DNA of 62,153 nt, counting the filler. It is 4 parts of 4 records of this genome, joined end to end, with 100 filler letters (N's around TTAATTAATTAA, not from the genome) between each part and the next. Parts side by side here need not be neighbours in the genome. Positions count along the whole stretch, not along the records: positions 36,732 to 47,958 come from DRR378314_2097; 3 more parts are not named here. One strand, given 5' to 3'. The translations under genes were made by a program, and so were the position numbers. Positions 1 to 62,153 of this stretch are shown one piece after another (position 1 is the stretch's first letter; each line of letters opens with the position of its first letter). A model generated the notes under the pieces. That model was given only the letters and a program-made list of their open reading frames with translations, ran no database searches and had not been told where the DNA came from.

Positions 1-156
1 TAACTAAACGACCGTATCACGCAATTGGCTGCCATTATAGGAAGGCGAGGCAGCAGTCACCAGTGTTGATATGCCGTAATGCCATTCGCGTGTGACTTCA
101 CTAAAAATCATGTAACCTCAAAATTCGCACGATAGGCAGGCGGAGCCGAACCCAGG

Positions 157-1218
157 ATGCGTTTACTCAAGCCCGGTAAAGGGTTGATTGGCGTCGATAT
201 TACATCGGCGACCGTCAAGCTGTTAGAGCTCAAACAGTCTAACGATAACTACCAAGTAGACAGCTACGCTGTTCAACCGCTGCGCGAAGGTGCAGTTGTT
301 GAGCGCCGCATCCGCGACATTAATGAAGTGGCGAGTGTGCTTCGGCGTACTGTCGAGCGTGCAAAGCCCTTTACTCGTAAAGCAGCAGTGGCCGTCCCAG
401 CGAGCGCTGCCATTACTAAAACGCTTACTTTTCCTGCTTCGTTAAGCGAAGAGGAAATCGAAGAGCGAATAACCGCCGAATCTGACCGCTATATTCCCTT
501 TCCGTTCAGTGAGGTGGCGTTTGATTTTCAGTGCCTAGGCCCTGCTCCTTTCGATGAGAGCCAGCAAGAAATTGTTTTAGTAGCGTGTCGTCAGCAAGAC
601 GTGACTCTGCTTACCGAAACGCTGGAGCGTGCGGGGCTGGAGCCTGTCGCTGTCGATGTAGAAACGTTCGCCTTAGAGCGCGCATTGGCCGAGCTACGTA
701 AGCAGTCAAGCGCGGCAAACGACTCAGCTGCTTGTGTGGGGCTATTCGACATCGGGGCCAATATGAGCGCTTTCCATGTCGTGCGGGGTGGGCATATTGT
801 TTATAGCCGTGATACGGCGTTTGGCGGACGCCAGCTGACAGAGGCCATCCGCGACTATTACCACATGAACATCGCTGAGGCCGGAGTTGCTAAAAAGCGT
901 GGCGGTCTTCCAGGCGACTACCAAGAGAAAGTGCTCACTCCTTTTCTAGACACGCTGGTACAGCAGGGGAGACGCTCGCTGCAGCTTTATTACACTGTCG
1001 GTCGTCAGCATGAGGTACAACATACGGTACTCGCGGGTGGCTCAAGTGTCATTCCAGGCCTCGCTGAGCGTATTGCTGATGATAGTGGTATGTCGGTGAG
1101 TATCGCCAACCCATTGCAACGTTTGCGCATTAACAAACGGCTAAGTGAAGAAGCGTTAAGAAACGATGCCCCAGCGATGCTAACGGCGGGTGGGTTGGCG
1201 ATGCGAGTTAGCCAATGA
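157..1218 (+). CDS. pilM: Type IV pilus assembly protein PilM (actin-like)
   Basis: 353 aa; GVDITSATVKLLEL start, DIGA and LAGGSS actin-fold motifs; first gene of pilMNOPQ. Confidence 0.95.
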   Translation: MRLLKPGKGLIGVDITSATVKLLELKQSNDNYQVDSYAVQPLREGAVVERRIRDINEVASVLRRTVERAKPFTRKAAVAVPASAAITKTLTFPASLSEEEIEERITAESDRYIPFPFSEVAFDFQCLGPAPFDESQQEIVLVACRQQDVTLLTETLERAGLEPVAVDVETFALERALAELRKQSSAANDSAACVGLFDIGANMSAFHVVRGGHIVYSRDTAFGGRQLTEAIRDYYHMNIAEAGVAKKRGGLPGDYQEKVLTPFLDTLVQQGRRSLQLYYTVGRQHEVQHTVLAGGSSVIPGLAERIADDSGMSVSIANPLQRLRINKRLSEEALRNDAPAMLTAGGLAMRVSQ

Positions 1219-1784
1219 GCATTAATATTAATCTTTTACCCTGGCGTGAGGGGTGGCGAGAGAGACGGACGCGGCAATTTTACGGTGTTATGTTGTTTAT
1301 GTTGCTGCTGGGCGTGGCGTGTGGCGTTGTGGTATTGCACGTATATCAACAGCAGTTAGCTGCCCAGCAGCAGCGCAATGCCCATATCTCTACTCGTATT
1401 GAGCAGTTAGACAATGAAATCGCTGATGTACAACGCTATCAGGGCGATATCGGGCGGTTGGAAGAGCAACTGGCGCTGTTCCACACGCTTAATAACGAAC
1501 GCATGAGTACAGTGAGGCTGTTTAACGATATTGCTGCTAGCGTCGCCGATGGGGTTGTCTATCAGCGTCTGTCACGTAGCGGACAGCGAATCAGTCTTTC
1601 AGCGGTTGCCAGTAATGAACGTCAGGTCTCTGAGCAACTTCGCCAAATTGCAGCTATACCAGGGTTAGGCGCACCGCTGTTTTCCGAGGTTGCTAGTGGC
1701 CAAGATGACAGTCGGCGTGTTTTCCAGTTTGAAGTAAGGCAACTGTCTCCTGAAGAAGCCGTTTCCATGGAGGCGGCACCATGA
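1215..1784 (+). CDS. pilN: Type IV pilus assembly protein PilN
   Basis: N-terminal INLLPWRE motif, one TM segment, coiled coil; overlaps pilM stop. Confidence 0.95.
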   Translation: MSININLLPWREGWRERRTRQFYGVMLFMLLLGVACGVVVLHVYQQQLAAQQQRNAHISTRIEQLDNEIADVQRYQGDIGRLEEQLALFHTLNNERMSTVRLFNDIAASVADGVVYQRLSRSGQRISLSAVASNERQVSEQLRQIAAIPGLGAPLFSEVASGQDDSRRVFQFEVRQLSPEEAVSMEAAP

Positions 1785-2407
1785 CGCCTATCCGTGAACG
1801 CATAAAAAATGATTGCCTGCGTCTGCGCAGCGTTGAATGGCAATCGTTGGATATCAAAGAAGCAGGTGAATGGCCCTGGCTGCTTAAAGCCGTGATAGCG
1901 GTACTTGCTTTTTTAGTTGCTCTATTAGCTATCAACGGGTGGCTGGTGGGGGAGGCTCGCGATTCGCTTGCAGCAGAGCAGCGTCAAGAGGAGCGTCTGC
2001 TGGTCGAGTATCGACGCAAGGCGTCTGAAGCCGCTTTTCTGCCGGATATTCGCAGTCAGTTGACTGCTCTTGAAAATCAAATGGTGCAGATGCAGGCGAT
2101 GCTGCCTACCAGTGCAGAAATTCCTTCTTTATTAGATAGCATCAGTGATGCCGCTATCGAAAATCGACTAACCATTGAAACTATCCGTTTGCGACCTACG
2201 GTGAGTAACACGCACTATATAGAGCACCCCTTAGATATACAGGTACGCGGTGATTACCATGCATTGGCGCAGTTTGTTTCGGACATTAGCGGTTTGGCGC
2301 GAATTATTACCCAGCACGATTTAACGCTAGCGCCTGTTGAGCAGAATGGCGACACGCTACGCATGTCGCTGCTTGCACGCACTTACAGCGAAAAGGCTGC
2401 ACCATGA
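1781..2407 (+). CDS. pilO: Type IV pilus assembly protein PilO
   Basis: GEWP, LP..AEIPSLL and GDYH..LARI motifs; operon position. Confidence 0.93.
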   Translation: MTPIRERIKNDCLRLRSVEWQSLDIKEAGEWPWLLKAVIAVLAFLVALLAINGWLVGEARDSLAAEQRQEERLLVEYRRKASEAAFLPDIRSQLTALENQMVQMQAMLPTSAEIPSLLDSISDAAIENRLTIETIRLRPTVSNTHYIEHPLDIQVRGDYHALAQFVSDISGLARIITQHDLTLAPVEQNGDTLRMSLLARTYSEKAAP

Positions 2408-2925
2408 AGCGTTTGGTAGGCCTGCTGTGTATTGCTGGCTTAGCTGGCTGCAGTGACCCTCAGCTGGGGCAGTTAGATCAAACCCTTGCAGAAATACGCC
2501 GTACTGCTGATGGGAAAGTGCCCGAGGTAGTGGAGGAATTGCCAACGTATCAGTCGCTCGATTATCGCTTTAGCGATGCGCGCAGTCCCTTCTTAGCACC
2601 GGAGGATATGCGCGAAAACGTATTGCAAGTGGAGCAGGCAGTGAGCGAGTTTGCCCCCGAACAGCAGCGCGCTCAAGAGCCTTTAGAGCGTTTTCAACTC
2701 CAGACGTTGCGCTTAGTGGGTACGCTACGTATGGGGGCGCAGCAAGTTGCATTGATTGAGCCTCCCGAGGGGGAGGTTGTTAGTGTTCGAGAAGGTGATT
2801 ATTTAGGCACCAACCATGGCTTTATTAACCAGATTGAACCACAAGGAATCACTATTGTTGAACGTGTTTTTAGCCCTCAGCAAGGGTGGCAACAACGCCA
2901 GGTAACGCTCACCCTTGAGGAATAG
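2404..2925 (+). CDS. pilP: Type IV pilus lipoprotein PilP
   Basis: Lipobox LAGC, RSPF, EPLERF, G.YLG.NHG motifs. Confidence 0.93.
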   Translation: MKRLVGLLCIAGLAGCSDPQLGQLDQTLAEIRRTADGKVPEVVEELPTYQSLDYRFSDARSPFLAPEDMRENVLQVEQAVSEFAPEQQRAQEPLERFQLQTLRLVGTLRMGAQQVALIEPPEGEVVSVREGDYLGTNHGFINQIEPQGITIVERVFSPQQGWQQRQVTLTLEE

Positions 2926-2959
2926 CTTCTTCACTCGCTATCAGATATGGATATCGCTT

Positions 2960-5005
2960 ATGGCTGCTATATGTTATCGAACGTTGCTGTTATTAATTGC
3001 GGTAGTGCCATCGGTCTGCATGGCATCAGTGCTTACTAATGTCGATGTGCGGCAAACTCATAGCGGTGACATAGAGCTAGTGCTGCAGTTCAGTGGCGGC
3101 GTTGCCCAGCTAAGTGGCTATCGATTAGATGCACCTCCTCGTCTAGCGCTGGATTTGGCAGATACGCAAAGTGCGCTTGCCCAACGCCGTATCGGCGTCA
3201 GTAGTGGTGTTGTTGAACAAGTGACGGTGTTAGAGGGTAGTGGACGGACGCGCCTCGTGGTTGATTCGAATGAATCCCTTGATTATACCGCTCGAGTAGT
3301 CGGTGAACAGTTAAGAGTCACACTCGCATCAGGTAGTTCTGTGTCTATGCCGGCACCCCAAGCGACTAACGTTCCCCAGCCTTCCCCGTCCATCCAGGGG
3401 TTGCGTGTTGAAAATATTGATTTCCGGCGTGGAGGTGATGGTGCAGGGCGTGTCGTGGTGACATTTGATCGTGCTGGCGTGGTCGCTAACGTGCGTGAAG
3501 GTAGTGAGGGCAGCATTGTAGCGGAGCTGCGTAATGTGGCGCTGCCTGATGCGCTTAACCAGGTTTACGATGTCACTGATTTTGCGACGCCGGTTACCCG
3601 TATTACCCCTCATCTTGGACAGCGTGATGTGCGGCTGGAGCTACAAACGAACGGCCCCATCGCGATGGCTTCATCGCAAAGCGGGCGTACGTTGACGATT
3701 GAAGTGCAGCCGGTGAGTCAAGCTACACAACAGCAGCGAGAGCAGCAGGGAATATCTTTTACCGGAGAGCGGTTAAGCCTGAACTTTCAAGATATTGAAG
3801 TGCGTGCAGTGCTGGCTACTCTGGCAGAGTTTACTGGCCTAAACCTAGTGGCCAGTGATAGCGTTGCTGGACGCATTACGCTTAACTTGAACGATGTTCC
3901 CTGGGATCAAGCGCTAGCGCTGATCTTACAAAGCCAAGGGCTGGCAAGTCGGGAGCAGGGTAATGTGATCGTAGTGGCGCCTGCCAGCGAGCTAGCGGCT
4001 CTTGAGCGGCAAGAGATAGAAACACGCAACCAACGCCAAACGCTTGCGCCGTTAGTCACTGAGTTTATTGAAATAAAATATGCCCGCGCCGAAGACCTTG
4101 CTCAGCTGTTACGTGGTGGCGACGGCTTTGGGCTGTTAACTGACCGAGGGCGAGTCAGTATTGATCAGCGTACTAATATGTTACTGGTGCAAGATACTGC
4201 AGAGCAGGTGCGCACTATTATCGGCACTTTAGATCGCTTGGATGTCGCCGTCCGTCAGGTGCAAATTGAGGCAAGAATTGTCATTGCCCGAGATACCGCG
4301 TCTCGGGAGCTAGGGATTAACTGGGGCGTGTCGAGTACTCGCGGCTTTTTAGAAAACGATGATGGTACGTTTTCTCGGCGTAACCTTAACCCTAGCAACA
4401 TTAACCGTGCCCAGGGTGGCCTTGCGGTAGATCTAGGTTCAGCGGCGGCTGCCAACACGGGGGTTAGTTTTGGTTATCTATCAGGGGACGTACTGCTAGA
4501 TCTTGAGCTGCGAGCGCTGGAAAGTGAGGGCAAAAGCCAGACGATTTCTCAGCCCCGAGTGATCACAGCTAACCAACGAACAGCTATTATTCGTCAAGGC
4601 GAAGAGCGTGCTTTTCAGAGTGTAGATACAGAAGGGAATCCAGATACAGAGTTCAAGGAGGCCGAGCTTTCCTTGGAGGTAACGCCACAAATTACTCCGG
4701 ATAACCGCATCATTATGAATTTGGTGATTAAAAACGATAGCTTCCGGGAAAGTGAGTTTGGTGGTGAGCCGCCGATTGATACTAACCAGATAGAGACCCA
4801 AGTGCTGGTCGATAATGGGCAAACGGTAGTGTTAGGCGGTATTTTGACAACAGAGCAGTTGAGCCAAATAGCGAAAACACCGCTGCTAGGAGATATTCCT
4901 TGGCTTGGGCGGCTATTCCGCTATACCGAAGAGAGCAATGAAAAGGTAGAGTTATTGGTCTTTATTACTCCACGACTACTTGATGATGGTTTGGCGGTTC
5001 GCTGA
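2960..5005 (+). CDS. pilQ: Type IV pilus secretin PilQ
   Basis: AMIN-like N-terminal domains, [12 protein letters not shown]-terminal secretin domain ([19 protein letters not shown]). ORF track starts at TTG 2915; ATG 2960 gives a signal peptide and is preferred. Confidence 0.95.
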
Positions 5006-5571
5006 TGCAAGAGTTACCCAATATTTTTTTAATTGGCCCCATGGGGGCTGGCAAGAGCACGATAGGCCGCTTACTCGCGGCTGAGTTGTCGCGCTCGTTC
5101 TTTGACAGCGATCACGCCATACAAGACCGCTGTGGTGCGGATATCCCCTGGATTTTTGACGTTGAAGGTGAGCCCGGCTTTCGTCAGCGCGAAAGTCAGA
5201 TGATTGACGAACTCACTCAGTTGTCTGGTGTGGTAGTGGCTACCGGCGGTGGCGCAGTGCTGCGCGAAGAGAATCGACGTGCTCTGCGTGAGCGAGGCGC
5301 CGTGGTTTATTTGCTGACCACCGTTGACCAGCAACTGAAGCGCACTGCTAAAGATCGAAATCGACCGCTATTACAGTGTGATAATCGCGAACAGGTGCTG
5401 AACGACATGTTCGCCACACGAGATCCGCTGTATCGAGCGACATCGGATATTACGGTGCGCACGGATCGGCGCAGCCCACGTGCGGTGGTCAACGAAATTC
5501 TGCGTCGTGTCCATCGCATGGTGGACCCTTTAGAAATTGCGCGGGCTCAAAGTAAAAAGGTATCACAATGA
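5005..5571 (+). CDS. aroK: Shikimate kinase
   Basis: [10 protein letters not shown]-loop, ATGGG, RPLL; TGATG overlap with pilQ. Confidence 0.97.
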
Positions 5572-6674
5572 CTGAAATGACAAGTGCCCAGCGTACGCTA
5601 ACCGTCGCATTGGGTGAGCGTAGCTACCCGATCCATATTGGTGTGGGGCTGCTAAAGCGCGCCAATGTGCTGGAGCCGTATCTCGCGGGTCAGCAGGTGA
5701 TGGTCGTCACCAATGAAACTATCGCACCGCTTTATTTAGAAACGCTTTGCGCCGGTCTGCCTGGTCATTTAGATATTCGCACAGTAGTGCTGCCTGACGG
5801 GGAGCAGTATAAAACCATCGAGCAGGTAAGCCGGATCTGGGATGCGCTGTTAGAGGCCGGCTTCAATCGTCGCTGTACGCTGATTGCCTTAGGGGGCGGT
5901 GTGATTGGCGATATGGTCGGCTATGCAGCGGCAGCTTATCAACGTGGCGTTGCCTTTATTCAGGTGCCTACTACGTTATTATCCCAGGTAGACTCTTCGG
6001 TGGGTGGGAAGACCGGTGTTAATCACCCGCTGGGTAAAAACATGATAGGTGCGTTTTGGCAACCAAAAGCCGTCATCGTGGATATCGACACTTTGACCAC
6101 ACTGCCTAGCCGGGAGCTTTCCGCAGGCCTGGCAGAAGTGATCAAGTACGGGTTAATCCGTGATGAGCGCTTCCTAAGCTGGTTAGAAGAGCATATGCAG
6201 GCGCTACGTAGTGTTGAGCCAGCAGTGATTGCTGAAGCGATTGCTCAAAGTTGTCAGATTAAAGCCGACATTGTGGCGGATGACGAAACTGAGCAGGGCG
6301 TTCGCGCGTTGCTGAACCTGGGGCACACGTTCGGCCATGCTATTGAAGCCCATCAAGGCTATGGCAACTGGTTGCACGGTGAGGCCGTGGGTGCAGGCAT
6401 GGCGATGGCGGCAACGCTCTCGCATCAGCTTGGCTGGATAGATAGCAATGCACTCGCGCGTGCTAAGGCAGTTGTTGAAAGCGCCGGATTGCCGCTAGCG
6501 GCGCCTGCCGGAATGTCAGCTGACGACTTTTTAGCTCGCATGAAGCTAGATAAAAAGAATATTGATACTCGTCTACGTTTGGTGCTGCTCAATGCACTGG
6601 GTGACGCCTGCGTAAGTGACGCCACGCCGCCTGATATGCTGCGTGAGCTGCTTCATCACTATCCGCGCGACTAA
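5568..6674 (+). CDS. aroB: 3-dehydroquinate synthase
   Basis: [40 protein letters not shown]. Confidence 0.97.
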
Positions 6675-6779
6675 ATGCCGAGGCGTATTAGCGTATAGAT
6701 AAACAATCGACAGCCCTTATGGATAAACAGTACTGATAGACCATATTGCTAAACAGATTTAACAAACAAATCTGCACGG

Positions 6780-6805
6780 AAAACCCACCATCGCGTGGGT
6801 TTTTT
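6780..6805 (+). terminator. Rho-independent terminator downstream of aroB
   Basis: AAAACCCAC-catcgc-GTGGGTTTT hairpin running into a T tract. Confidence 0.75.
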
Positions 6806-7201
6806 GTTGTCTGGCCGTTAAGTGATGATTGTTCTGTATGTAATCCGCATGCCTTATGCGCTATCGGCATGGGTTTTTTGAGCTGATTGATACTAAAGTC
6901 TAATTACGTGTTTTGATCGTTTAAATATCGTTTAGTTGCTTTGCAAGTGGTTGAAGTTAATATGTTTTTTTATTAAGCGCGAATGCAAATGTAAGATTTG
7001 ACAAGGTTTTTTAAGGATTGGCAGGTTCTGGGTGATTGCGCTACACGCAGGCAAATCGCTATGCTGAGCGACCTTTTCTTGAAGCGGTGGAAGCGGGAAA
7101 TGCCCTGTTTTTAATGGGTAGCAAGAAGTCAAAAATAAGAAAAACCCGTTACGATAACATGAAAACACTGCTAAATAAATACGCTGACTAGAGGCACGCC
7201 C

Positions 7202-10200
7202 ATGAATAGAGGTCTTCACCAGCCTGGCGAGTTTCGCGATAACTGTGGCTTTGGCCTTATTGCCCATATGGAAGGGCAGGCCAGCCACGACTTGCTGAAA
7301 ACTGCTATTGAATCACTTACCTGCATGACCCATCGCGGCGGTATTGCGGCAGACGGCAAAACCGGTGACGGTTGCGGCTTGCTGCTGAAAATGCCGGTGC
7401 AATTCATGCGCGCTGCCGCGAAGCAAGCGCTTGATACGGAGCTTGGCGAGCGCTTTGCTGTAGGCGTTATCTTTTTGCCAGATGACGATGCGCGTGCCGC
7501 TCATGCTAAAGAAACCCTTGAGCGTGAACTAAGCAGCCGTGGTTTAGAGGTATTGGGCTGGCGCGAAGTGCCCACTGACTCTAGCGTATGTGGTCCGATG
7601 GCACTGGACTGTCTGCCGCGAATTGAGCAGCTGTTTGTTCAGCCAGCTAGTCGTGGAGATTTAGGCAGTGATCGCTTCGATGTCGATCTGTTTATGGCGC
7701 GCCGTTATGCAGAGCAAGCGCTACGTAGCGATGAAGACTTTTATGTTGCTTCACTCTCATCAGAAGTTGTTTCCTATAAAGGCTTAGTCATGCCGGAAGA
7801 TTTGCCGGCATTCTACAAAGACCTGAATGATCCAAGCCTGGAAACCGCCATTTGCGTGTTCCACCAGCGTTTCTCTACTAACACTGCACCGCGCTGGCCG
7901 CTGGCCCAGCCATTCCGCCTGCTGGCTCATAATGGCGAGATCAATACGATTGAAGCCAACCGTGGCTGGGCGAACTCCCGTAAAGCCAATTTTGTTAACG
8001 AGCGCTTGCCCGATATTGCTGAGCTTGAGGAAATTGTTAATACCACTGGGTCAGACTCCTCAAGCATGGATAACATGCTGGAAGTACTGCTAACTGGCGG
8101 TATGGAGCTGCATCGTGCAGTGCGCATGATGGTGCCGCCTGCTTGGCAAAACGTTGAGACCATGGACGCCGAGTTACGTGCGTTCTATGAATACAACTCC
8201 ATGCACATGGAGCCTTGGGATGGCCCGGCCGGTGTAGTAATGACCGACGGTCGCCAAGCTGTTTGTATGCTGGATCGCAACGGCCTTCGTCCCGCACGCT
8301 GGGTGATTACCAAGAATGGCTACATTACGCTAGCGTCTGAGATTGGCACTTATGATTATCGCCCTGAGGACGTCGTCGCTAAGGGGCGCGTTGGCCCAGG
8401 CCAGATGCTGGCGGTAGACACTCAGACCGGCGAAGTTCTGCACACCCAGGATATCGATAACCGCCTGAAGTCAGCTTACCCTTACAAGCGCTGGCTCAAG
8501 CAGGAAGCCAATTACCTAGAGTCAGCGCTGACTGAGCTTGCGCGTTTCCAGACAATGGACACTGACGCGCTAAATGTTCAGCAGAAAATGTTCCAGGTGA
8601 GCTTTGAAGAGCGTGATCAGGTGCTGCGTCCGCTGGCAGAAAGTGGCCAGGAAGCGGTTGGCTCGATGGGTGATGATACCCCCATGGCGGTGCTGTCTAG
8701 TCGCCCACGTCTATTAACTGATTTCTTCCGTCAAAAATTTGCCCAGGTGACCAATCCGCCGATCGACCCTCTGCGTGAAGCGATTGTTATGTCACTGGAG
8801 ACCTGCTGTGGTGCGGAGCTGAACGTCTTTAAGGCAACGCCTGAGCATGCCCACCGTTTGATTTTGACAACGCCGGTGCTGTCACCGCGTAAATTTACCG
8901 CGCTGGTCAGCCAAGATGATCCTGCCTTTGCTAGCCACACGCTGTCACTCGGGTACGATCCGGAGCACACCAGTCTGCAGCGGGCAGTCACCTTGCTTTG
9001 CCAAGAAGCTGAAGCGCAGGTAAGAGCGGGCAAGGTGATTCTGGTGTTGACCGATGCTGACCTTCCCAAAGGACAGTTGCCCATCCAGGCGGCTTTAGCG
9101 GTGGGAGCCGTTCACTCTCATCTTGGTCGTTTGGCGCTGCGGCCGAACGCCAATATTGTGGTGGAAACCGGCTTTGCAAGGGATGCCCACCAAATGGCCG
9201 TGTTGTTTGGCGTGGGCGCAACGGCTGTGTACCCATGGCTCGCTTATCAGGTCATGGCCGATATGCATCGCACCGGTGAGCTAACAGGCAACCCTGCCGA
9301 TGCTCGTGAGAATTACCGCAAAGGCCTGCAGAAAGGGTTGTTCAAAATTCTTTCGAAGATGGGTATCTCAACGTTAGCTTCCTACCGTGGCTCTATGCTG
9401 TTCGAAGCGGTGGGGCTGTCCGATGAGATCATGGATACCTGTTTTGTCGGCATGGCATCCCGTATTCAGGGCGCTGGCTTTGCTGAGCTGCAAATGCAGC
9501 AAGAGCTGCTGGCGAAGGATGCCTGGATTGCCCGCAAAGGCATTTCTCAAGGCGGTATGCTGAAGTATGTTCATGGCTACGAATATCACGCCTACAACCC
9601 CGATGTCGTGAAGTCGCTTCAGGCGGCGGTGCAAGAAGGCAGCTACGCAAAGTGGAAAAAATTTGCTCAGTTGGTCAACGAGCGTCCGGTTGCCACGATT
9701 CGTGACTTGCTTAAGCTAAAGCCTGCTGCAACGCCCATTCCATTAGAGGATGTTGAGCCGATTGAGGCGCTGATTCCGCGCTTTGATAGCGCCGGTATGT
9801 CGCTAGGTGCGCTTTCTCCAGAAGCCCATGAGGCGTTGGCCCAAGCGATGAACGAGGCGGGCGGGCGCTCCAACTCAGGCGAGGGTGGTGAAGACCCTGC
9901 CCGCTACGGCACTATCCGTAGTTCGAAAATCAAGCAGATTGCTTCTGGCCGCTTCGGCGTTACCCCGGCCTATTTGGTCAATGCGGAAGTACTGCAGATC
10001 AAAGTTGCCCAGGGGGCTAAACCCGGTGAAGGTGGTCAGCTGCCAGGCGGTAAAGTGAACCAGTTGATTGCCCGGCTGCGCTACGCGGTGCCAGGTGTGA
10101 CGCTGATTTCACCGCCGCCACACCACGATATCTACTCGATTGAAGACTTGGCGCAGCTGATTTTCGACCTCAAGCAAGTCAATCCAGATGCCCAGGTTTC

Positions 10201-11659
10201 CGTAAAGTTGGTCTCTGAGCCAGGCATTGGCACCATTGCCACCGGTGTAGCGAAGGCCTACGCGGATCTGATCACTGTTTCTGGTTACGACGGTGGTACC
10301 GCGGCAAGCCCGTTGACCTCTATCAAACACGCGGGTTCTCCTTGGGAGCTTGGGTTGCCTGAAGTGCATCAAGCACTGCGCATTAACGGCCTGCGTGACA
10401 AGATTCGCCTGCAGACCGATGGTGGTCTCAAAACGGGTCTTGATGTCGTTAAGGCGGCGATTCTGGGGGCTGAAAGCTTTGGCTTTGGTACGGCGCCGAT
10501 GGTGGCGCTGGGCTGTAAGTACCTGCGTATTTGTCACTTGAATAACTGCGCCACCGGCGTAGCGACACAAGATGACTTCCTGCGTGGCGAGCACTTCCGC
10601 GGCACTGTCGACATGGTCAAAAACTACTTCCGCTTTATTGCTGAAGAAGTGCGTGAACTGATGGCGATGCTAGGGGTGTGCCAGTTGACGGACCTGATTG
10701 GCCGCACCGATCTGCTTGAAGTGTTGGAAGGCAATACGGCCGCTCAGCGTAAATTGGATCTAACCCCGCTGCTTTCGAATGATTTTGTGCCTGCAGATGC
10801 ACCGCAGTTCTGTAAGGTGAGTCGTAATGTGCCCCACGATCCAGGCGCTAAGAACCAGGAAGTGCTGGCAGCACTAAAAGAGGCCATTGAAAGTCAGTCT
10901 GGCGGAGAGTTTGATTTCACCATCACTAACTGTGACCGCAGCGTAGGTGCATTGAGTTCTGGCGCGATTGCCAAGCGCTACGGTGAAGATGGCTTGGAAT
11001 CAGCCCCGGTCACTGCGCGCTTTACCGGGGTGGCTGGTCAAAGCTTCGGGGTGTGGAACGCCCGTGGCTTAAACCTCTATCTCGAAGGCGATGCCAACGA
11101 CTACGTGGGCAAAGGCATGAACGGTGGCAGCATTGTGATTGTGCCGCCCAAGGTTAGCCAGTTTGAAAGCCACAAAACCGCCATTATCGGTAACACCTGC
11201 CTGTATGGTGCGACAGGCGGCACGCTGTTTGCCGCAGGTACCGCGGGTGAGCGCTTTGCCGTGCGTAACTCTGGGGCGACTGCTGTGATTGAAGGCGCAG
11301 GTGACCACTGTTGTGAATACATGACCGGGGGGTTGGTCTGCGTATTGGGTGAAACGGGCGTTAACTTTGGCGCGGGCATGACCGGTGGTTTTGCTTACGT
11401 CTTGGATGAAGACCGTACCTTTGTGGACAAGTACAACCACGAGCTGGTCGAGATTCACCGGGTCAATACCGAAGCGATGGAAGCGTATCGTCGTCATTTG
11501 CGTGAAATGATTGAAGCCTACGTTGCAGCGACAGGCTCTGCTCGAGGCGCGGCGATTCTGGAAGACTTCGGCGACTACGCGCGCCACTTCTGGCTAGTGA
11601 AGCCAAAAGCGGCAAGCTTGGGTAGTTTGCTGAATCAATCTCGGCGTCAGCCCGAATAA
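7202..11659 (+). CDS. gltB: Glutamate synthase large subunit
   Basis: 1485 aa; N-terminal CGFG amidotransferase, [22 protein letters not shown]...C 3Fe-4S motif, GXGXG domain. Confidence 0.98.
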
Positions 11660-13111
<1,452 letters not shown>

Positions 13112-13121
13112 TTTTGATAGT

Positions 13122-13141
13122 GAGGGGCGTCTTCGCCCCTC
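13122..13141. terminator. Hairpin after gltD (possible terminator or stabiliser)
   Basis: GAGGGGCG-tctt-CGCCCCTC; lacks a clear U tract. Confidence 0.45.
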
Positions 13142-13249
13142 TGCCACCTGCAGTTCAAATTGAGCCTTTAGGCGTACTCTGCTATTCTGTCATCCCATCC
13201 TGGTGTGGCTTTCTGTTACGCCTTTTGATCACGTTTCGACAGGTTTTCC

Positions 13250-13498
13250 ATGACACGATATATCTTCGTGACCGGCGGCGTTGTGTCCTCTCTTGGCAAG
13301 GGCATCGCGTCGGCCTCGCTGGCGGCGATTCTAGAGGCCCGCGGCCTTAAGGTCACCATGCTCAAGCTCGACCCCTACATCAACGTGGACCCGGGCACCA
13401 TGAGTCCTTTCCAGCACGGCGAGGTGTTCGTCACCGAAGATGGCGCCGAGACGGACTTGGACTTAGGGCACTATGAGCGTTTTATTCGCACCAAAATG
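13250..13498 (+). CDS. pyrG: CTP synthase, 5' part (truncated by contig end)
   Basis: [38 protein letters not shown]. Confidence 0.97.
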
Positions 13499-13598
13499 NN
13501 NNNNNNNNNNNNNNNNNNNNNNNNNNNNNNNNNNNNNNNNNNTTAATTAATTAANNNNNNNNNNNNNNNNNNNNNNNNNNNNNNNNNNNNNNNNNNNN
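13499..13598. other. Artificial contig linker
   Basis: 44 N + TTAATTAATTAA (stops in all six frames) + 44 N. Confidence 0.99.
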
Positions 13599-13696
13599 GG
13601 TGGGGAATTGCACCCCGCCCTGAGAATTTTTAATTACAACATTTCAGTCGGCTGATATAACCAACTGAGCACTGCTATTAGTCAGCAGCGCAAGAG

Positions 13697-14626
13697 TTAT
13701 ATTAATCTTTTATTATGAGAGGAGAAAGCGGAATCTGATGCAATATATGCTGCTAGCTCTTCCGGCTCACTGGAGGGAAACGCTTCTTTTAGAAACTCCA
13801 GGAAAGCCGAGACACGAGCGTTGAGTAGCCGGCGTGAAGGATAGAGTGCCCACAGAGCAATTTCAGGGCCTTCGGCTTCCCCCCAACACTCGAGGCGTCC
13901 AGCCTTCAGGTCTTGACTAACCAGCGAAATTGGAAGCAGACCAGCGCCTGCACCAGCGCACACGGCGTCACGCACCATGAGCATAGACGAAAGATTAAGA
14001 ATAGGATTCACTGCCTGACGCACCTTTGTGCCCGCCGTAATTAAATCCCAGGCGTGCGCTTGCTGCCCTGCTCCTCTTACAACAACAGGAACTGGTTTAT
14101 TCTCGGAAGGACGTTTCAAACCGGGACTGGCAACCGCCACCAATCTGTCACGCATAAAAATCCGTCCGTAAAGATTTTCATCGATTTCAGGGTTCACTCG
14201 AATCACCAAGTCATAACCTTCTTCGATCATATCGACAGACCGGTCTTCAGTAGTCACTTCGAGTTGAACATCCGGGTATTTCGCGGTGAACTCAGCAGCA
14301 ATTTTGCCCATAGCAATTTGGCTGAACAGCAATGGCGCGCTAATACGCAATCGACCTACGGGACGATCTGCACCAGAAGAAAGGGAATTGAGCGTTTCAT
14401 CCAACTCTGTCAATAAAGTACGAGTTCTTTCGTAAAGCGCCATCCCCTCCTGAGTTAGCTTGAGCTTTCTAGATCCGCGCTCAAAAAGCCTAAGTTGAAG
14501 ACTGCTCTCCATCTCCGCAACTCGGCGAGACAAAGTTGCCTTCGGCCGCCCGCTAGCCCTTGCGGCCCGTCCAAATCCGCCATGACGAGCCACCAGGTTG
14601 AAATCGGCAATCGCAAGTAAATTCAT
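13697..14626 (-). CDS. LysR-family transcriptional regulator
   Basis: N-terminal HTH (F..AA......LSRRV..E..L..RLF.R), substrate-binding domain; divergent from NmrA gene. Confidence 0.93.
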   Translation of the reverse strand: MNLLAIADFNLVARHGGFGRAARASGRPKATLSRRVAEMESSLQLRLFERGSRKLKLTQEGMALYERTRTLLTELDETLNSLSSGADRPVGRLRISAPLLFSQIAMGKIAAEFTAKYPDVQLEVTTEDRSVDMIEEGYDLVIRVNPEIDENLYGRIFMRDRLVAVASPGLKRPSENKPVPVVVRGAGQQAHAWDLITAGTKVRQAVNPILNLSSMLMVRDAVCAGAGAGLLPISLVSQDLKAGRLECWGEAEGPEIALWALYPSRRLLNARVSAFLEFLKEAFPSSEPEELAAYIASDSAFSSHNKRLI

Positions 14627-14747
14627 AGTGTTCCACTATTGAGACATACAGTCCAAATATAGCATCTATCGAACTGAATTTGAAACAACTAGAGTGTAAC
14701 TCGTAGTAAGGCAATACATTATCTTTAACTTATTAGGAGCAATACTC

Positions 14748-15629
14748 ATGACTATTCTTGTAACTGGTTCTACTGGCCGTGTCGGCCAACAGGTCGTAAA
14801 TCAATTAGTTAATCGTGGCGCAAATGTACGCGTCCTCACTCGTGATCCTTCCAAAGCTAAATTCCCGGACGGCGTGGACGTCGCAAAAGGCGACTTGCTC
14901 GACATTGACTCGCTGCGCAATGCATTTAGCGGCGTCACTAGCCTGTTCCTGCTCAATGCTGTCACCGGAGACGAATTCACTCAGGCGCTCATCACCTTAA
15001 ACATAGCGCGTGAAGCGGGAATTGAACGGGTGGTGTACCTGTCCGTTTTCGAAGCAGACAAAGCTGTAAACGTACCTCATTTTGCTGTGAAGTACGGCGC
15101 CGAGCGTATGCTTGAGCAGATGGATTTCAGTGCGACTATTCTGCGTCCGGCCTACTTTATCGACAACGAGCAGATGATTAAGGATGTGATCTTCAACTAT
15201 AGCGTCTACCCCATGCCAATCGGTAGCAGGGGCATTGCCATGGTAGACGTTCGCGACATCGCCGAAGTCGCTGCAATCGAATTGATTCGTCGCGATACGG
15301 CTCCAAACAAATTGCCGACTGAAGTCATTAATATAGTTGGTCCCGATACGCTGACGGGCTCAGATGTGGCCGCGATTTGGTCGGAAGTTCTCGGCCGCAC
15401 GGTTAACTACGGCGGCGACGATCCCAGTGAATTCGAGAAGAATATGGCGACTTTCATGCCAAAATGGACAGCCTATGAAATGCGGTTAATGGCTGAGCGC
15501 TACGTCACCGACGGTATGATCCCAAAATCCGGCGATGCCGAACGCCTGACAGAAATCCTCGGCCGACCATTGCATACCTATCGCGAATTTGCAGCGACAC
15601 TTGCCAAGCAAGCAACGGCAAAGAACTGA
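14748..15629 (+). CDS. NmrA-family NAD(P)-binding oxidoreductase
   Basis: ILVTGSTGRVG Rossmann motif, H..K, TILRP, VDVRDIA. Confidence 0.9.
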   Translation: MTILVTGSTGRVGQQVVNQLVNRGANVRVLTRDPSKAKFPDGVDVAKGDLLDIDSLRNAFSGVTSLFLLNAVTGDEFTQALITLNIAREAGIERVVYLSVFEADKAVNVPHFAVKYGAERMLEQMDFSATILRPAYFIDNEQMIKDVIFNYSVYPMPIGSRGIAMVDVRDIAEVAAIELIRRDTAPNKLPTEVINIVGPDTLTGSDVAAIWSEVLGRTVNYGGDDPSEFEKNMATFMPKWTAYEMRLMAERYVTDGMIPKSGDAERLTEILGRPLHTYREFAATLAKQATAKN

Positions 15630-15743
15630 ATGCTCCAGCCCTTTATGAACCCCGATTACCAGAAAGCCCCTGTATGCTCCTTCCAAAACTGGAAGGAGCA
15701 ATATCGTAACAACGTCACTTTTTAGCTTTAAACACATGCGACG

Positions 15744-16049
15744 TTATTCGACTTTCACTTCAACTAAATTGGCCACAGGGTAAGTCAGTTGACCTACACC
15801 CATACAAACACTAAACCCTATTAACCAGTCCAATAAGTCAGGTAAATTTAGGAAAGATAAAAAGTGGTCAATTATTAGCCAGCTTGGTACTCCTAAAATG
15901 CATGTGCCTAATACGGAAGAGAGTATACTTGCCGTTAAATTCGCCCTACAAAACTCACATGAAATATAGCCGCGAGAAATAAGCGCAATTCTTTCCTTAA
16001 AGCGAATATTTCTCTCGCAGTTGGGGCAGTTGGTATCTAATAATTTCAT
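15744..16049 (-). CDS. Small membrane protein with CxxC-X19-CxxC zinc-ribbon-like N-terminus
   Basis: MKLLDTNCPNC...CEFC followed by two hydrophobic segments; ATG 9 bp after the upstream stop codon. Confidence 0.65.
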   Translation of the reverse strand: MKLLDTNCPNCERNIRFKERIALISRGYISCEFCRANLTASILSSVLGTCILGVPSWLIIDHFLSFLNLPDLLDWLIGFSVCMGVGQLTYPVANLVEVKVE

Positions 16050-16057
16050 TCTGAAAA

Positions 16058-17182
16058 TTAATCCAACTCCACCCTGTCGTCCCAAATCAGATCACCATTC
16101 AGACTATGCAAGGTCACTCGGTAATTACCGGAAGGCAGATAAAGCGGTAATTGCTCACCGGCATCGGACATCACACGGTCGGCAACGTAGCCGGTCTCGG
16201 TATTGTAAGCCTGAAGTATGACGGGCTTGCTCTCAGGCCAGTCCGCTTCATTTGGGATGTAGGCGTCACCCAGAGCCTTCCTAAAATAACCGATGTTTGT
16301 TGGCGGTGCTTTAGGTACCCGTATTTGTATATCAACATTTTGCACGCTTCCCACATTTATAATATCGCCGTCCTGCTTATATGCATAACTGGCTAGTGGA
16401 TTATTTTCATCGCCGCTGTACGGGCAGGCTGTTGTATCGATAGTCAGAGGATTAATACCATGGTCGTTTTTCAAAAAGTCACTCATTGTGCGGTATTTAC
16501 CGCCCGGGTATTTAAGTGGTGCTTCGGCTATGTGCGCCCAACCGGCAAATATCAGAAACCGGGCGTTGTCATCTGCCTGGGTTATTTGTTCTATGATATT
16601 CTCAGCTTGCTGCTTATCTCTGAATGCAAAGCCTTCAGCAAAGTCCATGTCGTCCGGCGTGCTCTTTTCTGCCTCGTACCCAAACACCTTAAAACCTAGC
16701 GCTTCGGCCTTTTGAATGAGGTTGGACATCATCGATTCTTGAAAGTAAAACTCCCTGGCTGCTTTCTCACCAGGCCCAAAAGCTTCAAAGCCCACATGTG
16801 TAAACCCTTGTTCTTTAAACCAGGGCAACCACTTGGCTACCTGCGCTCTTGAAGCCACGTTGAAGTGGTTTTCGTTCACCATAACAACCTGGTGGTCCGC
16901 AATATGCTTTTTCACTAAAGGCGTTGCTGGCACTTTTTTGGCCGAGCCATCCAGCTTGCAGTAACTATACTCAGTATATTTAGTCAGGAACTCATAGACC
17001 TTATCGGAACGACCCAGCATGGTATAAATTTGCGCTTCGTTTTGCGGGTTGCTGACGTAATCAAGTAAGGTATTAATGCGCCCCTGTTCAAAGTAAGGAG
17101 CGATATCAGAAAGAGGGTTTTCTTTTGTTTCTGCAAACACCATTAAGGGTACACACAGTAATAGCGCTAGAAAATGACGCAT
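16058..17182 (-). CDS. Exported hypothetical protein, possibly ChaN/EreA/TraB(TIKI)-fold
   Basis: Signal peptide (VFA-E); NENH, GFE, RD..QAENI, AGWAH motif order. Confidence 0.6.
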   Translation of the reverse strand: MRHFLALLLCVPLMVFAETKENPLSDIAPYFEQGRINTLLDYVSNPQNEAQIYTMLGRSDKVYEFLTKYTEYSYCKLDGSAKKVPATPLVKKHIADHQVVMVNENHFNVASRAQVAKWLPWFKEQGFTHVGFEAFGPGEKAAREFYFQESMMSNLIQKAEALGFKVFGYEAEKSTPDDMDFAEGFAFRDKQQAENIIEQITQADDNARFLIFAGWAHIAEAPLKYPGGKYRTMSDFLKNDHGINPLTIDTTACPYSGDENNPLASYAYKQDGDIINVGSVQNVDIQIRVPKAPPTNIGYFRKALGDAYIPNEADWPESKPVILQAYNTETGYVADRVMSDAGEQLPLYLPSGNYRVTLHSLNGDLIWDDRVELD

Positions 17183-17284
17183 AACACAGACCTTTGTTGT
17201 TAAGTTGTTACTAAACGATAGCCTACTGCGTTTTATTAAACAATCGGTTATTATTTATTCACGTGCACTTCGAAGGTCATCAGC

Positions 17285-18094
17285 ATGTCACACAGCAAAT
17301 TTGACGTTATACCTGCTGCCAGCTTCTCAAATATGGGGTTAGAAATGATTCCGCCGTTTCCAGGCCTCTCCAGCTGGGTTCAGTGCTTGTGGGTTACTAA
17401 CGACACGAAGAACAATTCGCGCCATGTTGAAGAAAAGCTGTATCCCGATGCTGGGTCCAGTTTAACTTTTGAAATGCGTAATACTCGGGTCAATGCACGT
17501 TATTTTCACCATACTCGAGTCGTTACTCACCGTTGGGATATATCAACAAGGTACATTAGCGTACGATTTCGCCCGGGAGGCGCGAAAGCATTGCTGGGGC
17601 TGGATATCGAGGATTCGCAGAACATCGAAATAGAGTTACTCGACACACTCTTTTCTCAACAACTCAGCTTACAGCCGTTAATGGACATGCTGCCCACTCT
17701 ATCGGTAGACCCGCAAGTACAGGCTGTACAGAACTGGTTACTGACGCTTAGTTATCGCGCTCAAGAACCGAATCGTAAATGGTCGACTTTATTGGCTCAT
17801 GCGTCCACCTACTTAATACCGCCTCAGCAACTGGCTTCACAGAACGGGTTTAGTCGACGCACACTGGAAAGGCAATTGCGCAAATACTTAGGTTTTACAC
17901 CAAATCAGCTGCACGGCTTTGCTCAAATTCGAGCCGCTCGACAATATTTGATTATGACACCGGACAGTCTCAGCGACATTGCTCTTGCCTGTGGTTACTT
18001 CGATCAAGCGCACTTTACGAATGCTTTCCGTGAGCAAACCCTGGAAACGCCACTGCAATACCGACTAAGAAAAATGTCGCAAATCTCCAATTGA
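17285..18094 (+). CDS. AraC-family regulator (DUF6597-type N-terminus)
   Basis: LYPDA, VRFRPGG, C-terminal GYFDQAHF..F....TP..Y. Confidence 0.9.
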   Translation: MSHSKFDVIPAASFSNMGLEMIPPFPGLSSWVQCLWVTNDTKNNSRHVEEKLYPDAGSSLTFEMRNTRVNARYFHHTRVVTHRWDISTRYISVRFRPGGAKALLGLDIEDSQNIEIELLDTLFSQQLSLQPLMDMLPTLSVDPQVQAVQNWLLTLSYRAQEPNRKWSTLLAHASTYLIPPQQLASQNGFSRRTLERQLRKYLGFTPNQLHGFAQIRAARQYLIMTPDSLSDIALACGYFDQAHFTNAFREQTLETPLQYRLRKMSQISN

Positions 18095-18144
18095 TAGCTA
18101 ACGAATGTTCCTAAAGTATCCAGAGTTAATCTTTGGAGGACATT

Positions 18145-18597
18145 ATGCAACACCGAATTTCACAATCTTCACTTTATAAACAATGCCCACGCCTGGTGAC
18201 TCATTTAACCGCATTAGGTGATGTATCGGAATCAGCAAAGCTCCCCCCGCAACTTCTGCATCTCGTCAAATTGCGCGCATCACAACTAAACCACTGTGGC
18301 TTTTGTCAGAAAATGCATGCTGATGAAGCCCGAGCTGATGGTGAACTCCAGTCAAGGCTAGATGTGCTCCCGGCCTGGAAAGAATTATCGTGTTTTACCG
18401 CAAAAGAGCGAGCTGCGTTGGCTTGGACCGAAGCACTAACGCTAATCAACCATGTAGAAATCACAGATGCTGTCTTTCAGTCGGTACTGGATGCTTTTGG
18501 AGAAAGTGGGTTAATTGAATTGACCACGGTCATAGTACAGATAAATAGCTGGAATCGTATTGCAGTGAGCTTCCGTTTCCAACCCGACATAAAATAA
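18145..18597 (+). CDS. Carboxymuconolactone decarboxylase/AhpD-family protein
   Basis: RASQLNHCGFC..MH, ERAALAWTE, INSWNR; GGAGG RBS before ATG 18145. Confidence 0.9.
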   Translation: MQHRISQSSLYKQCPRLVTHLTALGDVSESAKLPPQLLHLVKLRASQLNHCGFCQKMHADEARADGELQSRLDVLPAWKELSCFTAKERAALAWTEALTLINHVEITDAVFQSVLDAFGESGLIELTTVIVQINSWNRIAVSFRFQPDIK

Positions 18598-18794
18598 TGG
18601 GTCGTAGTATGAAAGCAACTTTCTTACAGCGCCTTCAAAAAAACACATTAGGTATATTGGCTAGCTTGTCGTTCTTCTTTGGAAGCATGTTATTTCTACC
18701 CACTTTCGCAAGCTATGCAACAGTAGGTGTGTGGCTCTTCATGACAGGGTCAGCGTTGATGTTTATCGATATTATTCGCCCACTAAATGATTAG
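18597..18794 (+). CDS. YrhK-like small membrane protein
   Basis: FFFGS.LF...GVWLF..GS pattern; TAATG overlap with the upstream gene. Confidence 0.7.
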   Translation: MGRSMKATFLQRLQKNTLGILASLSFFFGSMLFLPTFASYATVGVWLFMTGSALMFIDIIRPLND

Positions 18795-18901
18795 TGGGTG
18801 AATGGCTATCCGCCGAGCGCTCTCCTATGACACCAAATAAACTTTTCCCCTAAACAACAATTTCCCCTTTACCTCCACCACTCATCTCGCTTATGCTAAA
18901 T

Positions 18902-18925
18902 AGCCGTTTAGACGTCTAAACGGCT
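18902..18925. promoter_or_regulatory. Triple tandem MetJ operator (Met boxes)
   Basis: AGCCGTTT-AGACGTCT-AAACGGCT: a perfect 24-bp palindrome with a consensus AGACGTCT core, 26 bp before the receptor ATG. Confidence 0.85.
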
Positions 18926-18951
18926 TATTCGTTCATTTTGTGAGGTATTTA

Positions 18952-21564
18952 ATGAAATCAAAGTTCTTTACGTTATCAACTGTTGCCGCTGGGCTTATTG
19001 CTGCATCGGCATCCCCAGCTCTGTTAGCCAATGATGCTAGCTCCGAGTTGGAACGCATTAGTGTTACGGGTTCCTACATTAAACGGGCCCAGAATGAAGA
19101 CGCCACGCCGTTGCAAATTATTGATGCCAGCGACATATCGGCCAGCGGTGAAATTACGCTGACAGACTTACTGCGTGACTTAACGGTGAACACCGGTAAC
19201 AGTTACGACGAGCAATACACCAGCAGCTTTTCGGCGGGGTCGGCGTCGGTTGGCTTACGCGGCTTAAGCCCCAAAAATACGCTAATTCTGGTGAATGGTC
19301 AGCGGGTCTCTAACTACGGTTTTGCGCTGGGCACTCAGGACACCTTCGTTGACTTAAACGCGTTACCTTTAGGCGCGGTGGAGCGCATAGAGGTACTGAA
19401 AGACGGGGCTTCGGCGGTTTATGGCTCGGACGCTATTGCCGGGGTTATCAACATTATTCTACGCAACAACGTACAAAGCACTCAGTTCCGCGCGGGTGTC
19501 GGCGGTGCCAGCGAAGGTTCATTAACCCAATACAGCGCGGGCGTTATCAGCGGGTTTGGCGACATAGCAGACGACGGCTATAACCTGACGTTCAGCTACG
19601 ACTATCTGACCCGCGAGCGGCTAAATGCCGACGACCGCGACTTTACCCGTTCCGGAGACTTTCGCGACAAACCCGGCGGGCGCCTGGCTGGCTGGTCGTC
19701 GCAGGGCGGTAACTATTTAAGTGATCCGCAAAACCCTCAGGCTTTTGAGAATTGCCCGGGCATTTCTGAGAAAAGAGACCGAAGCGATTTTACCTCTGAT
19801 GCAGAGGGCCAGGTATGCGCTTTTAACGCCCAGCCATACAACACGCTTCAGCCGGAAGTTGAGCGGCACCAGTTCTCGCTGCAGGGCACTTTGCAGCTCA
19901 CCGACGACATACAAGCGTATAGTGACTTTCTGTACAGCAATAACCGTTCAAGCCACGTGTTTGGTGCGCCGTTAAGCGTCGGCGCCGGGCTGCGGGCTTA
20001 CAATCAGGAAACCGGCAGTTTAGACGATATTCCTGTGGAATTACCGGTCGGGCATCCGGACAACCCGGGTTCAGAGGCCTTACCTTTTGAATACACCTTT
20101 TTTGATGTGGGCGAGCGCGTAAAAGCCAATAAACAGGACTTTCGCCGCTTTCTGGCCGGTGTAAATTACCGGGGCTTAGACTGGGACTGGTCGGTCAATG
20201 TGCTGAACTCACAAAGCCGCCAGCGCGAGTACGTTGATAACTTTATTAACCGCTATACCTTTGAAGATGTGCTGGACAGCGGCGAATATGATTTTTTTAA
20301 CGGCAACAATGACCCGGCAACCATTGAAGCGTTGCGCATTGATACGCGGCGTCCGGGCTTTTACGAGCTAAACAGCATTAACGCTAATGCCAGCACCATT
20401 TTAAAAGAGCTGGATAACGGCCCGCTAAGCGTTGCCTTTGGGGTCGACTGGCGTGAAGAAGAAATGGATGCGGGAACTTCACCAGAAGTGTTATCGGGCA
20501 CCGAGCTGCGCCCGGCTATCAACCTGGTTAAAGGGAAGCGACAAGTTGCGGCAGGCTTTGTTGAGCTGGACGTTCCTGTTGTCGAGAACCTGAACGTAAA
20601 CCTGGCCGGCCGTTATGACCATTATGATGATTTTGGTTCAGCCTGGTCACCTAAAGTGGCGTTTCACTATGTTTTAGGAGACGACTGGTTGCTGCGCGGT
20701 TCCTGGTCACGCGGCTTTCGTGCGCCATCGCTTCCGGAAATCGCAGAGAGCAACACCATCAGTTATGGCTCGGTCATTGACCCGAATGACCCCATTGATC
20801 CGGGCGTGCGTCGCGGTTTTACGCAAGTGCGCACGGGTAACTCTGAGCTTGATGCCGAACGCTCAACCAACCTCAATGCCGGTATTATCTGGTCTCCGCA
20901 AAAAGGTGCCAGCATAGCTGTGGATGTATTCGAAATTGAGCAGGACGATATTATTGCCCCCGACAACGCGCAGTTCATTATCAATAATGAAGACCAGTAC
21001 GCAGACCGCATTCAGCGTGACGACGCTGGGCGACTGCAAATTATCAGCAACCAGTACCGCAACCAGGGCACCCGCTCTACCCGCGGCTTTGATATTGATG
21101 CAAACTACCAAGTGCAGCTAAGCAACTCGACGCTTCAGTTTCAAAGCACATGGTCACGGCTTTTAGAGTACGAACAGGCGTTAGTTGCGGGTCAAAACCC
21201 TATTGATGGGGCAGGAGGCAATATATTAGGTGCGCTGCCCAAGTGGAAAGGGAATAACCAGCTACGTTGGCTGGTGAGTGACTGGCAGTGGGCCGTCAGC
21301 CTTAACTACACCAGCAGCTATGAGCAGCAGGTTGCCACACAAAGCAGCAACCCGGGTTTAGATAACAAGGTTGATAGCTACTGGCAGGTTGATTCGCAGT
21401 TGGTTTATCAGGGTTTTGGTGACACTCAACTGACCTTAAACATCAGCAACCTGTTCGACGAACAGCCGCCGTTTGATCCAGCTGGTAGGGCCTACGGATA
21501 CGATATGACCCAGTACAATCTGCGCGGTCGTACAGCTAACCTGTCCATTGTTCATAATTTCTAA
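18952..21564 (+). CDS. TonB-dependent receptor (about 870 aa)
   Basis: Signal peptide, TonB box ERISVTGS, plug LRGL..NTLILVNG.R, ERIEVLKDGASAVYGSDAIAGVINII, C-terminal F; GAGG RBS before ATG 18952. Confidence 0.95.
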   Translation: MKSKFFTLSTVAAGLIAASASPALLANDASSELERISVTGSYIKRAQNEDATPLQIIDASDISASGEITLTDLLRDLTVNTGNSYDEQYTSSFSAGSASVGLRGLSPKNTLILVNGQRVSNYGFALGTQDTFVDLNALPLGAVERIEVLKDGASAVYGSDAIAGVINIILRNNVQSTQFRAGVGGASEGSLTQYSAGVISGFGDIADDGYNLTFSYDYLTRERLNADDRDFTRSGDFRDKPGGRLAGWSSQGGNYLSDPQNPQAFENCPGISEKRDRSDFTSDAEGQVCAFNAQPYNTLQPEVERHQFSLQGTLQLTDDIQAYSDFLYSNNRSSHVFGAPLSVGAGLRAYNQETGSLDDIPVELPVGHPDNPGSEALPFEYTFFDVGERVKANKQDFRRFLAGVNYRGLDWDWSVNVLNSQSRQREYVDNFINRYTFEDVLDSGEYDFFNGNNDPATIEALRIDTRRPGFYELNSINANASTILKELDNGPLSVAFGVDWREEEMDAGTSPEVLSGTELRPAINLVKGKRQVAAGFVELDVPVVENLNVNLAGRYDHYDDFGSAWSPKVAFHYVLGDDWLLRGSWSRGFRAPSLPEIAESNTISYGSVIDPNDPIDPGVRRGFTQVRTGNSELDAERSTNLNAGIIWSPQKGASIAVDVFEIEQDDIIAPDNAQFIINNEDQYADRIQRDDAGRLQIISNQYRNQGTRSTRGFDIDANYQVQLSNSTLQFQSTWSRLLEYEQALVAGQNPIDGAGGNILGALPKWKGNNQLRWLVSDWQWAVSLNYTSSYEQQVATQSSNPGLDNKVDSYWQVDSQLVYQGFGDTQLTLNISNLFDEQPPFDPAGRAYGYDMTQYNLRGRTANLSIVHNF

Positions 21565-21577
21565 CAGTTTAAAGCAG

Positions 21578-21610
21578 GCAGAGGATACGAAAAGTTTCCC
21601 TATCCTCTGC
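21578..21610. terminator. Hairpin after the TonB receptor gene
   Basis: GCAGAGGATA...TATCCTCTGC 10-bp stem. Confidence 0.5.
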
Positions 21611-21625
21611 TAGTCTATAAATGTC

Positions 21626-21652
21626 TACAGAATGTTATTTTTTGGTCGATAA
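21626..21652 (+). promoter_or_regulatory. Putative sigma28 (FliA) promoter of the chemoreceptor gene
   Basis: TACA-N15-GTCGATAA versus consensus TAAA-N15-GCCGATAA. Confidence 0.55.
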
Positions 21653-21722
21653 ACTTATAGCATCAGCTAAACACAAGCGAAGAATATTCTTCGCTTGTTT
21701 GTTATGAATAAAAGGTGAGCCT

Positions 21723-23033
21723 ATGTTTTTTGGTAAAAGGAAGCTTTTAAAGCAGCTAGAGGAGCAAAATCGAGAGTTACAAACACTTCGACAAATGCGC
21801 GCTGACTTAAAAGAAGAAATGATTTTCTTTGCTGTTAATAAAGAAGGCTATATAACGGACTCAAATCAAGCCTTTTGGGTATCACTTGGTTACGACGAGC
21901 AAGAAATCCAAAATCCTCGTTTTGACTCATTCCTGTCACCTGGCTCACTTAAGAAACCTCATTGCCAGAAAATGCTACAAGCCATAAAGTCCGGAACTCA
22001 TTGGCATGGTGCCATACAGCTAATGTCCAAATCGGGCAATGAAGTTTGGCTGCGTACGGCGTTTCAAAAGGATATCAGAACCGGTACAACGCAACTGGCA
22101 GGCTTTGCGGTGGAGCTCACCCGGACTATATCTATGTCGCGGGAAAAGGAAGACATGCTAACCGCCCTGCATCGTTCCTCCGCCATGATAGAGTTTAGCC
22201 TTGACGGAATTATTCTGGATGCAAATAAAAACTTTCTGGATGCAATGGACTACAGCCTTGACCAGATTAAAGGCGAACATCACCGTATATTCTGTAGTCA
22301 GCAGGAGGTTGCTTCAGATGACTATCGGCAATTTTGGAAAAGTCTCGCTGCCGGTAAGTTTTTCTCCGGCCGTTTTGAAAGAATTGATAGTTCAGGCAAT
22401 TCGGTCTGGCTTGAGGCAACTTACAACCCGGTTCACGATGATTCAGGCAAACTCTATAAAGTAGTTAAACTGGCTTCCGTCATTACCGAACAAGTGGAAC
22501 GCGAGGCAGCTATATCGGAAACATCGGATATTGCTTACGATATCTCAATGAAAACGGATTCGAATGCAGAGCAAGGTATTCGCGTTATTCAATCCACTAT
22601 TAAAGCAATGGACAGCCTTTCCAAGAAAATGGAGCAAGCCAGTCAGGACGTAACAAACCTGCACAGCCAGTCAGAAAAGGTATCAGAACTGGTGGATAGC
22701 ATTCAAAGTATTGCTGACCGTACTAATTTACTTGCTCTGAATGCTGCAATAGAAGCTGCAAGGGCAGGAGAACAAGGCAGAGGCTTTGCTGTTGTTGCAG
22801 ACGAAGTTCGCGAACTCGCATCAAGAACCAGTAGCGCAACGGACAAAATTATTGATGTTGTATCCAAAAATGAAGAACTGACAAAAACCGCGGTTAGACA
22901 AATTGAGTCCAGCCTCACTGAAGTGAAAAATGCGCTCACGTTATCTAACGAGGCTGGCGACGTCATGGGAGATATCCAAAGTGGTGCTAAGCAGGTAGTT
23001 GATGCGGTAAGCCAATTCAAAAGTCGGCTTTAA
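21723..23033 (+). CDS. Cytoplasmic PAS-PAS methyl-accepting chemotaxis protein (BdlA-like architecture)
   Basis: Two PAS/PAC repeats (WLEATYNPV), MCP hairpin [34 protein letters not shown], no TM segment. Confidence 0.92.
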
Positions 23034-23170
23034 ATTCACCGATTCGTCGCAAGGTTTAATTGACTCTAGTGAACCTTTGAAGAAATGGCTCTCCTTTACA
23101 CTCGGCAAGTGATCTAAAGCGGCCGATTACGCTATAGTACAGGGAATCTAAATAAAGGAATCTTGCGTTT

Positions 23171-24199
23171 ATGAAAAAATGGATCTGGATAATTGCATCA
23201 GGAGTTACCGCACTAGCAGCGGTTAATGTCCAGGCGCAAGAACTCTCTGATATGCAGCAATGCCTGTTGGATGAAATGAATAATACCAAAGCGGACACTA
23301 CCATTGCCGATGTAAGGTCTAAATGCGAAGAGCAACTTCGCTCTGCTGACGATGAAGACATTGTAGAAGTGGATGCCGTCGAAGAGCCCGGCGCTTTAAC
23401 CAGCCGAATGAAAAGTGAACAGGTCACCCAATTTGACCCGTACGTTTTAACCCCGCATCGCCGTAATTACTTATTACCGGTTATTACCAGTAATAACATC
23501 AACCGCTTGCAGTACGCCGATATTGAAGGTTACCAGGACAATTTAGAAGACTACGAGGCAAAGTTCCAGCTCAGTTTCAAAGTGCCTTTTAACAAAGAAA
23601 GCTTGTTATTCGAAGACGACAAGTTGTTTTTTGGCTTAACCGTGCAGTCCTGGTGGCAAGTCTACTCCAGTGATATTTCTAAACCATTCCGGGAAACCAA
23701 TTACATGCCGGAGGTGTTTTATGCCACTTCAACCGGCTGGCATCCTTTTGGTACTAATACAGCGCTGGTTTTTGGTTTAGAGCATTTGTCCAACGGGCGC
23801 AGCCAGCCTTTGTCCCGTAGCTGGAACCGCGGTTATATGCAGTTTGTGGTGGAGAAAGGGCGCTTTGTTTTCTCACTGAAGCCCTGGTTACGTTTTCAGG
23901 AAGACCCAAAAACAGACCCTTTGCAATCCAGCGGTGATGACAACCCGGATATTACTGATTACGTGGGTGACTATGAATTCACCACCGCCTATAACGATGG
24001 TGATTTCGAATACATTCTCAGGCTTCGTCATGCCGTAAATACCGGAAGAGGGTCAGCCGAACTGAACTGGACTTTCCCTCTTGGTGGTAAGTTTATTGGC
24101 TATACCTCAATTTTCACCGGTTACGGAGAGAGCCTGATTGATTACAACCACAAACAGACTCGTTTTGGTATCGGTATAGCCCTAAACAACGTTCTATAA
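23171..24199 (+). CDS. pldA: Outer membrane phospholipase A
   Basis: KFQLSFK, FRETNY.PE, catalytic HxSNG (HLSNG), SRSWNR, GYGESLIDYN. Confidence 0.92.
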   Translation: MKKWIWIIASGVTALAAVNVQAQELSDMQQCLLDEMNNTKADTTIADVRSKCEEQLRSADDEDIVEVDAVEEPGALTSRMKSEQVTQFDPYVLTPHRRNYLLPVITSNNINRLQYADIEGYQDNLEDYEAKFQLSFKVPFNKESLLFEDDKLFFGLTVQSWWQVYSSDISKPFRETNYMPEVFYATSTGWHPFGTNTALVFGLEHLSNGRSQPLSRSWNRGYMQFVVEKGRFVFSLKPWLRFQEDPKTDPLQSSGDDNPDITDYVGDYEFTTAYNDGDFEYILRLRHAVNTGRGSAELNWTFPLGGKFIGYTSIFTGYGESLIDYNHKQTRFGIGIALNNVL

Positions 24200-24203
24200 G
24201 AGC

Positions 24204-26219
24204 TTAAAAGCTGTAGGCGGCTGACAACCATAAGCGTCGGCCGTCTTCAACATAGCCGTACTCTTCCACGCCAATTTCCTTATCGAATAAGTTGTAGACA
24301 CCTGCCGCCAGCTTTAAGTCACGCGTAACAAAGTAGTTCACACCCAAATCTGCCAGTGTGTAAGACGGCGCGACCAGAGAGCCCTGTGAAGGTCCGGTTG
24401 TCGGTTGACTCTCTTCACCGCGATAATGCACACGCAACCAGCTGTTCCAGCGCTTACTAGGCTTCCAGTTCAGTGAGGTTTGCACTAAGTGCTTAGGTAA
24501 CTGGTTCAATGGCTCACCTTTATATTCACCTGATTTCTGTTCAGAGTCGGTGTAAGTGTAGTTACCTTTCAGAGACCATTCCCGGCTGAAATGCGTACTT
24601 AAAGTCATTTCAATACCGCGAGTAACGGCTTCATCAACATTCACGCGTGTTGTGGGTAACGAACCAAACTGGTTAGGTCCCGCGTCACAGATAGTTTCAG
24701 GACAATTAACTCGCGTAATTTTGTCGTCAAACTGGTTATAAAACACGGTAATTGAGGTTGAGCTACGACGTCCCCAGTCGGTGTATAAACCCAACTCGTA
24801 GTTGGTCGATGTTTCAGCCTTCAAGTCGGGGTTCCCGTAAACGTTACCACCACGGCTTACCTGTCCCCATTCAGCTGTTGTTTCACGTAAACCTGGTGCC
24901 CGGAACCCCGTAGATACACCACCTTTTATTGTGGTTGCGTGGCTTAAAGTATACACACCGTATACGCGGGGGCTCCAGTGTCCACCAAAAATGTCGTCAT
25001 CATCGTAGCGAATACCTGTGGTCAGACTAAAGCTGTCAAATACAGGCCAGGCTGTTTCGGCAAATACCGACCACTGTGACCCATCCACCTTAGTCACATC
25101 GCTAATTTGGTTACTGGTTAAGTCTTCCAGCTCTTCTTTTTGGTACGCCACGCCAAGGTTCATAGAGCTTTCTTCAAGCAGCGGTACGTTCCAGTGACTC
25201 TGAAAATCGGTGTTTTTAATAGTCATGAGACGCGCTTTGTTTTCATACTCATCGCGCTTTAAATAACTGCGGGCGCCCACCAGGCCCCACTGGCCATTAT
25301 GAGCAATAGATACGCTGGTATTATCGTATTCGGTGGTTGATGACTCGGGGCATCCACGGCGACCACACTCCTCCCCCGGTGCCAGCGGCTCAATAGTTTT
25401 GCCGACAGAGGCGTCGATGCTTTGCTTAGCAGTACCCACCTCAAACAGAATTTCGTGATCCCGGTTCGGTGTGTAAGCCAGTTTTAAGTCCGCATCTTCT
25501 GCGGTTTTATCCCGGTAGCCAGAAACAATTTCATCTTCCAGGCGACGCGTATAACCGGCGGACAATTGAACTCCCAAAGTATCTTTAATTAACGAGCCCG
25601 AAGTAAACAAGTTGGTTTGGTAACTGTTTCCTGACTCTGAACGTTCGTGCAGGGTGCCATCAACGCGGATCTCGGAGCGCCATTCTTCCGGCGTTTTACG
25701 GGTAATAATATTGATAACGCCACCTATTGCGTCGGAACCATAAAGAGACGACATAGGGCCCCGAATAACCTCTATGCGGTCAATTGCCGCCAGTGGCGGC
25801 GTCCAGGCACCTTCAACGCCGGGGCCATCACTGTTTGGACGGGTTTCGCGTGAGCTCTGACGCTGGCCATCAACTAAAATTAGCGTGTAGTCTGCCCCCA
25901 TACCGCGCAGGCTAATGTCCTGCCGGTCACCGCCACCAGTCACGATAACACCCGGTACGTCGGTCATGGCGTCGGTTAAGTCTTTATAAAAACGCTGAGA
26001 AAGGTCTTTTCTGTCAATAACGGAGATTGAAGCCGGAGCTTCTTTAATGTGTTGCTCAACACCCGAAGCAGTCACAACCATAACTTCCATATCTTTGTGC
26101 TTATGATGCCTTCTTTCCGGCTTTTCCTGTTCCTGCGCCTGAGCAACGCCTACAGCTGATGCTACAGTTAATGCTAGAATGCTCAATTTTAAGCCGCTGA
26201 TACTGCAATTCATGTTCAT
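24204..26219 (-). CDS. TonB-dependent receptor, IrgA/CirA-like siderophore receptor
   Basis: MVVTASG, APASISVI, SRETRPNSDG, RGPMSSLYGSDAIGGVINIIT, C-terminal F. Confidence 0.92.
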   Translation of the reverse strand: MNMNCSISGLKLSILALTVASAVGVAQAQEQEKPERRHHKHKDMEVMVVTASGVEQHIKEAPASISVIDRKDLSQRFYKDLTDAMTDVPGVIVTGGGDRQDISLRGMGADYTLILVDGQRQSSRETRPNSDGPGVEGAWTPPLAAIDRIEVIRGPMSSLYGSDAIGGVINIITRKTPEEWRSEIRVDGTLHERSESGNSYQTNLFTSGSLIKDTLGVQLSAGYTRRLEDEIVSGYRDKTAEDADLKLAYTPNRDHEILFEVGTAKQSIDASVGKTIEPLAPGEECGRRGCPESSTTEYDNTSVSIAHNGQWGLVGARSYLKRDEYENKARLMTIKNTDFQSHWNVPLLEESSMNLGVAYQKEELEDLTSNQISDVTKVDGSQWSVFAETAWPVFDSFSLTTGIRYDDDDIFGGHWSPRVYGVYTLSHATTIKGGVSTGFRAPGLRETTAEWGQVSRGGNVYGNPDLKAETSTNYELGLYTDWGRRSSTSITVFYNQFDDKITRVNCPETICDAGPNQFGSLPTTRVNVDEAVTRGIEMTLSTHFSREWSLKGNYTYTDSEQKSGEYKGEPLNQLPKHLVQTSLNWKPSKRWNSWLRVHYRGEESQPTTGPSQGSLVAPSYTLADLGVNYFVTRDLKLAAGVYNLFDKEIGVEEYGYVEDGRRLWLSAAYSF

Positions 26220-26235
26220 CCCCTAATGAAATATA

Positions 26236-26254
26236 AATGCGAATTATTTTCATT
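26236..26254. promoter_or_regulatory. Fur box
   Basis: AATGCGAATTATTTTCATT versus AATGATAATNATTATCATT, between the receptor and LysR genes. Confidence 0.8.
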
Positions 26255-26326
26255 AGCGATTTTAACTGGTACTATGGAATCAGCAATTTCAAAAATATTG
26301 AAAGCTTCTTTAGCAGGACTTAACAC

Positions 26327-27184
26327 ATGAATCCGAAAATGATTCGATCATTAAAAGCCTTTACCCGTACGGTAGAACTCAACAGCATGAGTGCCGCTGC
26401 CAATGAACTGCATATGACAGTGTCCGCTATTAGCCAGCAGTTGCAGCGACTGGAAAACGACAACGGTATTTCGTTATTTCATCGCAACACACGTTCGCTT
26501 TCACTTACCGAAGCTGGTCAGGTTTTTTACCAATCGTGCCTCGATATGCTCGCTATTGCAGCGAAAAACCAGGAACGTTGGGATCAATTAACGAATCAGC
26601 CGCAAGGGCAAATAAAAATTATTGCGCCCGTGGGTTTTGGCGGCGGTTTGTTGAGCGAGCCCTTAAAGCAGCTGCAGCAAGAGTTTACTAACGTAAGCTT
26701 TCAGCTGCATATGACCGACGAGCCTATTGACCTCATTACCGCCGGGGCAGATCTGGCTATTCGCATTGGTCCGCTGGCCGATTCAACCTTATACGCCAGA
26801 CATTTAGCAGACTGGCACATGGTCCCTTGCATTGCTGCTGAGCATCCTGCGGCTGAGAACTCGATAAAAAGCTTTGATGATTTACCCGAAGGTTGTTTTA
26901 TTGGGCACATACCCAGCTTACCCAATAAGGATTTCCCCAAGCCAAAAGTGCTGCTGAACAACATGCAGACGGTCGTCCAGTTAACGCTTGATGGTGTTGG
27001 CTATGCGCTACTTCCGCAGCCGGAAATTAAGCATTATATTGAGAGTGGGCGTTTACTGCGTTTGTTGCCTGAATGGGAAGGCAGCCCGTACAGTGTTCAC
27101 GCGGTACTGCCAATTAAAGACAACATACCGGCGAAGACTGAACGGACGATTGAAGTGCTAAGCCATTTCTTTCATCGACTGTAA
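26327..27184 (+). CDS. LysR regulator (IrgB-like position)
   Basis: HTH SAISQQLQRLE...LFHRNTRSLSLTEAG; divergent from the IrgA-like receptor. Confidence 0.88.
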   Translation: MNPKMIRSLKAFTRTVELNSMSAAANELHMTVSAISQQLQRLENDNGISLFHRNTRSLSLTEAGQVFYQSCLDMLAIAAKNQERWDQLTNQPQGQIKIIAPVGFGGGLLSEPLKQLQQEFTNVSFQLHMTDEPIDLITAGADLAIRIGPLADSTLYARHLADWHMVPCIAAEHPAAENSIKSFDDLPEGCFIGHIPSLPNKDFPKPKVLLNNMQTVVQLTLDGVGYALLPQPEIKHYIESGRLLRLLPEWEGSPYSVHAVLPIKDNIPAKTERTIEVLSHFFHRL

Positions 27185-27814
27185 TGAATGTTCTACTTCA
27201 CTTTCGCCTGCCATTAGGTCAAAAGCTCTCATCTCAGTGCCGCTTTCATCCAGGCAGCGGCGCAGCACACTGGCAACATCCTCACGCGGAATAGAACCCG
27301 GTGCCAGCGATTCGCCAACAACCACTTTACCGGTTGCTTCTTCGTCGGTTAGCGCTCCCGGACGTACAATGGTCCAGTTGAGTTTCGTGCGCATTAACTC
27401 GCGGTCGGCGTAATGTTTGGCGGCATAATAAGGAAGCAGAGCGTCAGCCCAGTTCTCACGGTTATTCGACTGCCAGGCACTGACCATGACAAAACGTTTT
27501 ACGCCCACCGATTCCGCTGCTTCCATGGTTTTAACTGCGCCGTCTAAGTCGACTAACAAGGTTTTATCGTCACCAGAGCTTCCACCGGAGCCTGCGGTAA
27601 ATACCACAGCGTCAACGCCCTGAAGCAGTTCTTCCAGTTGTGAAACGGGGCCTTCTAAATCACCTAATTTGGTCGTAACGCCTCGGTCTTCCCAGGCTTT
27701 TTGCTGTTCTTCCTTGCGCACCACCGCAATCACTTCATGCGTTTTTGCGTGCTGCATCTGTTCAACTAAATGCTGACCAATTTTTCCATTTGCGCCTATA
27801 ACTGCTACTTTCAT
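27158..27814 (-). CDS. NAD(P)H-binding SDR-like oxidoreductase
   Basis: VIGANGKIG, FTAGSG, Y..AK, WTIVRPG, IPREDVA. Confidence 0.88.
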   Translation of the reverse strand: MKVAVIGANGKIGQHLVEQMQHAKTHEVIAVVRKEEQQKAWEDRGVTTKLGDLEGPVSQLEELLQGVDAVVFTAGSGGSSGDDKTLLVDLDGAVKTMEAAESVGVKRFVMVSAWQSNNRENWADALLPYYAAKHYADRELMRTKLNWTIVRPGALTDEEATGKVVVGESLAPGSIPREDVASVLRRCLDESGTEMRAFDLMAGESEVEHSLQSMKEMA

Positions 27815-27900
27815 TAACGACCTCCTTAAATATTTCGTTGTTTGAGCTTACGTAACAAAAGCTTAGTTTAGATCGCTCATTTACACCGATTTACAGGCAC

Positions 27901-27930
27901 AAAAAAAGGCAACCCGAGGGTTGCCCTTTT
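27901..27930 (-). terminator. Terminator of the cold-shock gene
   Basis: AAAAAAA-GGCAACCC-ga-GGGTTGCC-ctttt. Confidence 0.85.
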
Positions 27931-27948
27931 AGACTTCGAGGCGCGTAA

Positions 27949-28158
27949 TTACAGCGCTACGATGTTCTCAGCCTGAGGACCTTTAGGGCCTTGAGTTACT
28001 GCGAACTCAACGCGCTGGCCTTCAGTTAAGGTTTTGAAACCGTCGCTAGAAATAGCGCTGAAATGTGCGAAAACGTCTGCGCCGTTTTCACGTTCGATGA
28101 AACCGAAGCCTTTTGCTTCGTTAAACCATTTTACTGAACCAGTAATTTTCTCTGACAT
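27949..28158 (-). CDS. CspA-family cold-shock protein (69 aa)
   Basis: [13 protein letters not shown] (RNP1), DVFAHFSAI (RNP2); CAGGAAG RBS before MSEKITG. Confidence 0.96.
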
Positions 28159-28369
28159 AATATATCTTCCTGTAACTTTTAAGTATGTGGCCATTTAGGC
28201 CGATGATGCGGGTAAAAATAAGAACTTAGAACTACAGGACGATGGTATTAATAATAATAGGTCAACGAAGTGGAGTCTTTTAACTAACTGTCTTTCTATC
28301 CGACACCGTGGAGTCTACGCTTATTCCACTGCGAGTCAAACTATTTACCAAGTTATTTTCATAATAAGT

Positions 28370-29758
28370 TTAAACATCGCTTTCACTGGCCCAGACAACA
28401 CGGTTGCGACCTTCTCGCTTAGCCTTGTACAGCGCCTGATCCGCTCTTCTGTAGAGACTGGAAACATCATCATCGGGGTGGCTTTCTGACGCACCGACAC
28501 TTACCGTCGGATTAATGACTTCACCCGAATCTAAGGTAACGACCGTTTCCTCAACCGCCGCCCGTACCCTCTCCAGTACTTGCGAGGCACTTTCATGGTC
28601 GGCATAAGCAAGCACCACCATAAACTCTTCGCCACCGACTCTAACCACACTGTCACTGCTACGAACTGCGGCTGACATAGCTTCAGAGCCTGCAATTAAT
28701 ACTTTGTCACCAATATCGTGGCCATAGGTGTCGTTAATGGTTTTAAAGTGGTCAAAGTCGATAACCGAAACGACAAAACCTCGCCCGCCATTTTGCCGGA
28801 CCAGGCTCTGCTCCAGTATTTCCATACCCGCTGAACGATTTTTTAACCCGGTTAGTGCATCGGTGTAGGCAATTAGTGCCATATCATCACGCTGGCGAAT
28901 TAAATCGGAGCGAATTTTCTGTTCCGCAATAACCGTTTCCAGTGCGGTGCCCATCATTCGCACCATTTCAACTTCCAGCTCGGTAAAAGGCTCTGTTCTT
29001 TTGCTTTTACGAGCAAAACCCAGAACTCCCCACACCTGGTCATTAATAATAAGTGGTGTACCTATATAAGTCTCCAGACCATAGGTTTGATAACTTGCGT
29101 GCTCTTTAAAGCGCGAATCTTTTGACGCGTCATTGGTATAAATTAAATGGTTAGCCTTAAGCACAACGGAACAGTAGGTGGTTGCCAGCGGCAGCTGCGT
29201 TCCTGCGGAAAAGTCCATTTTCGCCGTTTGCACCCACTCGATGGTATAAGTGTCGTTTTGAATGGAGCTGGCAGTTCCTATATCAACACCTAAGTATTCA
29301 ACGCCCACTTTTAACAGCTCATCAATAGAAGCCGGGTCAATGCGCCGTCCCCGCTTATGGATAACTTCATGAATCGTGCGCATAACATCAACCGACGCAT
29401 AATAGTCGCTGACATCTTCAATAAGCACATAGATACCAATGACGTTGTCTTGGTCGTCAATTTCAGGAAGGTAGCGAATATCTAAGAAGCTTTTGCGTCC
29501 ATTGCGAAAAGTGACAGAATCTGAAAACTCCATCTTCTCGCCGGTGGCAAAAATATGGTCATGATTGGGCTTTATACGTTGATAAGATTCTTCGCTAAGT
29601 ACATCGGTTAACGGTTTGCCCAGCATTTCCTGCGGGGTCAGGTTAAAGAACCCCGCATACGACGTATTTACATAGCGAAAAAGCCTGTCTCTGTCGACAT
29701 AAGCCACCATAGTGGGTAACTGTTCAATAATTCTATGGGTAATATGATGTTTTGTCAT
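28370..29758 (-). CDS. PAS-GAF-GGDEF diguanylate cyclase
   Basis: DALTGL.NR, DFDHFK.INDTYGH..GD, RSSD I-site, GGEEF active site. Confidence 0.92.
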   Translation of the reverse strand: MTKHHITHRIIEQLPTMVAYVDRDRLFRYVNTSYAGFFNLTPQEMLGKPLTDVLSEESYQRIKPNHDHIFATGEKMEFSDSVTFRNGRKSFLDIRYLPEIDDQDNVIGIYVLIEDVSDYYASVDVMRTIHEVIHKRGRRIDPASIDELLKVGVEYLGVDIGTASSIQNDTYTIEWVQTAKMDFSAGTQLPLATTYCSVVLKANHLIYTNDASKDSRFKEHASYQTYGLETYIGTPLIINDQVWGVLGFARKSKRTEPFTELEVEMVRMMGTALETVIAEQKIRSDLIRQRDDMALIAYTDALTGLKNRSAGMEILEQSLVRQNGGRGFVVSVIDFDHFKTINDTYGHDIGDKVLIAGSEAMSAAVRSSDSVVRVGGEEFMVVLAYADHESASQVLERVRAAVEETVVTLDSGEVINPTVSVGASESHPDDDVSSLYRRADQALYKAKREGRNRVVWASESDV

Positions 29759-29843
29759 AACGCCTCATCGCTTCTTTGCCCGACAGAGCGGCCTGCAATT
29801 AACAATTGTTACTATTATTAATAGTGTAGCAAGGACTCAGGAG

Positions 29844-30383
29844 TTAAACTGTCAAGATTGCTTTAAAAAATCCAGCACCTTTACGTCGGGCAAATTCAAT
29901 ATTGCGCTCAGGAATCGATTCAGGGTCGTCATAATCTCTCAGAGCCTCTTCAATACTAGCCTCTCGCAGGAGATGTAAAGTGGGATAAGGGGCTCGGTTG
30001 GTATAATTAGCCGGGTCGTCCTGGGGCTCGCCCTCAAAGCAGTAATCGGGATGAAAATGCGCCAGCTGGTAAACACCTTCGTAACCTTCCTCAACAAGCA
30101 AAGCATCGGCGACATCAACCAAATTTAGAAATTCGTAAAACCCTTCAAATCCCGACGGCAGAATAAACAGCGTGGTTTCGGTTTCAGGTGTGGTATTCAG
30201 GTGTTCAGCTTCATCCAGCAACTGCTGTAAAACAGCTTGTGGCTTGCGGTTCTCGGCTACACTATAGCGAATACTCTTGCGCTCAACTTCGCGGCGTGCA
30301 AAAGGACAGATGTTGTACTTTACAATCAGCTGTTGCACCCAGTGCCGGGTTTGCTCAATAATCTGATGGGTATCGGTCGTCAT
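29844..30383 (-). CDS. DUF1415-family protein
   Basis: NICPFA, ETTL, YQLAHFHPDYCF, NYTNRAPYPTLHLLRE. Confidence 0.85.
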   Translation of the reverse strand: MTTDTHQIIEQTRHWVQQLIVKYNICPFARREVERKSIRYSVAENRKPQAVLQQLLDEAEHLNTTPETETTLFILPSGFEGFYEFLNLVDVADALLVEEGYEGVYQLAHFHPDYCFEGEPQDDPANYTNRAPYPTLHLLREASIEEALRDYDDPESIPERNIEFARRKGAGFFKAILTV

Positions 30384-30419
30384 ATTTCTTGTCTTCGCTA
30401 AAAGGGGCGTCACTTTGCC

Positions 30420-30881
30420 ATGAAATCACTTGAACTCAAAATACCGCCGGTAGTGGTCGTTGCAATAGTCGCCGGCTTAATGTGGTTAACGGCTCACTAT
30501 ACGAAGGCCTTTAACCAATTTTATGTCGGCCAGCGCGCCGCAGCTATTTTTCTATTGGTATTAGGAGTCTTGCTGCCCTTGTTAGGCGTTATTGGGTTTC
30601 GCAGAGCACAAACTACGGTAGACCCCCGCGCTCCGAACAAAAGCACCGAACTTGTCACTACCGGAATATACCAACGAACGCGTAACCCCATGTATTTAGG
30701 CTTTTTCTTTTTGCTTATGGCCTGGGGCGTTTTTCTGGGAAGTGTCTTTTCTTTATGGGGGCTGGCGTTATATGTGGCCTATATGCACCGCTTTCAAATT
30801 CTGCCGGAAGAACGTATGTTAACCGAAACTTTTGGTGAAACTTACAAAAGCTATTGTCGTAGAACCGGGCGCTGGTGGTAA
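30420..30881 (+). CDS. Isoprenylcysteine carboxylmethyltransferase-family membrane protein
   Basis: LVTTGIY..TRNPMYLG, EE..L...FGE.Y..Y....RW. Confidence 0.88.
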   Translation: MKSLELKIPPVVVVAIVAGLMWLTAHYTKAFNQFYVGQRAAAIFLLVLGVLLPLLGVIGFRRAQTTVDPRAPNKSTELVTTGIYQRTRNPMYLGFFFLLMAWGVFLGSVFSLWGLALYVAYMHRFQILPEERMLTETFGETYKSYCRRTGRWW

Positions 30882-30890
30882 CTGGCAGCT

Positions 30891-31568
30891 TCAGAACAAC
30901 TGTCGGTGTTTTAAGCTGCGACCGAGTAAAATTAAGCCTGACAAACTAAACCATAACGCGATGGTAGCGGCAATAATATTCAGTAAGCTGTTAAAGTCGC
31001 GTTCACCACTGTAATCCATAAAGTGTAAACGAAACATCCAGTCACTTAGCCACCAACTATTATTGCGGTGATCAACCACTTCACCCGAAGCAGCGTCAAC
31101 ATAAACTCGTGTATGAATGTCATCGGTAAAAGTGACTCTGTAACCGGGCTTGTTCCAGTCAATAATTTCCTCACTGCCCGTTACAGCCTGTACTTCATTA
31201 ACTGAACCCGGTCCGTTATAGCTTTGCCGCGCCAGCTTCGCGGCCAGCGGCGCGGATGTTTGCCAGCGCTCGCCGGTCTGGGCATTCACATAATGTCTGG
31301 AGCCATCAACTGTCAGAACCAGGTACTGAGCCGTTTCGGAAATTGAGCGTATTTCCACACTTTTAATGTTATCGAAGCGCTCAATTAGGGCGTTTTCAGG
31401 GTAAAAAACAGGCCCGACCGGCGCTTTAGGAGCGCTTTGAAAGTAGTCATGAGCGGCCAGACTCTGGTGGCCCACCCAGCCGAAGTACAGGCCACTGACC
31501 AGCCAGATAAGCACTTGTATAAAAATAACCAGACTCAGCCAGCGATGCAGTTTACGCACATACCTCAT
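30891..31568 (-). CDS. PepSY-associated TM / PepSY domain protein
   Basis: HRWL..V..Q...W..SG, YVDA.SGE, LHFMDY. Confidence 0.82.
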   Translation of the reverse strand: MRYVRKLHRWLSLVIFIQVLIWLVSGLYFGWVGHQSLAAHDYFQSAPKAPVGPVFYPENALIERFDNIKSVEIRSISETAQYLVLTVDGSRHYVNAQTGERWQTSAPLAAKLARQSYNGPGSVNEVQAVTGSEEIIDWNKPGYRVTFTDDIHTRVYVDAASGEVVDHRNNSWWLSDWMFRLHFMDYSGERDFNSLLNIIAATIALWFSLSGLILLGRSLKHRQLF

Positions 31569-32281
31569 GCAGCTCGCCTGCTTTTTCTACGCGGCCGGAA
31601 ATGGAAGTAAAGCAGAGCCGTGCCAGTTATCACAAAAAGTATATTCGCTATGCTAAACGCCTTTAACCACCAGGTTTCAATATCCACTCGGTCTTGGTAA
31701 TCCATTATGTGAAGCATCCAGAAAAAGTCGAACAGTCGCCAGAAGTTATGTCGTTTGGTTACCAGCTCCCCGGTTGTCGCCGAGAAATATAAGGTAGCAC
31801 CGGCCAAATCATTAAAATCTACTCGCCATGCGGGTAACAAAGCTGGGTTAAGTTCACCAGGTGCCCGGTCTTCAATATAGCTAACCTGAGCTTTTGTCTC
31901 TTCGTTACCGGTGTAGTGTTGACGCGCAATATAGCCAATATCCATGCGATCAAGTGTGACCGGCTCCAAAGATTCGGCGTTCAGTAATTGCGTACCGGTT
32001 TGGCTTTCAACGCGATAAACCGTCTGCAACGAGCCCTTTACCCACTGGCGCATAAGACGCACCGAGGTGGCTTGCGGGTGTTGCTCTAATACCCAGCTTA
32101 CCGGCGAAGTTAACGCGTTATCAGCTATAGGTTGTTCAAGCTTTTTCACCAGATGGTCGCCGTGAATGAAGCTTAAATCAAAGAACACCATATAGGCGCC
32201 ACTAATGCTCCATACCACTAACTGCAGGCCAAAAAGAAGAGATAACCAGCGGTGCCAGATGCGCCATTGTCGTAATTTCAT
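31565..32281 (-). CDS. PepSY-associated TM / PepSY domain protein (paralog)
   Basis: HRWL....Q...W..SG, YFSATTGE, LHIMDY; 4-bp overlap with the downstream paralog. Confidence 0.82.
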   Translation of the reverse strand: MKLRQWRIWHRWLSLLFGLQLVVWSISGAYMVFFDLSFIHGDHLVKKLEQPIADNALTSPVSWVLEQHPQATSVRLMRQWVKGSLQTVYRVESQTGTQLLNAESLEPVTLDRMDIGYIARQHYTGNEETKAQVSYIEDRAPGELNPALLPAWRVDFNDLAGATLYFSATTGELVTKRHNFWRLFDFFWMLHIMDYQDRVDIETWWLKAFSIANILFVITGTALLYFHFRPRRKSRRAA

Positions 32282-32346
32282 CAGGGTTATCCGTGCCCGC
32301 TGCGTTTAAGTTAAGCCTCTAAAATTATCGACTTGCCCTGTAAAAG

Positions 32347-32937
32347 TCAAAGCAGTTCTTTCACTCTTTGCCTTAACTCCGGAATAACCTCAGTTTCAAA
32401 CCATGGGTTACGCTTCATCCAGATATTGTTTCGGGGGCTGGGGTGAGGTAATGGTAATAACTGCGGCCAGTAACTTCGCCAGTCTCTGACACGTTCGGTC
32501 AGGCTGCGCTTAGGTTCCTGCAAATGCCACTGTTGCGCGTACTGACCAATAGCCAGTGTTAATTCTAAATTGGGTAGCTGTTGCAGTATTTGCTCGCGCC
32601 AGGTTGGCGCGCATTCAGGGCGGGGAGGCAAGTCACCGGACTTACCGGTGCCCGGATAACAAAAACCCATAGGGATAATAGCCAGTTCTTCGGCATTGTA
32701 AAAAGTGTCTTTATCAATGCCCATCCACTGACGAAGCCTGTCGCCACTGGGGTCATCGAAAGGCTTACCGGAGGCATGGACGCGCTTCCCGGGGGCTTGT
32801 CCGGCAACTAGAATTCTGGCTTTAGGATGCAACTGAACAACGGGGCGGGCACCAAGCGGCAGCTCTGGTTCACATAAGGTACAGGCACGGACATCACGCA
32901 GAAGTTGTTGCCAATGCGGCGGCTCTTCCCATTTCAT
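32347..32937 (-). CDS. Uracil-DNA glycosylase superfamily protein (family-4-like)
   Basis: CTLC, GQAPG, PF.D.SG, FCYPG, C, HPSP motifs. Confidence 0.88.
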   Translation of the reverse strand: MKWEEPPHWQQLLRDVRACTLCEPELPLGARPVVQLHPKARILVAGQAPGKRVHASGKPFDDPSGDRLRQWMGIDKDTFYNAEELAIIPMGFCYPGTGKSGDLPPRPECAPTWREQILQQLPNLELTLAIGQYAQQWHLQEPKRSLTERVRDWRSYWPQLLPLPHPSPRNNIWMKRNPWFETEVIPELRQRVKELL

Positions 32938-33733
32938 AACCTTGCTCCAGCAGCTTTTTATCCTGAGTGAAACGTCCTACCGGAAAATCCTCCGGCGGAG
33001 CCAGAATTGTCATTTTACAGTCCGCAGGAGGGTTATCAATAAAGTTAATAGCGTCATTGTAAACTGCCGAACGTCGGGCTACTGCGTCGAATAAGGCCGG
33101 ATGGTGTTTAAAAAAGCGCTTAGTAAACTTAGGCAGGGGTCTTATTTTTTTGCGGAAGCCCCGCGGCCGGGACAAAATAACGGTTATATCCCGCGCGCCC
33201 ATTTCATAGGCTTTAATTACCGGAATTGAATCACCCAGTCCGCCATCCGTCATAGGCGCTCCACCAACGGCCGGAAACTCGCGGTAGGCCAGCGGAATAG
33301 CGCAAGAAGCAGGAAATAGTTCGTGTAAGTTATCGGCTATCACCCGGGTATACACCGGAAACCCTGTATCGACATTAGTCGTTACAACGTATAAAGGCCG
33401 GTTCTGCTCCAGGTAATGACGGGTATTCAGTGGTACTTGTTCAAACGAAGCGTGCCAAAGCCAGCTCACATCGCAAAAATGTCCGCCTTTCAAAAAGCGT
33501 CGCCAGTTCAAAAACTCGGGCTGTAGCGCATGCTGCAAGAGAATTTTACGGTTACGTCCGTGGTCGCCGGCAAGAAAACCAATCAGGTTGGTTGAACCTG
33601 CCGACACCCCAATTGCAAAATCAAAGTTGGTTTGTCCGGTTTCAAGAAAGCCGTCCAGCACACCAGCGGCGAAGATACCGCGCATGGCGCCACCTTCTAC
33701 CACTAGTGCTTTTTTACTTTGCTCCTGGGTCAT
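32894..33733 (-). CDS. Patatin-like phospholipase family protein
   Basis: EGGAMRG oxyanion motif, GVSAG nucleophile, DGG. Confidence 0.9.
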   Translation of the reverse strand: MTQEQSKKALVVEGGAMRGIFAAGVLDGFLETGQTNFDFAIGVSAGSTNLIGFLAGDHGRNRKILLQHALQPEFLNWRRFLKGGHFCDVSWLWHASFEQVPLNTRHYLEQNRPLYVVTTNVDTGFPVYTRVIADNLHELFPASCAIPLAYREFPAVGGAPMTDGGLGDSIPVIKAYEMGARDITVILSRPRGFRKKIRPLPKFTKRFFKHHPALFDAVARRSAVYNDAINFIDNPPADCKMTILAPPEDFPVGRFTQDKKLLEQGYEMGRAAALATTSA

Positions 33734-33765
33734 ACACCTGCTTATTTTTTACTTCTCAATACTCT

Positions 33766-34548
33766 TTATTTTTCAATAAAGGCCTGCTCAATCACGTAGC
33801 TGCCTTGCTTACGCGATGTTGCTTTACTAAAGCCCCGTTCATTGAGAATAACCATCAGATCTTGAAGCATAGCGTCATTACCGCACAACATAAAGCGATC
33901 GTGTTCAGGGTTCAGATCTGGCATACCAATGGTTTTGGTTAAGGTGCCAGACTCCAGCAAATCGGTAATACGTTGCTGATGCGCTTCATCACGGAATGGC
34001 TCGCGGGTCACTGTCGGGTAATAAATGAGCTTTTCCCGCACCCAGTCACCAAAGTATTCGTTATTTGGCAGAATCTCAGAGATTTCTTTTTGATACGCCA
34101 ACTCAGACACCCAGCGCACACCGTGAACCAACACGACTTTATCGTACTGTTCGTATATGTCGGGGTCTTTAATAACGCTCATAAAAGGCGCTAAACCGGT
34201 GCCGGTACTGAGCAAGTACAAGTTTTTGCCTGGCAGTAAGTGCCCGGGTACTAACGTGCCTGTAGGGCGTGTCGACAACACCACTTCGTCACCCACCTTG
34301 ATATGTTGCAGGCGCGACGTTAAAGCGCCGTCCGGCACTTTAATACTGAAGAACTCAAGCTCTTCTTCATGGTTTGCACTGGCAATGCTGTAAGCTCTGA
34401 GCAGGGGCTTGTCTTCCAGTTGCAGTCCCATCATTACAAACTGACCGTTTTCGAAGGTAAAGCTTGGTTGGCGTGTGGTTCTAAAGCTAAACAGGGTGTC
34501 GTTCCAGTGGCGTACCTGAGTCACTTTTTCCGCAATGATACTTCTCAT
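33766..34548 (-). CDS. fpr: Ferredoxin/flavodoxin-NADP+ reductase
   Basis: RAYSIAS, GALTSRL, TGTGLAPF, MLCGN, C-terminal AFIEK (subclass I). Confidence 0.93.
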   Translation of the reverse strand: MRSIIAEKVTQVRHWNDTLFSFRTTRQPSFTFENGQFVMMGLQLEDKPLLRAYSIASANHEEELEFFSIKVPDGALTSRLQHIKVGDEVVLSTRPTGTLVPGHLLPGKNLYLLSTGTGLAPFMSVIKDPDIYEQYDKVVLVHGVRWVSELAYQKEISEILPNNEYFGDWVREKLIYYPTVTREPFRDEAHQQRITDLLESGTLTKTIGMPDLNPEHDRFMLCGNDAMLQDLMVILNERGFSKATSRKQGSYVIEQAFIEK

Positions 34549-34603
34549 AACAATTCCTCATTGGCGATTTTGTGCGCATAATAACATAAAAAAACTAAAT
34601 CTA

Positions 34604-34651
34604 AATGAGAATTTTTATCATTAACTATTGAAAATGAGAACGGTTTTTATA
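34604..34651. promoter_or_regulatory. Fur box(es) in the fpr / PepSY divergent region
   Basis: AATGAGAATTTTTATCATT (34604-34622) and a weaker AATGAGAACGGTTTTTATA (34633-34651). Confidence 0.8.
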
Positions 34652-34691
34652 TAAGATACATGCACTGTTGTTTGTAAAGGAAGAAAAGTGA

Positions 34692-35759
34692 ATGGCTCGA
34701 CGCTCGGGTGGCCGCAGAGGGTGGTCTTTAAAAGACTGGCATTGGATAAGCTCTGCCGTTTGCCTCATTGGCATGTTGTTGTTTTCAGTCACCGGTATAA
34801 CGCTAAACCATGCTGGCTGGATAGAATCCGCACCCAGCGTCGAAAGCCATGAAAGCTCTCTCCCACAAACGGAATTGGACCGGTTGGCGAATGCTTCAGG
34901 GAATGACGCTCTACCAACTTTTTTCCACCGCTGGTACGAAGATAAGACGCAAAACAGCATCAGTTCAAATGCCGAAATCGAATGGAGTGACTACGAATTG
35001 TACGTCGCCATGCCCCGCCCTGGCGGGGACAGCTGGTTCAGCGTCGATTTAACCAGTGGTGCTTTTTACTCTGAAACCACCGATCGCGGCTGGATTGCCT
35101 ATTTCAATGACCTCCACAAAGCCCGCAACACGGGCTTTCTCTGGAGCCTTTTCATTGACGTATTTGCCATTGCCAGCATTTTATTCACAATTACGGGGTT
35201 ATTACTTTTGAAAAAATACAGTAAAGGGCGCAAGTCCACCTGGCCGCTGGTTCTGGCCGGTTTCATCATTCCTTTGTTCGCCGTTATGGGGTCAGCACAT
35301 GCTGCTGAAAACGAGCTCAATGTCGAAATTCCCCGCCTGTCAGTCGCCGAATATCACGCACCTTACCTGGCGATATGGCTGGCCAATGAACGCAACCAAC
35401 GGGTTGCTGACATTGCAGTCTGGTACGACGTTAACCTAAAAGATAGCGAAGGCGAAAAATGGCTTAAAGACATACGCCAGTGGTGGCGTCGAAGCGGCCG
35501 CATGGCTGACATGCCTATAGACGGTGTATCGGGCGCAACCCGACGCCCCGGCACTCACAAGGTGGATTTAACACCGTTATTAACCAAATTACCGGAACTT
35601 GAGCCCGGCCAGTACTACTTGTATGTAGAAGCCGCGCGCGAAGTCGGCGGTCGCGAAATGCTGCGCCTGCCATTGTCTTTACCTATCGATAGCCCAATAT
35701 CCATCTCAGAGACCGGCGAGCACGAGCTTGGCCGAGTGTCATTAAAACTGGAGCCTTAA
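34692..35759 (+). CDS. PepSY-associated TM helix protein fused to DUF2271
   Basis: N-terminal WHW.SSA, GITLNH, DLHK membrane part; C-terminal EIPRL.VAEYH.PY.AIW, WLKD.RQWWR, DGVSGAT, EAAREVGGRE. Confidence 0.85.
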   Translation: MARRSGGRRGWSLKDWHWISSAVCLIGMLLFSVTGITLNHAGWIESAPSVESHESSLPQTELDRLANASGNDALPTFFHRWYEDKTQNSISSNAEIEWSDYELYVAMPRPGGDSWFSVDLTSGAFYSETTDRGWIAYFNDLHKARNTGFLWSLFIDVFAIASILFTITGLLLLKKYSKGRKSTWPLVLAGFIIPLFAVMGSAHAAENELNVEIPRLSVAEYHAPYLAIWLANERNQRVADIAVWYDVNLKDSEGEKWLKDIRQWWRRSGRMADMPIDGVSGATRRPGTHKVDLTPLLTKLPELEPGQYYLYVEAAREVGGREMLRLPLSLPIDSPISISETGEHELGRVSLKLEP

Positions 35760-35761
35760 TC

Positions 35762-36592
35762 ATGAAATTATCTTCTGTACTTACTACCAGCCTGGCTGTG
35801 CTGACCTTATTTGCCAGCACCAGCAGTGAAGCTCACCGCGTCTGGATTAAACCCAGCGCCACCGTTGTTTCCGGCGATTCCGAATGGGTGACTTTTGATG
35901 CCGCTATCGCCAATGGCATTTTTTATCCAGATCACTACCCGCTTAGCCTGGATTACGTAAAAGCCATGGCACCAGATGGCTCCGATGTGACTCTGGAGAA
36001 TGGTCATAAAGGCAAATACCGCTCGGTATTTGATATTGAACTGGAAAAAGAAGGCACTTACACCATTTATTCAGCCAGTTCAGGGTTATCTGCGCGCTGG
36101 ATAGATGACGAAGGTGAAAGCCAATACTGGCCACCACGTGGTGCGCAAAAAACCAATGAAGACTTCTACAAAGAAGTGCCTCAGGACGCTAAAGAGTTAG
36201 AAGTTAGTGAGCGCTCACGTCGTGTTGAAACCTTTGTTACCTCTGGTGCACCAACTTATGACACTCTGGGTCCAACAGGTAAAGGTCTGGAACTTGAACC
36301 AGTGACCCACCCGAACGATTTATACACTGGTGAAAACATTACCTTTAAGTTCAATATTGATGGTGCCGCAGCAGCGAGAACTGAAATTTTCTTGGTAAAA
36401 GGCGGTGAGCGTTATCGTGACCAGGCACAACCAACCAAGTTAACAACCGATGAGAAAGGCGAAGTCACCTTCACTCTGGATGAACCAGGCATGTACTGGT
36501 TAGAAGCAGAATACGCTGACGACAACGGCGAAGCCCCGGCTACCAAACGCCAGGGCTCTTACGTTGCCGTATTAGAAGTTCTGCCTATGTAA
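35762..36592 (+). CDS. DUF4198-family periplasmic protein
   Basis: Signal peptide AxA then H.VWI.P, LEL.P.THPNDL, TDE.G. Confidence 0.85.
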   Translation: MKLSSVLTTSLAVLTLFASTSSEAHRVWIKPSATVVSGDSEWVTFDAAIANGIFYPDHYPLSLDYVKAMAPDGSDVTLENGHKGKYRSVFDIELEKEGTYTIYSASSGLSARWIDDEGESQYWPPRGAQKTNEDFYKEVPQDAKELEVSERSRRVETFVTSGAPTYDTLGPTGKGLELEPVTHPNDLYTGENITFKFNIDGAAAARTEIFLVKGGERYRDQAQPTKLTTDEKGEVTFTLDEPGMYWLEAEYADDNGEAPATKRQGSYVAVLEVLPM

Positions 36593-36605
36593 GGTTTCAT
36601 CTGAC

Positions 36606-36627
36606 GTAGCCTGACATTTATGTCAGG
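36606..36627 (+). repeat. GTAG-type REP-like palindrome
   Basis: GTAG + CCTGACAT-tt-ATGTCAGG, 4 bp from the contig end. Confidence 0.5.
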
Positions 36628-36631
36628 TGAG

Positions 36632-36731
36632 NNNNNNNNNNNNNNNNNNNNNNNNNNNNNNNNNNNNNNNNNNNNTTAATTAATTAANNNNNNNNNNNNN
36701 NNNNNNNNNNNNNNNNNNNNNNNNNNNNNNN
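36632..36731. other. Artificial contig linker
   Basis: N44-TTAATTAATTAA-N44. Confidence 0.99.
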
Positions 36732-37100
<369 letters not shown>

Positions 37101-37173
37101 CTAAAGCCGCAGTTAGTGCCAGAACTAAAACAGAGGGTGAAAAAATACCCGGAGAAGGCTCATATAAGGGGAG

Positions 37174-37635
37174 TTACAAGCAAGACAACGCGTAGCGGAT
37201 TTGCTCAAAATTAAAGCCGCGTGTGGCGAGAAAACGTTCGCGTTTAGCACGCTCTTTGGGAGTATCACCTGGCGAGGAAAAGCGCCGAGCCAAGGTATCG
37301 CGAGCTAGCTCAAACCAATCTACGGCCTCGCGCTCTTCTACTGTGGCAAAAGCCGTCGTTGACGTTTCTTGATCTACGCCCCGCTGGCGCAGTTCCCCCT
37401 TAATGCGAATAACCCCTTGCCCACGAAGAATCCGTGAACGTATAAAGCTTTCGGCAAAACGTTCATCGGACTGTAAATCCTGCTCTTCTAAGCTATTCAG
37501 ACAGACATCAATTTCATCAGGCTGAAATGATTTTTGCTGCAACTTGCGCGCTAGCTCAGCACGAGAGTACTCGCGCCGAGACAGCATTTGAATCGCCACT
37601 TCACGCGGCGTTAACTCACTACTGGGGGGGAACAT
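37174..37635 (-). CDS. recX: Recombination regulator RecX
   Basis: LSRREYSRAEL, QSDERFA, G..RI..EL.QRGV, FL..RGF. Confidence 0.93.
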   Translation of the reverse strand: MFPPSSELTPREVAIQMLSRREYSRAELARKLQQKSFQPDEIDVCLNSLEEQDLQSDERFAESFIRSRILRGQGVIRIKGELRQRGVDQETSTTAFATVEEREAVDWFELARDTLARRFSSPGDTPKERAKRERFLATRGFNFEQIRYALSCL

Positions 37636-37651
37636 ACTGTTCTCTCAACGG

Positions 37652-38200
37652 TTAGAAGAGTGCGTCAATTCGCTCACTGATCAATGGCCAATTGGCGTCC
37701 TTCTCGGATACAACTGTGGGCGGAATAGGCCATTCAATCGCGAGGCGCTCATCATTATAGCGCAAACCACTTTCAGCCTCGGGATGATAGGCAGCCGACA
37801 CCAGATAACTGACCTCAACATCGTCGCTCAGCGTCTGAAAGGAGTGCGCAAAGCCTGGCGGCACATAAAGCTGGTACCGATTGGTCTCGGTCAGCTCGAA
37901 CAGCTGATGGTGCAGGTAGGTTTCTGAGTCTTCACGAATATCCACAATAACGTCAATAATGCTCCCCCGGAGGCAGCGCACCAGCTTGGCTTCAGCATGC
38001 GGCTCTCGCTGGTAATGCAGCCCCCTCAGAGTACCTCTCTTGGCTGAGAACGAGGTATTCTGCTGTACAAAATCGCCCAGCAAACCATGGCGCTCAAACT
38101 CCGCGCGGCACATAGTCCGGGCAAAAAAGCCCCGCTCATCACCATGGGCCTCAAGCTCTATCAGCTTGGCATCCTTGAGTTTCGTTTGATGAAATAGCAT
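37652..38200 (-). CDS. rfbC: NDP-4-keto-sugar 3,5-epimerase (RmlC/RfbC cupin)
   Basis: DERGFF, GTLRGLHYQ, K.VRC..G, PPGFAHSF, SEKD. Confidence 0.9.
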   Translation of the reverse strand: MLFHQTKLKDAKLIELEAHGDERGFFARTMCRAEFERHGLLGDFVQQNTSFSAKRGTLRGLHYQREPHAEAKLVRCLRGSIIDVIVDIREDSETYLHHQLFELTETNRYQLYVPPGFAHSFQTLSDDVEVSYLVSAAYHPEAESGLRYNDERLAIEWPIPPTVVSEKDANWPLISERIDALF

Positions 38201-38203
38201 GGC

Positions 38204-39550
38204 TTACTCCACAAAAGTAGCGGCGGTGCCAGATAGGGGTTCCAAGGCAAACATGGCTTCTTGTTCAGCATACAGACGATCGATCAAGCGCAATGGTGGA
38301 ATAAGAACATCATCGAAGGTCAGTGCCGCGTCCTTTTCGACACGACCAACCACCTGGCACCCCAGCGCTAGACCGATAGGTAGTAGCCGTTCACGCCGTA
38401 TCACCTCTATGTTTTCAGCCATGCCGTAGACTTCGAAACCGCCGAGTTCTTCGATTTTATCGCCCTCACGCAAGGTTTTCTTGGCCATAGCGATCACGCC
38501 CACCCTTGGGCCGCCTAAAGGAGATAAAACCGGATCACGGAACAACACTGCTCGCGCAACGGACGTGGGCACTTCAAAATGGCAAAGGTGATAAGGCGTT
38601 GAAAAGCAGTAATACGGCCCCTCGCCCATTTTATAAAGCTCGAGATAATGCCGTTGACGGGGATTATCGATGGTGCCCAACACGAACACACCCGGCCCCG
38701 GCCGTGCTCCAACAACGTAATCCACCAGCCCCGGCCCTGCCGGATCTAGGTAGGGTTCAAACGCCGCTATCGTCTCCTCGATAGGTACCAAGGGTCCACC
38801 AGGCACACCACCGGAAAAATCAGGACCGAGCATGCCGCGTTGAGCGACTCGCATGCCGGTACCATTGGCGACAATCGCCTGTTCAAACGAAATCTTGGTG
38901 CCATCGGCAAAAGACGCCACCATCGCCGCCTTCTGTCCCCAGCGTTTAGCAAAACTTTCCTGGGTAGCCGGATTGCGATAAGGATCATGCAGCCCCTTGA
39001 TGTTGCCACACAGCACAGGCTTAACACCCAGACCGGCGACGAAGCGATAGAGATTCATCTGTACGCCAGGCTGGTCGCCATCGGCAAAACTATAGATAAC
39101 GCCTGCAGCATCAGCCTTCGCTTTTAAAATAGGGCCGATCGTACCGTCGAGTTCCGCATTCATTTGAATGACGTCTTTACCACTTTCAAGTGCCGCCAGC
39201 ACGACATGTGCGGCGAACTCCAACGAGCCGGTTACCTCGATGATCGCATCCAACCCTTCCGCGCGAGCCAGAGCCACGGCATTCTCAGTAACTGCCGCTC
39301 GCCCCGCAGCAATCGCCATTTCAAGCTCCTGCTGAGTGTCACAGGCGATTGGTTCAATATCGGCTTGTTGATAGACCTTGACCGCTGCATCAAGGTGACG
39401 ATTGGCAATAGCGCAAAGACGCATTCCCGCTGTTGCCGTCATAATCTGCAGGCCGATCCCCCTCGCTTGGAACCCGGCTCCGATCATTCCTACTCGAATG
39501 GGATTGCCTTGAGCCTCTCGCTTGGCAAGTGCTGTATCAACGATAATCAT
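38204..39550 (-). CDS. NAD(P)-dependent oxidoreductase, homoserine-dehydrogenase-like with C-terminal SAF domain
   Basis: IGAGFQA, NAE.D.TIG, GDQPG, DGTK..FE...VAN, C-terminal AKK.L..GD...GG, LPIGL. Confidence 0.85.
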   Translation of the reverse strand: MIIVDTALAKREAQGNPIRVGMIGAGFQARGIGLQIMTATAGMRLCAIANRHLDAAVKVYQQADIEPIACDTQQELEMAIAAGRAAVTENAVALARAEGLDAIIEVTGSLEFAAHVVLAALESGKDVIQMNAELDGTIGPILKAKADAAGVIYSFADGDQPGVQMNLYRFVAGLGVKPVLCGNIKGLHDPYRNPATQESFAKRWGQKAAMVASFADGTKISFEQAIVANGTGMRVAQRGMLGPDFSGGVPGGPLVPIEETIAAFEPYLDPAGPGLVDYVVGARPGPGVFVLGTIDNPRQRHYLELYKMGEGPYYCFSTPYHLCHFEVPTSVARAVLFRDPVLSPLGGPRVGVIAMAKKTLREGDKIEELGGFEVYGMAENIEVIRRERLLPIGLALGCQVVGRVEKDAALTFDDVLIPPLRLIDRLYAEQEAMFALEPLSGTAATFVE

Positions 39551-39557
39551 CGGAGAT

Positions 39558-40334
39558 TCACTCCTTCCAAAGCTTCCAGGGAGCACTTTCCGCCCAAGCG
39601 GCCTCCAGCACCATCTTGTCCCTCAGAGTATCCATGCTTTGCCAGTATCCGTTGTGATGGAAATATCCCAATCTGCCCATTTCAATCATTCGCTGCATGG
39701 GCTCGTTTTCCCATACGGTCTGGCTGTCGTTAATCGTCTCGAATACTTCCGGCTCACAGACGAAAAAGCCGCCGTTGATCAGGCCACCATCTATTTCTCC
39801 CTTTTCGCGAAAGCCTTCCACCTGATTGTTACCTTCTTGCAAGCGCAGCGCACCATAGCGGCCCGGCTGCGTTACTGCCGTCAGGGTGCACCAATTTTTT
39901 GAGGCCAGATGAGAATCGATCAATGCTGTAATATCCAGGTCGCTCAGCCCATCGCCATAGGTCAAGCAGAAAGGCTCATCCGCCAGTAAATGCATGGCCT
40001 TCTTAAGCCGCCCACCTGTCATGGCATCGGCGCCGGTATCCAGCACGGTGACTTTCCAGTCATCGTTCACGCTTTGAAGCCAGGCGACTTTGCCTGTCTT
40101 CAGGTCGATGGTGTAGTCGGTTCGATTACCGCGATAATTGAGGAAGTAGTCGCGAATATACTCAACCTTATAGCCACCCAGCACGACGAATTCCTTCAAG
40201 CCGTGATGGGCATACATTTTCATGATATGCCAAAGAATCGGTCGCCCTCCTACTTCCACCATAGGCTTTGGACGAATCGCCGTTTCTTCACTCAAACGCG
40301 TGCCAAACCCTCCCGCAAAAATTGCAACTTTCAT
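39558..40334 (-). CDS. rfbF: Glucose-1-phosphate cytidylyltransferase
   Basis: AGGFGTRLSEET..RPKPM, DTG...TGGRL, TYGDG, INGGFF, WQSMDTLRDK. Confidence 0.93.
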   Translation of the reverse strand: MKVAIFAGGFGTRLSEETAIRPKPMVEVGGRPILWHIMKMYAHHGLKEFVVLGGYKVEYIRDYFLNYRGNRTDYTIDLKTGKVAWLQSVNDDWKVTVLDTGADAMTGGRLKKAMHLLADEPFCLTYGDGLSDLDITALIDSHLASKNWCTLTAVTQPGRYGALRLQEGNNQVEGFREKGEIDGGLINGGFFVCEPEVFETINDSQTVWENEPMQRMIEMGRLGYFHHNGYWQSMDTLRDKMVLEAAWAESAPWKLWKE

Positions 40335-41449
40335 GGCTTAGCCTCCATTTCAGGCATCGAAGTAACCGAGGAAGAGCCCGGCGAAGCAGTGGGAGTCACT
40401 CCATTACGAATTTGCCAACTCAGGTTCTCGGACAGGCGACCCTCGTCGATATGCGCTTGTAGCGCGTGCAGGCGCACATAGCGTGAGGTTCGGAATTGGG
40501 CATCAGTAAACTTCATGCCTTTTAGCCCATTAGCCACCCCTATTATCGAATCCCAAAGTGTCATTTTTGGCTGATGTTCTGGTGCTAACTTAGCGAACAG
40601 GCTGAAATCTACTTGGTAGGAGCGGCTGTCCGCCGGTGCTTGGGTATTGATACTCAGAGTGGTACCAGGAATTGCCTGGGCAACTGCCATCGCTAGATCC
40701 CGTACCTGATGGTTGCGTTCGTTAGAACCGGTATTGATATTGAGGATGCGCCCCCCATTTTCGGGCTTACGCTGTATCGCCCAACTAATGGCCCTTGCCA
40801 TATCGGAGACATCGATCAAGGGTCGCCAGGGTGACCCATCGCTAAGCACGGTAATATGCTGCTGACTAAGCGCGCAGGCGACAAAATCGTTGAGCACTAG
40901 ATCCAGGCGTAGACGTTCCGACATTCCGCAGGCAGTCGCAAAGCGTAAACTAGTAATCACCATGTCCACCTCAATGCCCGCCAAGGCTTCTTCTGCGGCA
41001 ATTTTTGAACAGGCATAGGCGGTAACCGGAGCCACAGCATCTGCTTCACAACGCGGCGCACCGAGGGCAATACCATAAATACTGCAACTCGAGGCAAACA
41101 CGAAGTTTTCCACTCCCGCTTGAGCCGCTGCTTTGGCCATGGCCACCGTAGCGTATTGATTGACGTCAGCCGTGACGGCAGCAAAACGATCTCCCATGGG
41201 GTCATTGGAGATAGCAGCCAGTTGAACCACGGCCGTGTAGCCTTCAAAAAAACCAGCAGGAATATCCCTAACGTCGCCCAAAAACTGTTGGGCGAGATAA
41301 CGTTCGGGAAGGAAATCGGCTCCCGTGAGACAGTGCGCGAAATAGGCATTGTCGTAACCATGAAGAGTGGCAGATGGATATCGTGCGGCTAACTCTCTTA
41401 CCAGTACGGAGCCGACGTACCCCATATTGCCCACGATTAATATTTTCAA
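40331..41449 (-). CDS. Extended SDR NAD-dependent epimerase/dehydratase
   Basis: GNMGYVG, LAAISNDP, ASSCSIYG, YACSK, RFATACG; TTG start. Confidence 0.9.
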   Translation of the reverse strand: MKILIVGNMGYVGSVLVRELAARYPSATLHGYDNAYFAHCLTGADFLPERYLAQQFLGDVRDIPAGFFEGYTAVVQLAAISNDPMGDRFAAVTADVNQYATVAMAKAAAQAGVENFVFASSCSIYGIALGAPRCEADAVAPVTAYACSKIAAEEALAGIEVDMVITSLRFATACGMSERLRLDLVLNDFVACALSQQHITVLSDGSPWRPLIDVSDMARAISWAIQRKPENGGRILNINTGSNERNHQVRDLAMAVAQAIPGTTLSINTQAPADSRSYQVDFSLFAKLAPEHQPKMTLWDSIIGVANGLKGMKFTDAQFRTSRYVRLHALQAHIDEGRLSENLSWQIRNGVTPTASPGSSSVTSMPEMEAKP

Positions 41450-41497
41450 AATATCACCCCATCATTTAGCGCCTGAGCGTCATTAAACCAAGTATTC

Positions 41498-42532
41498 TCA
41501 CGACCCTGTCTTAAAGCTGCTTTTATTTTTTATCCTGTTTTTTTCCTTCAAGTCAGCTTGCTCTTGGCATAGCTGGTCTAACCGCCACGTGGAAGTTTTC
41601 ATTTTTTCAATAGGTGTATCTGCAGCTTCAGACTCAGGGTAAAACCACAGACTTTCTAACATTCCGTGCAGAACTATCCTGGCCTTACGAACTTCACCTC
41701 TAAACAAAAGTATAAAAAAGAGCCGAGCAACTCGATAAACCTCTGAAATCATAAGGTAGCGATAATGTGGAAAATGGCGATATTTACGAGCGATATAAAT
41801 TTTATTTCTAATAAAGTAGCGGTATAACCTAAAGCGCGCCGGATTACTTTCATTAAGAATACTGATAGGGCCATTTTCTTGGCGTAAATGTTGCACTTTA
41901 CTCATACCAACAACATAACCGGGGTTTTCTTGAGTGACTCTTAAGGTAAATTCACTGTCTTCTCCCCAGATGAACATCGCGGTAATTGGTAAGCCATGTT
42001 GCGCCAAGGTAGTCCGCGGCAGCAGTATTGAAACGAAAGTAGCGCGATGCACAGCCACTACACCCAGCTCAAGCAGCTCGTGCCAGTCTCGATAACCAAT
42101 GGCATTTTTCAAAGGACTAATAATAGGAGTATTAGTAACCAGTCCAGTTTCAGTGAAGGCCTGGGAAAGAAGAAAAGCTGGTTTTTTTCCTTTATCTTTA
42201 AGCGCTTCATCGGCTAATAACAAAAAGTGAAGTGCGTCAGAACCAGGTATGACATCATCGTCCATTGTCCAAATAAAATCGGCACCCTCTTGATAGGCGA
42301 GACGCATACCTGCATTAAATCCCCCAGAGGCGCCAATATTATCCTTCAGCACATGTACCATAAGACCAGGGTAACTGCTTTCGGACAACATCTTTTGGGT
42401 ACCATCAGTGCTTGCATTATCAATGACGATGACACAATCGCAAGAACGGCACTGGGAATACACTGCATCGAGACATCGCTTCAGTAGTTCCTTTCGATTA
42501 TAAGTAAGGATTACCGCGAATACTTTATGCAT
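41498..42532 (-). CDS. Family 2 glycosyltransferase
   Basis: LTYNR, DNASTDGT, NIGASGGF, MDDD, WGEDSEF; visibly more AT-rich than its neighbours. Confidence 0.9.
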   Translation of the reverse strand: MHKVFAVILTYNRKELLKRCLDAVYSQCRSCDCVIVIDNASTDGTQKMLSESSYPGLMVHVLKDNIGASGGFNAGMRLAYQEGADFIWTMDDDVIPGSDALHFLLLADEALKDKGKKPAFLLSQAFTETGLVTNTPIISPLKNAIGYRDWHELLELGVVAVHRATFVSILLPRTTLAQHGLPITAMFIWGEDSEFTLRVTQENPGYVVGMSKVQHLRQENGPISILNESNPARFRLYRYFIRNKIYIARKYRHFPHYRYLMISEVYRVARLFFILLFRGEVRKARIVLHGMLESLWFYPESEAADTPIEKMKTSTWRLDQLCQEQADLKEKNRIKNKSSFKTGS

Positions 42533-42688
42533 AGCACACTTTCCCCAAAGATGAGCTTTTTCTTTTCGCGATAAAGATTAGCCTTTAAACTTAACCACCA
42601 GGCTCTCCATCATATGAAAAGTTATATTTCATTCTTTTATAATTATATAAGCAGCCCCTAACCTACAATCACCGAACGCTCCGTCATA

Positions 42689-42720
42689 GAAACGTAGTAG
42701 CAACGAAACGTAGTAGCAAC
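42689..42720. repeat. Perfect 16-bp tandem duplication
   Basis: GAAACGTAGTAGCAAC x2. Confidence 0.95.
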
Positions 42721-42858
42721 GGCGACTGTAAGTTACAATCTGATACCTAATGATATTAAAAGTTACATTTAAAAAATAAGCGACATGTTTTTTTCTGTCA
42801 AGCGCATGGACGGATCAAAAATCTAGTTTGCAGTACCATTTTTCTCATACAGGAAAGC

Positions 42859-42890
42859 AAAAGGGGCACCTTTTTAGGTACCCCTTTTTT
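42859..42890 (-). terminator. Terminator downstream of recA and the recX remnant
   Basis: Minus-strand RNA GGGGUACC-uaaaaa-GGUGCCCC-UUUU; the single mismatch is a G-U wobble only on the minus strand; T tract also on the plus side. Confidence 0.75.
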
Positions 42891-42940
42891 TCATGCTAAA
42901 AATACAGGCTAGGCTTATCGCCAAATTTAGCTTGCTACTG

Positions 42941-43057
42941 CAGACAGCAATCTCACCAGGCTGAAATGCTTTTTGCTGCAACTTGCATACTCGCTCAGCG
43001 CGAGAGCACTCGCGCCGAGACAGTATTTGAATCGCCACGTCACACGACGTTAACTCA
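42941..43057 (-). pseudogene. recX: Degenerate recX 5' fragment (direct repeat of 37502-37618)
   Basis: 103/117 nt identical by manual alignment; translates ELTSCDVAIQILSRRECSRAERVCKLQQKAFQPGEIAVC versus ELTPREVAIQMLSRREYSRAELARKLQQKSFQPDEIDVC; no start codon. Confidence 0.93.
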
Positions 43058-43087
43058 ACGGCTTAGAGAACGGCATCATAAAGAGGC

Positions 43088-44149
43088 TTACAGCAAATCA
43101 TCATCGCTCTCAGCGGCAACATCTGCCTCAGGAGCTTCTTCTTTTTTTGCATCCGGCGGAGCAAGCAATTGCGCTCGGATTTGCGCTTCAATTTCTTCCA
43201 TGGTTTCAGGGTGCTCTTCTAAATACTGAGCTGCATTGGCTTTGCCCTGACCAATCTTTTTGCCTTTGTAGCTGTACCACGCGCCCGCTTTGTCTACCAA
43301 GCTGCACTGCACGCCCAGATCAATCACCTCGCCCGCATGGTAGATACCCTTACCGTAGAGAATTTGGAACTCTGCCTGACGGAATGGCGGCGCCACTTTA
43401 TTTTTAACTACCTTCACACGGGTTTCGTTACCAGTGACTTCGTCACCCGATTTTACGGAGCCTGTACGTCGGATATCCAGACGCACGCTGGAGTAGAATT
43501 TAAGTGCGTTACCGCCGGTCGTGGTTTCGGGCGAACCAAACATCACACCGATTTTCATGCGGATCTGGTTGATAAACACCACTAAACAATTGGCGTTTTT
43601 GATATTACCGGTAATTTTACGCAATGCCTGAGACATTAAACGTGCTTGCAGACCAACGTGGGAGTCGCCCATTTCGCCTTCGATTTCAGCACGCGGCGTT
43701 AGTGCAGCCACGGAGTCGATCACGATCACATCTACACCGCCGGACCGTACCAACATGTCGGTAATTTCCAGCGCTTGCTCACCGGTATCAGGCTGGGAAA
43801 CCAGCAAGTCGTCTAGATTAACCCCAAGCTTTTCTGCATAGCTTGGGTCCAGAGCGTGCTCTGCATCGACGAACGCACAGACTTTGCCCTGTTTTTGCGC
43901 CTGCGCAATGACTGACAGGGTCAGCGTCGTTTTACCGGATGACTCTGGGCCATAAATTTCACATACGCGCCCATACGGCAACCCGCCGATACCAAGCGCG
44001 ATATCAAGCCCCAGTGAACCGGTGGAGACAGACGGCATTATTACGCGCGGTGCATCGCCAAGGCGCATAACGGTCCCCTTACCAAACTGGCGATCAATCT
44101 GGCTAAGTGCAGCATTTAGCGCTTTGGTGCGGTTGTCATCCTGAGCCAT
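43088..44149 (-). CDS. recA: Recombinase RecA
   Basis: [32 protein letters not shown]; start at MAQDDN with GAGG RBS. Confidence 0.99.
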
Positions 44150-44170
44150 GCAGAAATTCCTCATTACAAA

Positions 44171-44186
44171 CTGTATAATTAGCCAG
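44171..44186. promoter_or_regulatory. LexA (SOS) box
   Basis: CTGTATAATTAGCCAG = CTG-N10-CAG, 21 bp upstream of the recA ATG. Confidence 0.85.
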
Positions 44187-44239
44187 TAGTATGCCAAAGA
44201 TTAGCGGCTAAACAAATCCTCAGCACCCTATTTTAATGT

Positions 44240-44773
44240 TTATTTCTTTTCACTGCCGTTGGCCTGGGCCGTCAAGCGCGCAACTAGGCCTGCCAATGCT
44301 TCACGTACGGCTTGTTCGCGTACCGCCTGTCGGTCGCCGTGAAAGTGGAAACACGCTGCCTGTTGGCTTTCTGCACTGCCCCAGGAAAGCCATACGGTAC
44401 CCACAGGCTTATCTTGACTGCCACCATCAGGACCAGCCACGCCACTGACGGCAACCGCTAAATCAGCCCCACTTGCTAAGCAAGCCCCCTTAACCATTGC
44501 ATTAACTACTTGCTCGCTGACCGCGCCGTGGGCTTCGATAAGCGCCTCGGGCACATCCAACATACGCGTTTTAGCAGCATTGGAGTAGGTTACATAACCC
44601 GCTGTAAAATACGCAGAGCTACCTGCCACAGAAGTAATTGCGCTGGCGATACCGCCGCCTGTACAGGACTCTGCGGTAGAAACTTCAACCTCAAGCTGCT
44701 GACACAGCCTTCCCAAGCGTTGAGCGAGCAGTGATAGGTCAAGATTCTTCAGGCTTGAAACGCTAGGTGCCAT
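44240..44773 (-). CDS. cinA: CinA C-terminal family / NMN deamidase (PncC-like)
   Basis: TAESCTGG, GSSAYF, YSN.AK, GVAGP.GG..KPVGTV. Confidence 0.9.
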   Translation of the reverse strand: MAPSVSSLKNLDLSLLAQRLGRLCQQLEVEVSTAESCTGGGIASAITSVAGSSAYFTAGYVTYSNAAKTRMLDVPEALIEAHGAVSEQVVNAMVKGACLASGADLAVAVSGVAGPDGGSQDKPVGTVWLSWGSAESQQAACFHFHGDRQAVREQAVREALAGLVARLTAQANGSEKK

Positions 44774-44827
44774 GGTGACTCCTTCATGTGAGACCTCAGT
44801 TCAGCGTAGAATACCGTGTTTAACTTT

Positions 44828-44891
44828 CTCAAAGAAATTGCTCAAAGAAATTGCCCAAAGAAGTCGCTTAAAGTAACTGCCAAAGAACATG
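44828..44891. repeat. Degenerate 13-bp tandem repeat (about 5 units)
   Basis: CTCAAAGAAATTG, CTCAAAGAAATTG, CCCAAAGAAGTCG, CTTAAAGTAACTG, C-CAAAGAACATG. Confidence 0.85.
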
Positions 44892-44934
44892 CCGCAAGCT
44901 GAGACTGCTTGCGCAACGCTCAACCAGGACGCCC

Positions 44935-47502
44935 ATGTCACAGGCCAGCCCCGCTCATACGCCAATGATGGCGCAATATCTTAAGATCAAACGCGATCAC
45001 CCTGAGGTACTTCTGTTTTACCGGATGGGGGATTTTTACGAGCTATTTTTCGATGATGCCAAGCGCGCCGCATTGCTGCTGGATATCACCCTTACCCAGC
45101 GCGGCCAGTCAGGTGGCAAACCTATTCCTATGGCAGGTGTGCCCTACCATAGCGCTGAAGGCTATTTAGCTCGCTTGGTGTCAGCCGGTGAATCCGTCGC
45201 TATCTGCGAGCAAATCGGTGACCCTGCCACTAGCAAAGGCCCCGTTGATCGACAAGTAGTGCGTATTGTCACCCCTGGCACGCTTCACGATGAAGCCTTG
45301 CTGGATGCTCGCCGAGATAACGTGCTGGTCGCCGTTGCGCCCGGCAAAGACGGCTGGGGCCTTGCATGGCTGGAGCTTTCCAGTGGGCGCTTCAATGTCT
45401 TGGAAGTAGAAAGTGAAGCCGAGATGCAGGCAGAGCTAACCCGCCTGTCGCCCGCCGAACTGTTAGTGCCCGAAAGCCTGACCCTGCCCGACGCATGGTC
45501 ACAAAAGCGCAGCCTAAGACGCCAAGGGGAGTGGCTGTTTGACTTAGACAGCGCCACGCGCAGCCTGTGCGATCAGTTTGAAGTCCAGGATTTACGCGGC
45601 TTTGGTTGTGCGCACTTAACCAGCGCACTCATCGCGGCGGGCGTACTGATCGATTACGCCCGAGATACCCAACGTTCACGACTGCCCCACGTAACGGCCA
45701 TTAGCGTCGAAAACCGCGATGATGCCGTAGTGATTGACGCGGCCAGTCGGCGCAATCTGGAAATTGATATAAATCTCGGCGGTAACAGCGATAACACCCT
45801 GGCCAGCGTGTTAGACACCTGCACCACCGCGATGGGTTCGCGATTACTGAAGCGCTGGCTTAACCGCCCGCTGCGCCAGCGTAATATCGTGGAAGGACGT
45901 CACGCGGGCGTGGCGTTGCTCTCTATTGAAGCCGCCTACCTACCGCTACGCGATACGTTGAGTGATGTAGGCGACGTCGAGCGCATCCTGGCCCGCGTCG
46001 CACTGTATAGCGCACGCCCCAGGGATTTGGCGCGCCTGCGCGACGCCCTGGTAACGCTACCCGCACTTGAGCAATTGCTAAGCGAAATTGATAGCGGTAG
46101 CGCTATCGATGGTCTTAAACCTCACATTCGCCCCTACCCAGAAATAGCCGATACCTTAACTCGCGCATTGGTTGAAAATCCGCCCGTGGTGATTCGCGAT
46201 GGCGGCGTGATTGCGAATGGCTTTGACGCCGAGCTAGATGAGCACCGCGGCATGGCTGAGAATGCCGGTGAGTACTTAGTGCAATTGGAGCTGCGCGAGC
46301 GCGAACGCACTGGCCTGGCCAATTTGAAAGTCGGCTATAACCGGGTTCATGGCTACTTTATTGAACTACCTCGCTCTCAGGCTCAGCAGGCACCCGCCGA
46401 CTACATCCGTCGTCAAACGCTAAAAAATGCTGAACGCTTTATTATTCCAGAACTTAAAGAGTTTGAAGACAAAGCACTCTCGGCCAAGTCCAGGGCCCTC
46501 ACGCGTGAGAAGTGGCTCTACGAGCGCCTGATGGGTGAGCTCAACGCGGCGCTTCACGCACTGCAAAACACCTCGCGGGCATTGGCTGAACTTGACGTGC
46601 TCTGCGCCTTTGCCGAGCGTGCAGAGGCACTCAATTGGGTAAGGCCCCAGCTACGGGATGCCACTGGCCTTAGAATTACCGCTGGACGGCACCCCGTGGT
46701 CGAACATGTCAGCGATACACCGTTTGTACCCAACGATGTCACGCTAACACCTGATCAGCACATGTTGATTATCACCGGCCCCAACATGGGCGGTAAATCA
46801 ACCTATATGCGCCAGACCGCGCTCATCGCGCTGTTGGCGCATAGCGGCAGCTTCGTACCCGCCGATAGCGCTGAAATAGGCCCTGTAGATCGCATCTTTA
46901 CCCGTATAGGCTCGTCAGATGATCTAGCGGGTGGTCGCTCTACATTTATGGTAGAAATGACCGAAACCGCTAATATCCTGCACAATGCTACCGAGCATAG
47001 CTTGGTGTTAATGGACGAAATTGGTCGTGGCACCAGTACTTTTGACGGCCTTTCACTGGCCTGGGCAAGTGCTGAATACCTAGCCGAAGCAAAGGCACTC
47101 ACCCTGTTTGCCACACACTATTTTGAAATGACCGCGCTGCCGGAACAGGCCGAGGGTGTGGCAAATATTCACCTAACAGCCACCGAGCACGGCGACAGCA
47201 TCGTGTTTATGCACCGCATTGAAGCGGGCCCTGCGAGCCAGAGCTATGGCTTACAGGTAGCCCAGTTGGCAGGTGTTCCCAACCATGTAATACGCAGAGC
47301 CCGTGAAAAACTAATGGCCCTCGAGCAGCGCGATGTGGATGAGTTGCAGCGCCCTAGCGGCGTTTCTGCAGCACCGCAACAAAACGACTTGTTCGCCAGC
47401 GCACCGCACCCGGTGGTGGAAGCGTTAGGCAAAGCCGATGTAGACGATTTAACACCCCGCGAAGCGCTAGCGCTGCTATATCAGTGGCGAGAGCTACTGT
47501 AA
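44935..47502 (+). CDS. mutS: DNA mismatch repair protein MutS
   Basis: [41 protein letters not shown]. Confidence 0.98.
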
Positions 47503-47657
47503 TGGTATGAAAGGAAAGCCATGAGCGCTTGCCGCCGCGTAAGGGCACCACTAGAATGTCGCCCATACTGTTTTATCTTATAAGAAACGGCCGATTTATA
47601 ACCATTAACTATTGACCACGACCGGGAAGCTCCCGGTCCCGCAAGAGGGATAGCAAG

Positions 47658-47958
47658 ATGACGTTTGTCGTTACCGAGAACTGCATCCAGTGCAAATACA
47701 CCGACTGTGTTGAAGTCTGCCCGGTCGACTGCTTCTACGAAGGCCCCAACTTCCTGGTCATTCACCCAGACGAGTGTATTGACTGCGCCCTGTGTGAACC
47801 GGAGTGCCCCGCAGAAGCTATCTTCTCAGAAGATGAGCTACCGGATGGCCAAGAGCAGTTTATAGAAATTAATGCTGAATTAGCCGATGTATGGCCGAAT
47901 ATTGCCGAGAAAAAAGACCCGCTGCCCGATGCAGAAGAGTGGGACGGCAAAACAGGTA
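47658..47958 (+). CDS. fdxA: 7Fe ferredoxin (3' end truncated)
   Basis: [18 protein letters not shown] and [12 protein letters not shown]; follows mutS. Confidence 0.93.
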
Positions 47959-48058
47959 NNNNNNNNNNNNNNNNNNNNNNNNNNNNNNNNNNNNNNNNNN
48001 NNTTAATTAATTAANNNNNNNNNNNNNNNNNNNNNNNNNNNNNNNNNNNNNNNNNNNN
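47959..48058. other. Artificial contig linker
   Basis: N44-TTAATTAATTAA-N44. Confidence 0.99.
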
Positions 48059-48590
48059 ACACCATGCATATTTGGCTTAAAACGATCGGTAAACCACTGC
48101 GAATATTTCGTTTGCTGCGGCTGCCAATTAGGTGCTGTGTGTCTTGTACATGCTGCACTCTAACAAAATGTTTTGGTTTCATCTCTACACTGAGGTGGTG
48201 CGCCTGAATGACCTCTCCACGTGATAAGTGCTCTGATGCAACAACCATGGGGGCTAGCTCAACTATTCTAACATGTACGTATTGGCTCCAACCTTGTAAA
48301 TCTTCACAGCTAAGCTGCACAGTAACTTGTCTATTAAATGGGGGCTCTGATGGTGTATTTAATTGCAATGCGTTTTCGCAGTACCGATCAGCAATGCGGC
48401 TGTCTAAATCAAGTGTAGTTACTTGAGTAAACTCATCACTTTTAGGAGGAAGCTGTTGCTTAATGTATGAAGCTGCTAAGGTTTGAAGTTTTTCTTTGCT
48501 ATACATTTGCCCATACGCAGGTGAAACCACGCATAAGCTGGCAAGAAAATAAAAAACATTGTATCTTCGGCTTTTATTTAACAAACTCAT
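48059..48590 (-). CDS. flgA: Flagellar P-ring chaperone FlgA (3' truncated)
   Basis: Signal peptide, LD.R...C, V...C....W..YV, SAF-like region; divergent from cheV. Confidence 0.85.
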
Positions 48591-48686
48591 AATGTTTCGA
48601 CTATGCTTATTGTTGAAAACAGGGTATAAATATTTAGCGTCAAATTTTAGACGCTCCCGCAATGTTATGTAGCTTTATTAGAAGAA

Positions 48687-48702
48687 AGCAATTATTGTTC
48701 CG
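48687..48702 (-). promoter_or_regulatory. Putative sigma54 promoter of flgA
   Basis: Minus strand CGGAACAATAATTGCT (GG-N10-GC). Confidence 0.6.
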
Positions 48703-48732
48703 CTTATTAAAAGCTTTCTTTAGGAGATTGAA

Positions 48733-49665
48733 ATGGCAGGCATTTTAGACTCAGTAAACCAGCGAACTCAGCTGGTTGGGCAAAACCGTCTTGAATTATT
48801 ATTATTCAAACTTAAAGGGCGGCAGCGCTTTGGTATTAACGTGTTTAAAGTGAGAGAAGTACTGCAATGCCCTCCTTTAACAAATATGCCTAAATCAAAT
48901 TCGTATATTCGAGGCGTTGCGCATATTCGTGGGCAAACTATTTCGGTGATTGATTTATCAATGGCAGTGGGCGGCCCAGCAATTGAAAATATCAAAGACA
49001 GTTTTATTATCATCGCTGAATATAACCGTTCCGTGCAGGGTTTTTTAGTCGGTGGTGTTGAGCGTATTGTGAATATGAATTGGGAAAAAATTATGCCACC
49101 ACCATCTGGTGCTGGTCGGTATTCATATTTAACAGCGGTTACTGAAATCGAAAACGAACTGGTTGAAATTCTTGATGTAGAAAAAATATTAAATGAAATT
49201 TGCCCGGTTAACACAGAAGTTAGTGCTGATATTGCTAATGATGGCGAAATTCAAAAAGATTTAGGTGAGCGAATAGTGTTTATCGCAGATGATTCTGCGG
49301 TGGCGCGTAATCAAGTTAAGCGTGCGCTTGAGCCGTTAGGTGTTCAAACAGAACTTGCTAAAAATGGTAAAGAAGCGCTTATTCGATTAAAAGAAATAGC
49401 TAAGCTTGATTGCAAACACGACATTACTGAACGTGTTGGTTTGTTGATTTCTGATGTTGAGATGCCTGAAATGGATGGTTACACCTTAACCGCAGAGATT
49501 AAGGCTGATCCAAAGCTTGCACCTTTACATGTTATTCTTCATACATCTTTGAGTGGTGTTTTTAATCAGGCGATGATTGAAAAAGTAGGTGCCGATGACT
49601 TTATTGCTAAGTTCAATCCAGATGAATTAGCAACTGCGGTGAAAAAGTGGGTTCATTGTGACTAA
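48733..49665 (+). CDS. cheV: Chemotaxis protein CheV (CheW-receiver)
   Basis: FGINVFKVREV, ADDS.VAR, SDVEMPEMDGY, KF.P. Confidence 0.95.
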   Translation: MAGILDSVNQRTQLVGQNRLELLLFKLKGRQRFGINVFKVREVLQCPPLTNMPKSNSYIRGVAHIRGQTISVIDLSMAVGGPAIENIKDSFIIIAEYNRSVQGFLVGGVERIVNMNWEKIMPPPSGAGRYSYLTAVTEIENELVEILDVEKILNEICPVNTEVSADIANDGEIQKDLGERIVFIADDSAVARNQVKRALEPLGVQTELAKNGKEALIRLKEIAKLDCKHDITERVGLLISDVEMPEMDGYTLTAEIKADPKLAPLHVILHTSLSGVFNQAMIEKVGADDFIAKFNPDELATAVKKWVHCD

Positions 49666-49685
49666 TTCGAACAGGTGGTGTTACT

Positions 49686-50516
49686 TTGGAAAATAAGCAT
49701 TTACAGCAGGGCGAATATGATCAGTTTCGCACGTTTTTAGAACAGCAGTGCGGTATTGTTTTAGGTGATAATAAGCTTTATTTAGTAAAAAGCAGGCTGG
49801 CACCTTTGATGGTGCGTTTTAAGGTTGAGTCTCTTTCTGAGCTTGTAAGTAAAACACTCAGTCCTCATGAGCGTCAGCTTAGAGCTGCCGTGGTCGATGC
49901 GATGACCACAAATGAAACCTTGTGGTTTAGAGATCAGTATCCATTTGATTTATTACAAAGCAAATTATTTCCAGAACACAAAGAGCTTAGACGTCCGCTA
50001 AAAATATGGTCTGCTGCGAGTTCTTCTGGCCAAGAACCCTATTCAATAGCAATGTCTGTTGCTGAGTTTCAAGCAAAACAGCCTGGTGTATTGAAAATGG
50101 GCGCGCAAATCATTGGTACAGATATATCTAACACTATGCTTGATATGTGCAAGCATGGCGAGTACGACTCGCTTGCGTTGGCACGTGGGCTTTCTGCTGA
50201 AAGACGTAAAAAGTTTTTTAAAGATACTGGCAACGGCATGGCTCAAGTTACTGATCCAATCAAAAAGCTAACGAGTTTTAGGCACCTTAACTTGCTTGAT
50301 TCTTATGCTTTGATGGGCAAGTTCGATATTATTTTTTGCCGCAATGTGTTGATTTATTTTTCGCCTGAAGTCAAAGCGAAAATTATTGCGCAATTTGCTC
50401 AAGCTCTGAACCCAAAGGGGTACCTTTTCTTAGGTGCCTCAGAGTCTATGTCTGGCTTAAGTACTGAGTTTGATATGGTGCGTTGTAACCCCGGTATTAT
50501 TTATCAGAAAAAGTAA
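49686..50516 (+). CDS. cheR: Chemotaxis methyltransferase CheR
   Basis: TTNETLWFRD, WSAASSSGQEPYS, FCRNVLIYF, LGASE; TTG start. Confidence 0.95.
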   Translation: MENKHLQQGEYDQFRTFLEQQCGIVLGDNKLYLVKSRLAPLMVRFKVESLSELVSKTLSPHERQLRAAVVDAMTTNETLWFRDQYPFDLLQSKLFPEHKELRRPLKIWSAASSSGQEPYSIAMSVAEFQAKQPGVLKMGAQIIGTDISNTMLDMCKHGEYDSLALARGLSAERRKKFFKDTGNGMAQVTDPIKKLTSFRHLNLLDSYALMGKFDIIFCRNVLIYFSPEVKAKIIAQFAQALNPKGYLFLGASESMSGLSTEFDMVRCNPGIIYQKK

Positions 50517-50549
50517 ACTGACCTTACTTAACAATGTTGGTTTCTAAAT

Positions 50550-50578
50550 AACGGCGCTTTTCTGCGCCGTTTTCTTTT
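50550..50578 (+). terminator. Terminator after cheR
   Basis: AACGGCGC-ttttct-GCGCCGTT followed by a T-rich tract. Confidence 0.75.
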
Positions 50579-50621
50579 ATAAATTAGTAGTTTACTCCTA
50601 CCTTTATGTTGTCAATTAAAC

Positions 50622-50637
50622 TGGCTCATCTTTTGCA
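50622..50637 (+). promoter_or_regulatory. sigma54 promoter of flgB
   Basis: TGGCTCA-tctt-TTGCA. Confidence 0.75.
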
Positions 50638-50671
50638 TTAATCAACCCAAGTCAAATTTTTGGAGATGGTT

Positions 50672-51082
50672 ATGGCTATCAGTTTTGATAAAGCATTTGG
50701 GGTGCATCCCCATGCAATGTTGATCCGTTCTCAACGTGCCGAATTATTAGCAACCAATATTGCCAATGCTGATACGCCTGGCTACAAAGCAAAAGATGTC
50801 GATTTTGCCTCTGCCTTAAAAGCGGCAAAAAGCAACCAGCAGGGCGGCAATAACATGGTAACGACCAATGCAAAACACATCGCTGGTGGAAGCCGCTATG
50901 TAGGTAACGCAGAAATGTTTCGCTCGCCAAATCAAGCAGATACGGGTGATGGTAACTCAGTGGATATACAGGTGGAACGAAACTTGTATACACAGAACTC
51001 ATTAGAGTATCAGGCAAGCCTGCAATTTATGAGTGGTAAAATTAAAGGCCTTAAAAAAGCCCTCGGTAGTCAAGGAGCTTAA
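50672..51082 (+). CDS. flgB: Basal-body rod protein FlgB
   Basis: NIANADTPGYKAKD, DGNSVD. Confidence 0.96.
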   Translation: MAISFDKAFGVHPHAMLIRSQRAELLATNIANADTPGYKAKDVDFASALKAAKSNQQGGNNMVTTNAKHIAGGSRYVGNAEMFRSPNQADTGDGNSVDIQVERNLYTQNSLEYQASLQFMSGKIKGLKKALGSQGA

Positions 51083-51084
51083 GC

Positions 51085-51516
51085 ATGAGTTTATATAACG
51101 TTTTTGATATTTCAGGTACCGGTATGAGTGCACAGAATGTGCGCTTAAATACAACAGCCAGTAACATCTCGAATGCTAATACTATTAGCTCAAGCCAAGA
51201 CAAAACCTACCGGGCACGCCACCCAGTGTTTGCTGCAGAGCTTACAAAAGCTTCAGCATCACAAAGCAATATGCAGGGTTCGTCTGTTGGCGTTAAAGTG
51301 TTGGGTATCGTAGAGAGCGATAAACCATTACAGATTGAATATAACCCTAATCATCCTAGTGCGGATGAAAATGGTTATATCTATAAACCTAACGTTAACG
51401 TAGTAGAAGAAATGGCTAATATGATTTCTGCCTCACGCTCTTATCAAACAAATGTGCAAGTTGCAGATGCAGCAAAGCAAATGTTAAGTAAAACACTGTT
51501 GCTTGGGCAGCGGTAA
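51085..51516 (+). CDS. flgC: Basal-body rod protein FlgC
   Basis: YNPNHPSAD, PNVNVVEEMANMISASRSY. Confidence 0.96.
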   Translation: MSLYNVFDISGTGMSAQNVRLNTTASNISNANTISSSQDKTYRARHPVFAAELTKASASQSNMQGSSVGVKVLGIVESDKPLQIEYNPNHPSADENGYIYKPNVNVVEEMANMISASRSYQTNVQVADAAKQMLSKTLLLGQR

Positions 51517-51529
51517 TTGAGGAAAAGTT

Positions 51530-52210
51530 ATGAGTAACGATATCAGTGCAACGTCGTCGACTTATCTAGATTCGTTAAAGTGGCAAGATAAACAAGTTTC
51601 GACTGAAGAAAAAAGTGATGAGTTAACACAAGAAGATTTCTTTTCCTTGTTAACACAGCAGCTGTCATTTCAAGATCCAAGCAAGCCAGCTGACAACGAT
51701 CAAATGATTGCGCAAATGACCAATTTTACTATGGCAGAAGGTATTTCAAACCTTAATAGTAACTTCCAATCACTTGCAGCATCGATGACATCTAATTCGG
51801 CGTTACAGGCTTCAACTTTAGTAGGCAAGCAAGCATTACTTGAATCTGATTCGCTAGATTTAGCAGCTGGTAGAGATGCTAAGGGTACTATCGTTGCCCA
51901 AGAGCCCGTAGAAAATTTAACGTTGCGGATTGAAGATTCCTCAGGCCAATTAGTTCGTACAATTGAATTTGGTTCACAACCTCCTGGTGCCGTGCGCTTT
52001 GAATGGGATGGTAAAAACTCTGAGGGTGAAGAATTACCCGATGGTGAATATACCGTAAAAGCAGAGGGTCAAATGGGAGGGGATTTCACGAGTTTACCCA
52101 TTGCAACTTTCAAAAATATTGAAAGCGTAAATGTTAATGGTGCCAATGGGATCATTATTAATACTAAAGAAGGTGCGGTTAGGCTAACTGATGTAGCAGA
52201 AATCGCGTAA
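51530..52210 (+). CDS. flgD: Hook cap FlgD
   Basis: DF..LL..QL..QDP.KP, WDG....G. Confidence 0.95.
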   Translation: MSNDISATSSTYLDSLKWQDKQVSTEEKSDELTQEDFFSLLTQQLSFQDPSKPADNDQMIAQMTNFTMAEGISNLNSNFQSLAASMTSNSALQASTLVGKQALLESDSLDLAAGRDAKGTIVAQEPVENLTLRIEDSSGQLVRTIEFGSQPPGAVRFEWDGKNSEGEELPDGEYTVKAEGQMGGDFTSLPIATFKNIESVNVNGANGIIINTKEGAVRLTDVAEIA

Positions 52211-52267
52211 AAATTAATTATTAGTTAGCCTTCTTTCGGCTACACATTCATAAATTAGAGGTGAATT

Positions 52268-53635
52268 ATGAGCTTCAATATTGCACTTACAGGCATTGCA
52301 GCCGCTCAAAAAGATTTGGACGTAACAGCAAATAACATTGCTAACGTTAACACAACTGGTTTTAAAGAGTCGCGCGCTGAATTTGCAGATGTGTATGCAT
52401 CATCTGTATTTAGTTCGGGTAAAACAAAAAATGGTGATGGTGTTCAAACCACTATGGTTGCGCAACAATTTCACCAAGGGTCACTTAAGTTTACTCAAAA
52501 CTCGCTTGATTTAGCGATTACAGGTGAAGGTTACTTTGCTATGAGTGAAGACTTAGGCGCACAGGATTTTACTTACACTCGTGCGGGTGCATTTAAGTTA
52601 AACCAAGATAACTTTATCGTTGATGCTAAAGGTAACTTTTTGCAGGGGTTCCCTGTTAATGAATCAACGGGTGACACGACGTCGGTAAGTTTAAGTACGT
52701 CTTCTGCACTACAGATCCCAGATTCGTCAGGTTCACCTCGTGCAACAACAAACGTTTACAGCTCATTTAATCTAGATTCGCGTTCAACTGCGCCATCAAT
52801 TACGACTTTTGACCCTACGGTGAGTGCATCATACAACAGCTCAACATCAACAACAGTATTTGATTCACTTGGTGAGCCGCATGTATTGCAGTTTTTCTTT
52901 GTGAAAACCGATGCCGCTGTGACAGGTAACGAAAATGAGTGGCAAGTTCATGCAACACTCGATGAGAAAGTGTTTAATCCAGCAGGTGCTGAAGAAACAG
53001 CCCCTCCATATACACCAATTTCTACCTTTCAATTTGATGCCAGCGGTTTACCATTAAACACAGACGGTACACCTAATACAGATACAACTTTCAATCCGAT
53101 AGCGATCCCTGGCGGCGGTGGCGGTGTAGCGGGTTTATCAGATTTATTGACGAACGGTGCTAGTTTCCCTGATGACGTTGAAGTAAATTGGCGTGATGAA
53201 GCGGGTACTGCGAATAAAATCCCTACCCAGTATGCGAGTAACTTTGAAGTGAAAGCGCTTGACCAAGATGGTGCGACAGTTGGACGCTTGGCAGGTATTG
53301 ATATTGGTACAGACGGTAAGGTTGTTGCGTCATACAGTAATGGCGACACTTCTTTCTTAGGCCAAGTGGCTATGGTTCGTTTTTCTAACTCACAAGGTTT
53401 AGCACAAGTGGGTGACACGGCATGGAAGAAAAGCTTAACGTCAGGTGAGCCAATTGCTGGTGAGCCAGGTTCAGGTACGTTAGGTTCAATTAATTCATCA
53501 GCGCTAGAGCAATCAAATGTTAATTTGACTAATGAACTGGTAGACCTAATTAGTGCTCAGCGTAACTTCCAGGCAAACTCACGTGCACTAGAAGTTAACT
53601 CTACACTACAACAAAATATCTTGCAGATTCGTTAA
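52268..53635 (+). CDS. flgE: Hook protein FlgE
   Basis: NNIAN.NT.GFKESR, YTRAGAF, DSLG, LEQSNVNLT.ELV.LI.AQRNFQAN. Confidence 0.96.
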   Translation: MSFNIALTGIAAAQKDLDVTANNIANVNTTGFKESRAEFADVYASSVFSSGKTKNGDGVQTTMVAQQFHQGSLKFTQNSLDLAITGEGYFAMSEDLGAQDFTYTRAGAFKLNQDNFIVDAKGNFLQGFPVNESTGDTTSVSLSTSSALQIPDSSGSPRATTNVYSSFNLDSRSTAPSITTFDPTVSASYNSSTSTTVFDSLGEPHVLQFFFVKTDAAVTGNENEWQVHATLDEKVFNPAGAEETAPPYTPISTFQFDASGLPLNTDGTPNTDTTFNPIAIPGGGGGVAGLSDLLTNGASFPDDVEVNWRDEAGTANKIPTQYASNFEVKALDQDGATVGRLAGIDIGTDGKVVASYSNGDTSFLGQVAMVRFSNSQGLAQVGDTAWKKSLTSGEPIAGEPGSGTLGSINSSALEQSNVNLTNELVDLISAQRNFQANSRALEVNSTLQQNILQIR

Positions 53636-53674
53636 TAGCTTAGCGCTTTACTGCATTGCAATAATCCGACACCG

Positions 53675-53701
53675 AGGCTGCCCTTTATGGCAGCCTTTTT
53701 T
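53675..53701 (+). terminator. Terminator after flgE
   Basis: AGGCTGCC-ctttat-GGCAGCCT-TTTTT. Confidence 0.8.
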
Positions 53702-53738
53702 GTATCTTAGATTTAATAAAGGTGGTGTCAAATTATTG

Positions 53739-53754
53739 TGGCACTTATTTTGCA
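53739..53754 (+). promoter_or_regulatory. sigma54 promoter of flgF
   Basis: TGGCACT-tatt-TTGCA, close to consensus. Confidence 0.8.
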
Positions 53755-53792
53755 TTTATACTTAATATAGATTTTTATCGCGAGTCGATGTT

Positions 53793-54557
53793 ATGGATAA
53801 GATGGTTTACATTGCAGCGTCAGGGGCTAAGCAGAGTATGCGGGGCCTTGCGCTCAAAGCAAATAACTTAGCAAATGCTAACACCACAGGCTTTAAGGCC
53901 GACTTTGCACAAGCAAGGTCAATGCAAGCATTTGGTGAAGGCCTCCCTACACGTGTGTTTTCTATGCAAGAACGACCAGGTTCTAACATGACTTCGGGCG
54001 GCGTTGTTGAAACTGGCCGAGACCTTGATATTGCGTTTAGTGATAAGGGGTGGTTAACCGTTCAAGACGCTTCAGGCAATGAAGCCTACACTAAAGTGGG
54101 TACGTTAAATATCACGCCAGATGGTGCGTTAGTGACGAGCCATGGACGCCAAGTTGTTGGCGCCGGTGGTCCCATTATTTTGCCATTGCCAGTTGAAAAG
54201 GTTGAGTTTAGTGATGATGGCTCAATTCAAGTAAGGCCCCAAGGGGCGCCGGCAAACTTTTTAGAGGTGGTTGATCGTCTAAAAGTTATTGAAGCTAATA
54301 ACAGCCAGCTTGAAAAAGGCAATGACGGTCTATTTAGACCAAAGCAAGATAAATTAGTTGATGACCTATGTGGATTTTGTGAAATATCGCAAAACGTCAA
54401 AGTTATGAGTGGCACGTTAGAAATGTCTAATGTGAATCCAGTGCATGAAATGGTCGATATGATAAGCCATCAACGCCAATTTGAATTACAACTTAAGTTA
54501 ATGAAAACAGCAGAAGAAATTGACGAACGTCATACCCAGTTGCTGCGCATTGTTTAA
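53793..54557 (+). CDS. flgF: Basal-body rod protein FlgF
   Basis: MDK..YIA.SGA, NNLAN.NTTGFKAD, TGRDLD, LEMSNVN.V.EM. Confidence 0.95.
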   Translation: MDKMVYIAASGAKQSMRGLALKANNLANANTTGFKADFAQARSMQAFGEGLPTRVFSMQERPGSNMTSGGVVETGRDLDIAFSDKGWLTVQDASGNEAYTKVGTLNITPDGALVTSHGRQVVGAGGPIILPLPVEKVEFSDDGSIQVRPQGAPANFLEVVDRLKVIEANNSQLEKGNDGLFRPKQDKLVDDLCGFCEISQNVKVMSGTLEMSNVNPVHEMVDMISHQRQFELQLKLMKTAEEIDERHTQLLRIV

Positions 54558-54578
54558 CCTAATTGAGAGGACATTAGT

Positions 54579-55367
54579 ATGAATCCTGCATTGTGGATCA
54601 GTAAAACGGGCTTAGATGCCCAACAAACCGATATATCGGTGATCTCAAATAACTTAGCCAATGCCAGTACCATAGGGTACAAAAAAAGCCGTGCAGTATT
54701 TGAAGATTTACTTTATCAAAATATAAACCAACCTGGTGGGCGTTCATCGCAAGATACTGAAATGCCATCTGGCTTAATGCTTGGTGCCGGTGCAAAAGTT
54801 GTCGCAAACCAAAAGAACTTTTCTCAAGGTAACATGCTTACTACTGAAAACTCATTGGATTGGATGATCTCAGGCCCTGGGTTTTTCGAAGTGCTTCAGC
54901 CTGACGGAAATATTGCTTATTCTCGTAATGGCCAATTTACCACCGATGAAGATGGTCGAATTGTTACAGCAGGTGCTGGTTTCCCTGTGCAACCAGAAAT
55001 GAACGTACCTGACGATGCACAATCAATTACGGTGTCACAAGATGGTGAAGTCTCAGTTAGTATCGCAGGCCAACCAGATAACGTGGTTATTGGGCAATTG
55101 ACAATCAGTGACTTTATTAATCCATCAGGCCTTGAGCCAGTTGGGCAAAACCTTTACACCGAAACGGCTGTTAGTGGCGCGCCAGTTCAAGGTAACCCTG
55201 GCATTGATGGCTTAGGTGCGATTGTGCAAGGTTCACTCGAAACATCTAATGTAAACGTGACAGAAGAGCTGGTTAACTTAATTGAAACACAGCGTATTTA
55301 TGAAATGAATTCAAAAGTGATTTCGGCGGTTGATGAAATGCTTAGCTATGTTAACCAACAGCTTTAA
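54579..55367 (+). CDS. flgG: Distal rod protein FlgG
   Basis: ALWISKTGLDAQQ, FEDLLYQ, LETSNVNVTEELV. Confidence 0.97.
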   Translation: MNPALWISKTGLDAQQTDISVISNNLANASTIGYKKSRAVFEDLLYQNINQPGGRSSQDTEMPSGLMLGAGAKVVANQKNFSQGNMLTTENSLDWMISGPGFFEVLQPDGNIAYSRNGQFTTDEDGRIVTAGAGFPVQPEMNVPDDAQSITVSQDGEVSVSIAGQPDNVVIGQLTISDFINPSGLEPVGQNLYTETAVSGAPVQGNPGIDGLGAIVQGSLETSNVNVTEELVNLIETQRIYEMNSKVISAVDEMLSYVNQQL

Positions 55368-55385
55368 AGTGTAAGGGGTTATGTG

Positions 55386-56069
55386 ATGCGTACTTTTATT
55401 ATTGCCTTAAGTGGTGCATGTTTATTGAGTGGTTGTGTAACGACACAAAATACCCATGTGGTTCAAGACGATCCTTACTATGCGCCAATGTACCCAGAGC
55501 CAGTTACGGAACAAATTGTGCCTACAGGGTCATTATTTGACACCTATTCAGCCAATGATCTCTACTCAGATAAAAAAGCTTTAAGAACAGGCGATATAAT
55601 CACTGTTAAGCTTCAAGAGTCGACGCAAGCATCGAAAGCGGCGAAAACAGAAACTGATAAAGAAAGTAATGCCAGCTTAGACCCCGTTATTGGTCTTGGT
55701 GGCTTACCCGTCAATATTGGCAATGAAAGTATTCAATTTGGTGTTGGTTCGGACTCCTCATTTACAGGGGATTCAAAGTCGAATCAATCTAATAGCTTAT
55801 TTGGTGATATTTCTGTCAATGTGATGCGTGTCTTACCTAACGGTAATCTAGTTATCCGTGGTGAAAAGTGGCTTACATTAAACACGGGTGAAGAATTTAT
55901 CCGTTTAGAAGGGCTTGTAAGGCCTCAAGATGTAACTGCCGACAACACGGTGACCTCAAATCGAATTGCCAACGCACGTATCCAATACTCTGGTAAAGGA
56001 CAAATGCAAGAGACACAAAGCGCCGGCTGGCTAACTCAGTTCTTCAGTAGTGCGTTATTCCCTTTTTAA
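55386..56069 (+). CDS. flgH: L-ring lipoprotein FlgH
   Basis: Lipobox LSGC, GDIITV, VLPNGNL, RIANARI.YSG. Confidence 0.96.
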   Translation: MRTFIIALSGACLLSGCVTTQNTHVVQDDPYYAPMYPEPVTEQIVPTGSLFDTYSANDLYSDKKALRTGDIITVKLQESTQASKAAKTETDKESNASLDPVIGLGGLPVNIGNESIQFGVGSDSSFTGDSKSNQSNSLFGDISVNVMRVLPNGNLVIRGEKWLTLNTGEEFIRLEGLVRPQDVTADNTVTSNRIANARIQYSGKGQMQETQSAGWLTQFFSSALFPF

Positions 56070-56081
56070 AGGAAAGTGGTT

Positions 56082-57176
56082 ATGAACGGTTTTAAAGTTT
56101 TTTTAAGTATTTGCCTACTCTGTTGGCATTTTGGTGCCGCTGCAGAGCGCATTAAAGACGTTTCAATGGTTGAAGGTGTAAGAGCAAATCAGTTAATAGG
56201 CTATGGCTTGGTTGTTGGTTTACCGGGCACAGGCGAGCAAAGCCGCTTTACTGAACAAAGCTTTAAAGCCATGTTAAATAGCTTTGGTATTACTATGGCT
56301 AGTAATTTAAAACCAAAGATAAAAAATGTTGCTGCGGTGGCTGTACATGCAGAGCTTCCTCCTTTTAGAAAGCCAGGCCAAATGATTGATATAACTGTGT
56401 CGTCAATTGGTAGTGCTGGTAGTTTACGCGGAGGTACATTACTGCAAACATTCCTAAAGGGGGTTGACGGTAATACGTATGCAATAGCACAAGGCAGCTT
56501 GATTGTAGGCGGTTTGGGAGCAGAAGGAGCCGATGGCAGCCGAGTTGTAATCAATACACCAACAGTTGGCCGTATTCCAAATGGCGCAATTATTGAGCGG
56601 GCAATTAAAAGTCCTTTCATGCAAGGTGATTACATTACGTTTAATTTAAATCGCCCTGATTTTACTACCGCAAAACGTTTAGAACAGACAATTAATGATT
56701 TAGTTGGCCCTGACAGTGCTCAAGCAATTGACGCTGCTTCTATCCGTGTTTTAGCGCCTCGTGACGCATCTCAACGCGTGGCATATTTATCAACACTTGA
56801 AAATTTAGAATTCAAGCCTGCTGATACGTCGGCTAAAATTATTGTTAACTCACGAACGGGCACCATTGTTATTGGTAAAAATGTGAAGTTACAACCTGCG
56901 GCTATTACCCATGGTGGGCTTACGGTTACGATAGCGGAGCAACAAAATGTATCGCAACCTAATCCATTAAGCGAGGGTGAAACGGTTGTAACCAATCAAA
57001 CAATTATTGATGTTAATGAAGATGACTCACGTGCATTTGTATTTAACCCAGGTGTAAGCCTTGATGATTTAGTGAGAGCAATTAATGAGGTTGGCGCCGC
57101 TCCTGGTGATTTGATGGCAATTCTTGAAGCACTCAAAGAAGCAGGTGCTATTAATGGCCAACTCGTTGTTATTTAG
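56082..57176 (+). CDS. flgI: P-ring protein FlgI
   Basis: [31 protein letters not shown]. Confidence 0.96.
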
Positions 57177-57183
57177 TTTTAGG

Positions 57184-57214
57184 CACTCCCTTAGTTTTGA
57201 AAACTAAGGGAGTG
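57184..57214. repeat. Perfect 15-bp inverted repeat between flgI and flgJ
   Basis: CACTCCCTTAGTTTT-g-AAAACTAAGGGAGTG. Confidence 0.9.
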
Positions 57215-57271
57215 ACGTGCTCTATCAATCTAAGTTTTTAGACTCCTCAACTTCCCACTCTTTCTTAGCTT

Positions 57272-57287
57272 TGGCGCAAATATTGCA
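57272..57287 (+). promoter_or_regulatory. sigma54 promoter of flgJ
   Basis: TGGCGCA-aata-TTGCA. Confidence 0.75.
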
Positions 57288-57325
57288 TTATTAATATCAT
57301 TATTAATTATTGTGTCAAAAAGCTG

Positions 57326-58294
57326 ATGGATACTAATCACCTCGATAAGCAAAACTTTTTTGATTTAGGAAACTTAGACTCATTACGTCAAAGTGCCTTA
57401 AAAAGTGATGCCTCTAGTGACACTTCCAAAGATGCGCTAAAACAAGCCGCTGCACAGTTTGAATCTATTTTTACGCAGATGCTGCTTAAAAGTATGCGTA
57501 AAGCTAATGATGCGTTTGAGGATAAAAACAGCCCATTTAATTCAAGCGGCGTAAAGTTTTTTGAAGAGATGCATGATCAACAACTCTCAGTGGAGTTGTC
57601 TTCAAATGGTTCTCTAGGTCTTGCTGATTTAATAGTTCAGCAGCTTTCTCCTGATGGGAAAAAGTTCACCCCAGGCTCGGTACTTCGCTCGGTTGATAAT
57701 TTTACCAGCGATAAACGTGCATCAGGTGTGTCGAATGATTCACTGACAAACAAAAATGATATCGCAACGAATGCATCTGATAAAAACGAAGGGGCGTTTG
57801 ATGATGCAGAGTCATTTATTAGCACCGTGTGGGAGCATGCAAAATCAGCAGCTGAAAAAATAGGATTAAATCCTGCCGTAATGGTTGCGCAGGCTGCACT
57901 TGAGACTGGTTGGGGTAAACATATTATTAACAAAGCGGATGGCAGTAGCAGTAACAACCTGTTCAATATTAAGTCAGATCGCAGCTGGGATGGTGCCAAA
58001 GCTAGCAAAGTCACGCTTGAATTTGAACAAGGCATGCCAGTAAAAAAACAAGCAAGCTTTAGGGCTTACGACTCAATTAAAGACAGTGTGAATGATTTTG
58101 TCGATTTTTTAAATGAAAATCCACGCTATCAAGAAGCACTCGACAATACAGCAAAACCTGCTGCCTTTTTAGATTCCTTACAAAAAGCAGGCTATGCAAC
58201 TGACCCCAACTACGCTGATAAAATTAAGCAGGTTCTCAACAGATCTGATCTTAAATCACTGGCAGCTACATTGGTTCGCCAAGGAGTAAACTAA
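57326..58294 (+). CDS. flgJ: Rod cap/peptidoglycan hydrolase FlgJ
   Basis: QFESIF..MLLKSMR.AN, AQAALETGWG, NLFNIK, GYATDPNYA. Confidence 0.96.
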   Translation: MDTNHLDKQNFFDLGNLDSLRQSALKSDASSDTSKDALKQAAAQFESIFTQMLLKSMRKANDAFEDKNSPFNSSGVKFFEEMHDQQLSVELSSNGSLGLADLIVQQLSPDGKKFTPGSVLRSVDNFTSDKRASGVSNDSLTNKNDIATNASDKNEGAFDDAESFISTVWEHAKSAAEKIGLNPAVMVAQAALETGWGKHIINKADGSSSNNLFNIKSDRSWDGAKASKVTLEFEQGMPVKKQASFRAYDSIKDSVNDFVDFLNENPRYQEALDNTAKPAAFLDSLQKAGYATDPNYADKIKQVLNRSDLKSLAATLVRQGVN

Positions 58295-58295
58295 C

Positions 58296-60302
58296 ATGTC
58301 GTTTAATTTATTAAACATTGCTAATTCAGGTGTTCGAGCAAATTCTGAATTGCTACAAACGACCAGTAAAAACATTGCTAATGTAAATACCAAAGGCTAT
58401 GTAAGAGAAAGTACAGAGCATATGACCATGGTCGACAATCAAGTTGGCCGTGGTGAAACATTTAGACTTTTAAATGAGTTTGCCCAAAAACAACTTAACC
58501 GTGATACATCAAACAAAGCGTTCTTCGACCAATTTGTCACTGAGGCAAGTCGTGTAGATACATTATTTTCTGAAGAGTCTAACAGCCTCTCTACAAGTAT
58601 TAACTCGCTTTTTAATAATGTACAAGAAAGCCTTAATCAGCCTTCCTCTAGCGTGGCCCGGTCATTGGTGATGACGGATGCTGAAAACCTTATCGAGCAG
58701 ATGGACCGCTTGTCAGGTATTGTTTTTGACCAAAAAAATGTTGTTAATGAACAGCTTGAAATATTCTCAGATGAAGCGAATACATTGATCCAAAATGTAA
58801 GTGCATTGAATAAGCAAATTGCAGCAGTACACGGTACACGCAGTGAAAGTAGTTCTAGCACACTTTACAACCAACGTGACTTAGCTATTCGTGAGTTGTC
58901 GGAACTGGTAGATATTGAAACGCTTGATGGCCAAAATGGTGAAAAGCTTTTATTTATGGGCACAGGCGAATCACTTGTTATGCAAGAGGGGACATTTAAC
59001 CTGTTTTCTATGACGGGAGACCCTGATCCTGACTTTAAAGAGCTGCGGCTTGATGTGAATGGTGGCAAAGCTGTGCCGCTTGAAATTGATGCGGACGCGA
59101 TTAAAGGACAAATTGGTGGTTTATTGGCCTTTCGTGATGACATACTCGTACCTGCACAAAACCAACTAGGTCAAATGGGGCTGGCGATTGCAGATGCATT
59201 CAATGAACAAAATAAATTAGGAATGGATGGCGATGGTGAGCTTGGCGGAAACATTTTTACCGTGCCTAAAGTTGATGCCTTTGCATACCAAGCTAATACA
59301 TCTACATCAACCATGACAGGTACTGTTGAACCTGGCAAAGGGAGTGAATTACCAGCAAGTGACTTTATTATTACTTACACTGCTGCGAACACGGTTGAAA
59401 TACAAGCGATAGATAATAAAGGTGAGGCTCTAGGTAGCCCATCAACAGCGAATATTGTTGGTGGTGTTATTGATTCCACAACCAATCCCGGTATTGAACT
59501 TTATGGTTTACAAATAGAGGTCGCAGGTGGCGCGGCGAATGTGGGGGATCAATTTCAACTGAAGCTTAACTCACAAGCGGCATCAACATTAGAGCTCGCC
59601 ACAGATAGACCAAATGCACTGGCACTTGCCTCACCAGTCAGAACTGCAGATGATATCAACAACACAGGCAGTGCCAACATATCACCAGGTACAGTCACCA
59701 GTGTTACATCAGGTGGCTTTACGGCGACACCGCCAGCACTTGCAAATGGTGATATTAGCTTGGTTAAAACTGCAAATGCGAATGAATATACAGTAACTGA
59801 TGGCAATGGTTCTACTACGTTTACAATTACGCCGCCGGCAGAAAATATGCTGGCGCAAGCCGGTGCGCCCTATGATTCGTATGGTTTCGATTTTAATATT
59901 GAAGGTGTGCCTGCGGTAGGGGATACCTTTACATTAGAATTTAACGAAGGTGGCTTTGATGATAACCGTAACGGACTAAAGCTCGCTGGATTACAGGGGG
60001 ACGAATTAGTTCGTCAAAATGTTGTCACTTCAGCAACCGCTGATAACTTAAAAACGTTTAATGAAGCGTATGCAGGTTTAGTAACAGATATCGGCGTTGT
60101 GACTAATCAAGCAATAACAAATGGCGCTGCGTTTGATGCGTTAGCCCAGCAATCTGAAGCGTGGTACGAATCGTTATCGGGTGTAAACCTAGATGAAGAG
60201 GCCGCGAACCTATTACGTTTTCAACAATCTTACGCCGCATCAGCGCAAGTATTATCAACGGCCCGAACAATTTTTGACACACTACTTAGTGCTGCGAGGT
60301 AA
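58296..60302 (+). CDS. flgK: Hook-associated protein FlgK
   Basis: NIANVNT.GY.R, C-terminal SGVNLDEEAANL..FQQSY.ASA. Confidence 0.96.
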   Translation: MSFNLLNIANSGVRANSELLQTTSKNIANVNTKGYVRESTEHMTMVDNQVGRGETFRLLNEFAQKQLNRDTSNKAFFDQFVTEASRVDTLFSEESNSLSTSINSLFNNVQESLNQPSSSVARSLVMTDAENLIEQMDRLSGIVFDQKNVVNEQLEIFSDEANTLIQNVSALNKQIAAVHGTRSESSSSTLYNQRDLAIRELSELVDIETLDGQNGEKLLFMGTGESLVMQEGTFNLFSMTGDPDPDFKELRLDVNGGKAVPLEIDADAIKGQIGGLLAFRDDILVPAQNQLGQMGLAIADAFNEQNKLGMDGDGELGGNIFTVPKVDAFAYQANTSTSTMTGTVEPGKGSELPASDFIITYTAANTVEIQAIDNKGEALGSPSTANIVGGVIDSTTNPGIELYGLQIEVAGGAANVGDQFQLKLNSQAASTLELATDRPNALALASPVRTADDINNTGSANISPGTVTSVTSGGFTATPPALANGDISLVKTANANEYTVTDGNGSTTFTITPPAENMLAQAGAPYDSYGFDFNIEGVPAVGDTFTLEFNEGGFDDNRNGLKLAGLQGDELVRQNVVTSATADNLKTFNEAYAGLVTDIGVVTNQAITNGAAFDALAQQSEAWYESLSGVNLDEEAANLLRFQQSYAASAQVLSTARTIFDTLLSAAR

Positions 60303-60304
60303 GT

Positions 60305-61537
60305 ATGCGTTTATCTAATAATCTAATGTTCCAAAATAGTATAAACAATATTTTGGATAACCAACAAAATGTAAACAAAGCACAGCAGCAAGTAAATACA
60401 CAAAAACGTGTGCTGTCAGCTTCTGATGACCCGGCTGCTACTGCAAGAGCATTACTCTACACTGACCGTATTCAAGCGAATGAGCAATACGGTAAAAATA
60501 TTACTATGTTAACCAGCCGACTTACTACGCAAGAAAGTGTGCTTGATAATATAAAAGGCTCTTTGGAAAAGGCTCACACGCTAACAATTCAAGCGGGTAA
60601 TGGTGCGTATTCGGATATAGACCGCGAAGGTATTGCAGAGGAGATAAAAGCAATACAAAGTGGCGTGTTGGATTTGATGAATGCAAAAACGGAAGATGGG
60701 AAATATATTTTTTCCGGTTATCAAGACAATACACAGACATATTCATTTAATACATCAAACGGAAAGTATGAATATGGTGGTGACCAAGGTCAGCATAAAA
60801 TTAAGGTTGCCGCAGGGGTTGATATTAAATCCAGCGATAACGGTTTTGATGTGTTTGAAAATGTTGACGCACGATTAAATGTTGCATCAAATGATGGTGT
60901 AGTTTCAGGTGGTATAACAAGTGCGAAGGTATATGTGAGTGAACAGGGAGTATTTGATTCATTTCACAAAGCTAATTACAACGCAGACCCAAGTGCGGCA
61001 GCAGGTGCTAATACTTTTAATGTTATAACGACTGCTGGTACACCAAATACCTATCAAGTCGAGCAAGGAGGCACTGTAATTGAAACCGGTAATTTTGAAG
61101 GTTCTCAAATTAAGTTTGCAGGGATGGAAATTGACATAAGTCCCACTGCTACAGGGCAAGTCGATTTTACCCTTGAAGCACCGCAAAAAGAGAATGTATT
61201 AAATACCCTAACAGACCTCATTGCAGGTTTAACAGATCCTACACTCAGTCAGCAAGACTATGAACAAGTATTAGCTGATGCCATGACGCAATTAGATAAT
61301 GGAAAGAATAAGGTCTCTTTGACACAAGCCGGTTTAGGTGGGCGATTAAATACAGCTGAGAAAATAACACAATCGAATAGCGACCTTGATGTTAATAATA
61401 AAGCATCTCGTGCTGATTTAGTTGAGCTGGATATGGCTGAAGCGATAACGGAACTGACAAAGCAGGAAACATCTTTGCAAGCATCACAGGCAACTTTTGG
61501 CCGACTTGCTAACCTTTCTTTATTTGATTATCTATAA
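60305..61537 (+). CDS. flgL: Hook-associated protein FlgL
   Basis: SDDP.A, G.YIFSGY, LSLFDYL C-terminus. Confidence 0.96.
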   Translation: MRLSNNLMFQNSINNILDNQQNVNKAQQQVNTQKRVLSASDDPAATARALLYTDRIQANEQYGKNITMLTSRLTTQESVLDNIKGSLEKAHTLTIQAGNGAYSDIDREGIAEEIKAIQSGVLDLMNAKTEDGKYIFSGYQDNTQTYSFNTSNGKYEYGGDQGQHKIKVAAGVDIKSSDNGFDVFENVDARLNVASNDGVVSGGITSAKVYVSEQGVFDSFHKANYNADPSAAAGANTFNVITTAGTPNTYQVEQGGTVIETGNFEGSQIKFAGMEIDISPTATGQVDFTLEAPQKENVLNTLTDLIAGLTDPTLSQQDYEQVLADAMTQLDNGKNKVSLTQAGLGGRLNTAEKITQSNSDLDVNNKASRADLVELDMAEAITELTKQETSLQASQATFGRLANLSLFDYL

Positions 61538-61544
61538 TTTCCCT

Positions 61545-61579
61545 AGAGTAAGGCAAAAGCTTGCCTTACTCTGTTTTTT
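61545..61579 (+). terminator. Terminator after flgL
   Basis: AGAGTAAGGCAA-aagc-TTGCCTTACTCT-gTTTTTT. Confidence 0.85.
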
Positions 61580-61762
61580 CCTATCATTTAAATTCATACC
61601 CTATTGATTACTAATATTTTAATGCTAAGGCAGATTAATTTTCTATCTAGCAATTTTACTAAGTTTGGACTTATAGCTTAGGATAAATGACTAAGTTAAC
61701 AAAAATAAAATACATTATATTCAGTTGGTTATGTGTTTTATTAAAAAAAATAAAAAAAAAGC

Positions 61763-61789
61763 TAAAGGATTTTTCGAGTAGACCGATAA
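61763..61789 (+). promoter_or_regulatory. sigma28 promoter of flagellin
   Basis: TAAA-N15-ACCGATAA, preceded by an A-rich UP-like tract. Confidence 0.85.
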
Positions 61790-61883
61790 CTTAATTAACC
61801 AAGCAAAGCGTTGTAAACAACAACCACTGCTTAATTTAAGTAAGTTTGAGAGTAAATGATAAGTTTACTTCGGGAGAGACATC

Positions 61884-62153
61884 ATGGCTTTATATGTAAA
61901 TACAAATGTTAGTTCATTGAACGCACAACGTCAGTTAATGAAATCTGGCAATGAATTAGACACATCATTTCAACGTCTATCATCAGGTTTTCGTATCAAT
62001 AGCGCTGCTGATGATGCGGCAGGTCTGCAAATCTCAGACCGTTTAACATCACAAATTAATGGTTTAAACCAAGGTAACCGTAATGCTAATGATGCAATTT
62101 CACTAGCTCAAACTGCCGAGGGTGCACTTGATGAAGTAACATCAATGTTCCAA
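61884..62153 (+). CDS. fliC: Flagellin, 5' part (runs off the window; not in the ORF track)
   Basis: [18 protein letters not shown]...[21 protein letters not shown]...QTAEGAL; GGGAGAG RBS. Confidence 0.96.

Follow-up and report, generated by a model that had tools for sequence, protein, structure and literature searches.

A sugar operon of five genes separates recA from recX in the stretch of DNA analysed here (the window, 62,153 nt), from a Vreelandella (Halomonas) lineage, and is bracketed by two directly oriented copies of the start of recX. We favour, with moderate confidence, a single ancient illegitimate insertion of the microhomology type that duplicated its target, and the result looks like a fixed and immobile rearrangement, not a mobile element or an insertion hotspot. 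The window consists of contigs joined by N44-TTAATTAATTAA-N44 spacers at 13499-13598, 36632-36731 and 47959-48058, and the recA-recX locus lies on an 11.2-kb contig (36732-47958) whose end cuts alaS, leaving its 5' part only (36733-37079, minus strand; Pfam tRNA-synt_2c, 4.4e-45) beside the N spacer that begins at 36731. At the other side of the cassette lie recA (43088-44149, minus; Pfam RecA, 6.5e-142) and, assigned by domain search, a flanking cinA-family gene (44240-44773, minus) and mutS (44935-47502, plus).

Genes, signals and ends of the cassette

All five cassette genes are encoded on the minus strand. The first specifies a family-2 glycosyltransferase (GT2; 41498-42532; Pfam Glycos_transf_2; GC 42.5%) and is followed by genes for an SDR-type NAD-dependent sugar-nucleotide epimerase/dehydratase (40331-41449; Pfam Epimerase, 9.7e-34, with PDB matches), a glucose-1-phosphate cytidylyltransferase of the RfbF type (39558-40334; TIGR02623, 341 bits, cutoff 300.25), a DRL-family NAD(P)-dependent oxidoreductase (38204-39550; Pfam DRL_cat, 2.5e-48; PDB 3upy, 6.9e-65) and an RmlC-like sugar-nucleotide 3,5-epimerase (37652-38200; TIGR01221, 188.9 bits, cutoff 155.75). 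The oxidoreductase likely starts at 39550, since its homologues are 448 aa long and a GTG at 39586 would make a protein of 460 aa, while rmlC can be taken as complete because each of the 11 RmlC homologues aligned has 182 aa, with LF at the end of 10 of them. The matches of the SDR protein were confined to generic epimerase/dehydratase models and did not reach the cutoff of any; no dehydratase equivalog scored above cutoff that would mark it as a dedicated CDP-glucose 4,6-dehydratase, and its best solved relatives are 4-epimerase/dehydrogenase-like enzymes, so a 6-deoxy product is not established. Judged by family membership, the module probably makes a CDP-activated modified hexose that is transferred to a surface glycan.

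Upstream of the GT2 gene, repeat, composition and consensus scans define an AT-rich leader/promoter region (42533-42858, minus; GC 37%) that contains a tandem 16-mer in two copies (42689-42720) and a promoter-like TTGACA-17-TATTTT at 42801-42773. It is preceded by a predicted intrinsic terminator that came with the cassette, a hairpin of 13 pairs with a U run (42859-42888, minus), which folds at -25 kcal/mol (z -5.1; 0 of 200 shuffles equally stable) and is kept in the two related carriers described below with wobble changes. From terminator through promoter the sequence is almost invariant across the three carrier genomes. The bases between the terminator and the upstream junction at 42940|42941 (42889-42940, minus) are foreign, being unalignable to the recX of relatives with an empty site, and the whole 408-bp spacer 42533-42940 holds no ORF of at least 60 aa. 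Spacer alignment and the ends of RmlC homologues place the downstream junction at TCTAA (37652-37656, minus), where rmlC ends with its stop codon; the same five bases also occur in the native recA-recX spacer, a 5-nt microhomology.

The initial annotation described the cassette as free of integrase, transposase and terminal inverted repeats, and domain and repeat searches agree: neither the cassette ORFs, all five of which are sugar enzymes, nor the flanks on the window contig contain an integrase or transposase domain, the repeat search returned no inverted repeats at the cassette ends, and the 10 kb downstream in V. alkaliphila hold no integrase. A transposon or insertion sequence was rejected on the missing transposase domain and terminal inverted-repeat pairs and on a duplication of about 157 bp, not 2-14 bp.

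Two copies of the recX start and their history

The segments 37502-37618 and 42941-43057 match in direct orientation at 103 of 117 nt and lie 5439 nt apart; other direct-repeat families in the same 11 kb are just 15-25 nt long. The repeat is in frame with recX codons 7-45 and its longest exact run is 17 nt. Its 14 mismatches fall in 11 amino-acid-changing codons (12 nt, one codon with two changes) and 2 silent ones, or, counted per nucleotide, split 11 + 3. The match around the five sugar genes, this nucleotide-level split and the absence of 37619-37647 from the recA-side copy, with CTCA on both sides, had all been noted before and were recovered on re-computation and alignment. The duplication is longer than the 117 bp first given, however, as homology goes on past the 29-bp gap, through ACGG and into recA-recX spacer sequence up to ~37659, which makes the duplicated target ~157 bp.

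By alignment, the recX-side copy of this target (37502-37659, minus) extends from about position -22 of the spacer to recX codon 45, and contains both the 29 bp and a remodelled patch covering the ribosome-binding site (RBS) and codons 1-6 (~37619-37643). It belongs to an intact recX (37174-37635, minus) that lies 16 nt beyond the stop codon of the rmlC-like gene and encodes a full-length protein of 153 aa with three tandem helical domains (Pfam RecX_HTH1/2/3, all above cutoff). Against the NCBIfam RecX equivalogs this protein reaches 6.5e-37, yet its best score, 126.9 bits, stays under the 146-bit cutoff. Its identity to the RecX proteins of V. alkaliphila, V. venusta and locus L003 is 98, 94 and 90%.

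The recA-proximal copy, a recX fragment (42941-43057, minus; by alignment), is the original recX 5' end of the lineage, because the lineage's own recA-recX spacer leads straight into it, it is broken off at codon 45 and its sequence is in neutral decay. The spacer remnant (43058-43087, minus; by spacer alignment) would measure 42 nt, as in V. andesensis, were the 29-bp deletion undone. Asking which copy follows the vertical lineage, a check put forward at the outset, likewise leads to the fragment, which carries the native spacer and in V. venusta retains the ATG and the clade-typical start ATGTTTTCTT.. found in L003, L004, L005 and L045. Between the window and V. venusta the fragment diverges by 22% (raw), against a flank dS of 0.20-0.32. 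It is thus a pseudogene drifting at the neutral rate, in keeping with the earlier description of one decaying and one intact copy. The 29-bp deletion, which lies between the two 4-nt CTCA repeats and removed the RBS, ATG and codons 1-6 of the fragment, had been treated as a feature of the integration itself; since the V. venusta fragment still has those bases, it is later than the insertion and confined to the branch of the window and V. alkaliphila.

In the reconstructed common ancestor of the window and V. venusta, the two copies differ at no more than 5 of 116 sites (minimum 1) and have three derived states in common against L003-L005, which indicates that the fragment acquired most of the 14 substitutions only after the insertion. 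Gene conversion between the copies could also have produced this near-identity. On this reconstruction the target copies would have been near-identical over codons 7-45 at the event, but not over the RBS-to-codon-6 patch. In the intact recX this patch shows 6 derived changes in 33 nt versus 1-5 in the 116 nt that follow (Fisher p 0.0016-0.015), and 9-11 changes in 25 nt relative to L003 and L004, yet it is identical among all three intact copies. A simple origin from two identical copies does not account for the patch, which must either have undergone a burst of change once the insertion was in place or have come from a foreign source. A search of the window and 51 loci for the 25-nt patch returned nothing within 7 mismatches.

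V. alkaliphila DSM 16354 and V. venusta NBRC 102221 have the same arrangement of cassette and fragment, which is seen in no other of the 45 Halomonadaceae loci compared. At the remaining 43 the gap between recA and recX measures 15-69 bp and holds no cargo of any kind, which bears out the view of an insertion into the usual recA-recX-alaS order but gives no sign of different cargo at this site, for which a comparison across Halomonadaceae had been proposed. The cassette genes show dN/dS values of 0.03-0.16 and dS values of 0.19-0.46, like the flanks; the cassette is under purifying selection and diverges in step with its surroundings. As cassette dS is close to flank dS, the three carriers represent one shared event, whose age is bracketed by a dS to V. 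andesensis of ~0.65. The integration is accordingly old, as had been proposed, while the suggestion that the recX 5' end is an insertion hotspot finds no support in the single event and the 43 unoccupied sites. Elsewhere in this neighbourhood, L022 (2.0 kb) and Vibrio cholerae (5.6 kb) are the only loci of those compared to have an enlarged mutS-cinA interval.

The cargo is a widespread, syntenic chromosomal module that is present at another locus in relatives. Cassette homologues at 84-90% identity (69-72% for GT2) were found in V. andesensis, strain ABH-602 and sp. SpR1, all with an empty site, where they lie on a separate contig or at another place in the chromosome. In the plasmid collection, the only multi-gene match to the module was a non-mobilizable plasmid of Paracoccus sp. 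MC1862 (NZ_CP067230.1), where the same five families stand in the same order and orientation, GT2-SDR-rfbF-oxidoreductase-rfbC, at 43-69% amino-acid identity. Unlike the recA-recX cassette, the Paracoccus block lies among LPS and glycosyltransferase genes of a polysaccharide region, not beside recombination genes, and lacks the recX duplicate. The phage collection gave one trivial match of 126 nt.

Routes of insertion

We infer that the ancestor shared by V. alkaliphila and V. venusta, once separated from V. andesensis, received a whole sugar operon of five genes into the 5' part of recX by a recombinase-independent route, and that the operon brought along its upstream terminator and promoter. 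The TCTAA shared by the end of rmlC and the native spacer, at a junction with no recombinase, is consistent with such a route. The duplicated target spans ~157 bp, between spacer position -22 and recX codon 45, so that the far-end copy keeps recX whole and the recA-side copy was left as a pseudogene fragment, which on the branch of the window and V. alkaliphila later lost 29 bp between the two 4-nt repeats.

Capture of a circle by one homologous crossover, as in Campbell-type integration, is possible but not favoured, and we give it distinctly less weight than illegitimate insertion. The circle would have carried the cassette together with the recX 5' segment (-22 to codon 45) of a close relative, leaving donor-type RBS and first codons in the intact copy and those of the host in the fragment. 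An insert between direct duplications of a gene segment is exactly the topology of a single crossover, and a donor-derived left part would produce just such a divergent 5' patch in the intact copy, set against a host-type patch in the V. venusta fragment. However, one of the two cores (codons 7-45) should then be of donor type, yet the reconstructed cores are separated by no more than those 1-5 sites; the patches differ by ~30% after allowing for decay, whereas patch:core divergence ratios in real pairs are ~2-3.4. Such a chimera is a poor fit, save in the case that donor and host had nearly the same core. A donor in which rmlC was already joined to the recX spacer is also needed, and none of the 43 other Halomonadaceae loci has this join; nor did any of the sequences searched come near the patch.

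A site-specific integrative element or satellite, carrying a replacement 5' end to an att site and hotspot at the recX start and using an integrase in trans, seems very improbable. Islands that target gene ends classically leave a rebuilt gene end next to a displaced fragment, and the GC content of GT2 and leader is low. The repeats, 117 nt at 88% with exact runs of at most 17 nt, are compatible with an identical crossover core at the ends but equally with plain duplication, and so is the close similarity of the reconstructed ancestral copies. Against it stand the lack of integrase, excisionase, replication and transfer genes, the absence of other cargo at all 43 other loci, the single event behind three carriers whose cassettes co-diverge with their flanks, the ordinary chromosomal nature of the cargo, found elsewhere in relatives, and the non-mobilizable plasmid and trivial phage matches. 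That the arrangement is a misassembly, a possibility raised by the initial annotation, or an ancestral position lost in all other lineages is scarcely credible: the source contig is admittedly short and ends within alaS, but three independent assemblies agree, two of them within contigs of 124,141 and 697,661 nt, an exact run of just 17 nt would not lead an assembler astray, the spacers at the 43 empty sites are clean and bear no scars, and insertion is the only route to a partial recX duplicate.

Transcriptional context and comparison with known systems

A LexA-box-like site with one mismatch to CTGT-N8-ACAG is present at 44171-44186, upstream of recA only. Consensus scans and folding suggest that recX would be the sixth gene behind the cassette promoter, and that the predicted terminator would end the recA transcript after the recX fragment, separating recX from the LexA-box-bearing recA promoter. 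A more far-reaching interpretation, which we offer tentatively and think rather unlikely, is that RecX has been naturally uncoupled from RecA, with its dosage retuned by selection and the cassette locked in by deletion. Insertion would have taken recX off the SOS-controlled recA transcript and made it the last gene of a surface-glycan operon, and selection would have remodelled its RBS and first six codons, retuning dosage, with complete conservation afterwards; after the 29-bp deletion, recombination between the repeats would leave recX startless, and the cassette would thus be locked in.

The recA-recX insertion reveals neither a new mobile element nor a new integration hotspot. It provides a dated example of a whole operon entering a gene pair that is among the best conserved in bacteria without mobile-element machinery, in which the target gene, recX, survives via partial duplication. 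V. alkaliphila or V. venusta, paired with V. andesensis, would give strains predicted to differ in the co-transcription of recX with recA, a useful contrast for asking how far RecA-RecX co-regulation matters.

Integrative elements that replace gene ends include e14 and phage 21 in E. coli icd and islands in the 3' ends of tRNA genes. As at recX, the inserted DNA lies between direct repeats of part of a housekeeping gene, with the gene intact at one end and a displaced pseudogene fragment at the other. They duplicate the 3' end, in contrast to the 5' end at recX, where in addition the host's original is the displaced fragment and not the intact copy, integrase and phage genes are lacking, the cargo is a chromosomal sugar operon, and the site has been used once among 45 species representatives.

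Other related processes are microhomology-mediated template switching, a recombinase-free route to rearrangement, and illegitimate and homology-facilitated illegitimate recombination, which de Vries, Huelter and Wackernagel reportedly studied during foreign DNA uptake in Acinetobacter baylyi. These share with the recX case the independence from a recombinase, the few shared bases at a junction (TCTAA here) and the local rearrangement of the target. A target duplication of 157 bp is unusual for simple replacement by a linear fragment, and implies a circular or replicative intermediate; to our knowledge, natural competence of Vreelandella is not established.

The Pseudomonas mutS-cinA insertion hotspot holds tailocin and prophage clusters, with about 47 clusters reported there (PMC4684702). 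The same conserved neighbourhood, mutS / cinA-recA-recX, takes in foreign gene clusters in both cases; the Pseudomonas hotspot lies one spacer further upstream and is used repeatedly by phage-derived cargo, whereas the recA-recX spacer has been used once, by a metabolic operon.

Anatomy of the recA–recX interval

The locus occupies an 11.2-kb contig at 36732-47958, one of four contigs in the window, which are separated by spacers (N44-TTAATTAATTAA-N44 at 13499-13598, 36632-36731 and 47959-48058) across which features are not readable. On the minus strand, cinA (44240-44773) is followed by recA (43088-44149), a 30-nt remnant of the recA–recX spacer, a recX fragment (recX′, 42941-43057), 52 nt of unrelated sequence, a strong predicted intrinsic terminator (42859-42888; predicted fold -25 kcal/mol, z -5.1) and an AT-rich leader with a promoter-like TTGACA-17-TATTTT; the gene annotation of the locus places mutS divergently on the upstream flank. 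A cassette of five sugar genes follows on the same strand, comprised of a family-2 glycosyltransferase (GT2; domain match), an SDR epimerase/dehydratase (domain and PDB matches), a glucose-1-phosphate cytidylyltransferase (TIGR02623, above cutoff), a DRL-family oxidoreductase (PDB 3upy, 6.9e-65) and an RmlC-like 3,5-epimerase (TIGR01221, above cutoff). Sixteen nucleotides past this last gene lies an intact recX (37174..37635), and then the start of alaS, which is truncated by the contig end. The longest open reading frame of the DRL oxidoreductase (38204-39586) encodes 460 aa from a GTG at 39586, while close homologues have 448 aa; its start is therefore probably at 39550, so that there is no apparent overlap with the cytidylyltransferase gene.

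As the initial annotation had reported, no integrase or transposase is encoded among the five cassette proteins or in the flanks, and no inverted repeats are found at the insert ends. The cassette leader contains no open reading frame of 60 aa or more, and Rfam has no match anywhere on the 11.2-kb contig at E values up to 1. No mobile-element genes lie on the window's other contigs, which carry pilMNOPQ-aroKB-gltBD, flagellar flg genes, TonB receptors and various regulators.

Self-alignment of the locus confirms that the two recX copies form a direct repeat, with 37502-37618 and 42941-43057 aligning without gaps at 103 of 117 positions, 5439 nt apart (repeat family D1). The repeat corresponds to recX codons 7-45, in frame on the minus strand, and its longest exact run is 17 nt; the further direct-repeat families listed in the same 11 kb measure 15-25 nt each. 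Its 14 mismatches alter the residue in 11 codons (one with two substitutions) and are silent in 2, in agreement with the earlier count of 11 residue-changing and 3 silent substitutions. Positions 37619-37647 are absent from the recA-side copy, with CTCA at either side as first described, and similarity resumes beyond this gap and extends through the recA–recX spacer to ~37659; the duplicated target is therefore ~157 bp. The 29-bp gap occurs only in the window and in Vreelandella alkaliphila, as the V. venusta fragment keeps the spacer, the ATG and codons 1-6, and it reflects a deletion after the insertion, between two repeats of 4 nt. If the two recX copies recombined in either of these genomes, the cassette would be lost, yet recX would be left without a ribosome-binding site (RBS) and start codon.

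The recA-side fragment directly adjoins the lineage's native recA–recX spacer, and the V. venusta fragment begins with ATGTTTTCTT.., a start common to four relatives (L003, L004, L005 and L045). The fragment is therefore the original recX 5′ end, broken after codon 45, where the unrelated sequence and terminator begin. At the downstream junction rmlC is complete, since its homologues are uniformly 182 aa (11 of 11 aligned) and end in LF in 10 of 11. The sequence at this junction, TCTAA, ends rmlC and also occurs within the native spacer, a microhomology of 5 nt. The proposal that recX was rebuilt at the far end of the insert describes the locus correctly: the gene is whole there and a fragment is left beside recA.

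Distribution and age of the insertion

A RecX scan taking one genome per species yielded 49 loci, 45 from Halomonadaceae. Only two of these 45 contain the cassette with a second partial recX match, in identical arrangement: V. alkaliphila DSM 16354 and V. venusta NBRC 102221, whose mutS, cinA and recA are ~96.4% and 92.5-95.6% identical in nucleotide sequence to those of the window, respectively. In the remaining 43 the recA–recX gap is 15-69 bp, and the next closest species with an empty site are V. andesensis (L003, 42 bp) and V. zhaodongensis (L004, 52 bp). These clean spacers reject an ancestral cassette position lost elsewhere. Misassembly is likewise not credible, because the same structure lies within a 698-kb contig of V. 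alkaliphila and a 124-kb contig of V. venusta and the repeat has no exact run longer than 17 nt.

Longer spacers at neighboring positions were seen between mutS and cinA in Halomonas sp. AOP13-D3-9 (2.0 kb) and Vibrio cholerae (5.6 kb), and between recX and alaS in the metagenome-assembled genomes Halomonas sp. 54_146 (1.8 kb) and an Ectothiorhodospiraceae (1.0 kb); the recA–recX spacer of Actinomadura is 2.3 kb. Two further genomes labelled V. venusta, ABH-461 and ABH-602, have RecX proteins 79-80% identical to that of the window, against 94% for NBRC 102221, and stand as separate species representatives; their label therefore looks inconsistent.

The window and V. venusta fragments differ by 22% over spacer plus fragment and by 25% over a 116-nt core. 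The corrected core divergence of 0.30 matches the dS of the flanking genes between the same genomes (0.20-0.32), as expected from the neutral decay of the fragment proposed initially. Over the same comparison the five cassette genes show dS of 0.19-0.46 and dN/dS of 0.03-0.16; they are functional and have been co-inherited with their flanks since the window/V. venusta split. Parsimony at this node places fragment and intact copy at most 5 differences apart in 116 sites, a minimum estimate because tied states were resolved in favor of the intact copy. Relative to L003-L005, three derived states are common to both copies, and dS to V. andesensis is ~0.65. Together, the near-identity at the node, the shared derived states and dS therefore place the event between the divergence of V. 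andesensis and that of V. alkaliphila from V. venusta, shortly before the latter, as old as had been proposed. Most of the window's 14 copy differences arose later, on the fragment.

Source of the sugar module and transcription of recX

The five-gene set, with order and orientation preserved, also occurs among LPS genes on a Paracoccus plasmid (43-69% amino acid identity). Within the genus, V. andesensis encodes GT2 (69%) and RmlC (84%; WP_126944099.1) on a 315,971-nt contig and recA–recX on a 177,032-nt contig; the ABH-602 chromosome with the recX locus encodes DRL (88%) and GT2 (71%) at a different position; and in Halomonas sp. SpR1 an 85,346-nt contig encodes RmlC and DRL under adjacent accession numbers, the recX locus being on a 150,204-nt contig. 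These homologues, away from empty recA–recX sites, indicate that the module's usual location is a different one. The window's RmlC shares 89% identity with a V. titanicae/V. sedimenti cluster and 84% with V. andesensis, whereas its MutS, CinA and RecX are closer to V. andesensis (97, 92 and 90%) than to that cluster (~89, 75 and 72%); the module therefore moved horizontally within the genus. The plasmid collection placed the cassette on no Halomonas plasmid and contained only distant module homologues, and the phage collection gave a single 126-nt match of no significance. Some GT2 homologues (P0388, P0393) are fused to an RmlD/SDR-type sugar-nucleotide-binding domain (~555 aa), and several plain ones are annotated 'dTDP-4-dehydrorhamnose reductase', which may hint at the transferred sugar or be annotation carry-over.

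Where the site is empty, recA and recX are separated by 15-69 bp, and the spacers examined showed no terminator. In the carriers, a strong terminator is predicted after the fragment on the recA transcript and recX lies 16 nt behind rmlC; thus recX is probably coexpressed with the sugar operon instead of SOS-regulated recA, a natural uncoupling of the two genes that would be a useful consequence of the insertion. A LexA-box-like site with one mismatch lies upstream of recA; the cassette leader has none, sites with at most one mismatch being confined to the region upstream of recA and two coding regions. The ~150 nt from terminator through promoter (including 42802-42858) are almost invariant in the three carriers, above coding-sequence conservation, which argues for function. 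The copy number of a 16-nt tandem unit in the leader (42689-42720) varies: the window has two, V. alkaliphila DSM 16354 one, and V. venusta NBRC 102221 ~3 that are degenerate. The unit may bind a regulator, or may simply be a variable repeat.

Mechanism and comparison with known systems

Illegitimate recombination is the best-supported reading, to which we give somewhat better than even odds, because the target is duplicated directly, no recombinase is present and one examined junction has microhomology. The start of the intact recX does not fit a simple version of such an insertion. From the RBS to codon 6, a patch of 25-33 nt carries 6 changes derived relative to the V. venusta fragment and outgroups, against 1-5 in the next 116 nt (Fisher p 0.0016-0.015), and it is identical in all three intact copies. 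Among 41 aligned relatives the nearest differ from it at 31-38% of 39 nt, and no donor with 7 or fewer mismatches was found in the window or 51 loci. All three carriers begin recX with ATG TTC CCC CCC, giving a C7 run at codons 2-4 (37623-37629), where close relatives have TTT TCT TCC; no length variation of the run was seen. A C9 run in V. janggokensis lies a few codons deeper into recX.

Three accounts of the patch remain: mutations clustered when the event occurred, selection acting afterwards on how recX is translated in the new setting, or import together with the cassette by a Campbell-type integration. For the last, rmlC must already have been joined to the recX spacer in the donor, and the donor's codons 7-45 must have been nearly the same as those of the host. 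A site-specific satellite element, one of two mechanisms proposed in the initial annotation, has no positive support: there is no integrase, the insertion is a single event, and no other cargo occupies the site in 43 loci, which also speaks against the recX 5′ end being the suggested insertion hotspot. Of that overall interpretation, therefore, the old insertion, rebuilt recX and neutral decay stand, and the hotspot and satellite element are not supported.

The mutS–cinA spacer of Pseudomonas is a known hotspot for tailocin and prophage clusters (PMC4684702), while the insertion described here lies in the recA–recX spacer. This article, on a neighboring hotspot, was the only relevant one found on recX in Halomonas. 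Searches on recA–recX, recX islands and recX in Halomonas found no report of an insertion between the two genes; in the portions available, the literature on the interval between recA and recX all concerns regulation. Nothing was found on cytidylyltransferase with epimerase in Halomonas, and nothing relevant under illegitimate recombination. Integrative elements that replace the end of a gene include e14 and phage 21 at icd and islands at tRNA genes. The carrier locus resembles these in layout but does not qualify as one of them by the tests that define them. The event is of a type already known, and the recA–recX insertion is a fresh instance of it.
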